A stretch of DNA of 64,000 nucleotides. Source: Chrysomallon squamiferum (Eukaryota > Animalia > Mollusca). Every line of letters begins with the position of its first letter. Within the stretch, counting starts at the first letter, position 1. The notes below the pieces were generated by a model that searched no databases, was not told the origin of the DNA, and worked only from the letters and a program-made list of their open reading frames with translations. Made by a program: the position numbers and the translations under genes. The DNA is taken from assembly GCA_012295275.1 (NCBI GenBank), contig CM022672.1, positions 21,018,001-21,082,000 of the forward strand. Reading direction: 5' to 3'. Positions 1-64,000 of the stretch are shown here, piece after piece.

Positions 1-40
<40 letters not shown>

Positions 41-188
41 GGTAGTACTAGTATCAGTAGTAGTAATAAATAAATAAATAAAATAAAATAAAGATTTCTG
101 ATACTGATCTGACATTGACTTAAGTTATCTTTATATACTGTTTGAATAAAATAAGATCCCTTCGATAATTTATTTATTTATTATATTA

Positions 189-250
<62 letters not shown>

Positions 251-568
251 TGTCCAGTATATTTAACAAAAAGAAAAGGAAGAATAATTATCATCGAATC
301 AGTTAAAAGAAAAGAAAAAAGAATATATATTAGACGGTTACTTTATCGTGTAATTAAAATGATTGAAATGATTAATTTAAATTAGTATCCGTAGCAACAC
401 TATACGATGGGTAAAACAAATGAGCATCGCTATAACAAAAATGAAAGAAAAACAAAAACGAACACACAAGCAAACTTGTTATGAACTTTAATATATTTTC
501 ACAGATGCACATACTACTAAAAACTATGAATTAATGTCTAATTAGAGTTATCCTTCTCTCTGGATCGT

Positions 569-1911
569 TCAAGCAGTGATGCCGAAGTCCTGTGGAGCGC
601 CGTAATAAACATCTTGTCTGGCGGATTCCGGAACGAAAGTGAAGCGGCGAACAACGTGGTAGTAGGGTCTTGTATTGCAGCGGATCTCAATCTGTGGGTA
701 TCCTTGGTAACAGTTACCGCATAGAGTCGCCGTGTATCCGTAACCAGCATTGATATATCCGACGTAGTCGACCGACTTAACCGTTGTTACCGGAACTACC
801 CGAACGAAAGGCAACGCCATAAATTCTGTTTTAGCAGAGGTGTAGGTTCCTCGTTTGTAGAAGTCATGTACAACACAGTTGTAGTCCGGCTGTTGGTAGT
901 ACAGCTGTGTGCGGACGATACTACTTTGACCGCAGTTATTCTCGATGTGGTAACGGCCTGGAGTGAATGACCGAATAAACGACTGGATCCGGGTACTCGC
1001 GTAGGCATAGTTACTGTAAGACTGGGCGTAACCAGCGTATCCGCCTATCCAGGGGAGAAGACGAGACCCTCCGATATAGGGAAAAGGATTGTAGCCGGGG
1101 AAACCAAAATTTGTGTAACCAAAACTTCGCTTCTTCCGGTCAGCTCGAGGTTCCTCTTCTGAAATTAAATCAAATATATCAATTTAGTAATAACTGTATA
1201 TAATGTATAATATATAATGATTTGTACCTAATTACAGTCATAACTGTAGTATAAAAACAACTATTAATAGCGAATTTCTAATCCTGATAAGAAAAATAAT
1301 GATGTTTACATCAGTCATTACTAATACTGGACACGCAGAAAAAAAAGATGAATTTTTTTGTTGCATTTTTAATAGTAATAGTAAAACCAGAAAGAGAAAT
1401 GTAAAATTCTGTTTAGAAATGAATCGTTATCAACAACTTGAAGCAACTGTAGACATGTGCGTCGATAGTTAATTTGCTTCTTCTATATTGAAGTCACTTT
1501 ATATTACACTGAGATGTCTTCTTTACTTAATTGTATTCACCATCAGCTAGAAAGAAAAGTAACTGTGATTGTTGTAGTTTCTAGTAGTTATAATGGTAGT
1601 GGCTCTTATAGGAATGGTTGTAAGGGGAGTAGCATAGTAATAGTAGAACTAATACTATAAGTAATAGTAGAATTATTGGTATTAGTAACTGTAGTAGTAC
1701 TAGTAGTGGTGGTAATGGTAGTGTTAATAATGACAGTGGTAGCAGTAGTAGCAGCAGTAATGGTAGCTTACAGCTCTATTATATCTGTAATAATATAACT
1801 TTCAAGAAGGTAAAAAAAAAAAAAAAATGTTAAACAGAATATTTTTAACACAAACTTATAGAAATAATATTGTGTCAAAGACATTGTTCAGTTTACCATT
1901 AAATCAAAAAG

Positions 1912-1954
<43 letters not shown>

Positions 1955-2354
1955 TGATGATGATGAAAATAATAGTAGTTATAGTAGTAATAGTAAAGAT
2001 AATAGTAATAATAATAATAATAGTAGTAATAATGATGGTAATGGTAGTAGTACTAGTAGCAGTAGTAGTATTAGTAGTAGAAGAAGCAGTATATACGTAG
2101 TATTAATAGTAGTGGTAGAAAATGTTTATATATTTCATCTTACTTTGTTTCTTAACTTCCTCCAAGGGCATTGGATTGTCCATTTCTTCCTCCATATCTT
2201 TAACCAAATCTAGAATGGAATCCATTTTGATGCAGCCATCTGCTTGGTTATTGTCATCACTTTTCACTTCGGCACCGCCGTCGACAGAAAGTACAAGATC
2301 TGAGACGAGAAGCAGACCAAGGGCGACAATCGCTGTCAGACGAAGAAGTTCCAT
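569..2354 (-). CDS. Secreted proprotein A, 266 aa, exons 2354-2144 and 1158-569: signal peptide, acidic propeptide, RKKR furin site, Gly/Tyr-rich segment, Cys-containing domain
   Basis: Exon 1 reads MELLRLTAIVALGLLLVSDLVLS...EEVKKQ, then a GTAAGA donor (phase 1). Acceptor tttcAG at 1160-1159. Exon 2 reads EEPRADRKKR|SFGYTNFGFPGYNPFPYIGG...HDFYKRGTYTSAKTEFMALPFV...LCGNCYQGYPQIEIRC...FGITA*, open throughout and in frame with ORF 569..820. Confidence 0.9.
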
Positions 2355-2400
2355 TGTGATGATGGGACGAACTGACGTTTTGTCAAGACACTGGCGGGGA

Positions 2401-2407
2401 ATTTATA
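2401..2407 (-). promoter_or_regulatory. Candidate TATA box (TATAAAT) of proprotein A gene
   Basis: The minus strand reads gaTATAAATtccc about 47 nt upstream of the ATG. Confidence 0.5.
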
Positions 2408-3286
2408 TCATTTTCTTCTCAGACAGTGTTGTAGGGGCAAACACTGAAAGGTCACCTGTAATTGTCGATCAAACATCGTGTATGCAGGTGTCGGGTACTT
2501 CTATGTCAATGCGAGACATCACTGCCAACAAAGACAATATCTACAGTCGACTCATGTTAAAAGTGGTTCTTCAGTTTACAACAGCCCTTGTTAATAATGA
2601 TGATGATGATAATAATAATAATAATAATGTTAACGATAATACCAAGACAATAATAAGAATATATTCTATTACAAGTATTATTTACGGCAGTTCAGATTAG
2701 TGGAATAACAGCATCTCCCGTCGATTGATTTTTGAGTGACCCAAAACGGAAAAGTAGTTAATAAGAATAATTAGACAATGACATGAAGAAAAAGGTAAGG
2801 ACATTGGTCTATACTGATGTTGCTTGTCGTAACAGTTTGCAACTATTAATTTATACTAGTACGATGATTACAAGCGCATCTAACTATATACAGTAATTGT
2901 TGTTGTTGTTGTTGATGTTGTTATAATTATTAGTTATCTTAAGTAAATAATAACAACAATGGAAATAATTTCCACTGTAGTTATTATATACTTAAGATGA
3001 ATACTATAGTATTATGTGGAGATGTAAATAACATACATTTGTTGAAAGGAAACAAATTTTATTTCATTAATCCTTACATTTGTTTATCTGTATAATATTA
3101 TCTTAATAGTCAAAAGATATACTGATATATAAGCATTCGAATTTACCGTCGAGTAATTTGTAAATTAATTACGATATCATTTTGGCCAGACATAATACTA
3201 ACCGCAATACAAAAAAGATAGAAAGAAAAGGCTTTTATAGGAATGATAATATTGATGATGATGATGTTGATGTTTATTGTGATGAT

Positions 3287-3335
<49 letters not shown>

Positions 3336-3353
3336 GTAACTGGAAAAACAAAT

Positions 3354-3387
<34 letters not shown>

Positions 3388-3937
3388 AAAGTTGTTTAAT
3401 ACTGAAACTTATTTTTGTATCGAACTGTATTCAGCTGAAATTAACTCTATTCAAATTGCGTTAACAGACACATTGCACATTTAATCAATTAATATCCTAA
3501 AGAGGTAAAAACAAGCAAAGAACGAGTGAATCCACTGTTAGAACATTCGTTTCCTTGTCGAAATAATCTTAGTTAAGTACGACGGCGCACAGACCGCTGC
3601 CAATTACCCCGGACCTGCTCCCACTGCCAATATTTGAAAGGTGGGCGACGGGCGACCCCGACTATTTAACTGAACAAAAAAACGGCCACAGCCAAATAAG
3701 CACGGTGTTGAATTATTCAATTACTTAATTAGATTCAGAAAGGTTAATTTCTTCTAACGTCGTTTCCTTTAACATAAATAGTATCTACATTCTGGGGGAA
3801 AAATAATAAAAAAAAAAAAAAAAAAAAAAAAGGAAAAAGAAGAAGAAATAAATAATATATGTATATTATTATTCTGTTATCTCCTTCTTTTATTTTATTT
3901 TATAATTTTTTTTAAAGATATATTTATATAACAAGAA

Positions 3938-3985
<48 letters not shown>

Positions 3986-4565
3986 TAGATAGATAGAGAT
4001 ATTCAGACACACATATACATTTTAGCATAATTTTTTCTTTCTACTAATTAGCATGCACTAGCAATGGGTTCACATCATTAAACAGTAAGCATGATTTAAG
4101 AGACTCCATATTACGCACATAGTATTAATACAGTAATCCAGCTTAAAATGTCATACAATACGGAAAATAGTACATAAAAAAACATACATCAAATACTCAG
4201 ACAAAATGCACGAGATAATTTGTTAAATTAAAATATCACGAGTTTGTTGTTTAATCCTCCTTAGTTATAAAATCAGAGAGTTTAGTTTATTATGTGCCTT
4301 ATTTGTTAGGGTTGTTTACATATAAAATAATGACTTTAGTATTATCATATTTCCTTTCGTTTTATTTGTCTCAAGTGTATCTGTCGTTTTATCAGTACAT
4401 AGGTACATACTCTTTATATCGAATTATCTTTGTTTTCTTCTTTCTTCTTAGTATTTCCATCCTTTCATTCCTTTATGAATGAATTTAAACAAAAACATTT
4501 AAAGTTTCAAGAACCTGACATACTAAAGCAATATATAATTAAAATATTTTATTTTCTCTTCTACC

Positions 4566-4610
<45 letters not shown>

Positions 4611-5913
4611 TAATAATAATGATGATGATGATGATGATGATAATAATGTTGACAATGATAATTTTTAAGATCTTTCGCCATAGATCTTTATTTCCAGCAA
4701 AAATGCTGTTTAAGTTTACGTTGGTAGTAACTTGGTGACAGAGCACATGAGTTTTATTGACAACCTTCTCAGTAAAACTGCTTAACGAGACCGAAGAGAA
4801 TAATATCCACCTTGTTCAAAATCGTAATTTAATGAGGTGCATTGCGTAATCGAGGGTAAACACATGACTTGAATTGTTAAATGTTTCCTTAAAACATGTC
4901 GAGTAGAAAGCATGTAAAGTAAATTTACTCAGTGTTTTTGAAGAGTTTAATTCACACGCAAGTAATTACGTAAAGTGTTAAAGGAAATGAAACAAAGTGT
5001 GCGCGCGCGCGCTCGTGTGTGTAAGTAAAATTTAATAACGCAGCTAAATGCATATTTACTGTAGAACATAGAAAACATTGATAATAACTGACAAGAAATA
5101 GTATACAATATTATTGTTGTTGTTATTATTGCCATTGTTGTTATTATTATTAGTATTATTGTTATTATTACTGCTACTTCTGGTTTGTGAGTGTAGTTAA
5201 AAAGAGACAGTTTTATCTTCGACAATAGTTATTAATAACTAGTAGTTAATTTAAACAGCGATACAAATTAATTCCTATCAATTCCTTAATAAAATATCAC
5301 TTCGCTTCAGAGAACAAAATCAATCATTATCTCTGCTCTGTTCTCAAGAAAAACTTAGTAAAACAGATTTGTCTAATTCTGTTATTTATTATTATTATTT
5401 AACAACATACACCAATAATATTACAGTTTTAATTTTGACAAACCTGGTAAGTTATATAGTTTATTTCTAGATATGATTAATTATTTTGCTGTGACTGCTG
5501 TTGTTGTCGTCGTCGTCGTCCTATAATCAGAATAGGTCAAAATAAAGTTAGTTTAACACATTTTTTTCTTAATTTTTAAATTATTTTTCCAGTCTTTAAT
5601 TATTACGAATTTAATAATTCGTATTGACATTTTCTCTTTGCAACTTGCACCAAATCCAGTTTATGCCCTAAATAAGTTTTAAAATGTATGTAACAGCTTT
5701 GGTTCTTTATAATTAAGTTTTTACTTCATTTTTTGTAAAATGCACACGACAGTCGGTTGAGATTAAGATAAACATTTTATAACAAGAAAAGAAATGTCAT
5801 TATAGAGTGAAACAAAATGAAAACAGGTAAATGTTTAGCAACATTTCAAGACGTTTTAATATTAAAGACATTATTGATAAATGGGTAAGGATCGTGCTGC
5901 CATCAAAGGTCTT

Positions 5914-6272
5914 CTGAAAAGAAAAAATAATAATTTATATGCATTTGTCCTTAGAAAAAATATACACCGTGGTGTTTGATAAACCATTCGTTCTGATACT
6001 TTCAACCCATTAATCTTATGTCAGCACTCAAACTACAAAAAGGTTACATAAATAATAAGAAGGAAAAAAAAATGACAACAAAATTAAAAAAAAAAAAAAA
6101 AAATGAAATGATGAAAGACAACAATGAATTTTAAACATTATTTTTATTTCACTGAAAGTTTTTTCCATCAAAACTGATCCATTTTTACAAATAAGACAAA
6201 CTATCATTAACGTCTATTATATTTGACAGTTAAATATATATAAATACAGAATAAAATGGCTTTAGGAATCAC
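5914..6272 (-). other. Candidate 3'UTR intron of proprotein B
   Basis: Donor AG|GTGATT lies 27 nt after the stop. A strong acceptor ttttcttttcAG lies at 5915-5914. Confidence 0.4.
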
Positions 6273-6299
6273 CTACACAAAGCAGATTTTATTTAATCT

Positions 6300-7372
6300 T
6301 TATGCCAGGTAAACGTAGTATCTGGAAACACGCCTGCCTGGGAATAGATCTGACGAGAGGTAACTGGTGATACAAGGATTATAGTTTTGACAACAACTGT
6401 TGCAGAGTTCGAACGTGTAACTTGGAAACGACCTTGAAACTGCTTGATAGACTATCGGCTGGATAACAGAAGTCTCCGCAGTCTGAACAATGTTAGCTTG
6501 TGCCTGCGAGACTAGTTTCCGGTTGATGAGCGGAAGTGCCATGAAGTCATTGTACGCATTCTCGTAGGTGCCAGTTTTGTAGTAATATCTCGAGACAGCC
6601 CCTTCGGTGGTTCGTACAATTTGCGCAGGCGCGCTGAAGGAGGTGAAAAAACGCTGAGAGGGGAGATTAAAAGCTGACGTTCTAATCAGGCCTGGATAGA
6701 GGGTGAAGTCTGGAAGGGGCAGATACAACCATGGGTTATATCCAACTGATCCGACGTTCGGGAGAAACGTTGACCTCTTCGTACGGCTTGTCTCGCCTGC
6801 ATCTGTAAAACAAAAGTGTGACAGTAAAATTACTCACGAAATTAAATTAAAACATAAAATTCGTTTGTATAAATGGGAATAATGGAAATACAAAAAGGGG
6901 AATGGATGGTGAAAAGTACAAATGTGAATGTCAATGCACGTGGAGGTGCAGAGCCATTATTTAAGGGAAGGTAAAGTACATCACAATTGTTGTGCATAAA
7001 CATTCCGAATGTGATGTTTAGATTTTAATATGGATGTAAAACAAATTAGAGCAGCAACAACTATAAGTTTAAACATTTTCCACTTTTGCTGAATTTGTTC
7101 CACATAAAATCTTAAATATAGTAATTTTGAAGTTACAAAACCTTATACTGTTAATAATAATTACATACGAAATGTAAAACAACTGACGATTTGCTATGAA
7201 AAGAAAAGATATACTAACCACAGTCAGCGATGCCCATGTTTGCTTGGAAGGCCGCTTCATCCAAAGCTTCTTTTGCCGTCTCCGTAGACTCGCTCTTCTT
7301 CCGATCTTCACTTACTGCCAGACAAACTGACAGCAGAAGCACACTCGCCAGGCAGATATGTCTGATCGCCAT
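6300..7372 (-). CDS. Secreted proprotein B, 218 aa, exons 7372-7219 and 6802-6300; paralogue of proprotein A
   Basis: Exon 1 reads MAIRHICLASVLLLSVCLAVSEDRKK...GIADC, then a GTTAGT donor (phase 1). Acceptor ttttacAG at 6804-6803. Exon 2 reads DAGETSRTKR|STFLPNVGSVGYNPWLYLP...YYYKTGTYENAYNDFMALPLI...YTFELCNSCCQNYNPC...VYLA*. It has the same exon layout and shared motifs as gene A. Confidence 0.9.
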
Positions 7373-8264
7373 GTTGAATGGAACAGCAATGATGATGAAT
7401 CTTTCTGTACGCGGTTCATATATCACCGTAAGACCGTTTCAAACTTAACCAATTAAACATGCGTGGGCAACTTACAAGCAGACAAATAACGGACGAAAAT
7501 CGTGGAAAAAAAAAAAAAAAAGAAAGAAAAGAAAAAGAAAAAACCCACTATTTTCTTTGTAACTTTCTTAACTGTCTACTTTTTTTTTTTTTTTTTTTTC
7601 TTACATTTAGAAAAAAGGGGGGGGGGGGAAGAAAAAAAGAAAGAAAAAACTGAAAATATACCAAGAGAACATCTTTCTGAAAGTAATTTAAAGTTAAACA
7701 CATTTAACATTTAACCAGTGGTGTATTTCAAACATAAAAAATAAACATGTGGTTATGTTAATTGACCATCAAATTTTGGTTAATGTGGCCACAATAAAAC
7801 AAAGTAACACGTGACGTTTATCAAGAGGGATGACACTAGGTCACCCATACACGGTTGGATGAAAGTAATTGTGAACAAACATATTAAAACGGCGCGAACT
7901 GCCGCTAGAGAAAACACCTTTCATCAGATTTAATGGCGAATACATTTGAAATAGTTACTTGACAAATGTTCGCGATGTCGCTAAACATGGATTCATGTTT
8001 ACATAACACGATCGGTTTGGTGAAAATAAATATATTGTTACATGCTTAATTAAGTTCAGAATTTTAATCCTGTTTCGTCTATTAACCGTAATTATAATTA
8101 TAAAATGGTATCAGAGATTTGAAACGGTAATATTTGTTTATTAGAATGTAAATCATGGCGAAATTATGCCAAAATTCACATACTATTACTGACTATTATA
8201 AACAAATTTCTTTAACTTTTACATTCTGGATATGTAATATGTTTTGAACATACACAAACATACA

Positions 8265-8271
8265 GAGAGAC

Positions 8272-8344
<73 letters not shown>
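8265..8344. repeat. (AG)n microsatellite; similar tracts at ~11168-11230, 37057-37137, 39045-39124, 44462-44551, 47833-47937, 53527-53609, 63033-63085
   Basis: Directly visible perfect dinucleotide runs. Confidence 0.95.
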
Positions 8345-8346
<2 letters not shown>

Positions 8347-8451
8347 AAAATAATCTATTCATGGTTAACCAAGTCGTAATTGACTGTTCATGAACATATT
8401 GTAAAAACATACAATAAAAAATAAAACATAATTGACATTATCACATCAAAT

Positions 8452-8457
8452 TTTATT
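8452..8457 (-). terminator. Candidate polyadenylation signal (AATAAA) ending a long 3'UTR of the 97-aa gene
   Basis: Minus-strand AATAAA is followed by a T/GT-rich tract and coincides with the edge of the CpG-poor block (~8.4-15 kb). Confidence 0.35.
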
Positions 8458-10450
8458 GCAGTAACAGTAACAAAACAGACACAAGAGCAGACGAAAGACA
8501 TAAATGCACTGGGTAGACTTGTGTCTATTTACAGTAAAACAAACAAAAACAGCTCTTAATATATCATATTATTAATTTTTATTACGCCAGGCACACAGTT
8601 CTTACTAAAAGTTATTGTTTTGTAAACAATTAATTATTTAATCTCTGTCCCCAGATTTCTGTATTCTCTTAAAAAGTATACTGGCAGTTACATTATCACT
8701 TAAATGCTTAAAATTAATCCTAATGGCTAACAAAATCAATTTCAACTTGATTGTTAACAAACTGTTTGTATAACTAACTGCCACATATATACGAACAAAT
8801 ATTTTAATTTCACTGGAATGAGTTAACTGAAATTACCTTTTTTTTAAAACTACAAATAATTCTATTTTTATTACATCGTTGACATTTAAAAAACTATGTA
8901 AACCAGTGCAAAAGAAAAACACTTGTTTTTTTTAAAATCTAACTTGTATTTTGCTCACATTAAGTCAAAATTAATAAAATTCACTGGATTATAGTACTGT
9001 CAGAGTTAACAAACATGAATTTGCAAAACTGTCAAAACTGAATTCATTGTGTTAAATTCAAAAGGCAAGTAATTTAATTCTAATTCATAGAAAATTTGGA
9101 AACAGTCATTTTATCAAAGAAAATAAATACTGCTCTTCTAGTTTAGTTTGTATGTTAGATTAAATTAAATAATATTCAGTTTTAATTCATATGCAAGCAC
9201 AAGTATAATTCATGAAACATTTAAATTTACTCATTTGTCAAGTTACTTCCCATCCAGATTTTACTTATACATTCACATTACATTTGTGGAAACAACAAAC
9301 ATCAACATAATTTGTAACCAACAGAGAAAACTATGGGTATAAATTTATCTTTGTCTGAATACTGATTTCTGTGGCAACCTTTAACTCATAAATATTACTA
9401 TACAAAAACACTTAGCCCTATCTGTAATCAATAATGCTTAATTCAGGAAACAATGGTTCTTATTATTTATAATATTTTTAATACATTTTTCTCTCATTAT
9501 TTTTTCTTTAAATCGCATCAACTATAATGAGAAAATGTATCTTACACAGAACAAATTTTCTGGCTCCCAGTTATTGAACAGTAACTGGGTTAATATTGTA
9601 TTATGAAATCATTACATGAACAATTGATAATAAATAACACACACCTCACAAATCAACAAATAAACAACAACAGTGTCAGTACACCTTATCAGAAGTGTAG
9701 TGATATATTTAGATCCAATCAGAGACTACTATTATCAGTGAACAGGAGTAAAATACTTGTCAAAACAAACACTATTGTTGTAACAGTTATACATGCAACA
9801 GAACAAATATCTTCACAACATGCTGTTGTATTATTACAACTTTCTTCAGCAAATTTTGTTAAATATATTATTAAAAATGCATATGAAAATTAGTTGTTAA
9901 TGGCGCCATTTACCATACTTATATAACTGTCTTTACTAGTGAAGAGTTATCTCCACTTGAATTAACTAAAATTTTATGTTTAATAATACTGAAGTTTATA
10001 GTAAACTTTTGTATTTATATGAAAGAAATGCTGTTCTGTCCAGATGAAAATATTTTTTGTGCTTACATTGTTTCTCTAAAATGGGTAAATACACCTATGA
10101 ACTTGATGTACAGCAAAAAACAAAAACATTTCATAATAAAAATGACAACTCCTGGTCATTCAATAAAGCTGAATGTAAAAATGTATGTATGTATATGAAA
10201 TATGTTTACAATACAATTATTATACATCAGCCAAAAAACAAAAAAACAACACACAATCCAGTCAGAACCTAAATGCACAGTGTTAAGAAAACAGAATGCA
10301 AAGAAATATGTGGTAAATTACAAGTTATTTCAATACCAATCTGTCCTTACAAACAAACAATGTGGATTTTTATTTATCATTACTTATAACTTTAGATGAT
10401 GATAAACGTAAGCTGATATACCATAAGAGTTACTAAGAATTCTAAACCTG

Positions 10451-10519
<69 letters not shown>

Positions 10520-11163
10520 TATTTAAATAAAGAGAAAAGTAACAAAGAAAAATCACAAAAGACTAATCCATAAAATAATTTATCAAGCAGCAGTTGTATC
10601 TGATTTGAAAACATAACAAATATCACAGTTTTTTCTTAATTTTTGAAATTAATATTGTATTTCTTTTCATTCTTTTTAATTCATTGACTCTTTTGTATTT
10701 TTGAAAACAACACAGTCCTCAACAGTCTTTTCTGCATAATTAAAAGCACAAGTAAAATCAACATTATGAATTTCAGCTTTGCATAGGCATATTTTACATT
10801 AAAGTGACATGACAAAATTACTTGTGCGTTTATTTGTACTTTTTCTGAAATCAGTTTGTTTATTTATATTTTTTGAAGACTTTTAATGCATTTTTACATA
10901 CATTCAAATTCAGTGTAACATTTATCCAAAAAAATTAGAGTTCTTCTTAAAAATTATTCTTTCCATTTAAATCCAAATGTATTTTGATTTGTTTAATGTA
11001 GCACCTACTTTTTCAGTTATTACAACTAATAATCATTTGTACAGTTTCATAGACTCAGTCTGAACACTTATTCTACCAGTCAGCATTTGAAAATGCATAA
11101 AAAAAATGATAAACACCTAATATGAATTAAAACACTACTTAGTATCTCTCAAGTGTATGTGTT

Positions 11164-11239
<76 letters not shown>

Positions 11240-12393
11240 TAGACACAATTTTATTTATGATTTCATTGTGTCAGTACCCCATTCTTTCTATTTCTTTCTT
11301 TTTATATAGTTCCATTAGTTTTCCTCTTTACAATCATTCATTCTCTATCTGTATAAAAATACATTGTTGTCACTGGCCTTTTCAGCTTCCAAAAGTGGAA
11401 GCATATTACTTATGATTCTCAGAAACTAAATTAAATTGAGTATCATAATAAGCTGAATACAAAGACCAAACATCTAAGTATCGTAATATATACTGCAGCA
11501 AAGTGCAGTTTTATCAAACCAGTTTACATGCTACATTATTTGTTACATCTGTAATTTAATCATCTTAGGATGTATATGCAAAGCTCCAAAACTGCTCAAT
11601 AAAAAATAAAAATAAATAAAATAAAAATGTATTGCAATGATATTCAACTTAAGTACTTTTTTACTGTTGTATTCATAAAGTTCACCAAGCAAATAACATT
11701 ATAAAATAAAATTGTTTTAAAAAAGTACATGTTAAGTTTATAATGTTAACAAAAATCAAAGAGAGTTACCGTAACACACTTCTTCTTTTCTTTATCGAAT
11801 GTATACAAACATACAAATGCAAAGTATACTTAATGATCAGTTAAACACAAAAGAAAAATTTATGAAACATATCTGGATAATTATGGAATTTCCACATATT
11901 AAATATTTTTGTAATACTTCTAAGGCTCCTGGGTCCTGAATGTCTTGGTATTACAAATTCAATGAACAACAAAATGCTCTGTCCAGCAGCAGAACATACA
12001 CATTCTGAATTTTATATCTATAGCACTAATGATGCTTCAATGGCAAAAATATTAACATGTTCAGAAAATGTAATATTTCAGAATAAAAATACATGGTAAA
12101 AATAACACAGGGTTTAGCAACAGTTATTAATTATGCAGTTTTAGATAACTGTTACTGTACAAAGAAAAAATATCTCAGATTTTTTTATTTTTCTGTAAGC
12201 TTTGTTGGGATATTATTATTCATTTATATCTTTGTTTTTTAATATGTTGTAATAAAAAATATATATTAAAAAATATAAAAATGTACAATTTTGTTTCATA
12301 GTCAGTTTCATTTAACATATTAAAATATTCTGTATATAAGAAAACTGTCTGTCTGAGAGTGTACACATATATACACAAATGCACTCACTCACA

Positions 12394-12464
<71 letters not shown>

Positions 12465-13476
12465 TATGTATTAAATTTCTTTACTTTTTATCCAAACATG
12501 CCATTATCTTCAGAGTTTAAAAGAGATATAACATCTAATTTATAATTATAAACATTTTACGAATAATATTTCAGCCAACTCATATAGAAAATGTGTACAG
12601 GTATAAGAAATAAAATATTTAAAATACATTTTTACTAACTTCAAAGTTGAATCTAAATATAAGACATTACAGCTTTTAATAGAATTTTTGTTCTTTGTTT
12701 CTTATATAAATCAATAACTTGTAAATTGCAGTTTTGCTGACATACTGATATAAAATACTCATTAAGTCATAAAAAAGCATTCACAAAATGAATCCAAAGA
12801 TTTAATTTTGAAATAGGTATATATGTCATTTAAACATTATTTTGTGCTGTCATTCTAAGCTGATTAGAGCAAAAAAAAAAAGAAAAAAAAAAGAAAGAAA
12901 ATTAGTAATAATAATAAATAAATAAATAAAAAAGAAAGAAAAAAAAAAAAAAAAAATGTGTTACCAAATGTGGTTTAGATGAAAATATGCCATCAGAATA
13001 ACAAGTGAAATGATATCAGATTTCAGCACCAGATAAACAGAACATCATTCTGTCCTCAAAAACAACATCAAGTCTATACTAAATATCACTTAATTAATAC
13101 CTAAAATTTGGAAAACACTAAAGTTACTTATTCACAGGCTCAATTAATTATTATATTGCTTTGGATTCACACAGCTCAAGTGCATACAGACAACAGTAAA
13201 TGGAATAATTTTTTTTATTATTAGTTTAAATTAAAGGATAGAATAAAATGGTTGTAACTGATATTTTGTAACCAACAGTTTGTGTATTAAATGTCATATT
13301 AGAAGATTTACTGCTTACATTAGGTATAGTGTGATACACATGTATAAATGGCTGCTATCATCAGCTACTGATCTAATCCTGCAAAGAGTATTCATCTCAG
13401 TGGAAAAAAATTAATATTCAGATTAAAATTACAGTAAGTTCAAAAAAGAAAAGAAAAAAAGAAAGAAATATATATA

Positions 13477-13508
<32 letters not shown>

Positions 13509-13829
13509 GGTGTGTATGTGTGCACACATGCGTGATGAAAAACTGTTTAATAAGATCTATTAAAAAGGAGCATTTTTCAAATGTATCAAAAAAATATTTT
13601 CTAAAAAAGTTAACTCTTACTGTATTAGCTTTAATTAGTAACTGAAATTTAAAAAAAAACACCAAAAAATGTTATAAAAATAGTAGTTAAACTGTTCTAA
13701 TAATATAATATAATCAATTCTTAAAATGTATCTCACAATGGGTTTTTATCATCCATGCCCTGTGAAAGAAAAATTAAAAAAAAATAAAAAAAAAAAAGAA
13801 GAAGAAGAAGAAAATGTTCACAGATATCA

Positions 13830-14123
13830 TCAACTGTCTCTCAAGTTTCTCTGATCAATCTGTGTTCTTAAACGTGTGGCTTCCTCAGCCTTCGTGCTGG
13901 CATAATGATGATACATCATCTTCATTCCGGTCACTATTGACAACTGCAGCCGCAGGTTGTAGCGAAATGAGTTCTTTTTGTATTTGGCTGCACGCTTATA
14001 CCGCACTTCCAGATCTCTGATCTTCTGTTCCAGCAACACAATTTGCTGATAAGCTCTCTCAAACTTTTTTCTTGCTTCCAGCAGCTTTTCATCAAGCTGA
14101 TTGTTAACATCAAGTTCAGACAT
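13830..14123 (-). CDS. 97-aa coiled-coil protein of unknown function
   Basis: MSELDVNNQLDEKLLEARKKFERAYQQIVLLEQKIRDLEVRYKRAAKYKKNSFRYNLRLQLSIVTGMKMMYHHYA...; heptad-like pattern and a GC rise over the ORF. Its exon starts at acceptor attacAG (exon from 14203), with an upstream donor CAG|GTAAGT at 15344. Confidence 0.85.
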   Translation of the reverse strand: MSELDVNNQLDEKLLEARKKFERAYQQIVLLEQKIRDLEVRYKRAAKYKKNSFRYNLRLQLSIVTGMKMMYHHYASTKAEEATRLRTQIDQRNLRDS

Positions 14124-15343
14124 CTCCCATGAATAAGCTCCAACTCTCTGATCTGTGCTTGTTAATTCATTAAGTTAGTCTTCTTTGTCTTCTTTATATA
14201 CACCTGTAATACATTAATTCACAGTATTAAAACGTCATACCAAATGTTGTAAGATTCTGTTGTTCCACATCTGTTTTTATTTTCTCCAAAACAGTACAAG
14301 AAAAATATCCAGAATTTGCAAAGATACTTTAAGAAACAACTGTATTATGTATGATGCTTAACAGAGGAATTGTTATCTCAAACATTTATTTTCATATGCA
14401 TTGTTTCACTTAGACAATGTGACTCCCTTTATGAACTTCAGTTAACTAACTGAAATTAAAATTTTACTGTGTGGCTGATTTTCTTTCAAAAACTTAAATT
14501 CATTTTGGAATATTCTATAAAATGCAGGAATAAACGTAATTTTTAATATTTAAATTCAGAATGATGTAAACTATATTGTATTTATAACAATGTTTTCACT
14601 TTCTTTACCAGAGCTTAACTTTTACAACTCACTACAGTTGATAACTTTACATTTCTTATTTTTAGTTTAACTGAACCTTTTTGGCAAAAAAAAACAATAA
14701 TAAAAAAAATTAGCATCTGCCAGGATCACCATTTTTTATATTTTTGCAATTAATGTTTCAATATATAAATCATCTTTTATTTAAAATAAAATAAAATAAT
14801 AATAATATATTAAATTTTGAATTATACTTAATGCTTTTTTTATGATATATTTCTTTAAAAGTTATACTGGTAATGATTTACAAAGATAAATGGCGTTGAC
14901 AGTAACAACCTAATAATGATTTTGTCCAAGTCTCTACTCTGCTTATATATTTATAAACACTTAAAACACTTGAACAGCCTATATTTTTATCAACCGATGT
15001 ATTACAACTCACTTACTCAGTGCTGAGATGGGCAGGTGATTTTCCATTTCATTAACAACAAGAACAATAATTTTATTCAGTAATTCAGTATTATGTAATG
15101 TTTGGGTGTTTCGGTGGTGCCTAGTTTAACCAAACTTTTGTTTCTCTCTATGTCCAGTCTAGATCAGACAGTGATACACCGGCTGAGACGCGGTTAACAA
15201 TAACATAACGATGACATAATTATGAGGCACAGACTGGCAATTTCTAGAACAATTATTCGGATATTTTAATTGTATTAAAATAAAATTAAAATGTTTAAAG
15301 TGTCTTTCGTGAATTACTATACTCAAAACAGAATATAACTTAC

Positions 15344-15460
15344 CTGTTAGATTCAAACTTCGTTGCATTAAAACCATTAAATCGTGTAAATGACAAAAGG
15401 ACATTCTAAAGATCAAAAATAAGGATCGGTAATATCTAAAATATCAACATCCGGTTTTCA
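15344..15460 (-). other. Upstream 5'UTR exon of the 97-aa gene (5' end approximate)
   Basis: Consensus donor aacAG|GTAAGT. CpG density rises from about 15.1 kb, as expected near a promoter. Confidence 0.55.
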
Positions 15461-15960
15461 TGTTGAGGCTCTGACACTACACTGTTCTTTTACTTGTGAA
15501 ACGCTTCGCTACAGCTAATGTTTACAACTATATTGTTCGGTATGCGGTCTACTACAAAATCTGGGGAAAAGGTCACGTCTACTTTCGGTATCATGATAAC
15601 TCTTCTAAGCTCTAACTGTTGATTACAAGCCATCATATTATTTATCTTTATTTATGGTTGCAGCCGTGAATTAATAAATATATTTAACCAAACGAAAACA
15701 ATGAAGTATTTATTATTATAGCAATTTCTTTTTTCTTTTATTTTATAGGTACCATTTATCCGTCATATAAATAAATAAATAATTAAAAAAATAATTAAAA
15801 AAAAAAAAAAAAAAAAAAACGTATTTAACAGATACAAATTAATAAACTTCTGAAGCAGAGTTTGTTTGATGTTTATCCATTCACCTAAAATTCTTAAAAT
15901 ATCTTAAAGAATAAACGAATTTCACTAATTATTTATGTTACTGCAAAGTTTTTTTTTTCT

Positions 15961-15999
<39 letters not shown>

Positions 16000-17712
16000 G
16001 ATAATAAATGAAAATGGGAGTATGATGAAACAAATAATAATTACTATGAGGGAATAGAGAGATTTAGCATAGACGTAACTCTCACGAATCTAAGATGATA
16101 TGTCTTATCTCGCGAAATTTCCTTGCTGAGGAGAAATAGACAAAACATTTATTTGTTCGCAAACAAAAATATTGGCCATTCCATAGTTCTGTGTGAACTA
16201 TACAGCTGAAAGAAAAGCAGATAACAAATAACTGGTATGTGACAAAATTTTCAAAAACATAATTTTCCTATAAAATTATATATAATCAAAAACATCAATA
16301 AAAACTGGCGGATATCAGGAAGCCGGATAAAATTGTAAGTAACTTCGAAATGCTAAATCATTCGAAACGCATAATATTATTATATAAAATATCCTATTTA
16401 TTTTATTAATATATTTTATATTTTTAATTCGAAATATCTTTCTTTCAGAATATATGAAAGTGTAGTTCCTTAATGCCTGTGACTGCTTGTGGCGACTTAG
16501 TTTGTTTATCATTATGCCGTGTACAGTAACGATTTATTGTTATTAATAAAAATAAAAAAAATTAATTAGTTAAATAAAAGATTCGTTGCTTTTTAAAAAT
16601 CAGTTCTTAACCGACGTTCTCTGAAAAGTAGCTAAAACAGACATGAGAGGGAAGGAAGTAATAACAAATGCCGTTCTACGCCGTTGTGTTTGTCGTACAA
16701 GGCGATAGGTAGTGCAAGGCATTCCATGAAGAGTTTTGAAAGCACGATTAAATAAATAAGCTAATATCATGTTCAGCAAGTGTCTTTTTAGAAAGCTAAC
16801 CTTGAATAAAGATTTATTGTTTTATTATTTTGTCTTATAACAATAAAAAAAAAAACACATGTGTACTTGTTATCGGCATGGGTCACATTTAAGTAAACAG
16901 AGTTAAAATAAAGTACATCGGATGACAATTATGTCACGACTGAGGTCGATTCAAACATGTCCGAAAGTTTTCGAGTCGGTGGTTTTACGATAGCGGTCTT
17001 TGGTTTCTTCTTCTGTGTACGACTAAATGGTACTTTTTAATGTATCAGCGAACTCGAAAATGACCAGTCTAAAGGAATGTAAAGCCAAAATTATTATTAA
17101 ATGAGTAGCCGGAGTCGTTTCAAACAGTACGGTTGGCGAAAATTAGTCAAAAAACAATATTGACCTATTTCTGGCTATCGTAGCTGGTCTCCGCCAGAGG
17201 ATTGCTGAGTGTGCAGAATCACTTGAAATTAACTTTCAATTATTTACAGCAAAACTGAGTAAGGTAAATACATAAATGAGAATAGTAATACATTGTTTCC
17301 AAATATATCGATTAACGTGCTCTTCCACATCACAATTTCTCAAAATACCACTCTGTGGTAACGAATCTAGACTGGTAGCTTTTCATAATAATTATTACAG
17401 AATAAATACAAATAAAATATAAAAAAAAAAAGGCTTATTCCACTGACGAGTGAAGTCTGCTTAGAATATCGTTAGTCTAAATGGACTTCCTGTTCTGCAC
17501 CAAACCACGAAAGCCGATTCATTGATTTCCAATGTCATTGTTGGTGTCATACAGATTCGCTATCATGTGCAATTAGTATTGACCAATCAGAAAGTAGAAT
17601 GCATAAGCACGATTAATCAGTTGTATTGACATTAAAGCTCCTGCATGACAAAACTATTTTCGGACTCGTGTAGGTCTTGTCAGATTTTTTTTTCAGATTT
17701 GGAATAGTTCAT

Positions 17713-17753
<41 letters not shown>

Positions 17754-18479
17754 TAATAATAGTAATTTATTTCAAAATTTAAGAATGAATGGAACTGTTA
17801 TAATTAAGAGTATTAAAATTAATGCATACATAATACAGACTTAATAATAATAATATGAATATGAATAATTATGAACAAGAATAATGCTGTTTATAGTTTG
17901 CTGTTAAGATTAGCTTTCATTTTGACATTTATTAAAAAAAATGGTCAAAGCAGGCTATTTTTATGCCTTAACTTTTTTGATTAAGGTGTTGAAAACACAG
18001 TTGTAAATCTGTATTTCACGAAACTATTAAAAAAAAAAAATAATAATAATAATAAAATATAATAAAATAAAACGAGCAACAACTCGTAATTCTGACACGT
18101 TTTAATGGTATTTAGCAAATATTATTGGTACAGTTATTATGTGAATTATTCTGTGTAATTTATCTTTTAAATGATAATAGTTTTGACACGATGTGTAAAA
18201 CAAATTAAATCAAAAGAGATGAACAAATAAATGTGTCTAAAGGTGTGATTAATTTAATGTGTCTATCTCGTTAATTGTTGATGTGTGATTCAAAAAAACA
18301 TTGTTTTCCCGTATTTGTTATCAGTGATTATGTCACAAAGAACCAACCAATGGTCAGCACGGAACGATGACACGTAACACTCGGTAATAAATTAACAAAT
18401 AACGTTATTTGAACAATACAGCTGACACTGATGAGAAGCAAATGTGGCGACATCGACGAAACATTGAGATCGATACAGT

Positions 18480-18685
18480 CTTTCATTTATTCGTTATTGA
18501 TCTGCTGCCCATTCTTGCCGAGTTGAACTGATGTAAGTTTCATGTGAATTCTTGTAGATTAATAACGACAGCGTCCACTGTAGCAAGCTGTATTACTGGA
18601 GTAAAACATACAGCAGTAATTAAGATAGTTCACAGCGGGATTTATCATCACCGTTGATGCTTTGATTCTTATTTTCTAGTTACAG
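18480..18685 (+). other. Candidate non-coding 5' exon of Ddc (5' end approximate); another candidate donor at 17263
   Basis: Consensus donor tacAG|GTAAGG at 18685. The Ddc ATG exon starts at an acceptor (gacAG|aaaATG, 20535), which implies an upstream UTR exon. Confidence 0.45.
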
Positions 18686-20347
18686 GTAAGGTATACGTAA
18701 AAATACATTTGTCTTTCTGTCTAAATCTGTTCAGAGACTTAGAGTTTATTCATAAGAGATATTTGTTTACCGGCTGACCTCTCAGTATAACCATTTTACC
18801 TTATTAATTATATTTTTTAAACTTAGGCTCATAGATCATAACTAACATTTAGAAATGTGTTTTGTGTTGCAAATACAATCAGCAGATGAAAAAGAAAATT
18901 ATTGCAAAAATCTGTCTAATTATGAGACTGTGCGTTTCATATGTTTCATTAATTTAATTTGTTTTATATGTTAACAGTATAGTAACAGTTGTAAAGTAAT
19001 GAAATGAAAACGTATACTGATTTCACACGCATACCTTAGTTGGTGAATGCCCGTAGAACAGACAAAATAGGGCAAAGGTGGGAAGGTTGAAAGTCTTTCA
19101 TTGTATAAAACGTAAATAAAATTTATAAACATGTGAATCTGAATCACGTACCTTGTACATTAATTATAATTCGTATAATCGCATATGTTGTGAAAAAACT
19201 CTACCATAAAACATATTTAATGGAATGGAATTCATTGATTCAGTTGTTTTTTTTTTTTTTTTTTGTGTGTGTGTTTGATAATAATAATAATAACAGTAAC
19301 CAGTTGTTGTTTTTTTGTCCTTTCTTTGATGCCAGCCTACCAACCTTTAAGTATGACAAAAATATTATAATTTCATTAAATATATTTAATTTATACAACA
19401 TTAATTGTAACTAAAAATCAAAACTTCTGCTTATGAATTTTTCGTGGCCTATTCAAAGACTGTCAAATGTTTTAAATAATAACAATAAAGAAATCAATTT
19501 GAAAAAGTGATTAGGTTAAAAACCATCACCACTATCCTCCTTACATCTTCTTACATCAATATGTGACGTTAAAATAAATAGCTGAACCAATATAATTATT
19601 AAAAGGGATCAATGTTGAACAAGACTTTATTACTTTCTTCCACTTCTCTGCAAGCCACAAAATTTATATAATTATTTTTTCTTATATTATAATTTGAAAT
19701 AAGACAACGCCTTATATAATATAAATTCAAGCGACTTCTTGCACACAGTTTATTACAGTCTGGACATAGCTAGTATTTATTTAGTAAAATCGCAGTTTAG
19801 CTATCCAAAGATTTACAGTCCTAAGGGATGAATGTAGCTTAGTGGTAGTGTTATTTGAGGCGTGATTGGACTCTGGTTCAATCCTAATCGATGCGCCAAT
19901 TTGGCTATTTCCCGTCAAAGCCACTGTTTCATGACTGGTGAATGTTAAAGCCCGTCGTTTATTTTCATTCACTTTTGGAAGGTGCACAAATAATACTCAA
20001 TGCTAAGGGAAACGAGTCGTCGATAATATGTCGATAGTGGCTTTCCTTTTTCATAATATTACTATTAATTTTCACATGGTGTGGTACATTCAGTATTTCA
20101 AAATCGTGAAGACAGGCTAGTAAATTTTTTTAATCTTTTACCTCTTTAAATGCGTTTGAGTTGTAAAATTGTGAACACTTACTAGATATGGGTCAGATAT
20201 CACATCAGAGAAGATGAGAATGTACGAGTCAGTGACATCGGGGTTAACTCGATCAGCTGTCAACTTGGCCTTGCCTAGTGACCTTTCGAATTTCTGAATA
20301 TAAAGGAATTTAGAAATGATATGAACTATTTAATTCTGACATGTAAG

Positions 20348-20400
<53 letters not shown>

Positions 20401-20537
20401 ATTTTATAATGAACACAATACACACAATACACACACACAAACATACATACATACACACACACACAAATAAACATGAACACACATTTAGTAGTAAAAAAAA
20501 AATCAAGTTGAAATATTAATTTTGTCGGTGACAGAAA

Positions 20538-23405
20538 ATGGATGCTGATGAATTTAGAAGATGTGGCAGGCAAATGATTGACTATGTGGCTGACTATCTG
20601 GAGTCAACCCGTCTGAGAAGACCATTTCCTGATGTTTCTCCGGGATATATGCAAGAAATGATTCCAAACGAAGCACCGACAGATGCTGAAAACTGGAAAG
20701 ATGTTTTTGAAGATATTGAACGAGTTATCATGCCTGGAGTAAGTCTTCTATTATTCATGGTTAACGAATTAAAGCTTACGATGTGTAGTTGACATTAATC
20801 ATGTAAAATAAACACACGCACACACACGTTCATTTTATAATATTTATATATGTAGCAGATATCATTTTGTTCCCGTACGAGGGGTATAAAATTATGCCAT
20901 CCATCACTTTGTTCTGGTACGAGAGTTATAAAATATTATCATACATCACAAAATTCTTTGCATTAGTTGTTCGGTTCACTGAGTGTTTTATATCTGATGA
21001 CAGTTATTTACAATGCAAATACATACCGAACAGCTAATGCAATGAATTTATATATATACTTAACCAAAAACGTTTAGAAAGTTTTGGTAAATGACTGTTG
21101 CTTCCAAAGAAATTAAAATAAAGTGATAAAACTTGGTAAAATGATAGTTGCATATGCTCTGTCGCTTTGGATAATGAAAATAAAACCATCTGTCGTATCG
21201 CAGGCCGCTCTGTACACTGCACGTACAAACGCGATGCGCTCGTGCTGTCGCAGAAGCGCGTGCTCTACAGATGTATTGAAATCACATTTTGATGCACTCA
21301 ACCAACATTGACCAAAACATAAGGAAGAATTTATCCTGTTATAATGGGTCATTGTCCTGGCTTACCGGAAAATCAGCATCATGAACCAATGGGACGGCTT
21401 AACGCCCGCCAACGCGTATACGACGTCGCTCAGTACTTTCTTGTTCATGATAGTACGATGTCAAGACTCCGTCATCTCGACGTCACTGTTTCTAAAGTGC
21501 TCCACTTTTAGTCCGTTCTTTACGGTAGGACGATATGATGCAGACAACGTCATTCAGCATGGCCGATATGGCGGTGGCAGTTTCATAGTCAGGGCCGGCA
21601 TTTGTGGTGGAGGTAAAACAGATCTCGTTTTCATTCTACTGGGCCGCAGGGTATGCAAAAACCATCCTAACATCCTTAATTGCTCTGAACTGGGAATGGA
21701 ACGCAATTACTGTTCTTGAGGTTAATGTTCTTATTGGAAGCATGAAACGACGATGTAGAGTTGTCATCAATGCTGCTGGTGCACACACACATTCCTGAGC
21801 CTCTATCACATTTTTGTAGATATACCCCACCGGATCATCATTTGTCAACATATTACTGCCGGCTATATTCAGAAATAATGTGTACAAATAAATTCACCAT
21901 CCAATCAGATTGATATTTCATATCTTGTATGTAATAGCTAAACTTATTTGCACAGTCTATATACATATATAAATTATTAAAATTATTTATTTTTATTAAT
22001 AAATTTAATATTAATAATGTAGCTTTTTTAATTTCTAATTTCTTTATATCTTTTCTTTTTTTTTTAAATACATTTTAATAGATTTTTTTATATTGCTATA
22101 TTGTATTAAAAAATACCTAACTAGAATTATTAATAAACGTATTACAAAGGTTAACTTACCTCTACTATTACTATTATAAACAGCAGTACAGTAAAGTTTT
22201 AGCTGGTCTCTGTATTATTGTAATATCATGAAAATTACTATTTTGACAATGACAGGTAACTCACTGGCAGAGTCCACAGTTTCATGCTTATTTCCCAACT
22301 GCCAACTCATACCCTGCAATACTTGCTGATATTCCTTTCTGATGCTATTGGCTGCATTGGATTTACTTGGGTAAGTGTTTTTTTTCTTCAGTGTATCTCT
22401 GATTTATGTTTGTCTTCTGAATGTATCATAGCATGTATGTATGTATGTATGTATGTATATGTATGTGTGTATGTATGCATATGTTTTTATGTATGTATGT
22501 GAGTATGTATATGTGTGTGGTAGTGTATGTATGTCTGCAATGAGTATGTATATGTGTATGATATTGTATATCTGTATGTAAAGATAATGTATATATGTGT
22601 GATATTGTATGTCTGTATGTAATGGGTATGTATTTGTGTATGATGCTGTATGTCTGTATGTAATGATTAATATATATATGTGTGATATTGTATGTCTGTA
22701 TGTAATGAGTATGTATATGCATATGATATTGTGTGTCTGAATGTAATCAGAATATATATCCATATTGTTATGACTGTATTATTTTACTCCATCACTAAAT
22801 CACGGAAAAAAATATTTTTCTTTCACATGGTAATGGGAAACAAAAGAAATACATCTGTCTTTGTGCAGATTTGACCTATTGTAATAAATATCTCATTGAA
22901 CCAATTCAGAGTGGTTTGCATAACAGAAGTGACGCTTTTTGTCGGTGCATCACTCTAGATCAGATTCTTAAACATGAACATGTTGCTGATATTATTTAAC
23001 TGTAATAGTGGGTTTTCTTTTATTTGTAAACTGATGGATCACAAATATAACAAATAAACGTTTTGTGATTCTTTGCAGTTATTGATTTCTGTGAAAGTCT
23101 TTGGGAAATAATTTCCATAGAGACAACTTGTCGTTAGTTACAGATGAAAGGCCATGATAATTGGATACACCTCCGCATCTTACTTGCATATTCATGAAGA
23201 AGAAAAAAAAAGAGACATTTAAATGTTTTTGCTTAGACAGAAATAAATCCTAAGATTAAGGCTGAAGACACAAAATAACTTTTTATTTTAAGATTTACAA
23301 TTTCTTTTATTCAGCTGCTACATTTAATCTGATGATGATAAAACACACACACACACAACACACACTCACACACAACATGCACACACATGCATACAAACAC
23401 ATGAA

Positions 23406-23454
<49 letters not shown>

Positions 23455-24213
23455 ACACAATCATATATAAAAATTAATGGCATCCATAAGATTTGTCAAG
23501 AATATACGTTAGTCAGCTGCATATACCACATTTCAGCATAAGTAACTTCACATTAATGTCACAAAATGGTCACTAACCAATTTTATTAAACAAAACAATC
23601 ATTTACTTTATATTTTCAATTTCCAACCATGTAAATATATATCTTTATTTAGTACTTCTTTCAACACAATACACAGATCAAATAACTGCACTAAATCAAA
23701 TTAAAAATATTTTTATTTTAAGTTTTTAAGTCATACTATTTTCAGCCTCAAAGACAAACAAGATGATAATAATTTATAACTAACTGAATCCAGTACTGTG
23801 TTAATGCAATTAACTAAAGTTGACACTTTGATAATAAAACTAACTAATGTCGACATTTTGTTAATATAACTAACTAATGTCAAAACTCTGTTAATATAAC
23901 TAACTAAAGCTGACACTTACTACAACTAACTGAAGTTGACACTCTTAATATAGCTAACTGAAGCTGACACTTTGTTAACACAGCTGTCAAAACTTACCTA
24001 TCATAACTTAATTAATTTTACAACATTATTCACAGGCATCCTGTCCAGCATGTACAGAACTTGAGGTAGCAATGATGGACTGGCTTGGTAAAATGTTAAA
24101 GCTTCCAGAAGAGTTTTTATTCAGTTCAGGTGGCAGTGGAGGTGGTGTTATTCAGGTGATGATAATGATTTCTTAATTTGTGACAGTTAATTAATCATTC
24201 ACACTTAATAATT

Positions 24214-24276
<63 letters not shown>

Positions 24277-24319
24277 CTCTCTACATATATCATACACACA
24301 CAGAGAGAGACATATAGAT

Positions 24320-24358
<39 letters not shown>

Positions 24359-24791
24359 ATCATTTTTCAACCCCATTTTACTACTAATAAGAATTAATAC
24401 TAGTTATATCATCATTTTATTGATTAAGTAACACACACAGATATATATTGGATATGTGTGTGTGTATCTGTATCCATATCTATCTCTATCTATCTATCTA
24501 TATACATACGGTCTGTATTACACAGGGTACTGCCAGTGAGGTCACACTGATGGCACTGTTGTCAGCTAGGACTCAAATTATAAACAAAGTGAAGAAAGAT
24601 AAACCTGAAATGGAAGACGGAATCATCATCTCTAAACTTGTGTGTTACTGCTCTGATCAGGTAATGATAATTTTATTATTCTAATCAGGTAAAGACAACT
24701 ACTGTTTTTTCTTCATTCAGTAATGTCATTTTAATATATTTTTATTTCATTCTGATATGCATGGTTTTGTTTCTGTTATTGTTATTGTTGC

Positions 24792-24833
<42 letters not shown>

Positions 24834-27800
24834 CATCATCATTATTATTCTTGTTAGAAAAAAATCGTTTTGCTTTGCAAGATATAAAATCATCTGACTT
24901 TTTAGACAGAAAAAATTGTATTTGTTTGAAATGGTTGTTATTATTATTGCAGGCTCATTCTTCAGTGGAGAGGGCAGGTTTGATAGGAGCTGTAAAAATG
25001 ATTAAACTAGAGACAGATGAAAATGGAGTCCTTCAAGGAGCTACACTGGAGAATGCCATTGCATCTGATAAAGAGAAAGGTCTCATACCATTCTTTGTAA
25101 GTTTTTAAATAATAAACTCTTGACATTTCTAAAATATTAAGCTTGCTGATTTAATATTAATATTAATGATTGTTAAATGTTAAATGGAAGGGTTGTTTTA
25201 ATACTATTATTTGATATTTAAAAATACTAAACCTTCTGGAGTTATTCTTATCAGTTAGCAGAGACAACATTTTTACATGCAGTTACTCATACTAATGGAA
25301 GTATTTAAAATTGTGAACATACAATAGTGGATGGATCTTCAAGCTAATACACTGACACTGAGAGTTTTCCATTATAAATATTTTAACAATAATTCTTCTA
25401 ATGTATTATCCTTACTGGTTAAGAAACTGTTACTGTATTTTCATATTATTTGTTTTAATTCTTTTGACTTGTAATTTGTTTTATTTTCATATTATTTGTT
25501 TTAATTCTTTTGACTTGTAATTTGTTTTATTTTCATATCATTAAATGACAAACTTAAATTTTAATAATTATTATATAAATTAAAATCATATAATGGGATT
25601 AAATAAAGTTGAATGTATCAATTTATCAGATTATATTTTATATGTGACATTGCTTGTCTAGAATTCTCTCTGCTAATAGTGTGTTAGGTATAGAAATATT
25701 TATGTTTGTAAATTTCACAATATAGTATGTTTGGTATTTTTTTAAATTTTCTTTTTTCATGAAGTTTTGTGCAACTTTGGGAACTACAGTTTCCTGTGCA
25801 TTTGACAACATAAAAGAGCTAGGACCAGTTTGTAAGTATTATGAAATTGTTTATTATTTTAACAATGACAAATAAGTTGTTTTTTTATTATTATTATTAT
25901 TATTATTCCTGTTGTTAATATTGTTATTGTTTATTAAACTAAGTAAATAAAAATATATAAGGTCTTCCTGTTTAAATGCATTCCACAATGCTTCACATTA
26001 ATTTGTTTACTGTCTTTTTTTAGTATTCAGTAATAACATGTTTTAAATTTGAATTTAACAGTGTTAACACATCTTTATATATTTAAATCCTGAAAGAAAG
26101 TGTAAAATATGAGCCATTCTGTCTTGCTGGAAACAATCTGACCAGTCAAAACAAAGTTAAAAAGAAATGTTAAAAAAAAAAAGAAGAAAAAAAAAGGAAT
26201 TAATTAATTAATTAATAACTGGTCTTGGTAACAGTTATGGTCACCTGATTAACATAACAACATATTTGTATATTATGATTATTTTTAAGTACTAATGATC
26301 TGAATACTAGAATATGTTAATTGATGCTGTGTTGTATTATAGTTATAATAAGAAACAATTGTAACATTAGTAGTGGAACTGTACAATACATTTAATTAAA
26401 TTCAGGTGTAGCTGCAGGAATATGGATGCATATTGATGCAGCTTATGCTGGGAGTGCATTTATCTGTCCAGAGTTTAGGCCCCTGCTTGATGGTGTTGAG
26501 GTTATTATCATTTTATCACAGTTATCTACCTTGGAATATGATTTATAGTCACTATGTTGAAAGTAGAACAAAAACAGAAAGAAAAGAAGCCCAAAACAAA
26601 ACAACATATAAATCAGTAGCAACCATTTTTATAATATGCAAATACACAAATATTAAACAATATGTGTATACAAAATAGTCTCTAAATATATAAATTGTTA
26701 TAGTATTTTCAACATTGATCATATTTTCATTTTTACATAAATATTTGTAATATTTATGAAAAATAATATTTTACTACAACAAATTTCCATAATTTTGTAA
26801 ATACTTTTAAAATTTTTTGCATTCTTAAAATTGGTTAATAAAACTTATGAAAATGTTAATTTTGTTTTCAGCATGCCATGTCGTTCAATTTTAACCCTCA
26901 CAAATGGCTGCAAGTTAACTTTGACTGCTCAACAATGTGGTAAGTTGTTTATCAACAACATTAATTTCTTGTAGTCTTTTGGAATTTGAAACGTTAATAA
27001 GTGAATTAAAATATATTATTTAAAAAAGAAAAAAAGAAAGAGATTAAATAAATAAATGATAATGAAAAAAGTATTAATAGTTTCTGTTTCTAATTTCATT
27101 TTGAACTTATAAATGAATGATGCTAAGATGCTGGTAATTTGAAATTATTTTCATTTACACTTCATTCATATTTTCAGGGTGAAAGACAGAAAGCTGATAA
27201 GTGAAGCATTTGATGTTGATCCACTTTATCTTAAACATGAAAATCAGGGTAAAATGCCAGATTACAGGGTAAGATAAACATAAAATTCATTTCTTTTAAC
27301 TTTCTGTTTTTTTTTTGAGAGAAAAAAATAGCCTCATATTTTATTTATTTTTTATATATGGTTATATATCTGTTTACACAAGAATATTTTACAAGCAATG
27401 TTAAAAAAGATAACACAAAAAAGAAACAAAAATATAATAACAACAACAACAAAAAAAAAACACAATAAAACCCAGAAAACCCCCCACAAAATCACCAATT
27501 TATCTTAGACTTATAATAAAAGAACAACAGGCAATGCAAATTTCCTAGAAAAGACCAGTCCTGCAATACCAAACATCTTATCACAGTTATTTCTGAATGT
27601 TTTATTCTGCTGCTAGTTTAAAGTATACCTGAGGTTGTAAGATTAAATCATCAAATAAGATTCTTTATACTTCCAAGTTTTTATTAATTTTATTGTTATA
27701 TGTTACTAACATTGCCCATAACAAGGCATAGAAATAAAATAATAATGTCACAAAAGATTTGAATGCTGCCATTTCTTCTTTCTACAGTTGCAGTCATGCT

Positions 27801-29082
27801 GTCATTGTGTACTTTTATTAGTATTTTCATAAACTGCACTAGAATAAACATAGATAAAAAGGTTCCAGCCTCTGTGTGTTGATATCACAAGCACAGAAAA
27901 ATGGTTGCATCCAGACATTATTAAACTGTGCTCTTTTGTTGTTATACTTTATTATTAATTAAGAATGGACATCAAAAGAAAATCAAGTAGAACATGCAAA
28001 TATGCAGAATATATTGAGACAATTTTATTACTACATTTTAAGAGTTTAATTCACTGAAATGTTTGTTTTCAGCACTGGCATATACCTCTGGGCAGGCGAT
28101 TCAGATCTCTCAAACTCTGGTTTGTTCTCAGGTTGTATGGATTGAAAGGTCTTCAGCAGATGATTCACAAAGTGAGTGGAAGCTCAACTTGTAACATAAC
28201 AACTAAACTTTATAAATCAAACATATATCTAATTTTTAAATAAATGAATATTTAAAGTTTAACAAAAATGTATTTGAAGCCTAAATCTTTATTTAATTTA
28301 GAACCATTATTTATCTGCTGTCAGAAAAGTACATTTATAATTAAAATAAATTAAAAACTATAAAAATTTTAAATTTTAAAAAATAAATTGTTCAGACATT
28401 AAAATGTTGGTATCAGTTGTTTTTTTTGTTTTTTGCCAAGCTTATTTTCTTAATGACTGTTAGTAAGCAATAAATAAATAAATAAATGAAAATGAATAAT
28501 AATAATAATAATAATGATGATGATGATGAAGATAATGATGCTTAGTCTTAATAAATATAAACTTTGAGTCATCTGAACACTAGAAAATGTTTTTCTTTCT
28601 TTCAGGATGTTGGCCTGGCTAAGGACTTTGAGTCTTATGTGAAAGCTGATGAAAGATTTGAGATTATTAATACTAGTATGGGTTTGGTGTGCTTCAGATT
28701 AAAGGTATTTAAATAAAGCTTGTTCTTTTGCACAGGCACACACCACTCGCACACACAAACACACACACACACACACATTACTGATAAATAAAATTCATAT
28801 GGTTTTAATATACTATTAAACGAGATCTTTTTTTATAATCAGCTTTTAAAACTTTTTTATTTTTATTTTCAGGGTGATAATGAAATTAATGAGCAACTCC
28901 TAAAAGCAATAAATGACGAAGGTCGAATACATCTAGTACCCTCTAAGATGAAATCAAAGTATTTCTTGCGTTTTGCAATCTGTGCATCAAGAACAAACTT
29001 AGGTGATGTTAGATTTGCCTGGCAAGTCATTCTTGATGCAACTAACAGCTTACTGAAGGAGACACATAATGAAGACACATAA
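20538..29082 (+). CDS. Ddc: Aromatic L-amino acid (DOPA) decarboxylase, ~480 aa. Exons 20538-20738, 22256-22370 (1-nt frameshift), 24036-24155, 24526-24660, 24953-25096, 25765-25831, 26406-26500, 26872-26939, 27178-27268, 28073-28171, 28606-28704, 28873-29082
   Basis: Motifs [25 protein letters not shown]|[28 protein letters not shown]|[37 protein letters not shown] (PLP lysine), DPLYLKH and [13 protein letters not shown]. All introns are GT-AG with compatible phases once the extra base in exon 2 is removed. Confidence 0.95.
21057..21960 (+). mobile_element. Decayed, internally deleted Tc1/mariner transposon in the first coding intron of Ddc
   Basis: Fragments [29 protein letters not shown] (Tc1 GGGSVMVW motif) and ALNWEWNAI...[22 protein letters not shown] (Tc1 C-terminus, SM.RR..AVI.A.G.HT). 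Degenerate TIR: caaaaacgtttag versus the reverse complement caaataagtttag. Ends are TA-rich. Confidence 0.85.
22500..22750. repeat. Degenerate ~40-bp minisatellite (gatattgtatgtctgtatgtaatg...)
   Basis: The core recurs about 5-6 times in a Ddc intron. Confidence 0.6.
23778..23980. repeat. 30-bp minisatellite, ~7 copies (taactaaagttgacactttgttaatataac)
   Basis: Units start at 23781, 23811, 23841, 23871 and 23901, followed by shortened copies. Confidence 0.85.
25438..25538. repeat. Exact 46-bp tandem duplication
   Basis: catattatttgttttaattcttttgacttgtaatttgttttatttt occurs at 25442 and 25488, with a partial third copy at 25534. Confidence 0.85.
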
Positions 29083-31251
29083 CTGCTGTTAATACAACAC
29101 GAAGAAAAAAGTGTTTTTATAAATGTAAAGCTGACATTATGTGTTTTGTTTCATGAATCTGAAACTAACTATAACTAATACAGTAATCCCAGACAGATGT
29201 TAAATGGTTGATGAGGTAACTAAATTAGTGAATTATTAATGATATATCATGTAAGTAAATGAAAGGTTTAGAAAATTGTTGATTCTGGCTTTCCATTTAT
29301 CTTCAGTCCATCCCATTGTGGTTTCATAGAGAATAACTGTTCTGCTCATTTCTTGTTTTATTCTAAATGTAAGGTTTTTTTTTTTTTTTTACAGTGCAAA
29401 TAATAATATTAATACTAATTTAATATATATCTGATCGTTTATGTACCATCGTGAACTGTTAGTGATGAGATGAAATAAAAATGTATATTATTAGTTTTTA
29501 CAAAATGAAGATGTACATCATGATTACTAGGTTTGCATGTGTTGTTAATGTACTGGTAGTTTGACTGTTAGAGACCTGTTTGTTATGATAATTATGTTAT
29601 TATTTTTAATAATAATGAGGTAGTCCAGGAAGGTAATGAATAATAAATTAAAATTAATTTAATAATAAACCAATTTCTTAATTAGGATGTTATTAAGTTA
29701 CGAGTCTGTTAAACAAACACAGTTTTTCAATCACTTCTTCATATTATTTTTGTTCTTCGTCTTTTTTTATTTTATATACTTATAAATGGAAAAACAAAAG
29801 ACTAATAAATTATTGAATAAAGTTTTACCATACTTTTTATTTATTTAACAGCATGAAATGATTCATGTTTCTTGGGGGAAAAAATCAGATACAATCAACC
29901 ATTTTCAACTACATTTTCAAGGAGCGCAGACTGGAACAGGACAAAATTAATAAGCAAACGTGTCTAATGGCGTAGTGTGCAATAATTATAAAATACTGAA
30001 AATCATTTATTAATGTTACAGTGTATTTCCTAGAAACAAAAAAACATGTTAATACTAAGCACATTTTACAAAACGTATCAAAGAAACAACAACAACAACA
30101 ACAACAACATTAACAATAATAATAATAAAATTGTGTAGTATAATAATTTCAAAATAATCAAAACTTTTGTATTATTTTGTTACACGACGTTACTTAAATA
30201 AAAACACTGCTTAATACTAAATAATAAAAATGTCCAGCTATATTAAAACACACCTATAAATTTTTGATATTTATTATACACTTGTAGCTTCCTTTTTAAT
30301 TTTTATTTTGTTACTCCATTTTGCTGCATTATTAACTGACATTTTGCTCTTGATTTGTCATAATTACGTGGCCCTAGGCGTACTGTTGAGAAGCGTGATT
30401 AATAAGAAAAAGCACGCGCACACCCATACATTGTTAATAAAAAATTCTTATCAATGTGTAAATCCGTTTTGACCTGTAGACTGAGAGTTCAGTTCTTGTG
30501 TGGATTATTTCAATAAAATTCATTTTAGAAATTACTATTAATCAAGATTCTCAATTCATAAATCTTTCATTTTTGTGTAATATTTCCGGTATGCGTCATG
30601 GATTTAACTTCTTATAGTTATTAATAAATAATTCAAACTTCTTATATTCATTAATTATTTATGTCTCGTATTCATTCATTACATCTAGATGTGCAAAGAT
30701 GTTTTATTTACTTGTCCACACTGAATCTACCCCGAATATAGACAAAGATGAATTTTCTTTTTTCCCTTCTATCTGCGTATTTGTCTGGTGAAAGCAGGCC
30801 TAAATGTTTTGAATCTCAGTCTACGTGCCAGTATAAAAGTAAGCACGAATAATACAACTCACCACTCGCATTTTTCTTTAACACAAATAATGACAATTAA
30901 ATCAGAATTATAAAATAGTTTATTATACACAAATATTGCACAAATAAATATACATTACAAGATATTCAAAGTATTCTAAAAATTGTTTTCTATAATTGTA
31001 CAGGTGATTTTTCTTTTCTTACAAATTTAAATCATTTTCTTCCGCTGTTAGGTTTACATTACAGTTTACAATAATAATATATTGCAATCAAAAAATAATT
31101 AAATAAAATAATGTATAAAATTTGATTTGGAAATTGAAAACAAAATTTTCATTCAATTAGTTTCGTCTATAGATATTTCTATAAAAACTAGATGATTTCT
31201 GTACATCACTTTTCTCAGTATTAAAAATAATTTTTCTTTTTTTCTTTTTAA

Positions 31252-31292
<41 letters not shown>

Positions 31293-31515
31293 TAATAATA
31301 ATTATTATGAATTTGAAATTCTTTGGTTTCCGGAACCGTATTGTACACATAAGTATCAAACAGTATACGCAAAATGAGATGGAATGAAAATATGACCGAC
31401 TATAAATAATCTGTCATACACGAAGGCGATGATGGAAATGAACTACGGGATATGTCCTGAGAGATCATGGGTCTGAGAATTATCACAGTTTGGCCAGAGA
31501 GAGAAGAGATTTTTT

Positions 31516-35388
<3,873 letters not shown>

Positions 35389-35790
35389 TATCAACTTGAC
35401 TATCGAAACTTTCACAGTTTAAAATTTTTTATTTCTGAAACAAAATAAATGAATCATCATGGATGGTCCTTTTTGGTTACAAAATAAATACGATATGTTC
35501 ATACACGTGTTTATGTGTACTGTAATTGTTTACGCTGTTAAATGTAATTCAATGGCGGAATAAGGAATAAATAAAAATCATTTGTGAAACATTCATTTCA
35601 ATGATTTTCTTGAATTATAACTGTTACTGAAAATTATGAGAATTATCCGTTATAATGCTTTACATAAATTTTAGTCTTCGTTTAGATTTATAATATTTTA
35701 GATATTCCTTTTTCGTATATATACATTTTACAATTCCTACATTTACATACAATAAACCATGTGTTCTATTTTTAACATCAGCTTACATAC

Positions 35791-35905
35791 CTTTGTTCGT
35801 AAAAATCGATGAATACTAGTCTTCGCTTCAAACTCTTGCTTAAATATTATTTCCAGCTCAGTCTTCTTTTTCTTCTTTCTATATCTTCTATGTGTTTCAA
35901 TTGGA
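35791..35905 (-). other. Non-coding first exon of the BiP-like gene (5' end approximate)
   Basis: Donor AAG|GTATGT at 35791 and acceptor tttcAG before 35434. It lies just downstream of the TATA box. Confidence 0.55.
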
Positions 35906-35933
35906 GAGATGATACTTGTAAAGAAAAGTAATA

Positions 35934-35973
35934 TATTTATACGTAGGTAAACGACGGGGCATATTCTGATTGG
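35934..35973 (-). promoter_or_regulatory. ERSE-like element (CCAAT-N9-CCCCG, 35973-35955) plus TATAAATA box (35941-35934)
   Basis: The minus strand reads CCAAT cagaatatg CCCCG, one mismatch from the ERSE consensus CCAAT-N9-CCACG with exact spacing. A second CCAAT lies at 36004-36000. Confidence 0.7.
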
Positions 35974-36304
35974 CCGTTAGTGCTACTATCTCTAATGCGA
36001 TTGGATGAATCATTTCATTCCAGAAAGTGCGCGTAACGTGAACAACGCAATTAATGATGCAACTGGCTTAATTTACGCATTTTTTTTTTGGGGGGGGGTG
36101 TTAATTCGGGAAATCCTATAATATATATTTACATATTTCATTATATGATCCTTAATTAATTGTTTAATAATTTATTATTATTATTATTATTATTATTATG
36201 TTGTTGTTGTTGTTGTTGCTATGATGCTGTAGTTTTCGTTGTTTTACTCTACATTAATGTTCCAGATTTTTAAAGCTACTGAATAGGGAAAAAAGAAAGA
36301 AAGG

Positions 36305-36337
<33 letters not shown>

Positions 36338-37055
36338 AGATAAATTAATAATTTAGAACCATAAAGATGTAATATTTAAAATACCATTAGTTTTCAAAAT
36401 ACCATTAGGAGAAAACAAAATTAGAGACATAGAACAAATATTATTACAGATTATAACTGTATGATGTGTTTTAAAATGTGTATATCAGTAAATAATTATG
36501 CTTACACTTAGAAATAATAAACGACTTTGCATTTAATGTAAAGAATATGATTTATAATAATTTCAAAATAATGTTTTTATTAAACGACAAATTTTATACT
36601 GGTACACATAATAATATAAATATTTAAAAATATAAGTCCAGCTCAATCATTTTTAAAATGTATTTTGAAAGCAGGATTATATTTTTCCAAATTTTATTTA
36701 AACTGAATCACGAAATCGGGACATCCGAAGCAAAAATATTATGTGATTTATTTACATATATATGCAAAGATCAATAGAAAGGTTTTTAACAGATAAAACC
36801 ATTTTACATTCTAGTTAAAACATTAATAAAGAAATAACGAATAATATTTCTAACCTGACTGCACGTGTTCCATTCGGTCGACGTGTCCTTCCAATATAAA
36901 AAATACGTTAAAATCACATTAGAAACGGTTCAGTAAACACGTAATCAATTTTCTGTTACCTCATCATTCATAGTTTAACAGGATGAATGTCGTCTGCGCT
37001 TCAAGCAGTGTTTTATTTTTTACTTTTATTTTAATGTTATATATCTGTGAACGTG

Positions 37056-37141
<86 letters not shown>

Positions 37142-37257
37142 ATACACACACACCAACACACAAACACATACCTATACATACATACAAACAAAGAGAAACA
37201 GACGTTTTCTATCTCAAACGGCTAACAATTATTAAAAATAAAAGAAGATGACTCATA

Positions 37258-37311
<54 letters not shown>

Positions 37312-37523
37312 CATCATTATTTTATCTTAAATTTAATTCCTAGCAAGCATGCTATAGATTAGTAGGTAGCGACCTTTCCACATTATTAAATTTACTTAAC
37401 AAAAGATTCATGAATGAATACAGCCATCTGTTGAAAAAACAATAATTTTTATTAGAAACAAAATCAGTCAATATAAAGATTGTGTCGACATACAGGAGTT
37501 TGTAGTATATTTTTGACAAAATC

Positions 37524-37593
<70 letters not shown>

Positions 37594-37800
37594 TTGAAGA
37601 AAAAAGGAAACTAATACTAGAAACTAGTTTTATGCATATTTATCCATATCTGTTTATAGGGCAGTATCCTTTATGCATAATGCGTATCGTAGTATTTATA
37701 AAAAGTATGCATCTGTAGCTTACATTATCTATATCTGTATATATCTGTCTATCTATCACATATATTATTATATACATTTACATTATGTATGTATATATAA

Positions 37801-37802
<2 letters not shown>

Positions 37803-37838
<36 letters not shown>

Positions 37839-37851
37839 ATAATAATAATAA

Positions 37852-37882
<31 letters not shown>

Positions 37883-37891
37883 AAGAAGAAG
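37803..37891. repeat. Compound (TAC)n(TAA)n(GAA)n microsatellite; pure (TAA/TTA)n tracts at ~1-40, 193-250, 3288-3334, 10454-10517, 37524-37593, 45748-45850
   Basis: Directly visible trinucleotide runs. These explain most low-complexity ORFs in the track. Confidence 0.95.
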
Positions 37892-38562
37892 AATAGAAAA
37901 GAAAAAATATCTTGAAAATAAACACTGGACTAAATTCTTTATCAAGCTGTTCTCAAAATCATACAAATAGACACTCAAATGAATATTGCTTCTTCCTCTC
38001 TAGTTTAATACACATGAATGCATCTTAATAATGATAAAATGAATGACTAAAACTGCAGCGAGATTTGCTATCTCTTAAGAGGTGTTATCTTTCTTGTTTA
38101 AATAGTGAAAAATCGATATCGTTTGATTTATTCCAGTTTACTCAACAAACACTGAAAAGCAGACGACATGTTACTCGTCTGAAATCAGTCGAAAAACTGG
38201 TAAATGTAAAACCAGGCACGAACTCCGAATCTGACGCTAGAAAATCACTTTATCAAAATTTGACGTCCGATTCTTACGGTTTAAAGACTCGATTCGCTTT
38301 CAACATCATGTTCGTTGGTAAAAAACAGATGTAGAGTAGTGTAAACAATACAAGGAATTTATTCAGTTAAAATTCTAGTTTTTTAAATCGACTTTTTCTT
38401 CTTCTTTCTTTATCTTTATATTTTTCCTCTTTTTTAAAAGTGTACAGAAAAACAGCAGAGACAGTAATAGAAAGGGCAGTGTGAATGGGTTAATTATTAT
38501 TATTATTATCATCATTATCATCATCATCATCATCCTTATTATTATTATCATTAAAATTAAAA

Positions 38563-38600
<38 letters not shown>

Positions 38601-39031
38601 GACATCAAATTATTTACAGGATAAAAATTATTTACTGAATATATGATCTGATTTAAAAAAAAAAAAAAAACATTCTGTCTTTAAACGGTGTACTGGAAAT
38701 TAATCTTTCACCAGAATACTGGCCCGGAGCTTTCAACATTACTTTGAATCTGCCTGTAGGTATAGTTATTTATAATTATTAGCTGTAACTCGAACTGTAC
38801 AGCAATATCGACGTTGTTAACAGAATTCACGAGGATACAAAGATCTATGTTAAATGACAGATGAGGTGTTGAGAATGGATATTTCACAGGAATAGAAAAA
38901 TGTGTAAATTACTGACATCGCGAATCAGTATTTTAGGAAGGACATTCCCCCCATTCCCCCATACAAATGTGTGTGTGTGTCTGTGTGTGTGTGTGTTTGT
39001 GTATGTGTGTGTTTGTATGTGTGTGTGTGTG

Positions 39032-39130
<99 letters not shown>

Positions 39131-39659
39131 TAACAAATTTTCATATGCGCAGTGATAAAATTTTCAATATGATTCCCCAACCCAACAATCTCAAAATTGC
39201 CTTACAAGTTACCTAATTATGAGAGTTTGGCTTTTAATGAGCAGGCTTTAAAATTTTGTTATCAAGGTTGACCATAAATTTACCCAATATCTATTATAAT
39301 AACAGTAACAAAAATAAATAAATAAAAATTAATTTTTATTAATGTCATCCAAACAAAAGTAAAAGCCTCTTGCATAAACTTTATTGAAGACTGACACTGC
39401 ATCGTATTTACAAAATAAACTTCTGCTGGTAAATAGAGAGATAACTCTTGTAAGTCTTCTTCTCTGAGGTCGTCTGTAGTGAAGTAATGTAAAACAATTT
39501 GTGTTGTGTCTGCGAGTGTGTGCATGCGTATGTGTGTATATATTTGTTTTGTGTGACTGCCAGTGTATGAGTTACGAGTGTATGTTGTGAATGTGTATGT
39601 ATGTGTGTGTGTTTATGGGCTGTTTGTTAGTTGTGTATATTTACATGCTCTGTATATAT

Positions 39660-39850
39660 GATGGCTGAAAAAAAAGTCGCAGAAAAAAAGTCACAATTTA
39701 GTATAGGAAACCTGGCGAGTTATTATTGAATGGTTTCAATGTGAGCAGGCGACAGTGGGCACCATCATCCAGCAGGACCGCAAGACCGTGGCAGAATTTC
39801 TTCGTGGTATTGGGTGGAACATCTGTGACATCTCTCTATCTATACACAGT
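39660..39850 (+). mobile_element. Possible decayed Mutator/MULE-like fragment
   Basis: Short repeats aaaaaaagtcgcag/aaaaaaagtcaca precede a GC-rich stretch reading IEWFQCEQATVGTIIQQDRKTVAEFLRGIGWNI, reminiscent of MULE transposase C-termini (recalled, not searched). Confidence 0.45.
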
Positions 39851-39997
39851 ATGTTTTTGTAACTTTTATATATATATATATATATACTTTTTAAATTCCA
39901 ACTGAAAGTGCTACATTTATGAAAATATGGTTCATTATCTCATGCAGATAATTTATTGAATTTACGAAATTAAGTTATAGTTATGTATTCTCTAGAC

Positions 39998-40263
39998 CAC
40001 AGGTCTTCGAATGTTTTTGTAACTGTGTCTCTGGAGAAAATATTTCGTTTATAGTTACAAAATATTATGGTTGAGCAGGTTCAGTTAATACGTAAAAAAA
40101 AGTGTACACAGTGATTTAACTGAATAAAATATAACGCAGAATTATAATTTTCGAGAAAAATAAAAAAAACAAAAAAAATTAAAATATTGTTTTTAACTTT
40201 TGCATTCAACATTACAGAATTTTGCTCGCCTATCCCCTGATGACCATAGATTGAAAGCAACTG
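39998..40263. mobile_element. Old hAT (Charlie-type) MITE
   Basis: Flanked by 8-bp CTCTAGAC/CTCTAGAT, which fits the Charlie-type NTCTAGAN target. Degenerate TIRs cacaggtcttcgaa and ttgaaagcaactg. Confidence 0.6.
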
Positions 40264-40395
40264 CTCTAGATAAATGAGGTTGATGGTTTATTAGCAAATG
40301 AATCGTCTTTCATGTAAACCAGCGGCATACTAGAAGCATTGTCAGTAATGAGGTCTTAAGCTATAAAATACACACAGACTCATTATTACTCAATT

Positions 40396-40665
40396 CAGTG
40401 GCATGCAGAGGGGAGGGGGCTGAAGGGGCGCTGGCCCCAGGGCATTCAAATGGGGGGCATCCGATCAGAGAAAAGAACTTAATACATTTGTTTGATTTAT
40501 ATTTAAATCGAAAAAAGTGTTTATTTTATATTTCATCTGTGTTTACATATTCAAAATATCTCCCTTTCTCATAATATATCTCAGTACGAGGCCTTATACT
40601 TGAGACTTTGGGGCATACAATCAAAGAGTTGGCCCCGGGCATCACAGGACCTCTGCACGCCACTG
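40396..40665. mobile_element. hAT-like MITE
   Basis: TIRs CAGTGGCATGCAGAGG and CCTCTGCACGCCACTG (one mismatch), with GC-rich subterminal ggggcat/ggcccc motifs. The flanks ctcaatt/cttaatt are an imperfect TSD. Confidence 0.8.
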
Positions 40666-42463
40666 CTTAATTTGCTTTAATAAATAGATAGACAGACAGA
40701 CAGACAGACAGATAGATAGATAGAGACAGACAGATAGATAGATAGATAGATAGAGACAGACAGATGATAGATAGAGACAGATAGATAGATAAATAGATAG
40801 ATAGATAACATTTAAAAAAATAATAATAAAAATTCTAAAATCGTGGCGCATCAAGATTTTTTATTCTTTAAATAAGAAATTAAATGTTATAAAATCAAAA
40901 ATGAAAACATAAAAACATAAAATAAAAAAATAAAGTAATGAATTTAATAAAATCCTGATTCATTATGAATAATGTCACGTTATCTCGTGGGACCATCTCA
41001 ATAAAATCAATGTAAATTGCCGGAAAAAAGCGAGACTGTACTTTCGTTTATTGATTCCGTTACAAAAACACGTCTGGGACGTTACAGAACGTAGACTCTT
41101 GCTCTCTAACGTCAAAACAAAATACCGTTGTTTTTCACGTTTAGAAAGGGCAGGGCTGTTGTTTTCCCCCAGTGAGTAAAAAAAGAAATTAATAATAAAG
41201 AAAACAAAAAATGAAGTAGAAGATTATATTTCAGCATGTAAAAGGTTGAAAAAAAAAAAAAAAAAAAAACACACAAAATAAAAAAATAAAAAATGGAATA
41301 AATAAATAAATAATAATAAAAAAAATAAATAAATAAAAATAAATAAATAAAATCAAAGTAAAATAACAACAACAAAAAACACATCATCTTATAATACTGA
41401 TATAAAATATTTGATTGTTTTACGCAAAAAAAAAAAAAAGAGAAAAGAAAAGCACGATAGAATATATTTCAACGATAATTATGTCTTAAACTAAAAATTA
41501 ATATAAAAAAGGTACAATATATATTTAAAACTTTATTTATTTCTTATTCATTTTTATAAGATAACGCAATAAACCTAATTTACCTTTTGTGGAACCAAAC
41601 AATTTATATTTTCCTTAACTGAACTCAGAACCTTCTATAAAGACTATAGAATCAGCATTATAACATAGACTTTTTTTGTCTTTTGTCTTCGTATATTTTT
41701 TACTTTTGTTATTCTTCGTTACATTTCCCCGTTTGTTAAACGATTATTTGTACTTCTTGCATTAATTATGCATTTGCTGGACGTTATTAGTAAAATTAGA
41801 GTATTCGTTAACATACATGTAAACAAAAAAATCGTTCTCTGTTTGATCCACAGAGATGTTCATGTTCAGTGTTATAAATAAATAATGTATTATGATTGGG
41901 GATCTGTTTTCTCTGCTTAAAAAAAAGATTTTAACATCTTTACTTTAGTGCATAGTAAGTGTAAATATTATCCTTCTAACAAAAGATTATAACATCATTA
42001 CTTACTGTAAATATATCAGTAATTCATTTAACAAAACATTTTAATATGTTTACCTATGGGTAATGAAATGTAAATTATATCAGTAATCCATTCAACAAAA
42101 ACAACAATTTGCTTACGTCGAATGAAGTATGTTACAGTCTATAATGAGTTATGACTTCCTAGAAATACTTTGGAATTATAGATACATTCTTAAATTCATA
42201 TTCATAAACTGAGTATTGTTTTGAGTTTTTGCTAGGCATATGAACACTTAAACATAATACTAAAATAAAAAAAAAAAATAAATTAAATAAATTTTTAAAT
42301 AAATAATAAATTTTAAATACTAAAAATAAAAATAAATAAAAAATATACATAAAACCTAAAAACAAATAAACTAGCAACAACAACACCAACAATAATAACA
42401 ATAATAAAGAAAAAATAATGTTTTGCAACTCTTTTGTTTTGCAGTTACTCTTTTGCTATGGTT

Positions 42464-42540
<77 letters not shown>

Positions 42541-43557
42541 GACAGACACACACACACATCATAAGAAACAAAAACCGTAGTCCAATAACTACATGAACAA
42601 TTTGTCCAATATGTGATCCGGTTTGTTTTTTTCGTTTTTTTTTTCTTTCTGTCTTTCTTGGGGTTTTTTCCTCACATAAACACTGAAGTGATGACTTCTT
42701 AACATCACGCAGAGCGATTCAAACAGTTTAAACGTAATACTGGTGTTTAGAAACTTATCTATTTCTGTGCTCGTTTCGGACGGCTGTATCGATTCTCTCT
42801 TTTGTGACTTGCCGTTTACGTGTAAATAAAACACATGAATAGTTCTAGCTGCCTCCGGGAAAATCTTAAGTGATTGTTTGTTACGGAGTGTTACCTAAAT
42901 ATTGAACAACGTACAGAACGTCATCTGTAAAACTGTTTACAAAAAGTATCTTACAAATATCTCGGGACTCTTAGTGCTTAGGAGTTAGCATATATACTTA
43001 ATGACTACTTAATGACTTTTAATTTATTTTATTATAATAATTATTTCTAAAACTGCTACTATGAATTCAGTTTTAAACCGAAAAACTAGACTGAACTGTG
43101 GATGAGATCATAAATAGGCAGGTCAGAAAGTGGCACACCATTATGTAAAAAAAATTTGATACATTTTGCTCTTACATTTTACTTTTCTTTTTGACAAAAC
43201 TCATCAGCCCTTAATATAATTTTTTTTTTATAGGTTTCTCTGGTTCAGGAAGTATTAGAGATATATGGTCTTTCACCTGAAAGTTTCACCTTTGTTTATG
43301 AGTATCGGCCTGGGGTCGGAGGATGTCCTCTAGGTACTTTAAAGCAGATCCGTCAAACAAAAAATAAACAAAACAAAGAAAAGAAAAAAAAAAAAAAAAA
43401 AAAAATGCCAGTATGAGATGTGCAAATGAACAAAATACTGTTTTTAAAGTGGTAAATAATAATGATGTCAATTGTTTGAAGCTCTAGTCTGCAAATCAGG
43501 CCAAGGTCAAGTATGTTTTTCGATCATTAAAATTAAGAAGAAACTCTCATGTATGTA

Positions 43558-43590
<33 letters not shown>

Positions 43591-44415
43591 ATATAATTTA
43601 TATATACGTACCTAGACCAAAACCTCTATATATTATATAGGACAGCTTGGAATCTTTTTGTAACTATGTATCACAAGAAACATATCATGACAGGAAATTC
43701 AGGTTTGATTTATATTTCATTTACATGCTTTTACGTCAGATAATGTTTTTCATCATTATCAGTAATCATTTTCCATTACTGCTAGTTATTTTGAAATACA
43801 TAAAATAGAGAAAAATTATTCTTGGTTTTATTCAAGTATTTAGCAGTTCAGAAGGCATTTTTAGAGGGAGAATGATAGAGTCCAAAATCAGAAACAATAT
43901 CATGACAAGATGTAATCCCTGAACCACTAGTTCAAAATGACAGTTTCGTCGCTTTAAAATCTAAAACACGTTAAAAGCAAACAATAACAGCAATAACGAA
44001 AACAAAGTAAGAAAATAACATTTATATCGATTTTTAAATTGATTTTTATCTCGATGGTTAAAGATGCTATTTTTACAAACTGACTTAAAAACCAATGTGA
44101 ATTTTAAACTAACTATCTTTGAAACAATGTTATCATTTATTCTTAAAAAAACCATTTGTTTCATAAAAAAAATATTTTAAAAATTCTTAGTATTTGTGAA
44201 AACCCCCCAACCCCCCAGAAAAAACATTAAAAACCAGGTTTGTACGTTTTCTTTTGCTCTGTCTAAAATTAGACGTACAACAAATAAGCTAGAAAAGAAC
44301 ATTTTATTATTATTTGAAGACCTGTTCAGTTTTTTAATTTTAATGCGATATATGAAGTAATGAACATGTTATACAACACATCATACATGATTAATGTAAC
44401 CGATCAGGGTGCTTC

Positions 44416-44556
<141 letters not shown>

Positions 44557-45272
44557 AAAGGAGAAAATTTGTATTGATTATTTCCTCTCGCTGGCATGAA
44601 AGCCAGCCTTCTTAACTGTCAAAGACATATGTCTATAGTATTCAGTTCATTTAAGCCAGTTAGCCTGACATATTACAGTCTACTATTACAAACATATTTT
44701 TCATTTCGGAAAGCTTCAAGATAATCAACAATAATTACCATATATATCATCCTTTCTTTTATACAATTTTTACGTATCTAAGTCTGGTACATCTTTTTAA
44801 ATCACTACTGTGACTACAAATCCTCTGATATATAATGCTGAACAAGAGTTCTTTTGATGAATCACGTTCCACTTAAAATTAAATTATAAGTAATTAATAG
44901 ATGTCGCTAGTAATTAGATCACTTGATCAGATAACAGCAATGTTCGCGTAAAGGCTCAAGAAATTAGCGCTAGCCGTGGAAAGCTTTAGTTCGATTTACA
45001 GATTTCTGTTCATATTATTCTTAGAACAGGTTCTTCTGTGATTAATTTGATTATTCGTTGATGTATTAGCATACTTCATGTTTTGTCAGCTGTGGCGGTA
45101 TTAGTTTTTCTGAGAGATGTTGGGTCTTAAAGAATGTAAATGACTGGACTGAGACCTCGAGTGATAACAAAACAGAAATAATCCATTTACCGCTGGCCCT
45201 CATGTTAACGGGTAGGTTTAGGTTTCAAGTAGCAATTTGCTACTTCGAGATAATCAGGGACAAAATTATCTT

Positions 45273-45308
<36 letters not shown>

Positions 45309-45744
45309 TTACTATTTTTAACCGTTTTTTTTTTGTACATTTGTTAAATTATGCTTCTTTCCACACGACTGAAGTTTAGCGTAATAGTGTTCGATGTATA
45401 TATATTCTAACCTGAGAATAAAGGTGTGCAAGCTAGTTTAGAAAATAATTTTAATGCATTGTCATTTTATGCATTATTTTAAATAACATTCATTGAAACG
45501 AAATATATATCTTTTCGCAATACCCATGGCAGAAACAGTACCTTACAAAATTCCTGTTAACGTTAACAATGGTCTAAGTGCGCTATATGTTTTGACGAGA
45601 AGATCAATCCTTGTTTGTTCCACTCAGTTACTTTATGTATGTAAAGGTAACACTTACATCTCAAAGTTCATAGTCTGTGTGTATTCCTGTCCTATATGAA
45701 GATGTATACAAAATATCTCTTAGCTAAGTGACAATTCTGTCTGA

Positions 45745-45851
<107 letters not shown>

Positions 45852-46905
45852 TATTCAAAATATATCTTAGCAAGAGTATCCTAATTTTTATAAACCCACT
45901 GATATAAAATAATTTTGAAGCGCTCTCCAACAAAAATGAATAGACATTTATTTGTTTGCAGTCACACGCAGTTGATGGTTCCAAGCTGTAGGACACTAAT
46001 TAAGTATCACAGTCGTTATCGATCAGTTTATGTGCAACAAACTGAATGGCTTTTAATGAATAAAGTGTCGCCATCCTTTAATATCTAACAGACCAGCTAA
46101 TAGCCTTCGCATGAAATATTTTTTAGTCCTTGACCCGAACTTGGTGTGACATGAAACCATCCTAGATAAATAATGCGAAGGAAAATATATCAGCTACAAA
46201 ATCCTTTTTCCTAATGAAGTATGGTTTACAGCAGAAAAAAAATTAATGATCAATTGATTTCAAAAACCGCTGTGTGATAAACACAGCCTGTCCCGTTCAT
46301 CATTATTTTCATAAAATTTATCAAGTGCCCATTAAAATACGAGCGAAGAAGATTTGCCACTGGGACACTACATAATTTCTTGATTTTTTTGAAGAAAAAT
46401 ACATATCTGTTTCTGGAACTCTTTGGTGGCTTAGACAACGTGGCCAAATTGTCAGGTGACGTGACAAACGATTCTGAGTGTCTAATTAATTCTCCTAGTG
46501 ATTGATTATTTTAGACTCTTGACCTAGAAGAACCTCTGAGTTGATCTCGAGAGAATGCAAGGCGTGTCTGTGTGAATACGTTATAGCTTCCACCAAGTTT
46601 AAGGATCTCGTCGCAGTCTGAAGTGGAATATATAATATTCTACCAAATTTAATAATTTCTTCAGACACTCAATTTGAATATATCACCTTCAGCTGATTTA
46701 GTAGTTACTGTAAAAATGATAGATAAACAAAATAATTTGTAACTATAATTTAATTAAATAAATTATGCTACATCCATTATATTTCCTAATACAGAGGCAT
46801 TACAAATTCACAGATGAAAAAGAAGCTCAAAATATATTACACTTCAAAGAAATAAACAATATATTAAATTCGATGGGCTGAGAACAAGAGCCGTCTGATC
46901 TGAAA

Positions 46906-46941
<36 letters not shown>

Positions 46942-47829
46942 CGTTAATATTCAACATAATCTATATCAATTATTTTTAAACGCAACCAAGTTTGGGAGAA
47001 TTAATTTTAATGACTTCAGCATCGATTGTCTAAAAGTTCATTAAAGCGTTTCTTACTGCAACTTGTTTTATAGCCTTTGAGCCCTCACTGTCTACCTCAA
47101 ACAACGTTCCGTCTGTTCTATTACAAAATAAGCCGTGAATAATTCCGTGTATTAAGTGGTAACACCATATTGTTCATATAATTATCTCTACAGGTTAACG
47201 CTCGATGCTTACCCAGTAATCCACTTACTGAAGCTGACTTGCGCTCTGAAGTAATATTTTCATCTGCAGGTTCAGCAAATATATATGGAAATAAAACATT
47301 ATGTTCTTTTGGGTGCTTCTAAATACTGTTTAATCGATTACCAAGCTCTTATTTCCCTCTATCAGACTTGATCATGATAAAATAGACATTATCTGCTATC
47401 GCTGAACAAAATAGTGTTGCCTGCCACCAGTTCTGTTGGTGACCGATACATTTTTCCACAACTGAATTACAGCTTGATAACATTATGAAGATCAAAAGAA
47501 GCACAATAAAAGTCGTCTCGTCCGAATCATCCCACAAATAAATGAATAATGTTAAGGTGATAATTTTAATGAACTGTAAATCTAAGGACTGATAAGTATA
47601 TAAATATAAATGGAAATCAAACACATAGTTCCTGATGCTGAAACAATATATAAAAAAGAAGATACATTTCTAGTCTTCTTTGATTGATAACAGATGACTG
47701 AATGAATCCAATGATTTTCAGTTGAAACATAAAATGAGTCATAAACTGAAATCGATCAGGTACATTACAGAAAAAACGAAATTGTCAAATTCTACATAAC
47801 GTTGAAAGAGAGAGAGAGAGTTAAGAGTT

Positions 47830-47942
<113 letters not shown>

Positions 47943-50701
47943 AACAAAAAGAAAACCGAATATGGAGTAACAGGTGGAGATAAAGTAATTTCTCACCATA
48001 AAATGAATTAACAGAAGCTAATCTGAGAATTCAATCAACATTTTGTCATTATTCTGTACGATAATTAAGTCACACATTTATATTTTATAACAGTGATGTC
48101 TTCTGTCAATCTGTCTTCTCTATGAAATTTCATTAATATAAAACGATAACTACAATAATTTTACTTCTGTCTATGAAAAATTGTGCTCGAACTTTATGAA
48201 CTCTTTTTTATGTGAACTTTCTATTACCAAAAGAAAGGACATTTTCATTTTATCATTCGTTTGAATGTACATAATTATATGTGTATGTATATTATGCGAC
48301 TGCGTATGTGTAAATATATGTATATCTGTGTATATGTAGGTATATATTTGTGTGTATTTGTATATGTAAAAAAAATCTGGTGAATTTCATTCTTCTTCTT
48401 AATTTTTCTAATCTTTCTTCTTTTTTAATTTTATTATTATTAGTAGTGGTAGTATTATGTTTCTTTGTGTCGTGATATTAAAATTTAATAATAATTAAAT
48501 GAAGCGGAGCAAGTGTCTTGTGTTTTGCTTGCTTGCTTGACAATTTGGTTTTGATTCATAGTGAAAAGTTATCTCTTTCATAATTACTTATTAGGGTTTG
48601 AAAATCCTAATTTCGATCCTTTCAGTCGAACGTATCACATGTTAACGCTTCACATATCCACAATAATAACTTGCTACTCGAGCGAAGAGAAATTTTTGTG
48701 ATTTCTACATAAACACCAGTTTATTTGGGGACGAAAAAATCAATACAGTTCATGGATGTGTTCAGTTAGATGACAAGGAAGCCAGGGAGAATACAGACTT
48801 ATTTTTTTTTCTCTCTTATATCCCGAACATTCTGCTTCTCTGATGCTGAGAATTATTAAGTGTTGTTATATGAGTTATACAATCGATCATACAGTTTGAC
48901 TGGTGTGCGTGGTAAACTTTCCTGTGAAGCCAATATGTAATAATACTAGCGCATCATGAAGTATGGGGAAAACTGGAAATCTGGAGATAAACATACAACT
49001 AATCATACGTTCGGTTCTTCTTTCAACATTCTTGATTTTCTTGGAAACGTAAACGATCTCAGAGGTAATTAATTTTATTATTATTTTTATGGCTTTTTTT
49101 TAGAAACTGATACTGTTGTTTACAATCAGGAAACGCTTTGGGTAAACCGTTAGTGAGTAACAGTTACTGTGCTGAACCTCATTATTATACTTTGATACGG
49201 TTTCTCGATTTTAGCATTCCACGAAATCAAAGGGAAAAGGTCAAATATATGCCGATATTATACGTCCCCCAGAAAAAGTTTTCCAAATAGTAATACCTGT
49301 TTGATATAAATATATTTTTCTGTTGTTGTTTTTTCTCCGATGCTTCTTCTGTCGCCTTTATTAGTGATCATGAAGTATTAGTATATACGTGGTGATAGTT
49401 TTATTATTGTAAATTAAGAAAGGAATTATGTTACAAATATTTTCTCTGTTTATATAAGCCCTTTAAACTGATGTTACACATCAAGATTACGGTCATTACT
49501 CTGACTGTCGTTATCATCATCATCATCATCATCATCAAAATCATCATCATAATCATCACTATAAATATTCATTTGGTTTAAATGTCCTGGCTTATTTGTC
49601 GACGTATTTAGTTTATTCTTTATAACTCTTAACGCCTGTTCTGCTATCTTTGCTGCACTTGTGACAGAAAATTGACTGAAATTCCATGTTTTCCAATAAT
49701 CCCAGTTTACTTTGTGACTGATCATGTCCCTGACACTAACAGACGAACTTTGGTTGTATGTGACGTATAGATCATACCAGTGAACATTAATGAGCAATTT
49801 AAAGTTTGATAGTGTTCTTTACATAAAATATTATCCATTTTCAAATCATTCCTTTTTAACGTTCACATTCAAACCACTATTAAAAATGTATGTAGTTCTT
49901 TGTACGATGAAACAATTTATTTTTCTTATAGAAGTCTTCAAATACATCTGAACTTCCTGCAGGAAATTGGTTCATCAATACAACTGAAGCAGACGAATAA
50001 TTATATCTGGAGATGATGTCATCTTTTCCCCCTTAAGTTACCGAAATTAATGCTAAACAGTTTTATTTATGATTTTTTTTTTTTATTTTTTATTTTTTTT
50101 TTTTTTAATATAATTTCAACATTTTTATTTTTTTTTTTTTTTTTAATAATTTAAACAAAAAAAAGTTTGCTTATTTGTTTTGTTAACTGCAGATTTTTTT
50201 CAAAGATGAAATTTTTGTTCATCAACAGCAATAACAATAGCATAACACCACCACCACCACCACCACCATCACCACCACCAATAATAATAATAATTTTATT
50301 ATTATTAAATAAAATACCTCAAAGAACTAAAAGCTGATGCATATATCGCAGCTATCGTAGAGAAGAATAATCATAGCAGAAAAAAAGGTAATAATAATAA
50401 AAAAATAAACATTAGACATACGCATAACAGTCGTAAAATAACCAAAAAAAGCAACAAGAAACAAAATATCAAGTTAATAGAAGAAACATGCTGTTATCAC
50501 AAAAAAGCCTGTTTAATTTTGGATTTCATTTAATGTTATCAGAAGCTATTATCATTATCACATAGTATTTTTCTTTTAATATGCGATTTACAATGGTTCG
50601 CATGTACTTACATGCAGCATTTAACTGCAGAAAGATATATTGGCCATTAATTCTCGGAGCTATTTTAGGTATCAAGAATTATCTATTAATTAATTTATTT
50701 T

Positions 50702-50734
<33 letters not shown>

Positions 50735-52088
50735 GCCTATACTGAATTTAGTGAACAGACTGACTGTACAATACATTAGTAGTAATGAACAGAAATATTA
50801 AAGAAGAAAAACGGGTTTTATTTATTTTTATTTATTTTTATTTTTTTAAATTATTTTCTTATTGTTTTATTATTATTATTATTGTTTTGCGATAGTCTCT
50901 CGTGTCTAATAGAAAATAATTAAGTATGACTCATTTCCTTTATAGACTAAACAGTTTCGATCAGAATGTTAGGATCTGTTCTGTAACTGGAATGTGAAAC
51001 AAAATAAACCAATCAGAGCAAAACGGGTAAACTATTTTCTCCGCACCCCCACACGCTGACATCTGCAAATCGTAACATCCTGCGGTACTTTACTGTAATT
51101 AGTTTGTCATATCATTAACATGATTTCATCTAGGCGTTCTTTTCACGTTTATTACACGGCTTTGTTTTGACTACAGCTGATTACGGTAAGGGTTCCAGGA
51201 ATCGGACAGACAGAAAATAGCTGATTTTGTTGATATGAGAGTTTTTGTTTTGGATAAACAGTACAGAGTTACTTCGGTAAAGTACACAGTAGTAAGTACT
51301 CGCTGAGTTTAGAATAAAGACAGATAGTGAATAACTAATTACTATTTTAAGACAATTATAAGCTTTGTCGTGCTCAGGTTATAATGGGTTTTCGCTGTAC
51401 GACCTGAACATGATAAAGCCTGCATAGATATTTTGAGAGAGTAAACAGTTATTTCTTTTATCGTAGATAAATAAAAAATCTAATGAAATTAACAGTTTCA
51501 TTTCTCACGCTTTCGAGAGTAGTAGTTTCATACGTACTGATTTTGTTTTCGCCTATAACAACTCTGCATCGGTTTGTTTGTGAAGAATGCTGCAATTAAA
51601 CGCTAAAGAAGTAACTCTGAACCATATATATATGTAAATAACAAGTAATTTATCGGAGTAAAAATAGCTGTCTTCCAAAGAGCCATATTTTTGGCCAATG
51701 CCCGAAAATGTAGAAATGTATCTAGTTCCCGCTGTTTATAGTGATTGCAGGGTAAATAGAAAATAAAATTTCTAAATAAATAAATAATAATATTATTAAT
51801 AATAATAAATAAATGCATGTCTTTATTTGTTCTTATTTTTCTTTTTTACGTCCAAACAATGGCAGTGGTTACAAATTAACCAAATTAATAATACAGTTTG
51901 AACCTATGCAACAGGCTTGAAATTCTTTAGGCTTCTATTAACCATTTTCTTCAGACAACTCTCAAGAAAGACCCCGAGGCTGTAGCATAAATTATTCTCC
52001 CACACAGCTGATGAGACCAATAGGCTATACAAAAATGTTATTCGCTGGAGAGCATGGCGAGAAACCAATTGCTACTGAAAACAAAGTA

Positions 52089-52427
52089 CAGGTACCGGAC
52101 CAGTTATCCGGCGTCCTGAAATCCGGAAAGACCAGAAAACCGGAAGTGTTTTCCCCTGCTATTTTCATAGTCCGTGCGCGCGGGTGTTGTCCTCACCAGA
52201 TGAGAACTACTCTTTCAAGCCGCATGGCGTTCATTCACTCGCCGCATTGTTTACGTGTCAAGTCGCTCAGTTGTGTATCGTCAATTTTCTTTATGTTTTT
52301 AATTTTAAAATGTTTATGCCTAATTATTTACGTATTTAGGTGCCTTGGTACCAGAAAACCGGAAAATCCAGAAATCCGGAATGCCTCAGGCCCCAAGGAG
52401 TCCAGATAATTTTTGGTCCGGTACCTG
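52089..52427. mobile_element. Tc1/mariner (pogo/Tigger-type) MITE
   Basis: Perfect 14-bp TIR CAGGTACCGGACCA...TGGTCCGGTACCTG, TA on both sides, and subterminal aaatccgga/aaaccgga repeats. Confidence 0.9.
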
Positions 52428-53523
52428 TATTAGCCAGTTTATTTAATCATGCTGTGACGTTACTAAAACAAAACTTCATAAACATCTAACCTTTCAACCA
52501 GCGGATTATTTCGGACGAAAAGCTATGCTACATGGCACGAGTCAAGAGCAGATTAGTAATGATTCCAAATCAGAATAAACAAGCCTATTAAATACAACAT
52601 CTTTTTTCATAACTGAATTATTATGTTTTAAAAATTATATATGTTTTTAATAAGTAATACTCAAAAAGAATAGCAATCTATGTATCTTAAGTCATATGCA
52701 ATTTAAATTTGAGTTTAATAAACATAGACCAACTGAGATAATATTTAACAAAATATTTCATTATACTGCTAAGCATAGTTTATATAATACACTTTCTATT
52801 TCATTTTTAATATTAATGTTTGTTATCTTTTTATAATATGTCAGAATTTCCTTATGTCATATTCGGAAATATTAACTGTAGTAAATATTCTTAGAAACGA
52901 TTTTTCTTTTTGTTCAGCACTTCTAAGTTTTTATGGCTACAGGACAGAAGAAATTTAACTGTTAAGATATACTATTCCATGATCATTTCAGATCCTAATC
53001 TTTAACCCGATGTTTATCTTGATTGATGTTTTTTGGATCAAAACTGGGATATCTTAGTCAAAATCATGACCCAAAGAGGAATTTTAAATCCAGGATTAAT
53101 CAGAAAGCCTGGAAGGGTTGGAACACATCTTAGACTATTAATAATAAAATAAGTAAATATTCAGAAATTTCTCTTTCTTTCCAGTCCTTCTGGATTAGTA
53201 ATTATTTTCGTTATTAAAAATATGCAAGTATTTTATAATATTAAATGTCAACATGGTATTATATATCCTTTGGGGCTGATTGTAGTTATGGATGTTCAAA
53301 ACACAGCTTTGTGATATATCCTATAATTCATATTTTAATAATTAATGAATCAGCTGATATGCTTAGAACCAAAGAGGATGATTTGGTTATGTGGTCTGCT
53401 TATATCTGCTTAGTGTATTTTATATCGTAAGCAGACATCTTTTTTTTTTTCTTTTTTTCTTATTGTAGTTTTGAAAATGGTTCTTAATTATGATTTCAAA
53501 ATATCATTCAGAAAATTAAAACA

Positions 53524-53610
<87 letters not shown>

Positions 53611-53784
53611 ATACGTATCGACTAAGAATAATGTAAAAAAATATCCCAGTATATTTTATTATATTCTATTTTCAAAATGTTTTCAAGAAAAACAAAATAG
53701 GAACATGATGGAAGGGATACTTGGTTTAATAGTCGATCAAAGTAAACATCATTAATCATATATCCTATGTCAAATATCATCATC

Positions 53785-53818
<34 letters not shown>

Positions 53819-54393
53819 AGAAAAAATAAATAAAATAAAGCTGCTTAGGAGTTAACCATGAAGGCAGATTAGGCAAACGAATGAGATTCTTTAAATTTTA
53901 AAGGTTAAACTTTCAATGACTGTTTCATTCCAGGTTAAAACGTATAATTTATCTGCAGTTATAATATCAACTGTGGCTGACATAGGTTAATTACTCATTA
54001 AGAATACAGAAAGACGATGGCTTATTATACTCATCCACAAAGAAAATGTCAGTCACAAAGACATAACCATCTGCAGACGCACTGACACGTATAGCTGAAC
54101 TACCACTGTAAAGGTCTCACTCGGTAAAACAACCCTATCAAAGTGTTAAATATATTATGATCATCAGTTATTATTAAATACATTTTCTAGATAATAATAG
54201 AGAAATTATCTGAGACATGCAGTTAACGTACAAACAACAAAAACCTTATTATGCATATTTGTAGCGCAAAGTGGCATCGCATGAGTTTATAACATAACAG
54301 TGTTGGAATTCTATGACAATATACATTATTATTGTATTTCCTTGACATGATATTCAGCAATTTTCTTATTTCATTTTTTGTTTTCTCTTTCAG

Positions 54394-57300
54394 AGACCGA
54401 AAATGGCACAGAATCGCCAATCAAAGGTAATTTTGGAATAACAATGAACTTAACTTAATAATAATAATTCCCCAATTACATTCTGATAACTATATTTTTT
54501 AACGATGTACGACTGAGCTTGTTAGACTATAAACCCAAAGCTTGTTTATGTATGTGAGTAAAAAAGGTCACATTGGTACACGTATGACAAAGAACAGCAG
54601 TCAATGTTTGTGAGAGAGTTGCGGTGATAATTACGGATGTATCTGTGAGAGCTGGTCGGTGGATGTTATTGTATGTCTGTAAGAAGCTAGGTGGATGTTA
54701 TTATATGTCTGTAAGAAGCTAGGTGGATGTGGATACATGTCTGAAAGAAGGCGAGTTGGGTTTTGGTTGTGAATATATGTGTGAAAGGTGGTGCGTTGGT
54801 GGGTGGTTATGTATATATATGTTCGAGAGAAAATGGGCGGATGGATAGTTCTAGATGCATATCTGAAAGAAGACGGGTGGGTTGGTGTTTGCGGATGTTT
54901 ATCCGAGAGAAAAAGTGGTTGTGGATGTATGATTGAAAGAGAGTGGGTGATTTCGTATTTGGGTTCAGATATATTTATGTGAGAGTTTAATTTTAAATGT
55001 GGGTAGACAGATTGCAAGAAAATCTCATTTTGACTTGAGCAGCTTCCTGTCCTTTTCTTGAGAGTTTATCGTATTACACTGTCTACAGTAGCAATAATAA
55101 ACTGTGTTTGCTGACATCAGGGTCTTCGTCTGTCGTAGAGTATTTAACATCTCGTTAGCGGCAACGGCTTTTGAAACAAAAACGGATAAATGAAATGACT
55201 TTTAGGGCCCAATAAAACAGCATAGGTTTACCGAGGCCAGTCGGCGAGTGTATAAATCAAATTAGTCGATTAGTCTTTTTTTTCTAGACCGTTAAAATGT
55301 TATCAGTCAGAACGTGCACGAGGCTTGCGTGAGTCGACGAGATAAATTAAAGAAGATGAAACCTTTATTTAATTTAGAATTGCACGAGAACGACATTGTT
55401 ATATCTGACAGGATTTTGTAATTAAGTTTATTTGTCTAACATTTGTCTAACATTTTTTATCTGCTTAAAAGTTGATATTAAAAAAAAAAAAAAAAAAAAA
55501 AGTAATTAAAAAAAGGTTATCGAGTATATATTTCTATAAATAATTGCGTAAATTGGGTTTACGAATAAAGAAAATATAGATAAGTCTTCTTTTTTTTCTT
55601 ATAGTCGTTATTTTTCTTATTCTAGTTATTTTTTCATTTATTTTAAATTTGTCTTGTCATACAGATAAAGAGATGTAGAAAAAATAGACAGGCAGACAGA
55701 TGGAGAGAAAAACATATAGGCAGAATATCTTTTATTATATCCTTTGTAACACTGATGATCCCCAACAGTAATTCCACTGTCATCAAGGGCTACGTCTACG
55801 AGTAAAAAGCACCTTTCTAAAAATCGTTAAAGTATAAAATCCAACGAACAATTCTTCATTGGCGTTCAACAATATATCGTTTAACCATCCCAGTTCAGTT
55901 TAATTTTACTCTATTTATTTATTTACTTTATTTAATTTGTTTTAAATTTAATTTTACTTTATTATTATTATTTTTTTACAGGATATATCTGAATATGATA
56001 TTTACATTTTGCAGATGCCAAATCGACCTCCGATATCGCCATTTACGTTCCGATACTCATCTTCTGTTTTCCTGTCATTGTCATGGCAATTACGTGCTTC
56101 ATGCGGCTGCGCATCAATGTTTTACAGATGAGGCAACGAAAAAGTTTACACAGAAAGTGAGTATTTAACGTGCATTTCATTTGATACACATAATTATCAA
56201 ACTCATGTACGCTTTAGCAAACGCACATACTGAGGCAGATAGAAATACATACACCTACAACTCGAGTCAGACAGTTGTAAACATACATACATAAAGAGAG
56301 ACAGACAGACAAAAACACACATATACATACATCCAAGAATCACATATTACGCAAAAAAAAAAAAAAAAAAGCTACAAAGAAGCAGCATTAACAATATTTT
56401 ATTGTTATTATTATTATTTTTTTTATTATTGAATTAATAAATAAAACGAAACAAAAAATCAATAAATAAAAGTAAAAAAAAAAGAAAATAATGAAAAAAT
56501 CAAACACTTGTGAACACTAACACAACCGTACTATCATCAAACACGCAGTAATAGATATTGATGCATACATCAAAAGAAGTGTTGCATACATTGATTTTTG
56601 GAGATAATAGTTTTGTCGAAAGATGATACATTTGGTTGTCATAAATACAATAACAAAATGTCTTCCTGCCGTGAAGTTTAACGGGAACCTTTCTGCTGGA
56701 AGGCATAATTCTAAAAGAGATTATTAAAATATGACGAAAAGCCCTGTTTCGTTGATATATACACAATTCGATATGTTCAGTCAGATAACAAATAAAATAT
56801 AATTAAAAAATTAAAAAATTAAAATGAGAAAGAAAGAAAAAAAAAAACATCCTTTAGAATTTAAGCTTTCATTGATTGTCACGTTATCTTCTTGCTTTGA
56901 TGATTTATTTGATTATTTGGTTGACGGTATAAAAAAAAAAAAAAAAAAAACAAAATAGTAATAAAAAAATAAAACAGAACATTGATAACGGAAATGGAAA
57001 CTGTTTCTGAAACTTACTTAAATGTCACGACGACAATGTCATTCTCTTTACTATATATATTTTTTAAATATCAGCTGATAAGAAAGTTAGACAAATGTAC
57101 TAAATAAACCAAATTATAATATCAAGTTATCTTCTTGCTTTGATGAATATATATATATATATATATTAAAGACAATGCCATTGTCATGATGACATTTAGG
57201 TAAAAATATCCCTTTACATTATCATTGTTCTATTTTTTTTTTTTTTTTTTTTTTATAATCTTCTTTTCCTTTGTCATGTTACACTTTACTGTTATCCTTC

Positions 57301-57677
57301 ATTATGTCGACGTTTCTACAGACAGTTAATTTCATTATCAAAAAAATAATTTTTAACATTAATAACAATAAATACTTCATAAGAAAACAACAAAAAAGGA
57401 CAAATAATGCTATTTTAATGTACGCAAAAATATAATAAAACTGCTATTTATACAGTTCTCACCTCCAGAGTTAATTTCTTGTTATATATAGATAATACAG
57501 TGTATATAGTATATATATATATTATATAATAACTGCATAAAGCTGATTTCTTTCTGTTGCAGAAATCACTCAGTTTCCTTCCCACTGGTCTCAGAGAACG
57601 GGGCAGCTGCGGCCAACAGGCGAACACAGCAGGACGCTAACAAAATCATTATGTCTGAATCGGAAAAATCCCATTGA
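54394..57677 (+). CDS. Small single-pass membrane protein, 5'-partial. Exons 54394-54426, 56015-56156, 57563-57677; possible upstream exon 53959-53985
   Basis: Phase-compatible splicing gives ETENGTESPIK-DAKSTSDIAIYVPILIFCFPVIVMAITCFMRLRINVLQMRQRKSLHRK-NHSVSFPLVSENGAAAANRRTQQDANKIIMSESEKSH*. It has an N-glycosylation sequon (NGT), a ~22-aa hydrophobic segment and a basic juxtamembrane stretch. The splice sites are strong. Confidence 0.7.
54645..54960. repeat. Degenerate ~30-bp minisatellite (ggtggatgt...atgtctgtaagaagct)
   Basis: Near-identical copies at about 54657 and 54690, decaying to the right. Confidence 0.55.
56928..57258. repeat. Long imperfect inverted repeat (foldback) in an intron
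   Basis: 57020-57050 matches the reverse complement of 57167-57197 at 26/31. Outer arms agaacattgataa / ttatcattgttct and poly(A)/poly(T) continue the pairing. Confidence 0.75.
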
Positions 57678-57687
57678 CCAGAGACTC

Positions 57688-58030
57688 TATACATTTAAAT
57701 GTTCTTCTCAAACAGTGTACTGTACACATTTAAATGTTCTTCTCAAACAGAATACTATATACATTTAAATGTTCTTCTCAAACAGTGTACTGTACACATT
57801 TAAATGTTCTTCTCAAACAGAATACTATATACATTTAAATGTTCTTGTCAAACAATGTACTCTATACATTTAAATGTTAGGGTCAAACCGTGTACTTTAT
57901 ACATTTAAATGTTCTTGTCAAACAGTGTACTTTATACATTTTAATGTTCTTGTCAAACAGTCTACTGTATAGAGTTACGTGTTCTTGTCAAACAGTCTAC
58001 CGTGTACATTTAAATGTTCTTGTCAAACGT
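57688..58030. repeat. 35-bp minisatellite, ~10 copies, with palindromic core ACATTTAAATGT
   Basis: The core starts at 57691, 57726, 57761, 57796, 57831, 57866, 57901, 57936, (57971) and 58006. Segments 57691-57760 and 57761-57830 are identical. Confidence 0.92.
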
Positions 58031-59030
58031 GTTAAAAGTCAGGAAACTTTCAGACTTTTAAGTTTTCAAAACGAACGAACTCTTTATACGAATGAAGACA
58101 AAAGAACCTGTTGATAAATTCAGCGATGATGTATGAATAATCAAATACATTTTGAAGATACAAGTGAAGAGCAAACAGCTGCTGTCTTGAGTAATGGAAA
58201 AACATTCTTTTCAGTTATATTTGTACAAATAATATTGATTTATTCTAGAGATATATTAAATTATATCAAACAGATGTGAAAAATTGGCTTTTTCGTGACT
58301 GTTAACATAAATGATTATACCAAATTCTAATAATTATTAAGACATGAACAAAAAAAAAAAAAAAAGATTATGTCACGATTTTAGTGTTATCATCGTTTCT
58401 GACAAATCGCTCTGACTAACTAGAACAAGTTGAGTAAGTTTCAATGTTCTGAGATATAGATTAATACGAAGGTTCCGTATTTTATTTAATATAATACGTT
58501 TTTCAGGTAAGCATTTTGAAACTACCGTGACTCAGGCTTTTGTTCTTTTCACCATTCTTCCATACGAATGTTCCGCATTAGACTTTTCTCTAAACGTACT
58601 TGAACGACAGAACATTTGCTTTTATAATCCTAATGCTTTTTTAAAAAATATTTTATTATCAATCGCGTTACTGCGACTATTGTGAGGGAATTTTACATTA
58701 ATTTTTTTTTATACTCTGGTAGTTTAATAAACACAAATTAATGAGACATGATTTAACAAGAAACGTGTCAAAATGTTCTTCTTCTAGTCGATTTTTAGTG
58801 AAGTGACTCTGAAACGATTAACGTAAATGTAATTTGAGTCTAATAATTAATCATTCATCATTTTAAAATTGTCAAATAACAGTTTGTATACTTTTCGAGT
58901 GACTGGTTATTGGCGATGGTATTTAAGCAGTTAGCACTTATCTCATTCTTAATTTTCTGAATTTTCATCACATTGGTATATATATATACATACATATATA
59001 TAACCTTTGTTTCTTCTTTTTTTCTTTTAC

Positions 59031-59121
<91 letters not shown>

Positions 59122-60061
59122 GTAAAAAAAAGAAAAAAAAAAAAAAACAAAGGTATTATTAATAACAGTAAATCCGGACATATTTTTGTATAACAAGAAT
59201 AGTATCAAATAAGCATTCCATTAACTGTAAGAACCTGCTATTATATGTCATTTTCTCAGCTGACATCAGGATCGATTTAGGTTCGATTTAGCTCTTCGAA
59301 AATTTGATATTTAGCGGTAGGCTTTTTTGTAAAATAATTTTACTAATGATTTATTCTTTCGTCTCTATGGCAAGAATTCACTTTTAGTTGTCAAATTTTC
59401 CTTTTCATAGCTTTTACCTTGTCCCGAATATGTCAGATATATATGGGTCTTTGAAAGTGCAGACAAAACGCATGCCAGGTCGAAAAGGAGGAAAGAGAAT
59501 GTTTGATTACATGACAAAGTACAAGTGACGTTTTATATGACCTCTTCATCGACACAGAAGAAAGACCACGTCATAGCAAAAGGTTGCTGGAAACTGCATT
59601 TGTCAAAGCCATGATTAAAGATGGCTTAGTTACCCTTCTGTTACTCGTCAAAGACATCACCAGTTGCAGTTTCTCTCTGTCATTATTTGTTAATTCACTG
59701 ATTTTGTTACAAAGTTAATATATATATATATATGTATATATAATTACACAAGTATGAGCGTACACATTTCTTGGCTTGGCAATATTTCCAAACATGTACA
59801 TATAAAGACGTATATAATTCTGTGTGTGTATAAATATATAGATTACAATTTGATAATATTTTTCTTTTTTCTATACATGTACGGACAAGTTGTAACGGGT
59901 GTGTATGAATGAGTGCCTGGAATGCATTACCAGATACATATCTGCAAGACATTTACAAAAGAAACACGATAAACATACACACATAAATCCGGAGAAATAT
60001 TTCTCTAAGATTCACAAACATATTCATATACAAACATGTATACATATACATAAAGAGTGTA

Positions 60062-60768
60062 CAGTATTCCCTCGCTATTCGCGGGGGTTACGTTCTTTTA
60101 CCCCCGCGAATAGCGAAAAACCGCGAATATTGGATGCATTTTAAAACGTCTATTATGAGATTATATACGGTACTAAATGCTTCCCAAACATTTTCTAAAG
60201 ACACTCTTACTCATTAATACAGTAATAATGTAGTAATATTGCATGCAGTTATGTATTTCACTAATGTAGTAATGATAATGTAAACACATTTTAATTTTGT
60301 ACTGAAACAATATTTTAATCAGAAAGAAACGTAAGTACATGAGGACAGTAACACCGCATAGCATAGTTACCCATACAGTATTACTGCACCGTAAAGTCAT
60401 TTTCTATGCGTACAACATATGTATTAGAATTGACAGAAAGTGGAACAAATTTAAAGGCAAAACAGACAGATAAATACAGTACGCACAGTTCAGGTAATAA
60501 TATGCAATTAAAAAAAACATTATTAATACACGGTCACAAAAAATATGCACTGTATATACAGTGTATGCATTTATAAAAAAAATACGTACTGTATTGCAAT
60601 AATAACTGAAAAAATTTGATATTGTTTGTGCGGTTTACCGAGCATTTGTTTTTATGACGTTATGACGCTAGCCTGGTATACCAGCATACGATGCGATAGG
60701 GTTAAGAGCCTAACCCGCGAATATGCGGGGCCGCGAATGGGGAACCGCGTATAGGTGAGGGTATACTG
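60062..60768. mobile_element. Tigger/pogo-type non-autonomous DNA transposon
   Basis: TA|CAGTATTCCCTCGCTATTCGCGG ... CCGCGTATAGGTGAGGGTATACTG|TA, with subterminal ccgcgaat repeats and an internal hairpin at 60073-60116. Confidence 0.88.
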
Positions 60769-61807
60769 TATACATATATACGCTTTTATTTTTATGTTAT
60801 TAAGTTTCTATATTAAAATCAGTCATATAAATTATATATATGTATTATTTATATCTTTCACTAAACACATACACACATACATACACACATACACACATAC
60901 ACACATACATATTTACATACAAGCATTCATTACATAGGCCTTCACATCTTGTAAGTTATTTCCAAAAATAACCCCTTATTTTAACTGGTAATTTCGCTTT
61001 TAAACAGTCCATATACAGTTTTTTAGCGAAACCTTTTCTTCTTCTTCATGTCTTGTTGTCAAAAATAACAACAGTGGTATTAAGAACTGATGAGCTGATT
61101 AAAACAAAACAAAAAAAAAATAAAATAAAATAAAATAAAATAAATTAAATAAAAAACATTCTAATTTATTTACGAGAAAGAAACTGCTGTCCTGTCTCGC
61201 AATATTGAAAGGTTTTGAATTGTCAAACAACGAAAGCTCGATGCTTTAAATCTTGTCAGTTCTTTCTTCAGAATATTATTTCTTTGTCTGATGTTTTTCA
61301 TACAGCACAGCCTGATTAGTGTGTGTGTGTGTGTGTGGGGGGGGGGGTTAAACAAAGAAACAGAAGAACAAGAAAATCATTAAATATTAGGTGCAGAACG
61401 GCGCCGTGCAATCATCCACAACGACGTTTCCAACTGAACGTCGATGGCAAATGAACTGGTAAATATCTTTGTTATAAAGATAAAAAAAAAAAATATATAT
61501 ATATATAAAACAAAACAAAAATTACTACGGTTTAATGGTATTTCAGTTAACTTCAGCTGGGAAAATTGATTAGATATACGAGCAAATTGAGATGCGAGCT
61601 CGGTCAGGTATCACTGTACATATATTTTTAATTACATAATTTTAAGTAACTACATCCATAAAATGTTTCTGTTCTGGTTCTATTTGGTTATCTAATTATC
61701 TCTAATGATGTCAGTGATGATAATAATGGTAGCATCATATTGTTGTTTTTGTTGCTATATATAAACATATACATATACATATACATATATATATATATAT
61801 GTGTATG

Positions 61808-61900
<93 letters not shown>

Positions 61901-62002
61901 ATATATATATTACAAAGAGGGGAGACTCAGTCAGTTGTGTTTATTTGCTGTCATAGTCTTGGAAAATAGAGCCTTTGTCAATAATATGTGTTTTCTAGAT
62001 AG

Positions 62003-62049
<47 letters not shown>

Positions 62050-62089
62050 AAAAAGGTAATTCGAATTAACACATGAAATATGTCTTTCT

Positions 62090-62137
<48 letters not shown>

Positions 62138-62329
62138 TATAAATGTACACCTAATGTAAACGAGAAACGAACCGAAACGTATAAAATTATGATTATGTTA
62201 AAGAATACATATTACATTTCTGAATTACGTTAGGCCTATATCCTAATTATCATCACAACTTGTTTTCTGTAATTCCAAACCAAAAGTTAATTCAGCGTAT
62301 GCAATACTTTTTATGTATATATTTATAAA

Positions 62330-62575
62330 GCCAGGCGTCAGAATCGGCGAGCGCCGAGTTACGAAGTGACATTTAGGTCGGATCAGGTCACGTGATAGGT
62401 GGGCGGTACCAAAATATTCTCATTAGTTCCGTTTCGTGATGTAGTGTTTTCCAGTAAATCTTCAATAATCGACATTTTGTAATCCATTTTATGTTACACT
62501 CATGTGTTTCGGGTCAAGTGATGTGCTAGTACTGTGACTGTCTCTTTCAGATGGGCCAAATTACTACAGAAAACG
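62330..62575 (+). promoter_or_regulatory. CpG-rich candidate promoter and first exons of a downstream gene
   Basis: E-box CACGTG, GC box GGGCGG, and a small exon ctttcAG|ATGGGCCAAATTACTACAGAAAACG|GTAAAG (62551-62575). Sequence after about 62.8 kb becomes CpG-poor, like a gene body. Confidence 0.45.
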
Positions 62576-62902
62576 GTAAAGAATTTCTACTTTCTGTTCA
62601 TCGATAACGCTTAGGAAATATACTACTTTCCAAACGTATGTCATTGTTGAAAATCTGCTCACGTATACTAATTTTACAACACGTTTTGTATGCCACAATT
62701 TCTTTGCTTTTAGTATACATGAATTTGATTTGAGTCCTTAAAAAACCCAGAACAATAATAAAAATTAGCAAACGATAACTTTTAATAAAAAATAATAATA
62801 TTATTGGTTTGTATCATTAAACGCTTTAAGTTTCACAAAGCAAAATTGTAATGGAAGTAAAATAATTAGTACTTGACTTTACTATATCCGTTTAATTAAT
62901 CA

Positions 62903-62942
<40 letters not shown>

Positions 62943-63030
62943 GATTCATATAGGCTATTACCTTATTTTTACATTTTATTTATATAAATATTTTGATAAT
63001 ATCTTGCAGTCAGTGTTATTTGATAATTTT

Positions 63031-63088
<58 letters not shown>

Positions 63089-64000
63089 TCAAACACTTAA
63101 TAAACTAAACTGGGGATAAATACATAAGCAATCCAGATTCTCTAAATGACATAGAACTGGTTAATAAAACCAGTTAATTCCAGATACATTACAAGAATTA
63201 CAGAAAACTTAATTACATTAATATTCAGATTAATAATTTAATTATACAAAATATGATAGGAAAGTTTGTTCAAGAATGCTAAAAGATATTAAATTACGAC
63301 GATATAATAATATAAGCAATAACACCAACAGGAATATCAAAATAATCTTAAATATACATGAACAGTAATCAAATAATCAGTTATTATTGATGTTGTTATG
63401 ATATTGATAATTACTGTATGATTATTATTATTATTATTATTTCAAATCTTAGAATTAAAAAAAGAAAGAAAGGAAAATATTAATAATTATAATAAAATAA
63501 ATAAATAAATAAAAATAAAAAGGAAACAAAGGAAAAATAAAAAATAAAAAGATGCTTTGAAGATTCATAAAAATAGTTCAGTGTATTTATAAGTATTGGA
63601 GGAATATAAAACCAGTAATATCTGTCCATTATCAAATCATGCTTAATCAAATATTAACTCTTTGAAAATAGTTATCAGTCTTTTCCACAAATAATTATAT
63701 TACGCAGTAGAATTTTGAACCTGGATAAGTTCATTTTTTAAAAATAAACTTTCTGTCCAGTCTTTCTTTGATCCTTATTTTCAAAGCATTCTCTCTGTAA
63801 TTTTAATAAAACCAAACTTTGCCAAAACAAATTACAATGTCAGAATGTCACATATGCCAGTATAGAGGATGTTTATAGTTTCTGTGTTTTCTTAATTAGA
63901 CCACTGCCAGACAAAGGCATTCACTGTTAATAATTTATAAACTGCTGGAGAAATTAATTTGTCTTGGGAGAGAGCAGATACAGTAGAAGTAATGCAAATG

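Follow-up and report, generated by a model that had tools for sequence, protein, structure and literature searches.

The question raised by this locus is whether a pair of animal genes for secreted proteins carries a domain that was once the toxic tip of a bacterial protein and, if so, what the domain may do now. A sequence-only reading had proposed such an origin and had named the Cupriavidus taiwanensis-type CdiA-CT as its counterpart; this interpretation is partly supported. The window, i.e. the whole stretch of DNA analysed, comprises 64,000 nucleotides, and all positions refer to it.

Genes A and B and their gastropod family

Both peptides quoted in that reading lie on the minus strand, within two genes with the following features.

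Gene A, minus strand: ATG at 2354; 266 aa, internal stops 0
2144..2354, minus strand: gene A exon 1; predicted signal peptide and acidic pro-region (net charge -10) with one Cys; GT donor at 2143
1159..2143, minus strand: gene A intron, predicted; phase-1, GT..AG, 985 nt, frame kept
569..1158, minus strand: gene A exon 2; RKKR furin-type site, Gly/Tyr-rich linker, toxin-tip-like domain, short tail, stop
617..991, minus strand: gene A conserved domain, containing the CxxC; core 623-880 modelled
7219..7372, minus strand: gene B exon 1; ATG at 7372; predicted signal peptide and acidic pro-region with one Cys
6803..7218, minus strand: gene B intron, predicted; phase-1, 416 nt (419 nt with the other donor)
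6300..6802, minus strand: gene B exon 2; RTKR furin-type site, linker, toxin-tip-like domain with four Cys, stop

As had been claimed, the two genes are paralogues, with a tblastn E of 8e-7 inside the window and 163 shared columns at 28% identity, and the signal peptide and intron proposed for each are retained as predictions. The signal peptides were called from hydrophobicity alone, and the splices are predictions that draw on the sequence and on gene models of Gigantopelta, which align with both exons in A as well as in B. For gene A, the exon 1 product aligns at 56% with the N-terminus of Gigantopelta LOC121382904 and exon 2 is 69% identical to the orthologue (domain 79%, N-terminal part 59%); for gene B, the exon 1 product aligns at 60% with the N-terminus of LOC121384671 and exon 2 is 71% identical. 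An alternative in-frame GT donor 3 nt off would give a gene B product of 217 aa instead of 218 aa. The gene B intron was found as contiguous DNA in sequencing run X1 (record 7), and no coverage of the exons of either gene was found in three RNA runs. No third family copy was found within the window, where the next six-frame match to the family profile has an E of 0.72; gene A begins only 568 bases from the window start, so more copies may sit outside.

The two genes belong to an old gastropod family of predicted secreted proproteins, which is represented in limpets and abalone as well as in apple and vent snails. The tree splits the family into A-type and B-type with support of 100/100, and Lottia members fall into both types. 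The 15 full-length members that were examined all begin with a hydrophobic N-terminus and carry an R-x-K/R-R site, a negatively charged pro-region (net -3 to -22) and a positively charged domain (net +4 to +13). Tyr makes up 7-15% of the domain in snail members versus 3% in 30 bacterial tips.

Antimicrobial precursors typically show this layout, in which an acidic pro-piece and a furin-type site accompany a mature part that is cationic. Given the same bacterial origin, the mature protein could thus be a secreted antimicrobial or microbiome-shaping factor, whose cationic domain and Gly/Tyr-rich arm would bind bacterial surfaces or nucleic acid without RNase activity; the toxin-tip nature of the source family, with its immunity-like neighbouring gene, speaks for the same role. 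We regard this as rather unlikely, because the orthologue domains are 72-79% conserved and two caenogastropod-type domains are almost identical on the tree, which would be unusual for fast-evolving immune effectors, and because few copies were seen (two in the window, four in Lottia).

The snail family appears to be uncatalogued. No Pfam or NCBIfam family covers the proteins (best E 0.009, for single members only), and literature topic searches turned up no record of the family or of its toxin link. The family gene identifiers are absent from the literature full text searched and from the supplements of PMC4094399, PMC3374290, PMC7333891 and PMC7142155 (the last except file 13); in the readable supplements of PMC9263180 none was found, the only matches being digits inside numbers.

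Proposed link to bacterial toxin tips

The bacterial counterparts form the C-termini of Rhs, PT-HINT, haemagglutinin-repeat and PT-TG proteins (loci L001-L014 and others), with a delivery module upstream of the tip and an immunity-like ORF following. The tips matched no Pfam or NCBIfam family and no PDB sequence; in these searches the family appears uncatalogued, and the tip is likely a weapon between bacteria.

Aligned with hhalign, the snail and bacterial profiles match over 62 columns with a probability of 94.5% (E 8e-8), which supports the proposed toxin origin at the level of profiles. The score of 45 compares with decoy maxima of 16.3 (0/150 column shuffles) and 29.4 (0/150 block shuffles). 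When the half that follows the selecting motif was aligned alone, it kept the same register (P 0.005; decoys 0/150 and 1/150), the C-terminal half alone reached a probability of just 6.8%, and six bacterial members without the selecting motif still gave 87.6% (E 3.5e-6). Identity between snail domain and bacterial tips is about 19-21%.

When whole genomes were searched with the snail profile, the tip was the sole match at E<=10 in four of five tip-carrying genomes. Among 400 unselected genomes, two of the ten matches at E<=0.1 (ranks 2 and 3) belonged to the tip family, of which that sample contained only five copies, three of them missed; the two recoveries scored 15.2-15.4 bits, within noise (unrelated matches up to 16.0 bits, and 17.5 in a second search). 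This second blind search covered 300 genomes from the phylum of the Campylobacter member, a sample with no other full tip-family member, and none of its 11 non-seed matches at E<=0.05 belonged to the family. The best single snail-bacterial score was 25.1 bits, or about E 1.4 when scaled to a library of 1.84 billion. A four-sequence snail profile gave 14 matches, none named as bacterial, from which P0013 (a 1,230-aa repeat protein) was removed as a false positive; a word search among proteins of 273-2,000 aa gave four matches, again none named as bacterial, and no relative of either family was found in viral contigs. The N-terminal 'PG[RK]' likeness of the two families gave no score alone. The YYxxGxY helix motif matches TPR repeats too; these were the only PDB sequence matches and were rejected as spurious, i.e. 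as a 17-residue motif summed over repeats. On the unrooted tree, a check that had been suggested, the snails are not nested inside bacteria. The sequence signal linking the two families is weak, though it withstands the decoy tests.

AlphaFold2 models of the snail core (gene A) and of a bacterial tip have mean pLDDT values of 89.6 and 93.0, and both run along the chain, compared without direct superposition, as strand, helix and five strands. Structure prediction with Foldseek had been proposed as a check: the element order of the models fits the BECR-like fold as described, and Foldseek gave no match at E<=0.001 against PDB and BFVD. In the ESM Atlas, the snail domain had no usable match and the bacterial tip gave leads below 0.8 to Ntox37, Ntox17 and Ntox21. 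Two unnamed viral proteins reached a TM of 0.53 in the structure search.

Alternatively, the family could have arisen in animals with no relation to toxins, and the likeness would then be convergence on a small fold of helix plus meander, together with a TPR-like helix motif. This seems improbable, since the decoys, the motif-free members and the blind genome search converged on one family with an unchanged register, and since the end registers of both models agree on three shared structural targets.

Residue changes and proposed role

The bacterial family conserves E28 (27/30), R68 (28/30), S71 (29/30), T77 (29/30) and R90 (28/30). Facing these, the snail domains have Tyr (15/16), Cys at both R68 and S71 (15/16 each; the CxxC), K/Q/C/G at T77 and Val at R90 (13/16); the last-strand register was taken from range ends on the three structural targets, and the rows for bacterial positions 57 and 59 were left out. 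Five of the six bacterial sheet-face invariants are replaced, and the snail domain is without most of the conserved charged residues of the bacterial family. The E79 position is acidic in nine of 16 snail domains and the family has an invariant Arg of its own (16/16), so some chemistry could remain.

Could the domain then still be a nuclease for defence or digestion, with an active site rebuilt from this Arg, the partly kept Glu/Asp and scattered His? Gene A retains the Glu equivalent to E79, and bioRxiv 10.64898/2026.08.28.747851, in the portion available, describes an element order that both models fit and catalytic residues that differ between BECR families. We hold this to be very unlikely in view of the replaced sheet-face residues and of His columns with at most seven of 16 occupied; the RNase activity of the bacterial tips is itself only putative, and EF-Tu and cytosolic ribosomes, which the sole characterised BECR-like RNase requires according to the available part of bioRxiv 10.64898/2026.09.18.752725, would be hard to reach for a free secreted protein.

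We tentatively prefer another reading: the C-terminal domain of A and B may quite possibly derive from a bacterial polymorphic-toxin tip that lost most of its charged residues and now serves as a non-enzymatic, disulfide-stabilised matrix module. An early gastropod, or an earlier mollusc, would have acquired the tip from a bacterium; set behind a signal-peptide/pro exon and then duplicated, it would have yielded the A and B types. The Arg and Ser beside the putative active-site loop would have become the CxxC, and the sheet face would have turned Tyr/Val-rich. In the secretory path, a furin-type cleavage would free the cationic mature part, which the acidic pro-region would have shielded up to then. 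Once released, this Gly/Tyr-rich protein would attach to polyanions or chitin through its positive charge, and its Tyr residues would cross-link it into a tanned structure such as periostracum, operculum, radula, jaw or egg coat. This matrix role is suggested by the composition and by what is generally known of matrix proteins in molluscs. The four Lottia members have 0 occurrences in the supplements of two Lottia shell proteomes (5 and 12 files, searched without a positive-control identifier), which may count against a role in the calcified shell.

Comparison with the closest known domains

Bacterial toxin domains transferred into animals are already known from teneurins and from the amidase effectors of ticks, and PMC8047071 reportedly adds the aerolysin-like biomphalysins. 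If true, the preferred reading would explain where a lineage-restricted 'orphan' family of secreted proteins, retained since early gastropod evolution, came from, offer a clear example of a weapon remade as a module without enzymatic activity, and define an uncatalogued bacterial toxin family. With the bacterial tips the snail family shares the profile match, the element order, the helix and strand motifs and the cationic character; in contrast, a delivery module and immunity gene are missing on the snail side, where a predicted signal peptide, a pro-region, a furin site and a predicted intron stand instead.

The CdiA-CT label was not borne out by sequence. The structures 5T86 (E. coli A0 34/86) and 5T87, which we take to be that of C. 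taiwanensis, show 9-11% identity and no sequence match to either family; no CDI chain matched the snail or bacterial profiles at E<=10 among 177,635 PDB sequences, and 5T87 is not named among the best 50 rows of any structure list.

The teneurin ABD ('antibiotic-binding-like domain', Pfam PF23538; PDB 6FB3, 9G42, 8R51), which available descriptions liken to bleomycin-binding proteins, sits after the YD shell in a large membrane receptor, unlike the snail proteins. It is very doubtful that the snail domain arose as a rapidly diverging copy of the ABD in the animal's own teneurin, which would itself stem from a bacterial toxin, since its identity to that domain is 12-14% in structural alignments, against the 19-21% with the tips, and since, in a comparison without mollusc teneurins, the Teneurin_ABD profile gave no match at E<=1 among 13 snail domains (A and B of the window not at E<=10) and no tip in five genomes at E<=10, whereas the snail profile finds the tips and no teneurin in PDB at E<=10. 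One tip family might instead have been domesticated twice, which we consider possible, if less so than the preferred reading: once as the teneurin ABD, a vestigial BECR-like tip in tandem with Tox-GHH, and independently as the gastropod secreted family, with the active site swapped for a disulfide in a building block of a snail-specific structure. The teneurin ABD would then be a relic toxin tip.

None of 'teneurin', '5T87', 'animal' and 'mollus' occurs in the main text of the BECR preprint, whose supplements and web resource may already name the bacterial family. Compared by chain order, not sheet order, the snail and tip models appear to share with the BECR-like RNases (SRLase1/STox4, Ntox47 branch) the extra N-terminal strand, the helix, the variable first hairpin, the long loop that joins strands three and four and the extra last strand. 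The conserved Arg of the bacterial tips ends the third strand, as the preprint, in the portion available, describes for active-site positions; unlike the BECR-like RNases, whose conserved residues beside this loop often include His, neither the tips nor the snail family have a conserved His. At the charged loop-flanking positions the bacterial tips carry Arg, Ser, Thr and Glu, whereas 15 of the 16 snail domains carry the CxxC.

Gene structure and the gastropod family

The window is AT-rich eukaryotic DNA with 26-36% GC and many microsatellites. Two same-strand peptides with a shared domain had been noted from the sequence; both are genuine open frames on the minus strand, and their claimed paralogy is borne out (28% identity, E 8e-7 between the two).

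Features of the window
Gene A, predicted: exon 1 2354-2144, exon 2 1158-569; minus strand; 266 aa
Gene B, predicted: exon 1 7372-7219, exon 2 6802-6300; minus strand; 218 aa
13830-14174, minus strand: 114-aa open frame, coding-like, coiled-coil-like; no Pfam match
24899-29082, plus strand: exons of a pyridoxal-dependent (aromatic amino acid-type) decarboxylase, PF00282; no link to the A/B pair shown
31516-34743, minus strand: Hsp70 exons, BiP-like, with an ER-retention-like tetrapeptide at the end

In both genes, exon 1 encodes a hydrophobic N-terminus followed by an acidic pro-region, a predicted phase-1 GT..AG intron comes next, and exon 2 starts shortly upstream of an R-x-K-R site. The splices are predictions; for A as well as B, gene models of Gigantopelta can be aligned to the two exons, gene B is present in the second DNA data set X1 with two exons and intron on a single contig (~1% differences), and animal-type genes with introns lie near the pair. 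Contamination is therefore unlikely; A and B are real genes.

Word searches turned up one orthologue for each gene, at 69% identity for A and 71% for B; both belong to the vent snail Gigantopelta aegis and sit on one contig. A four-sequence profile gave 14 matches at E<=0.001 among 1.84 billion representatives, including Haliotis rubra, Lottia gigantea (four genes), Patella caerulea and Pomacea canaliculata; one of the 14 is a repeat artefact and not a family member. Another protein search added Batillaria and one more protein. Bivalves, cephalopods, heterobranchs and non-molluscs were absent from the named matches, which is weak evidence of absence for so shallow a profile. All 15 full-length members examined comprise a hydrophobic N-terminus, a net-negative pro-region, an R-x-K/R-R site and a net-positive domain, preceded by a mostly Gly/Tyr-rich linker. 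Cysteine occurs in the pro-region of 13, and mature A carries five, an odd count, so that a disulfide may form between pro-region and mature part or between chains. No fitting family was found in Pfam or NCBIfam; the snail proteins represent an uncatalogued gastropod family. A-type and B-type domains separate at 100/100 in the tree with Lottia members in each type, which indicates that the pair is ancient and still linked in the window. A divergent B-type domain that lacks both the signal peptide and the CxxC is present in ENA (P0016/P0021); it could be a second exon on its own or a member from outside the gastropods.

An inferred bacterial toxin-tip family

The sequence-only reading had proposed a bacterial toxin domain of the Cupriavidus taiwanensis CdiA-CT type. 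Its motif, used as a degenerate DNA pattern over a genome collection, picked 14 loci; the pattern lies 66-81 residues before the end of the longer frame in every one, and 13 have an ORF of 100-165 aa within 55 bases downstream. Rhs, PT-HINT, haemagglutinin and PT-TG modules lie upstream of the tip (Pfam matches in four of eight long frames), and a Duffyella CdiA-like haemagglutinin-repeat protein has the same tip. Polymorphic toxins and their immunity genes are arranged in this way, from which we infer toxicity itself.

Uncatalogued tip family with downstream 100-165 aa ORF: loci L001-L014, L041, L042, L050-L055, L068

The family was seen in Bacillota, Campylobacter, Acidobacteriota, Duffyella, Neisseria, Lactococcus, Enterococcus and Paenibacillus phage Likha. 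Because the tip matches neither a Pfam model nor, by sequence, any PDB entry, the Cupriavidus attribution is unsupported.

Probable homology of the snail domain and the tip

Profile-profile comparison of the two gave a probability of 94.5% (E 8e-8, 62 columns). Since the motif that selected the bacterial set is itself similar to the snail sequence, circularity was tested. None of 150 column-shuffled and 150 block-shuffled decoys reached the real score; the half after the selecting motif, aligned alone, kept the same register, weakly (P 0.005, probability 6.8%; decoys 0/150 and 1/150); and six bacterial members without the motif matched the snail profile at 87.6% (E 3.5e-6). With the snail profile run on the six frames of five tip-carrying genomes, the tip was the sole match at E<=10 in four (E 3.9e-5 to 0.014). 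On 400 unselected genomes the snail profile gave 10 matches at E<=0.1, of which ranks 2 and 3 were tip family members and the only ones covering profile positions 22/24-85 without a stop. Just five tip copies, in four genomes, were present there; three were missed, and the two recovered scored 15.2 and 15.4 bits, within noise, which went up to 17.5 bits when a further 300 genomes, containing no other full member, were sampled. The best single score was 25.1 bits, which would not be significant at billion-sequence library scale. Confident AlphaFold2 models of both domains (pLDDT 89.6 and 93.0) have a common element order: strand, helix, five strands. The snail model also has two matches in BFVD at TM 0.53, the small uncharacterised viral proteins A0A6G5YDG1 (E 0.028) and A0A8S5T3W3 (E 0.12).

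Homology to the bacterial tip is very probable. The proposed bacterial origin is likely, as a toxin-tip origin with the Cupriavidus label corrected.

Putative active-site residues and proposed function

The conserved polar set of 30 bacterial tips is E28 (27), R68 (28), S71 (29), T77 (29), E79 (30) and R90 (28); the same positions in 16 snail-family domains hold Tyr (15), Cys (15), Cys (15), K/Q/C/G, Asp/Glu (9) and Val (13), with the last-strand register inferred from range ends on three shared structural targets. The snail domains retain the glycines, the helix pattern and the Pro-x-Ile at the start of a strand. This is how a fold that was kept while its active site was lost would look, and the domain is probably disarmed. 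Its CxxC suits the extracellular space, and Tyr content rises from 3% in bacterial tips to 7-15%.

Our preferred, still tentative, reading is a putative non-enzymatic matrix or binding protein: the acidic pro-piece would shield charge, and furin-type cleavage would then free the mature protein. Lottia members were not found in the supplements of two shell proteomes. An antimicrobial binder is a less probable alternative. Convergence is unlikely beside the decoy results. An active nuclease is more doubtful again: the element order of BECR-like RNases fits that of the snail and tip domains and nine snail domains keep an acidic residue at E79, but the remaining polar positions are replaced. Conserved residues of these RNases are described as lying on either side of the loop that joins strands three and four (bioRxiv 10.64898/2026.08.28.747851), and the one tested member as cutting 23S rRNA with EF-Tu assisting (bioRxiv 10.64898/2026.09.18.752725). 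A teneurin-derived domain is similarly doubtful. Domestication of toxin domains is a kind of event already known, and the teneurin link adds interest to the snail case.
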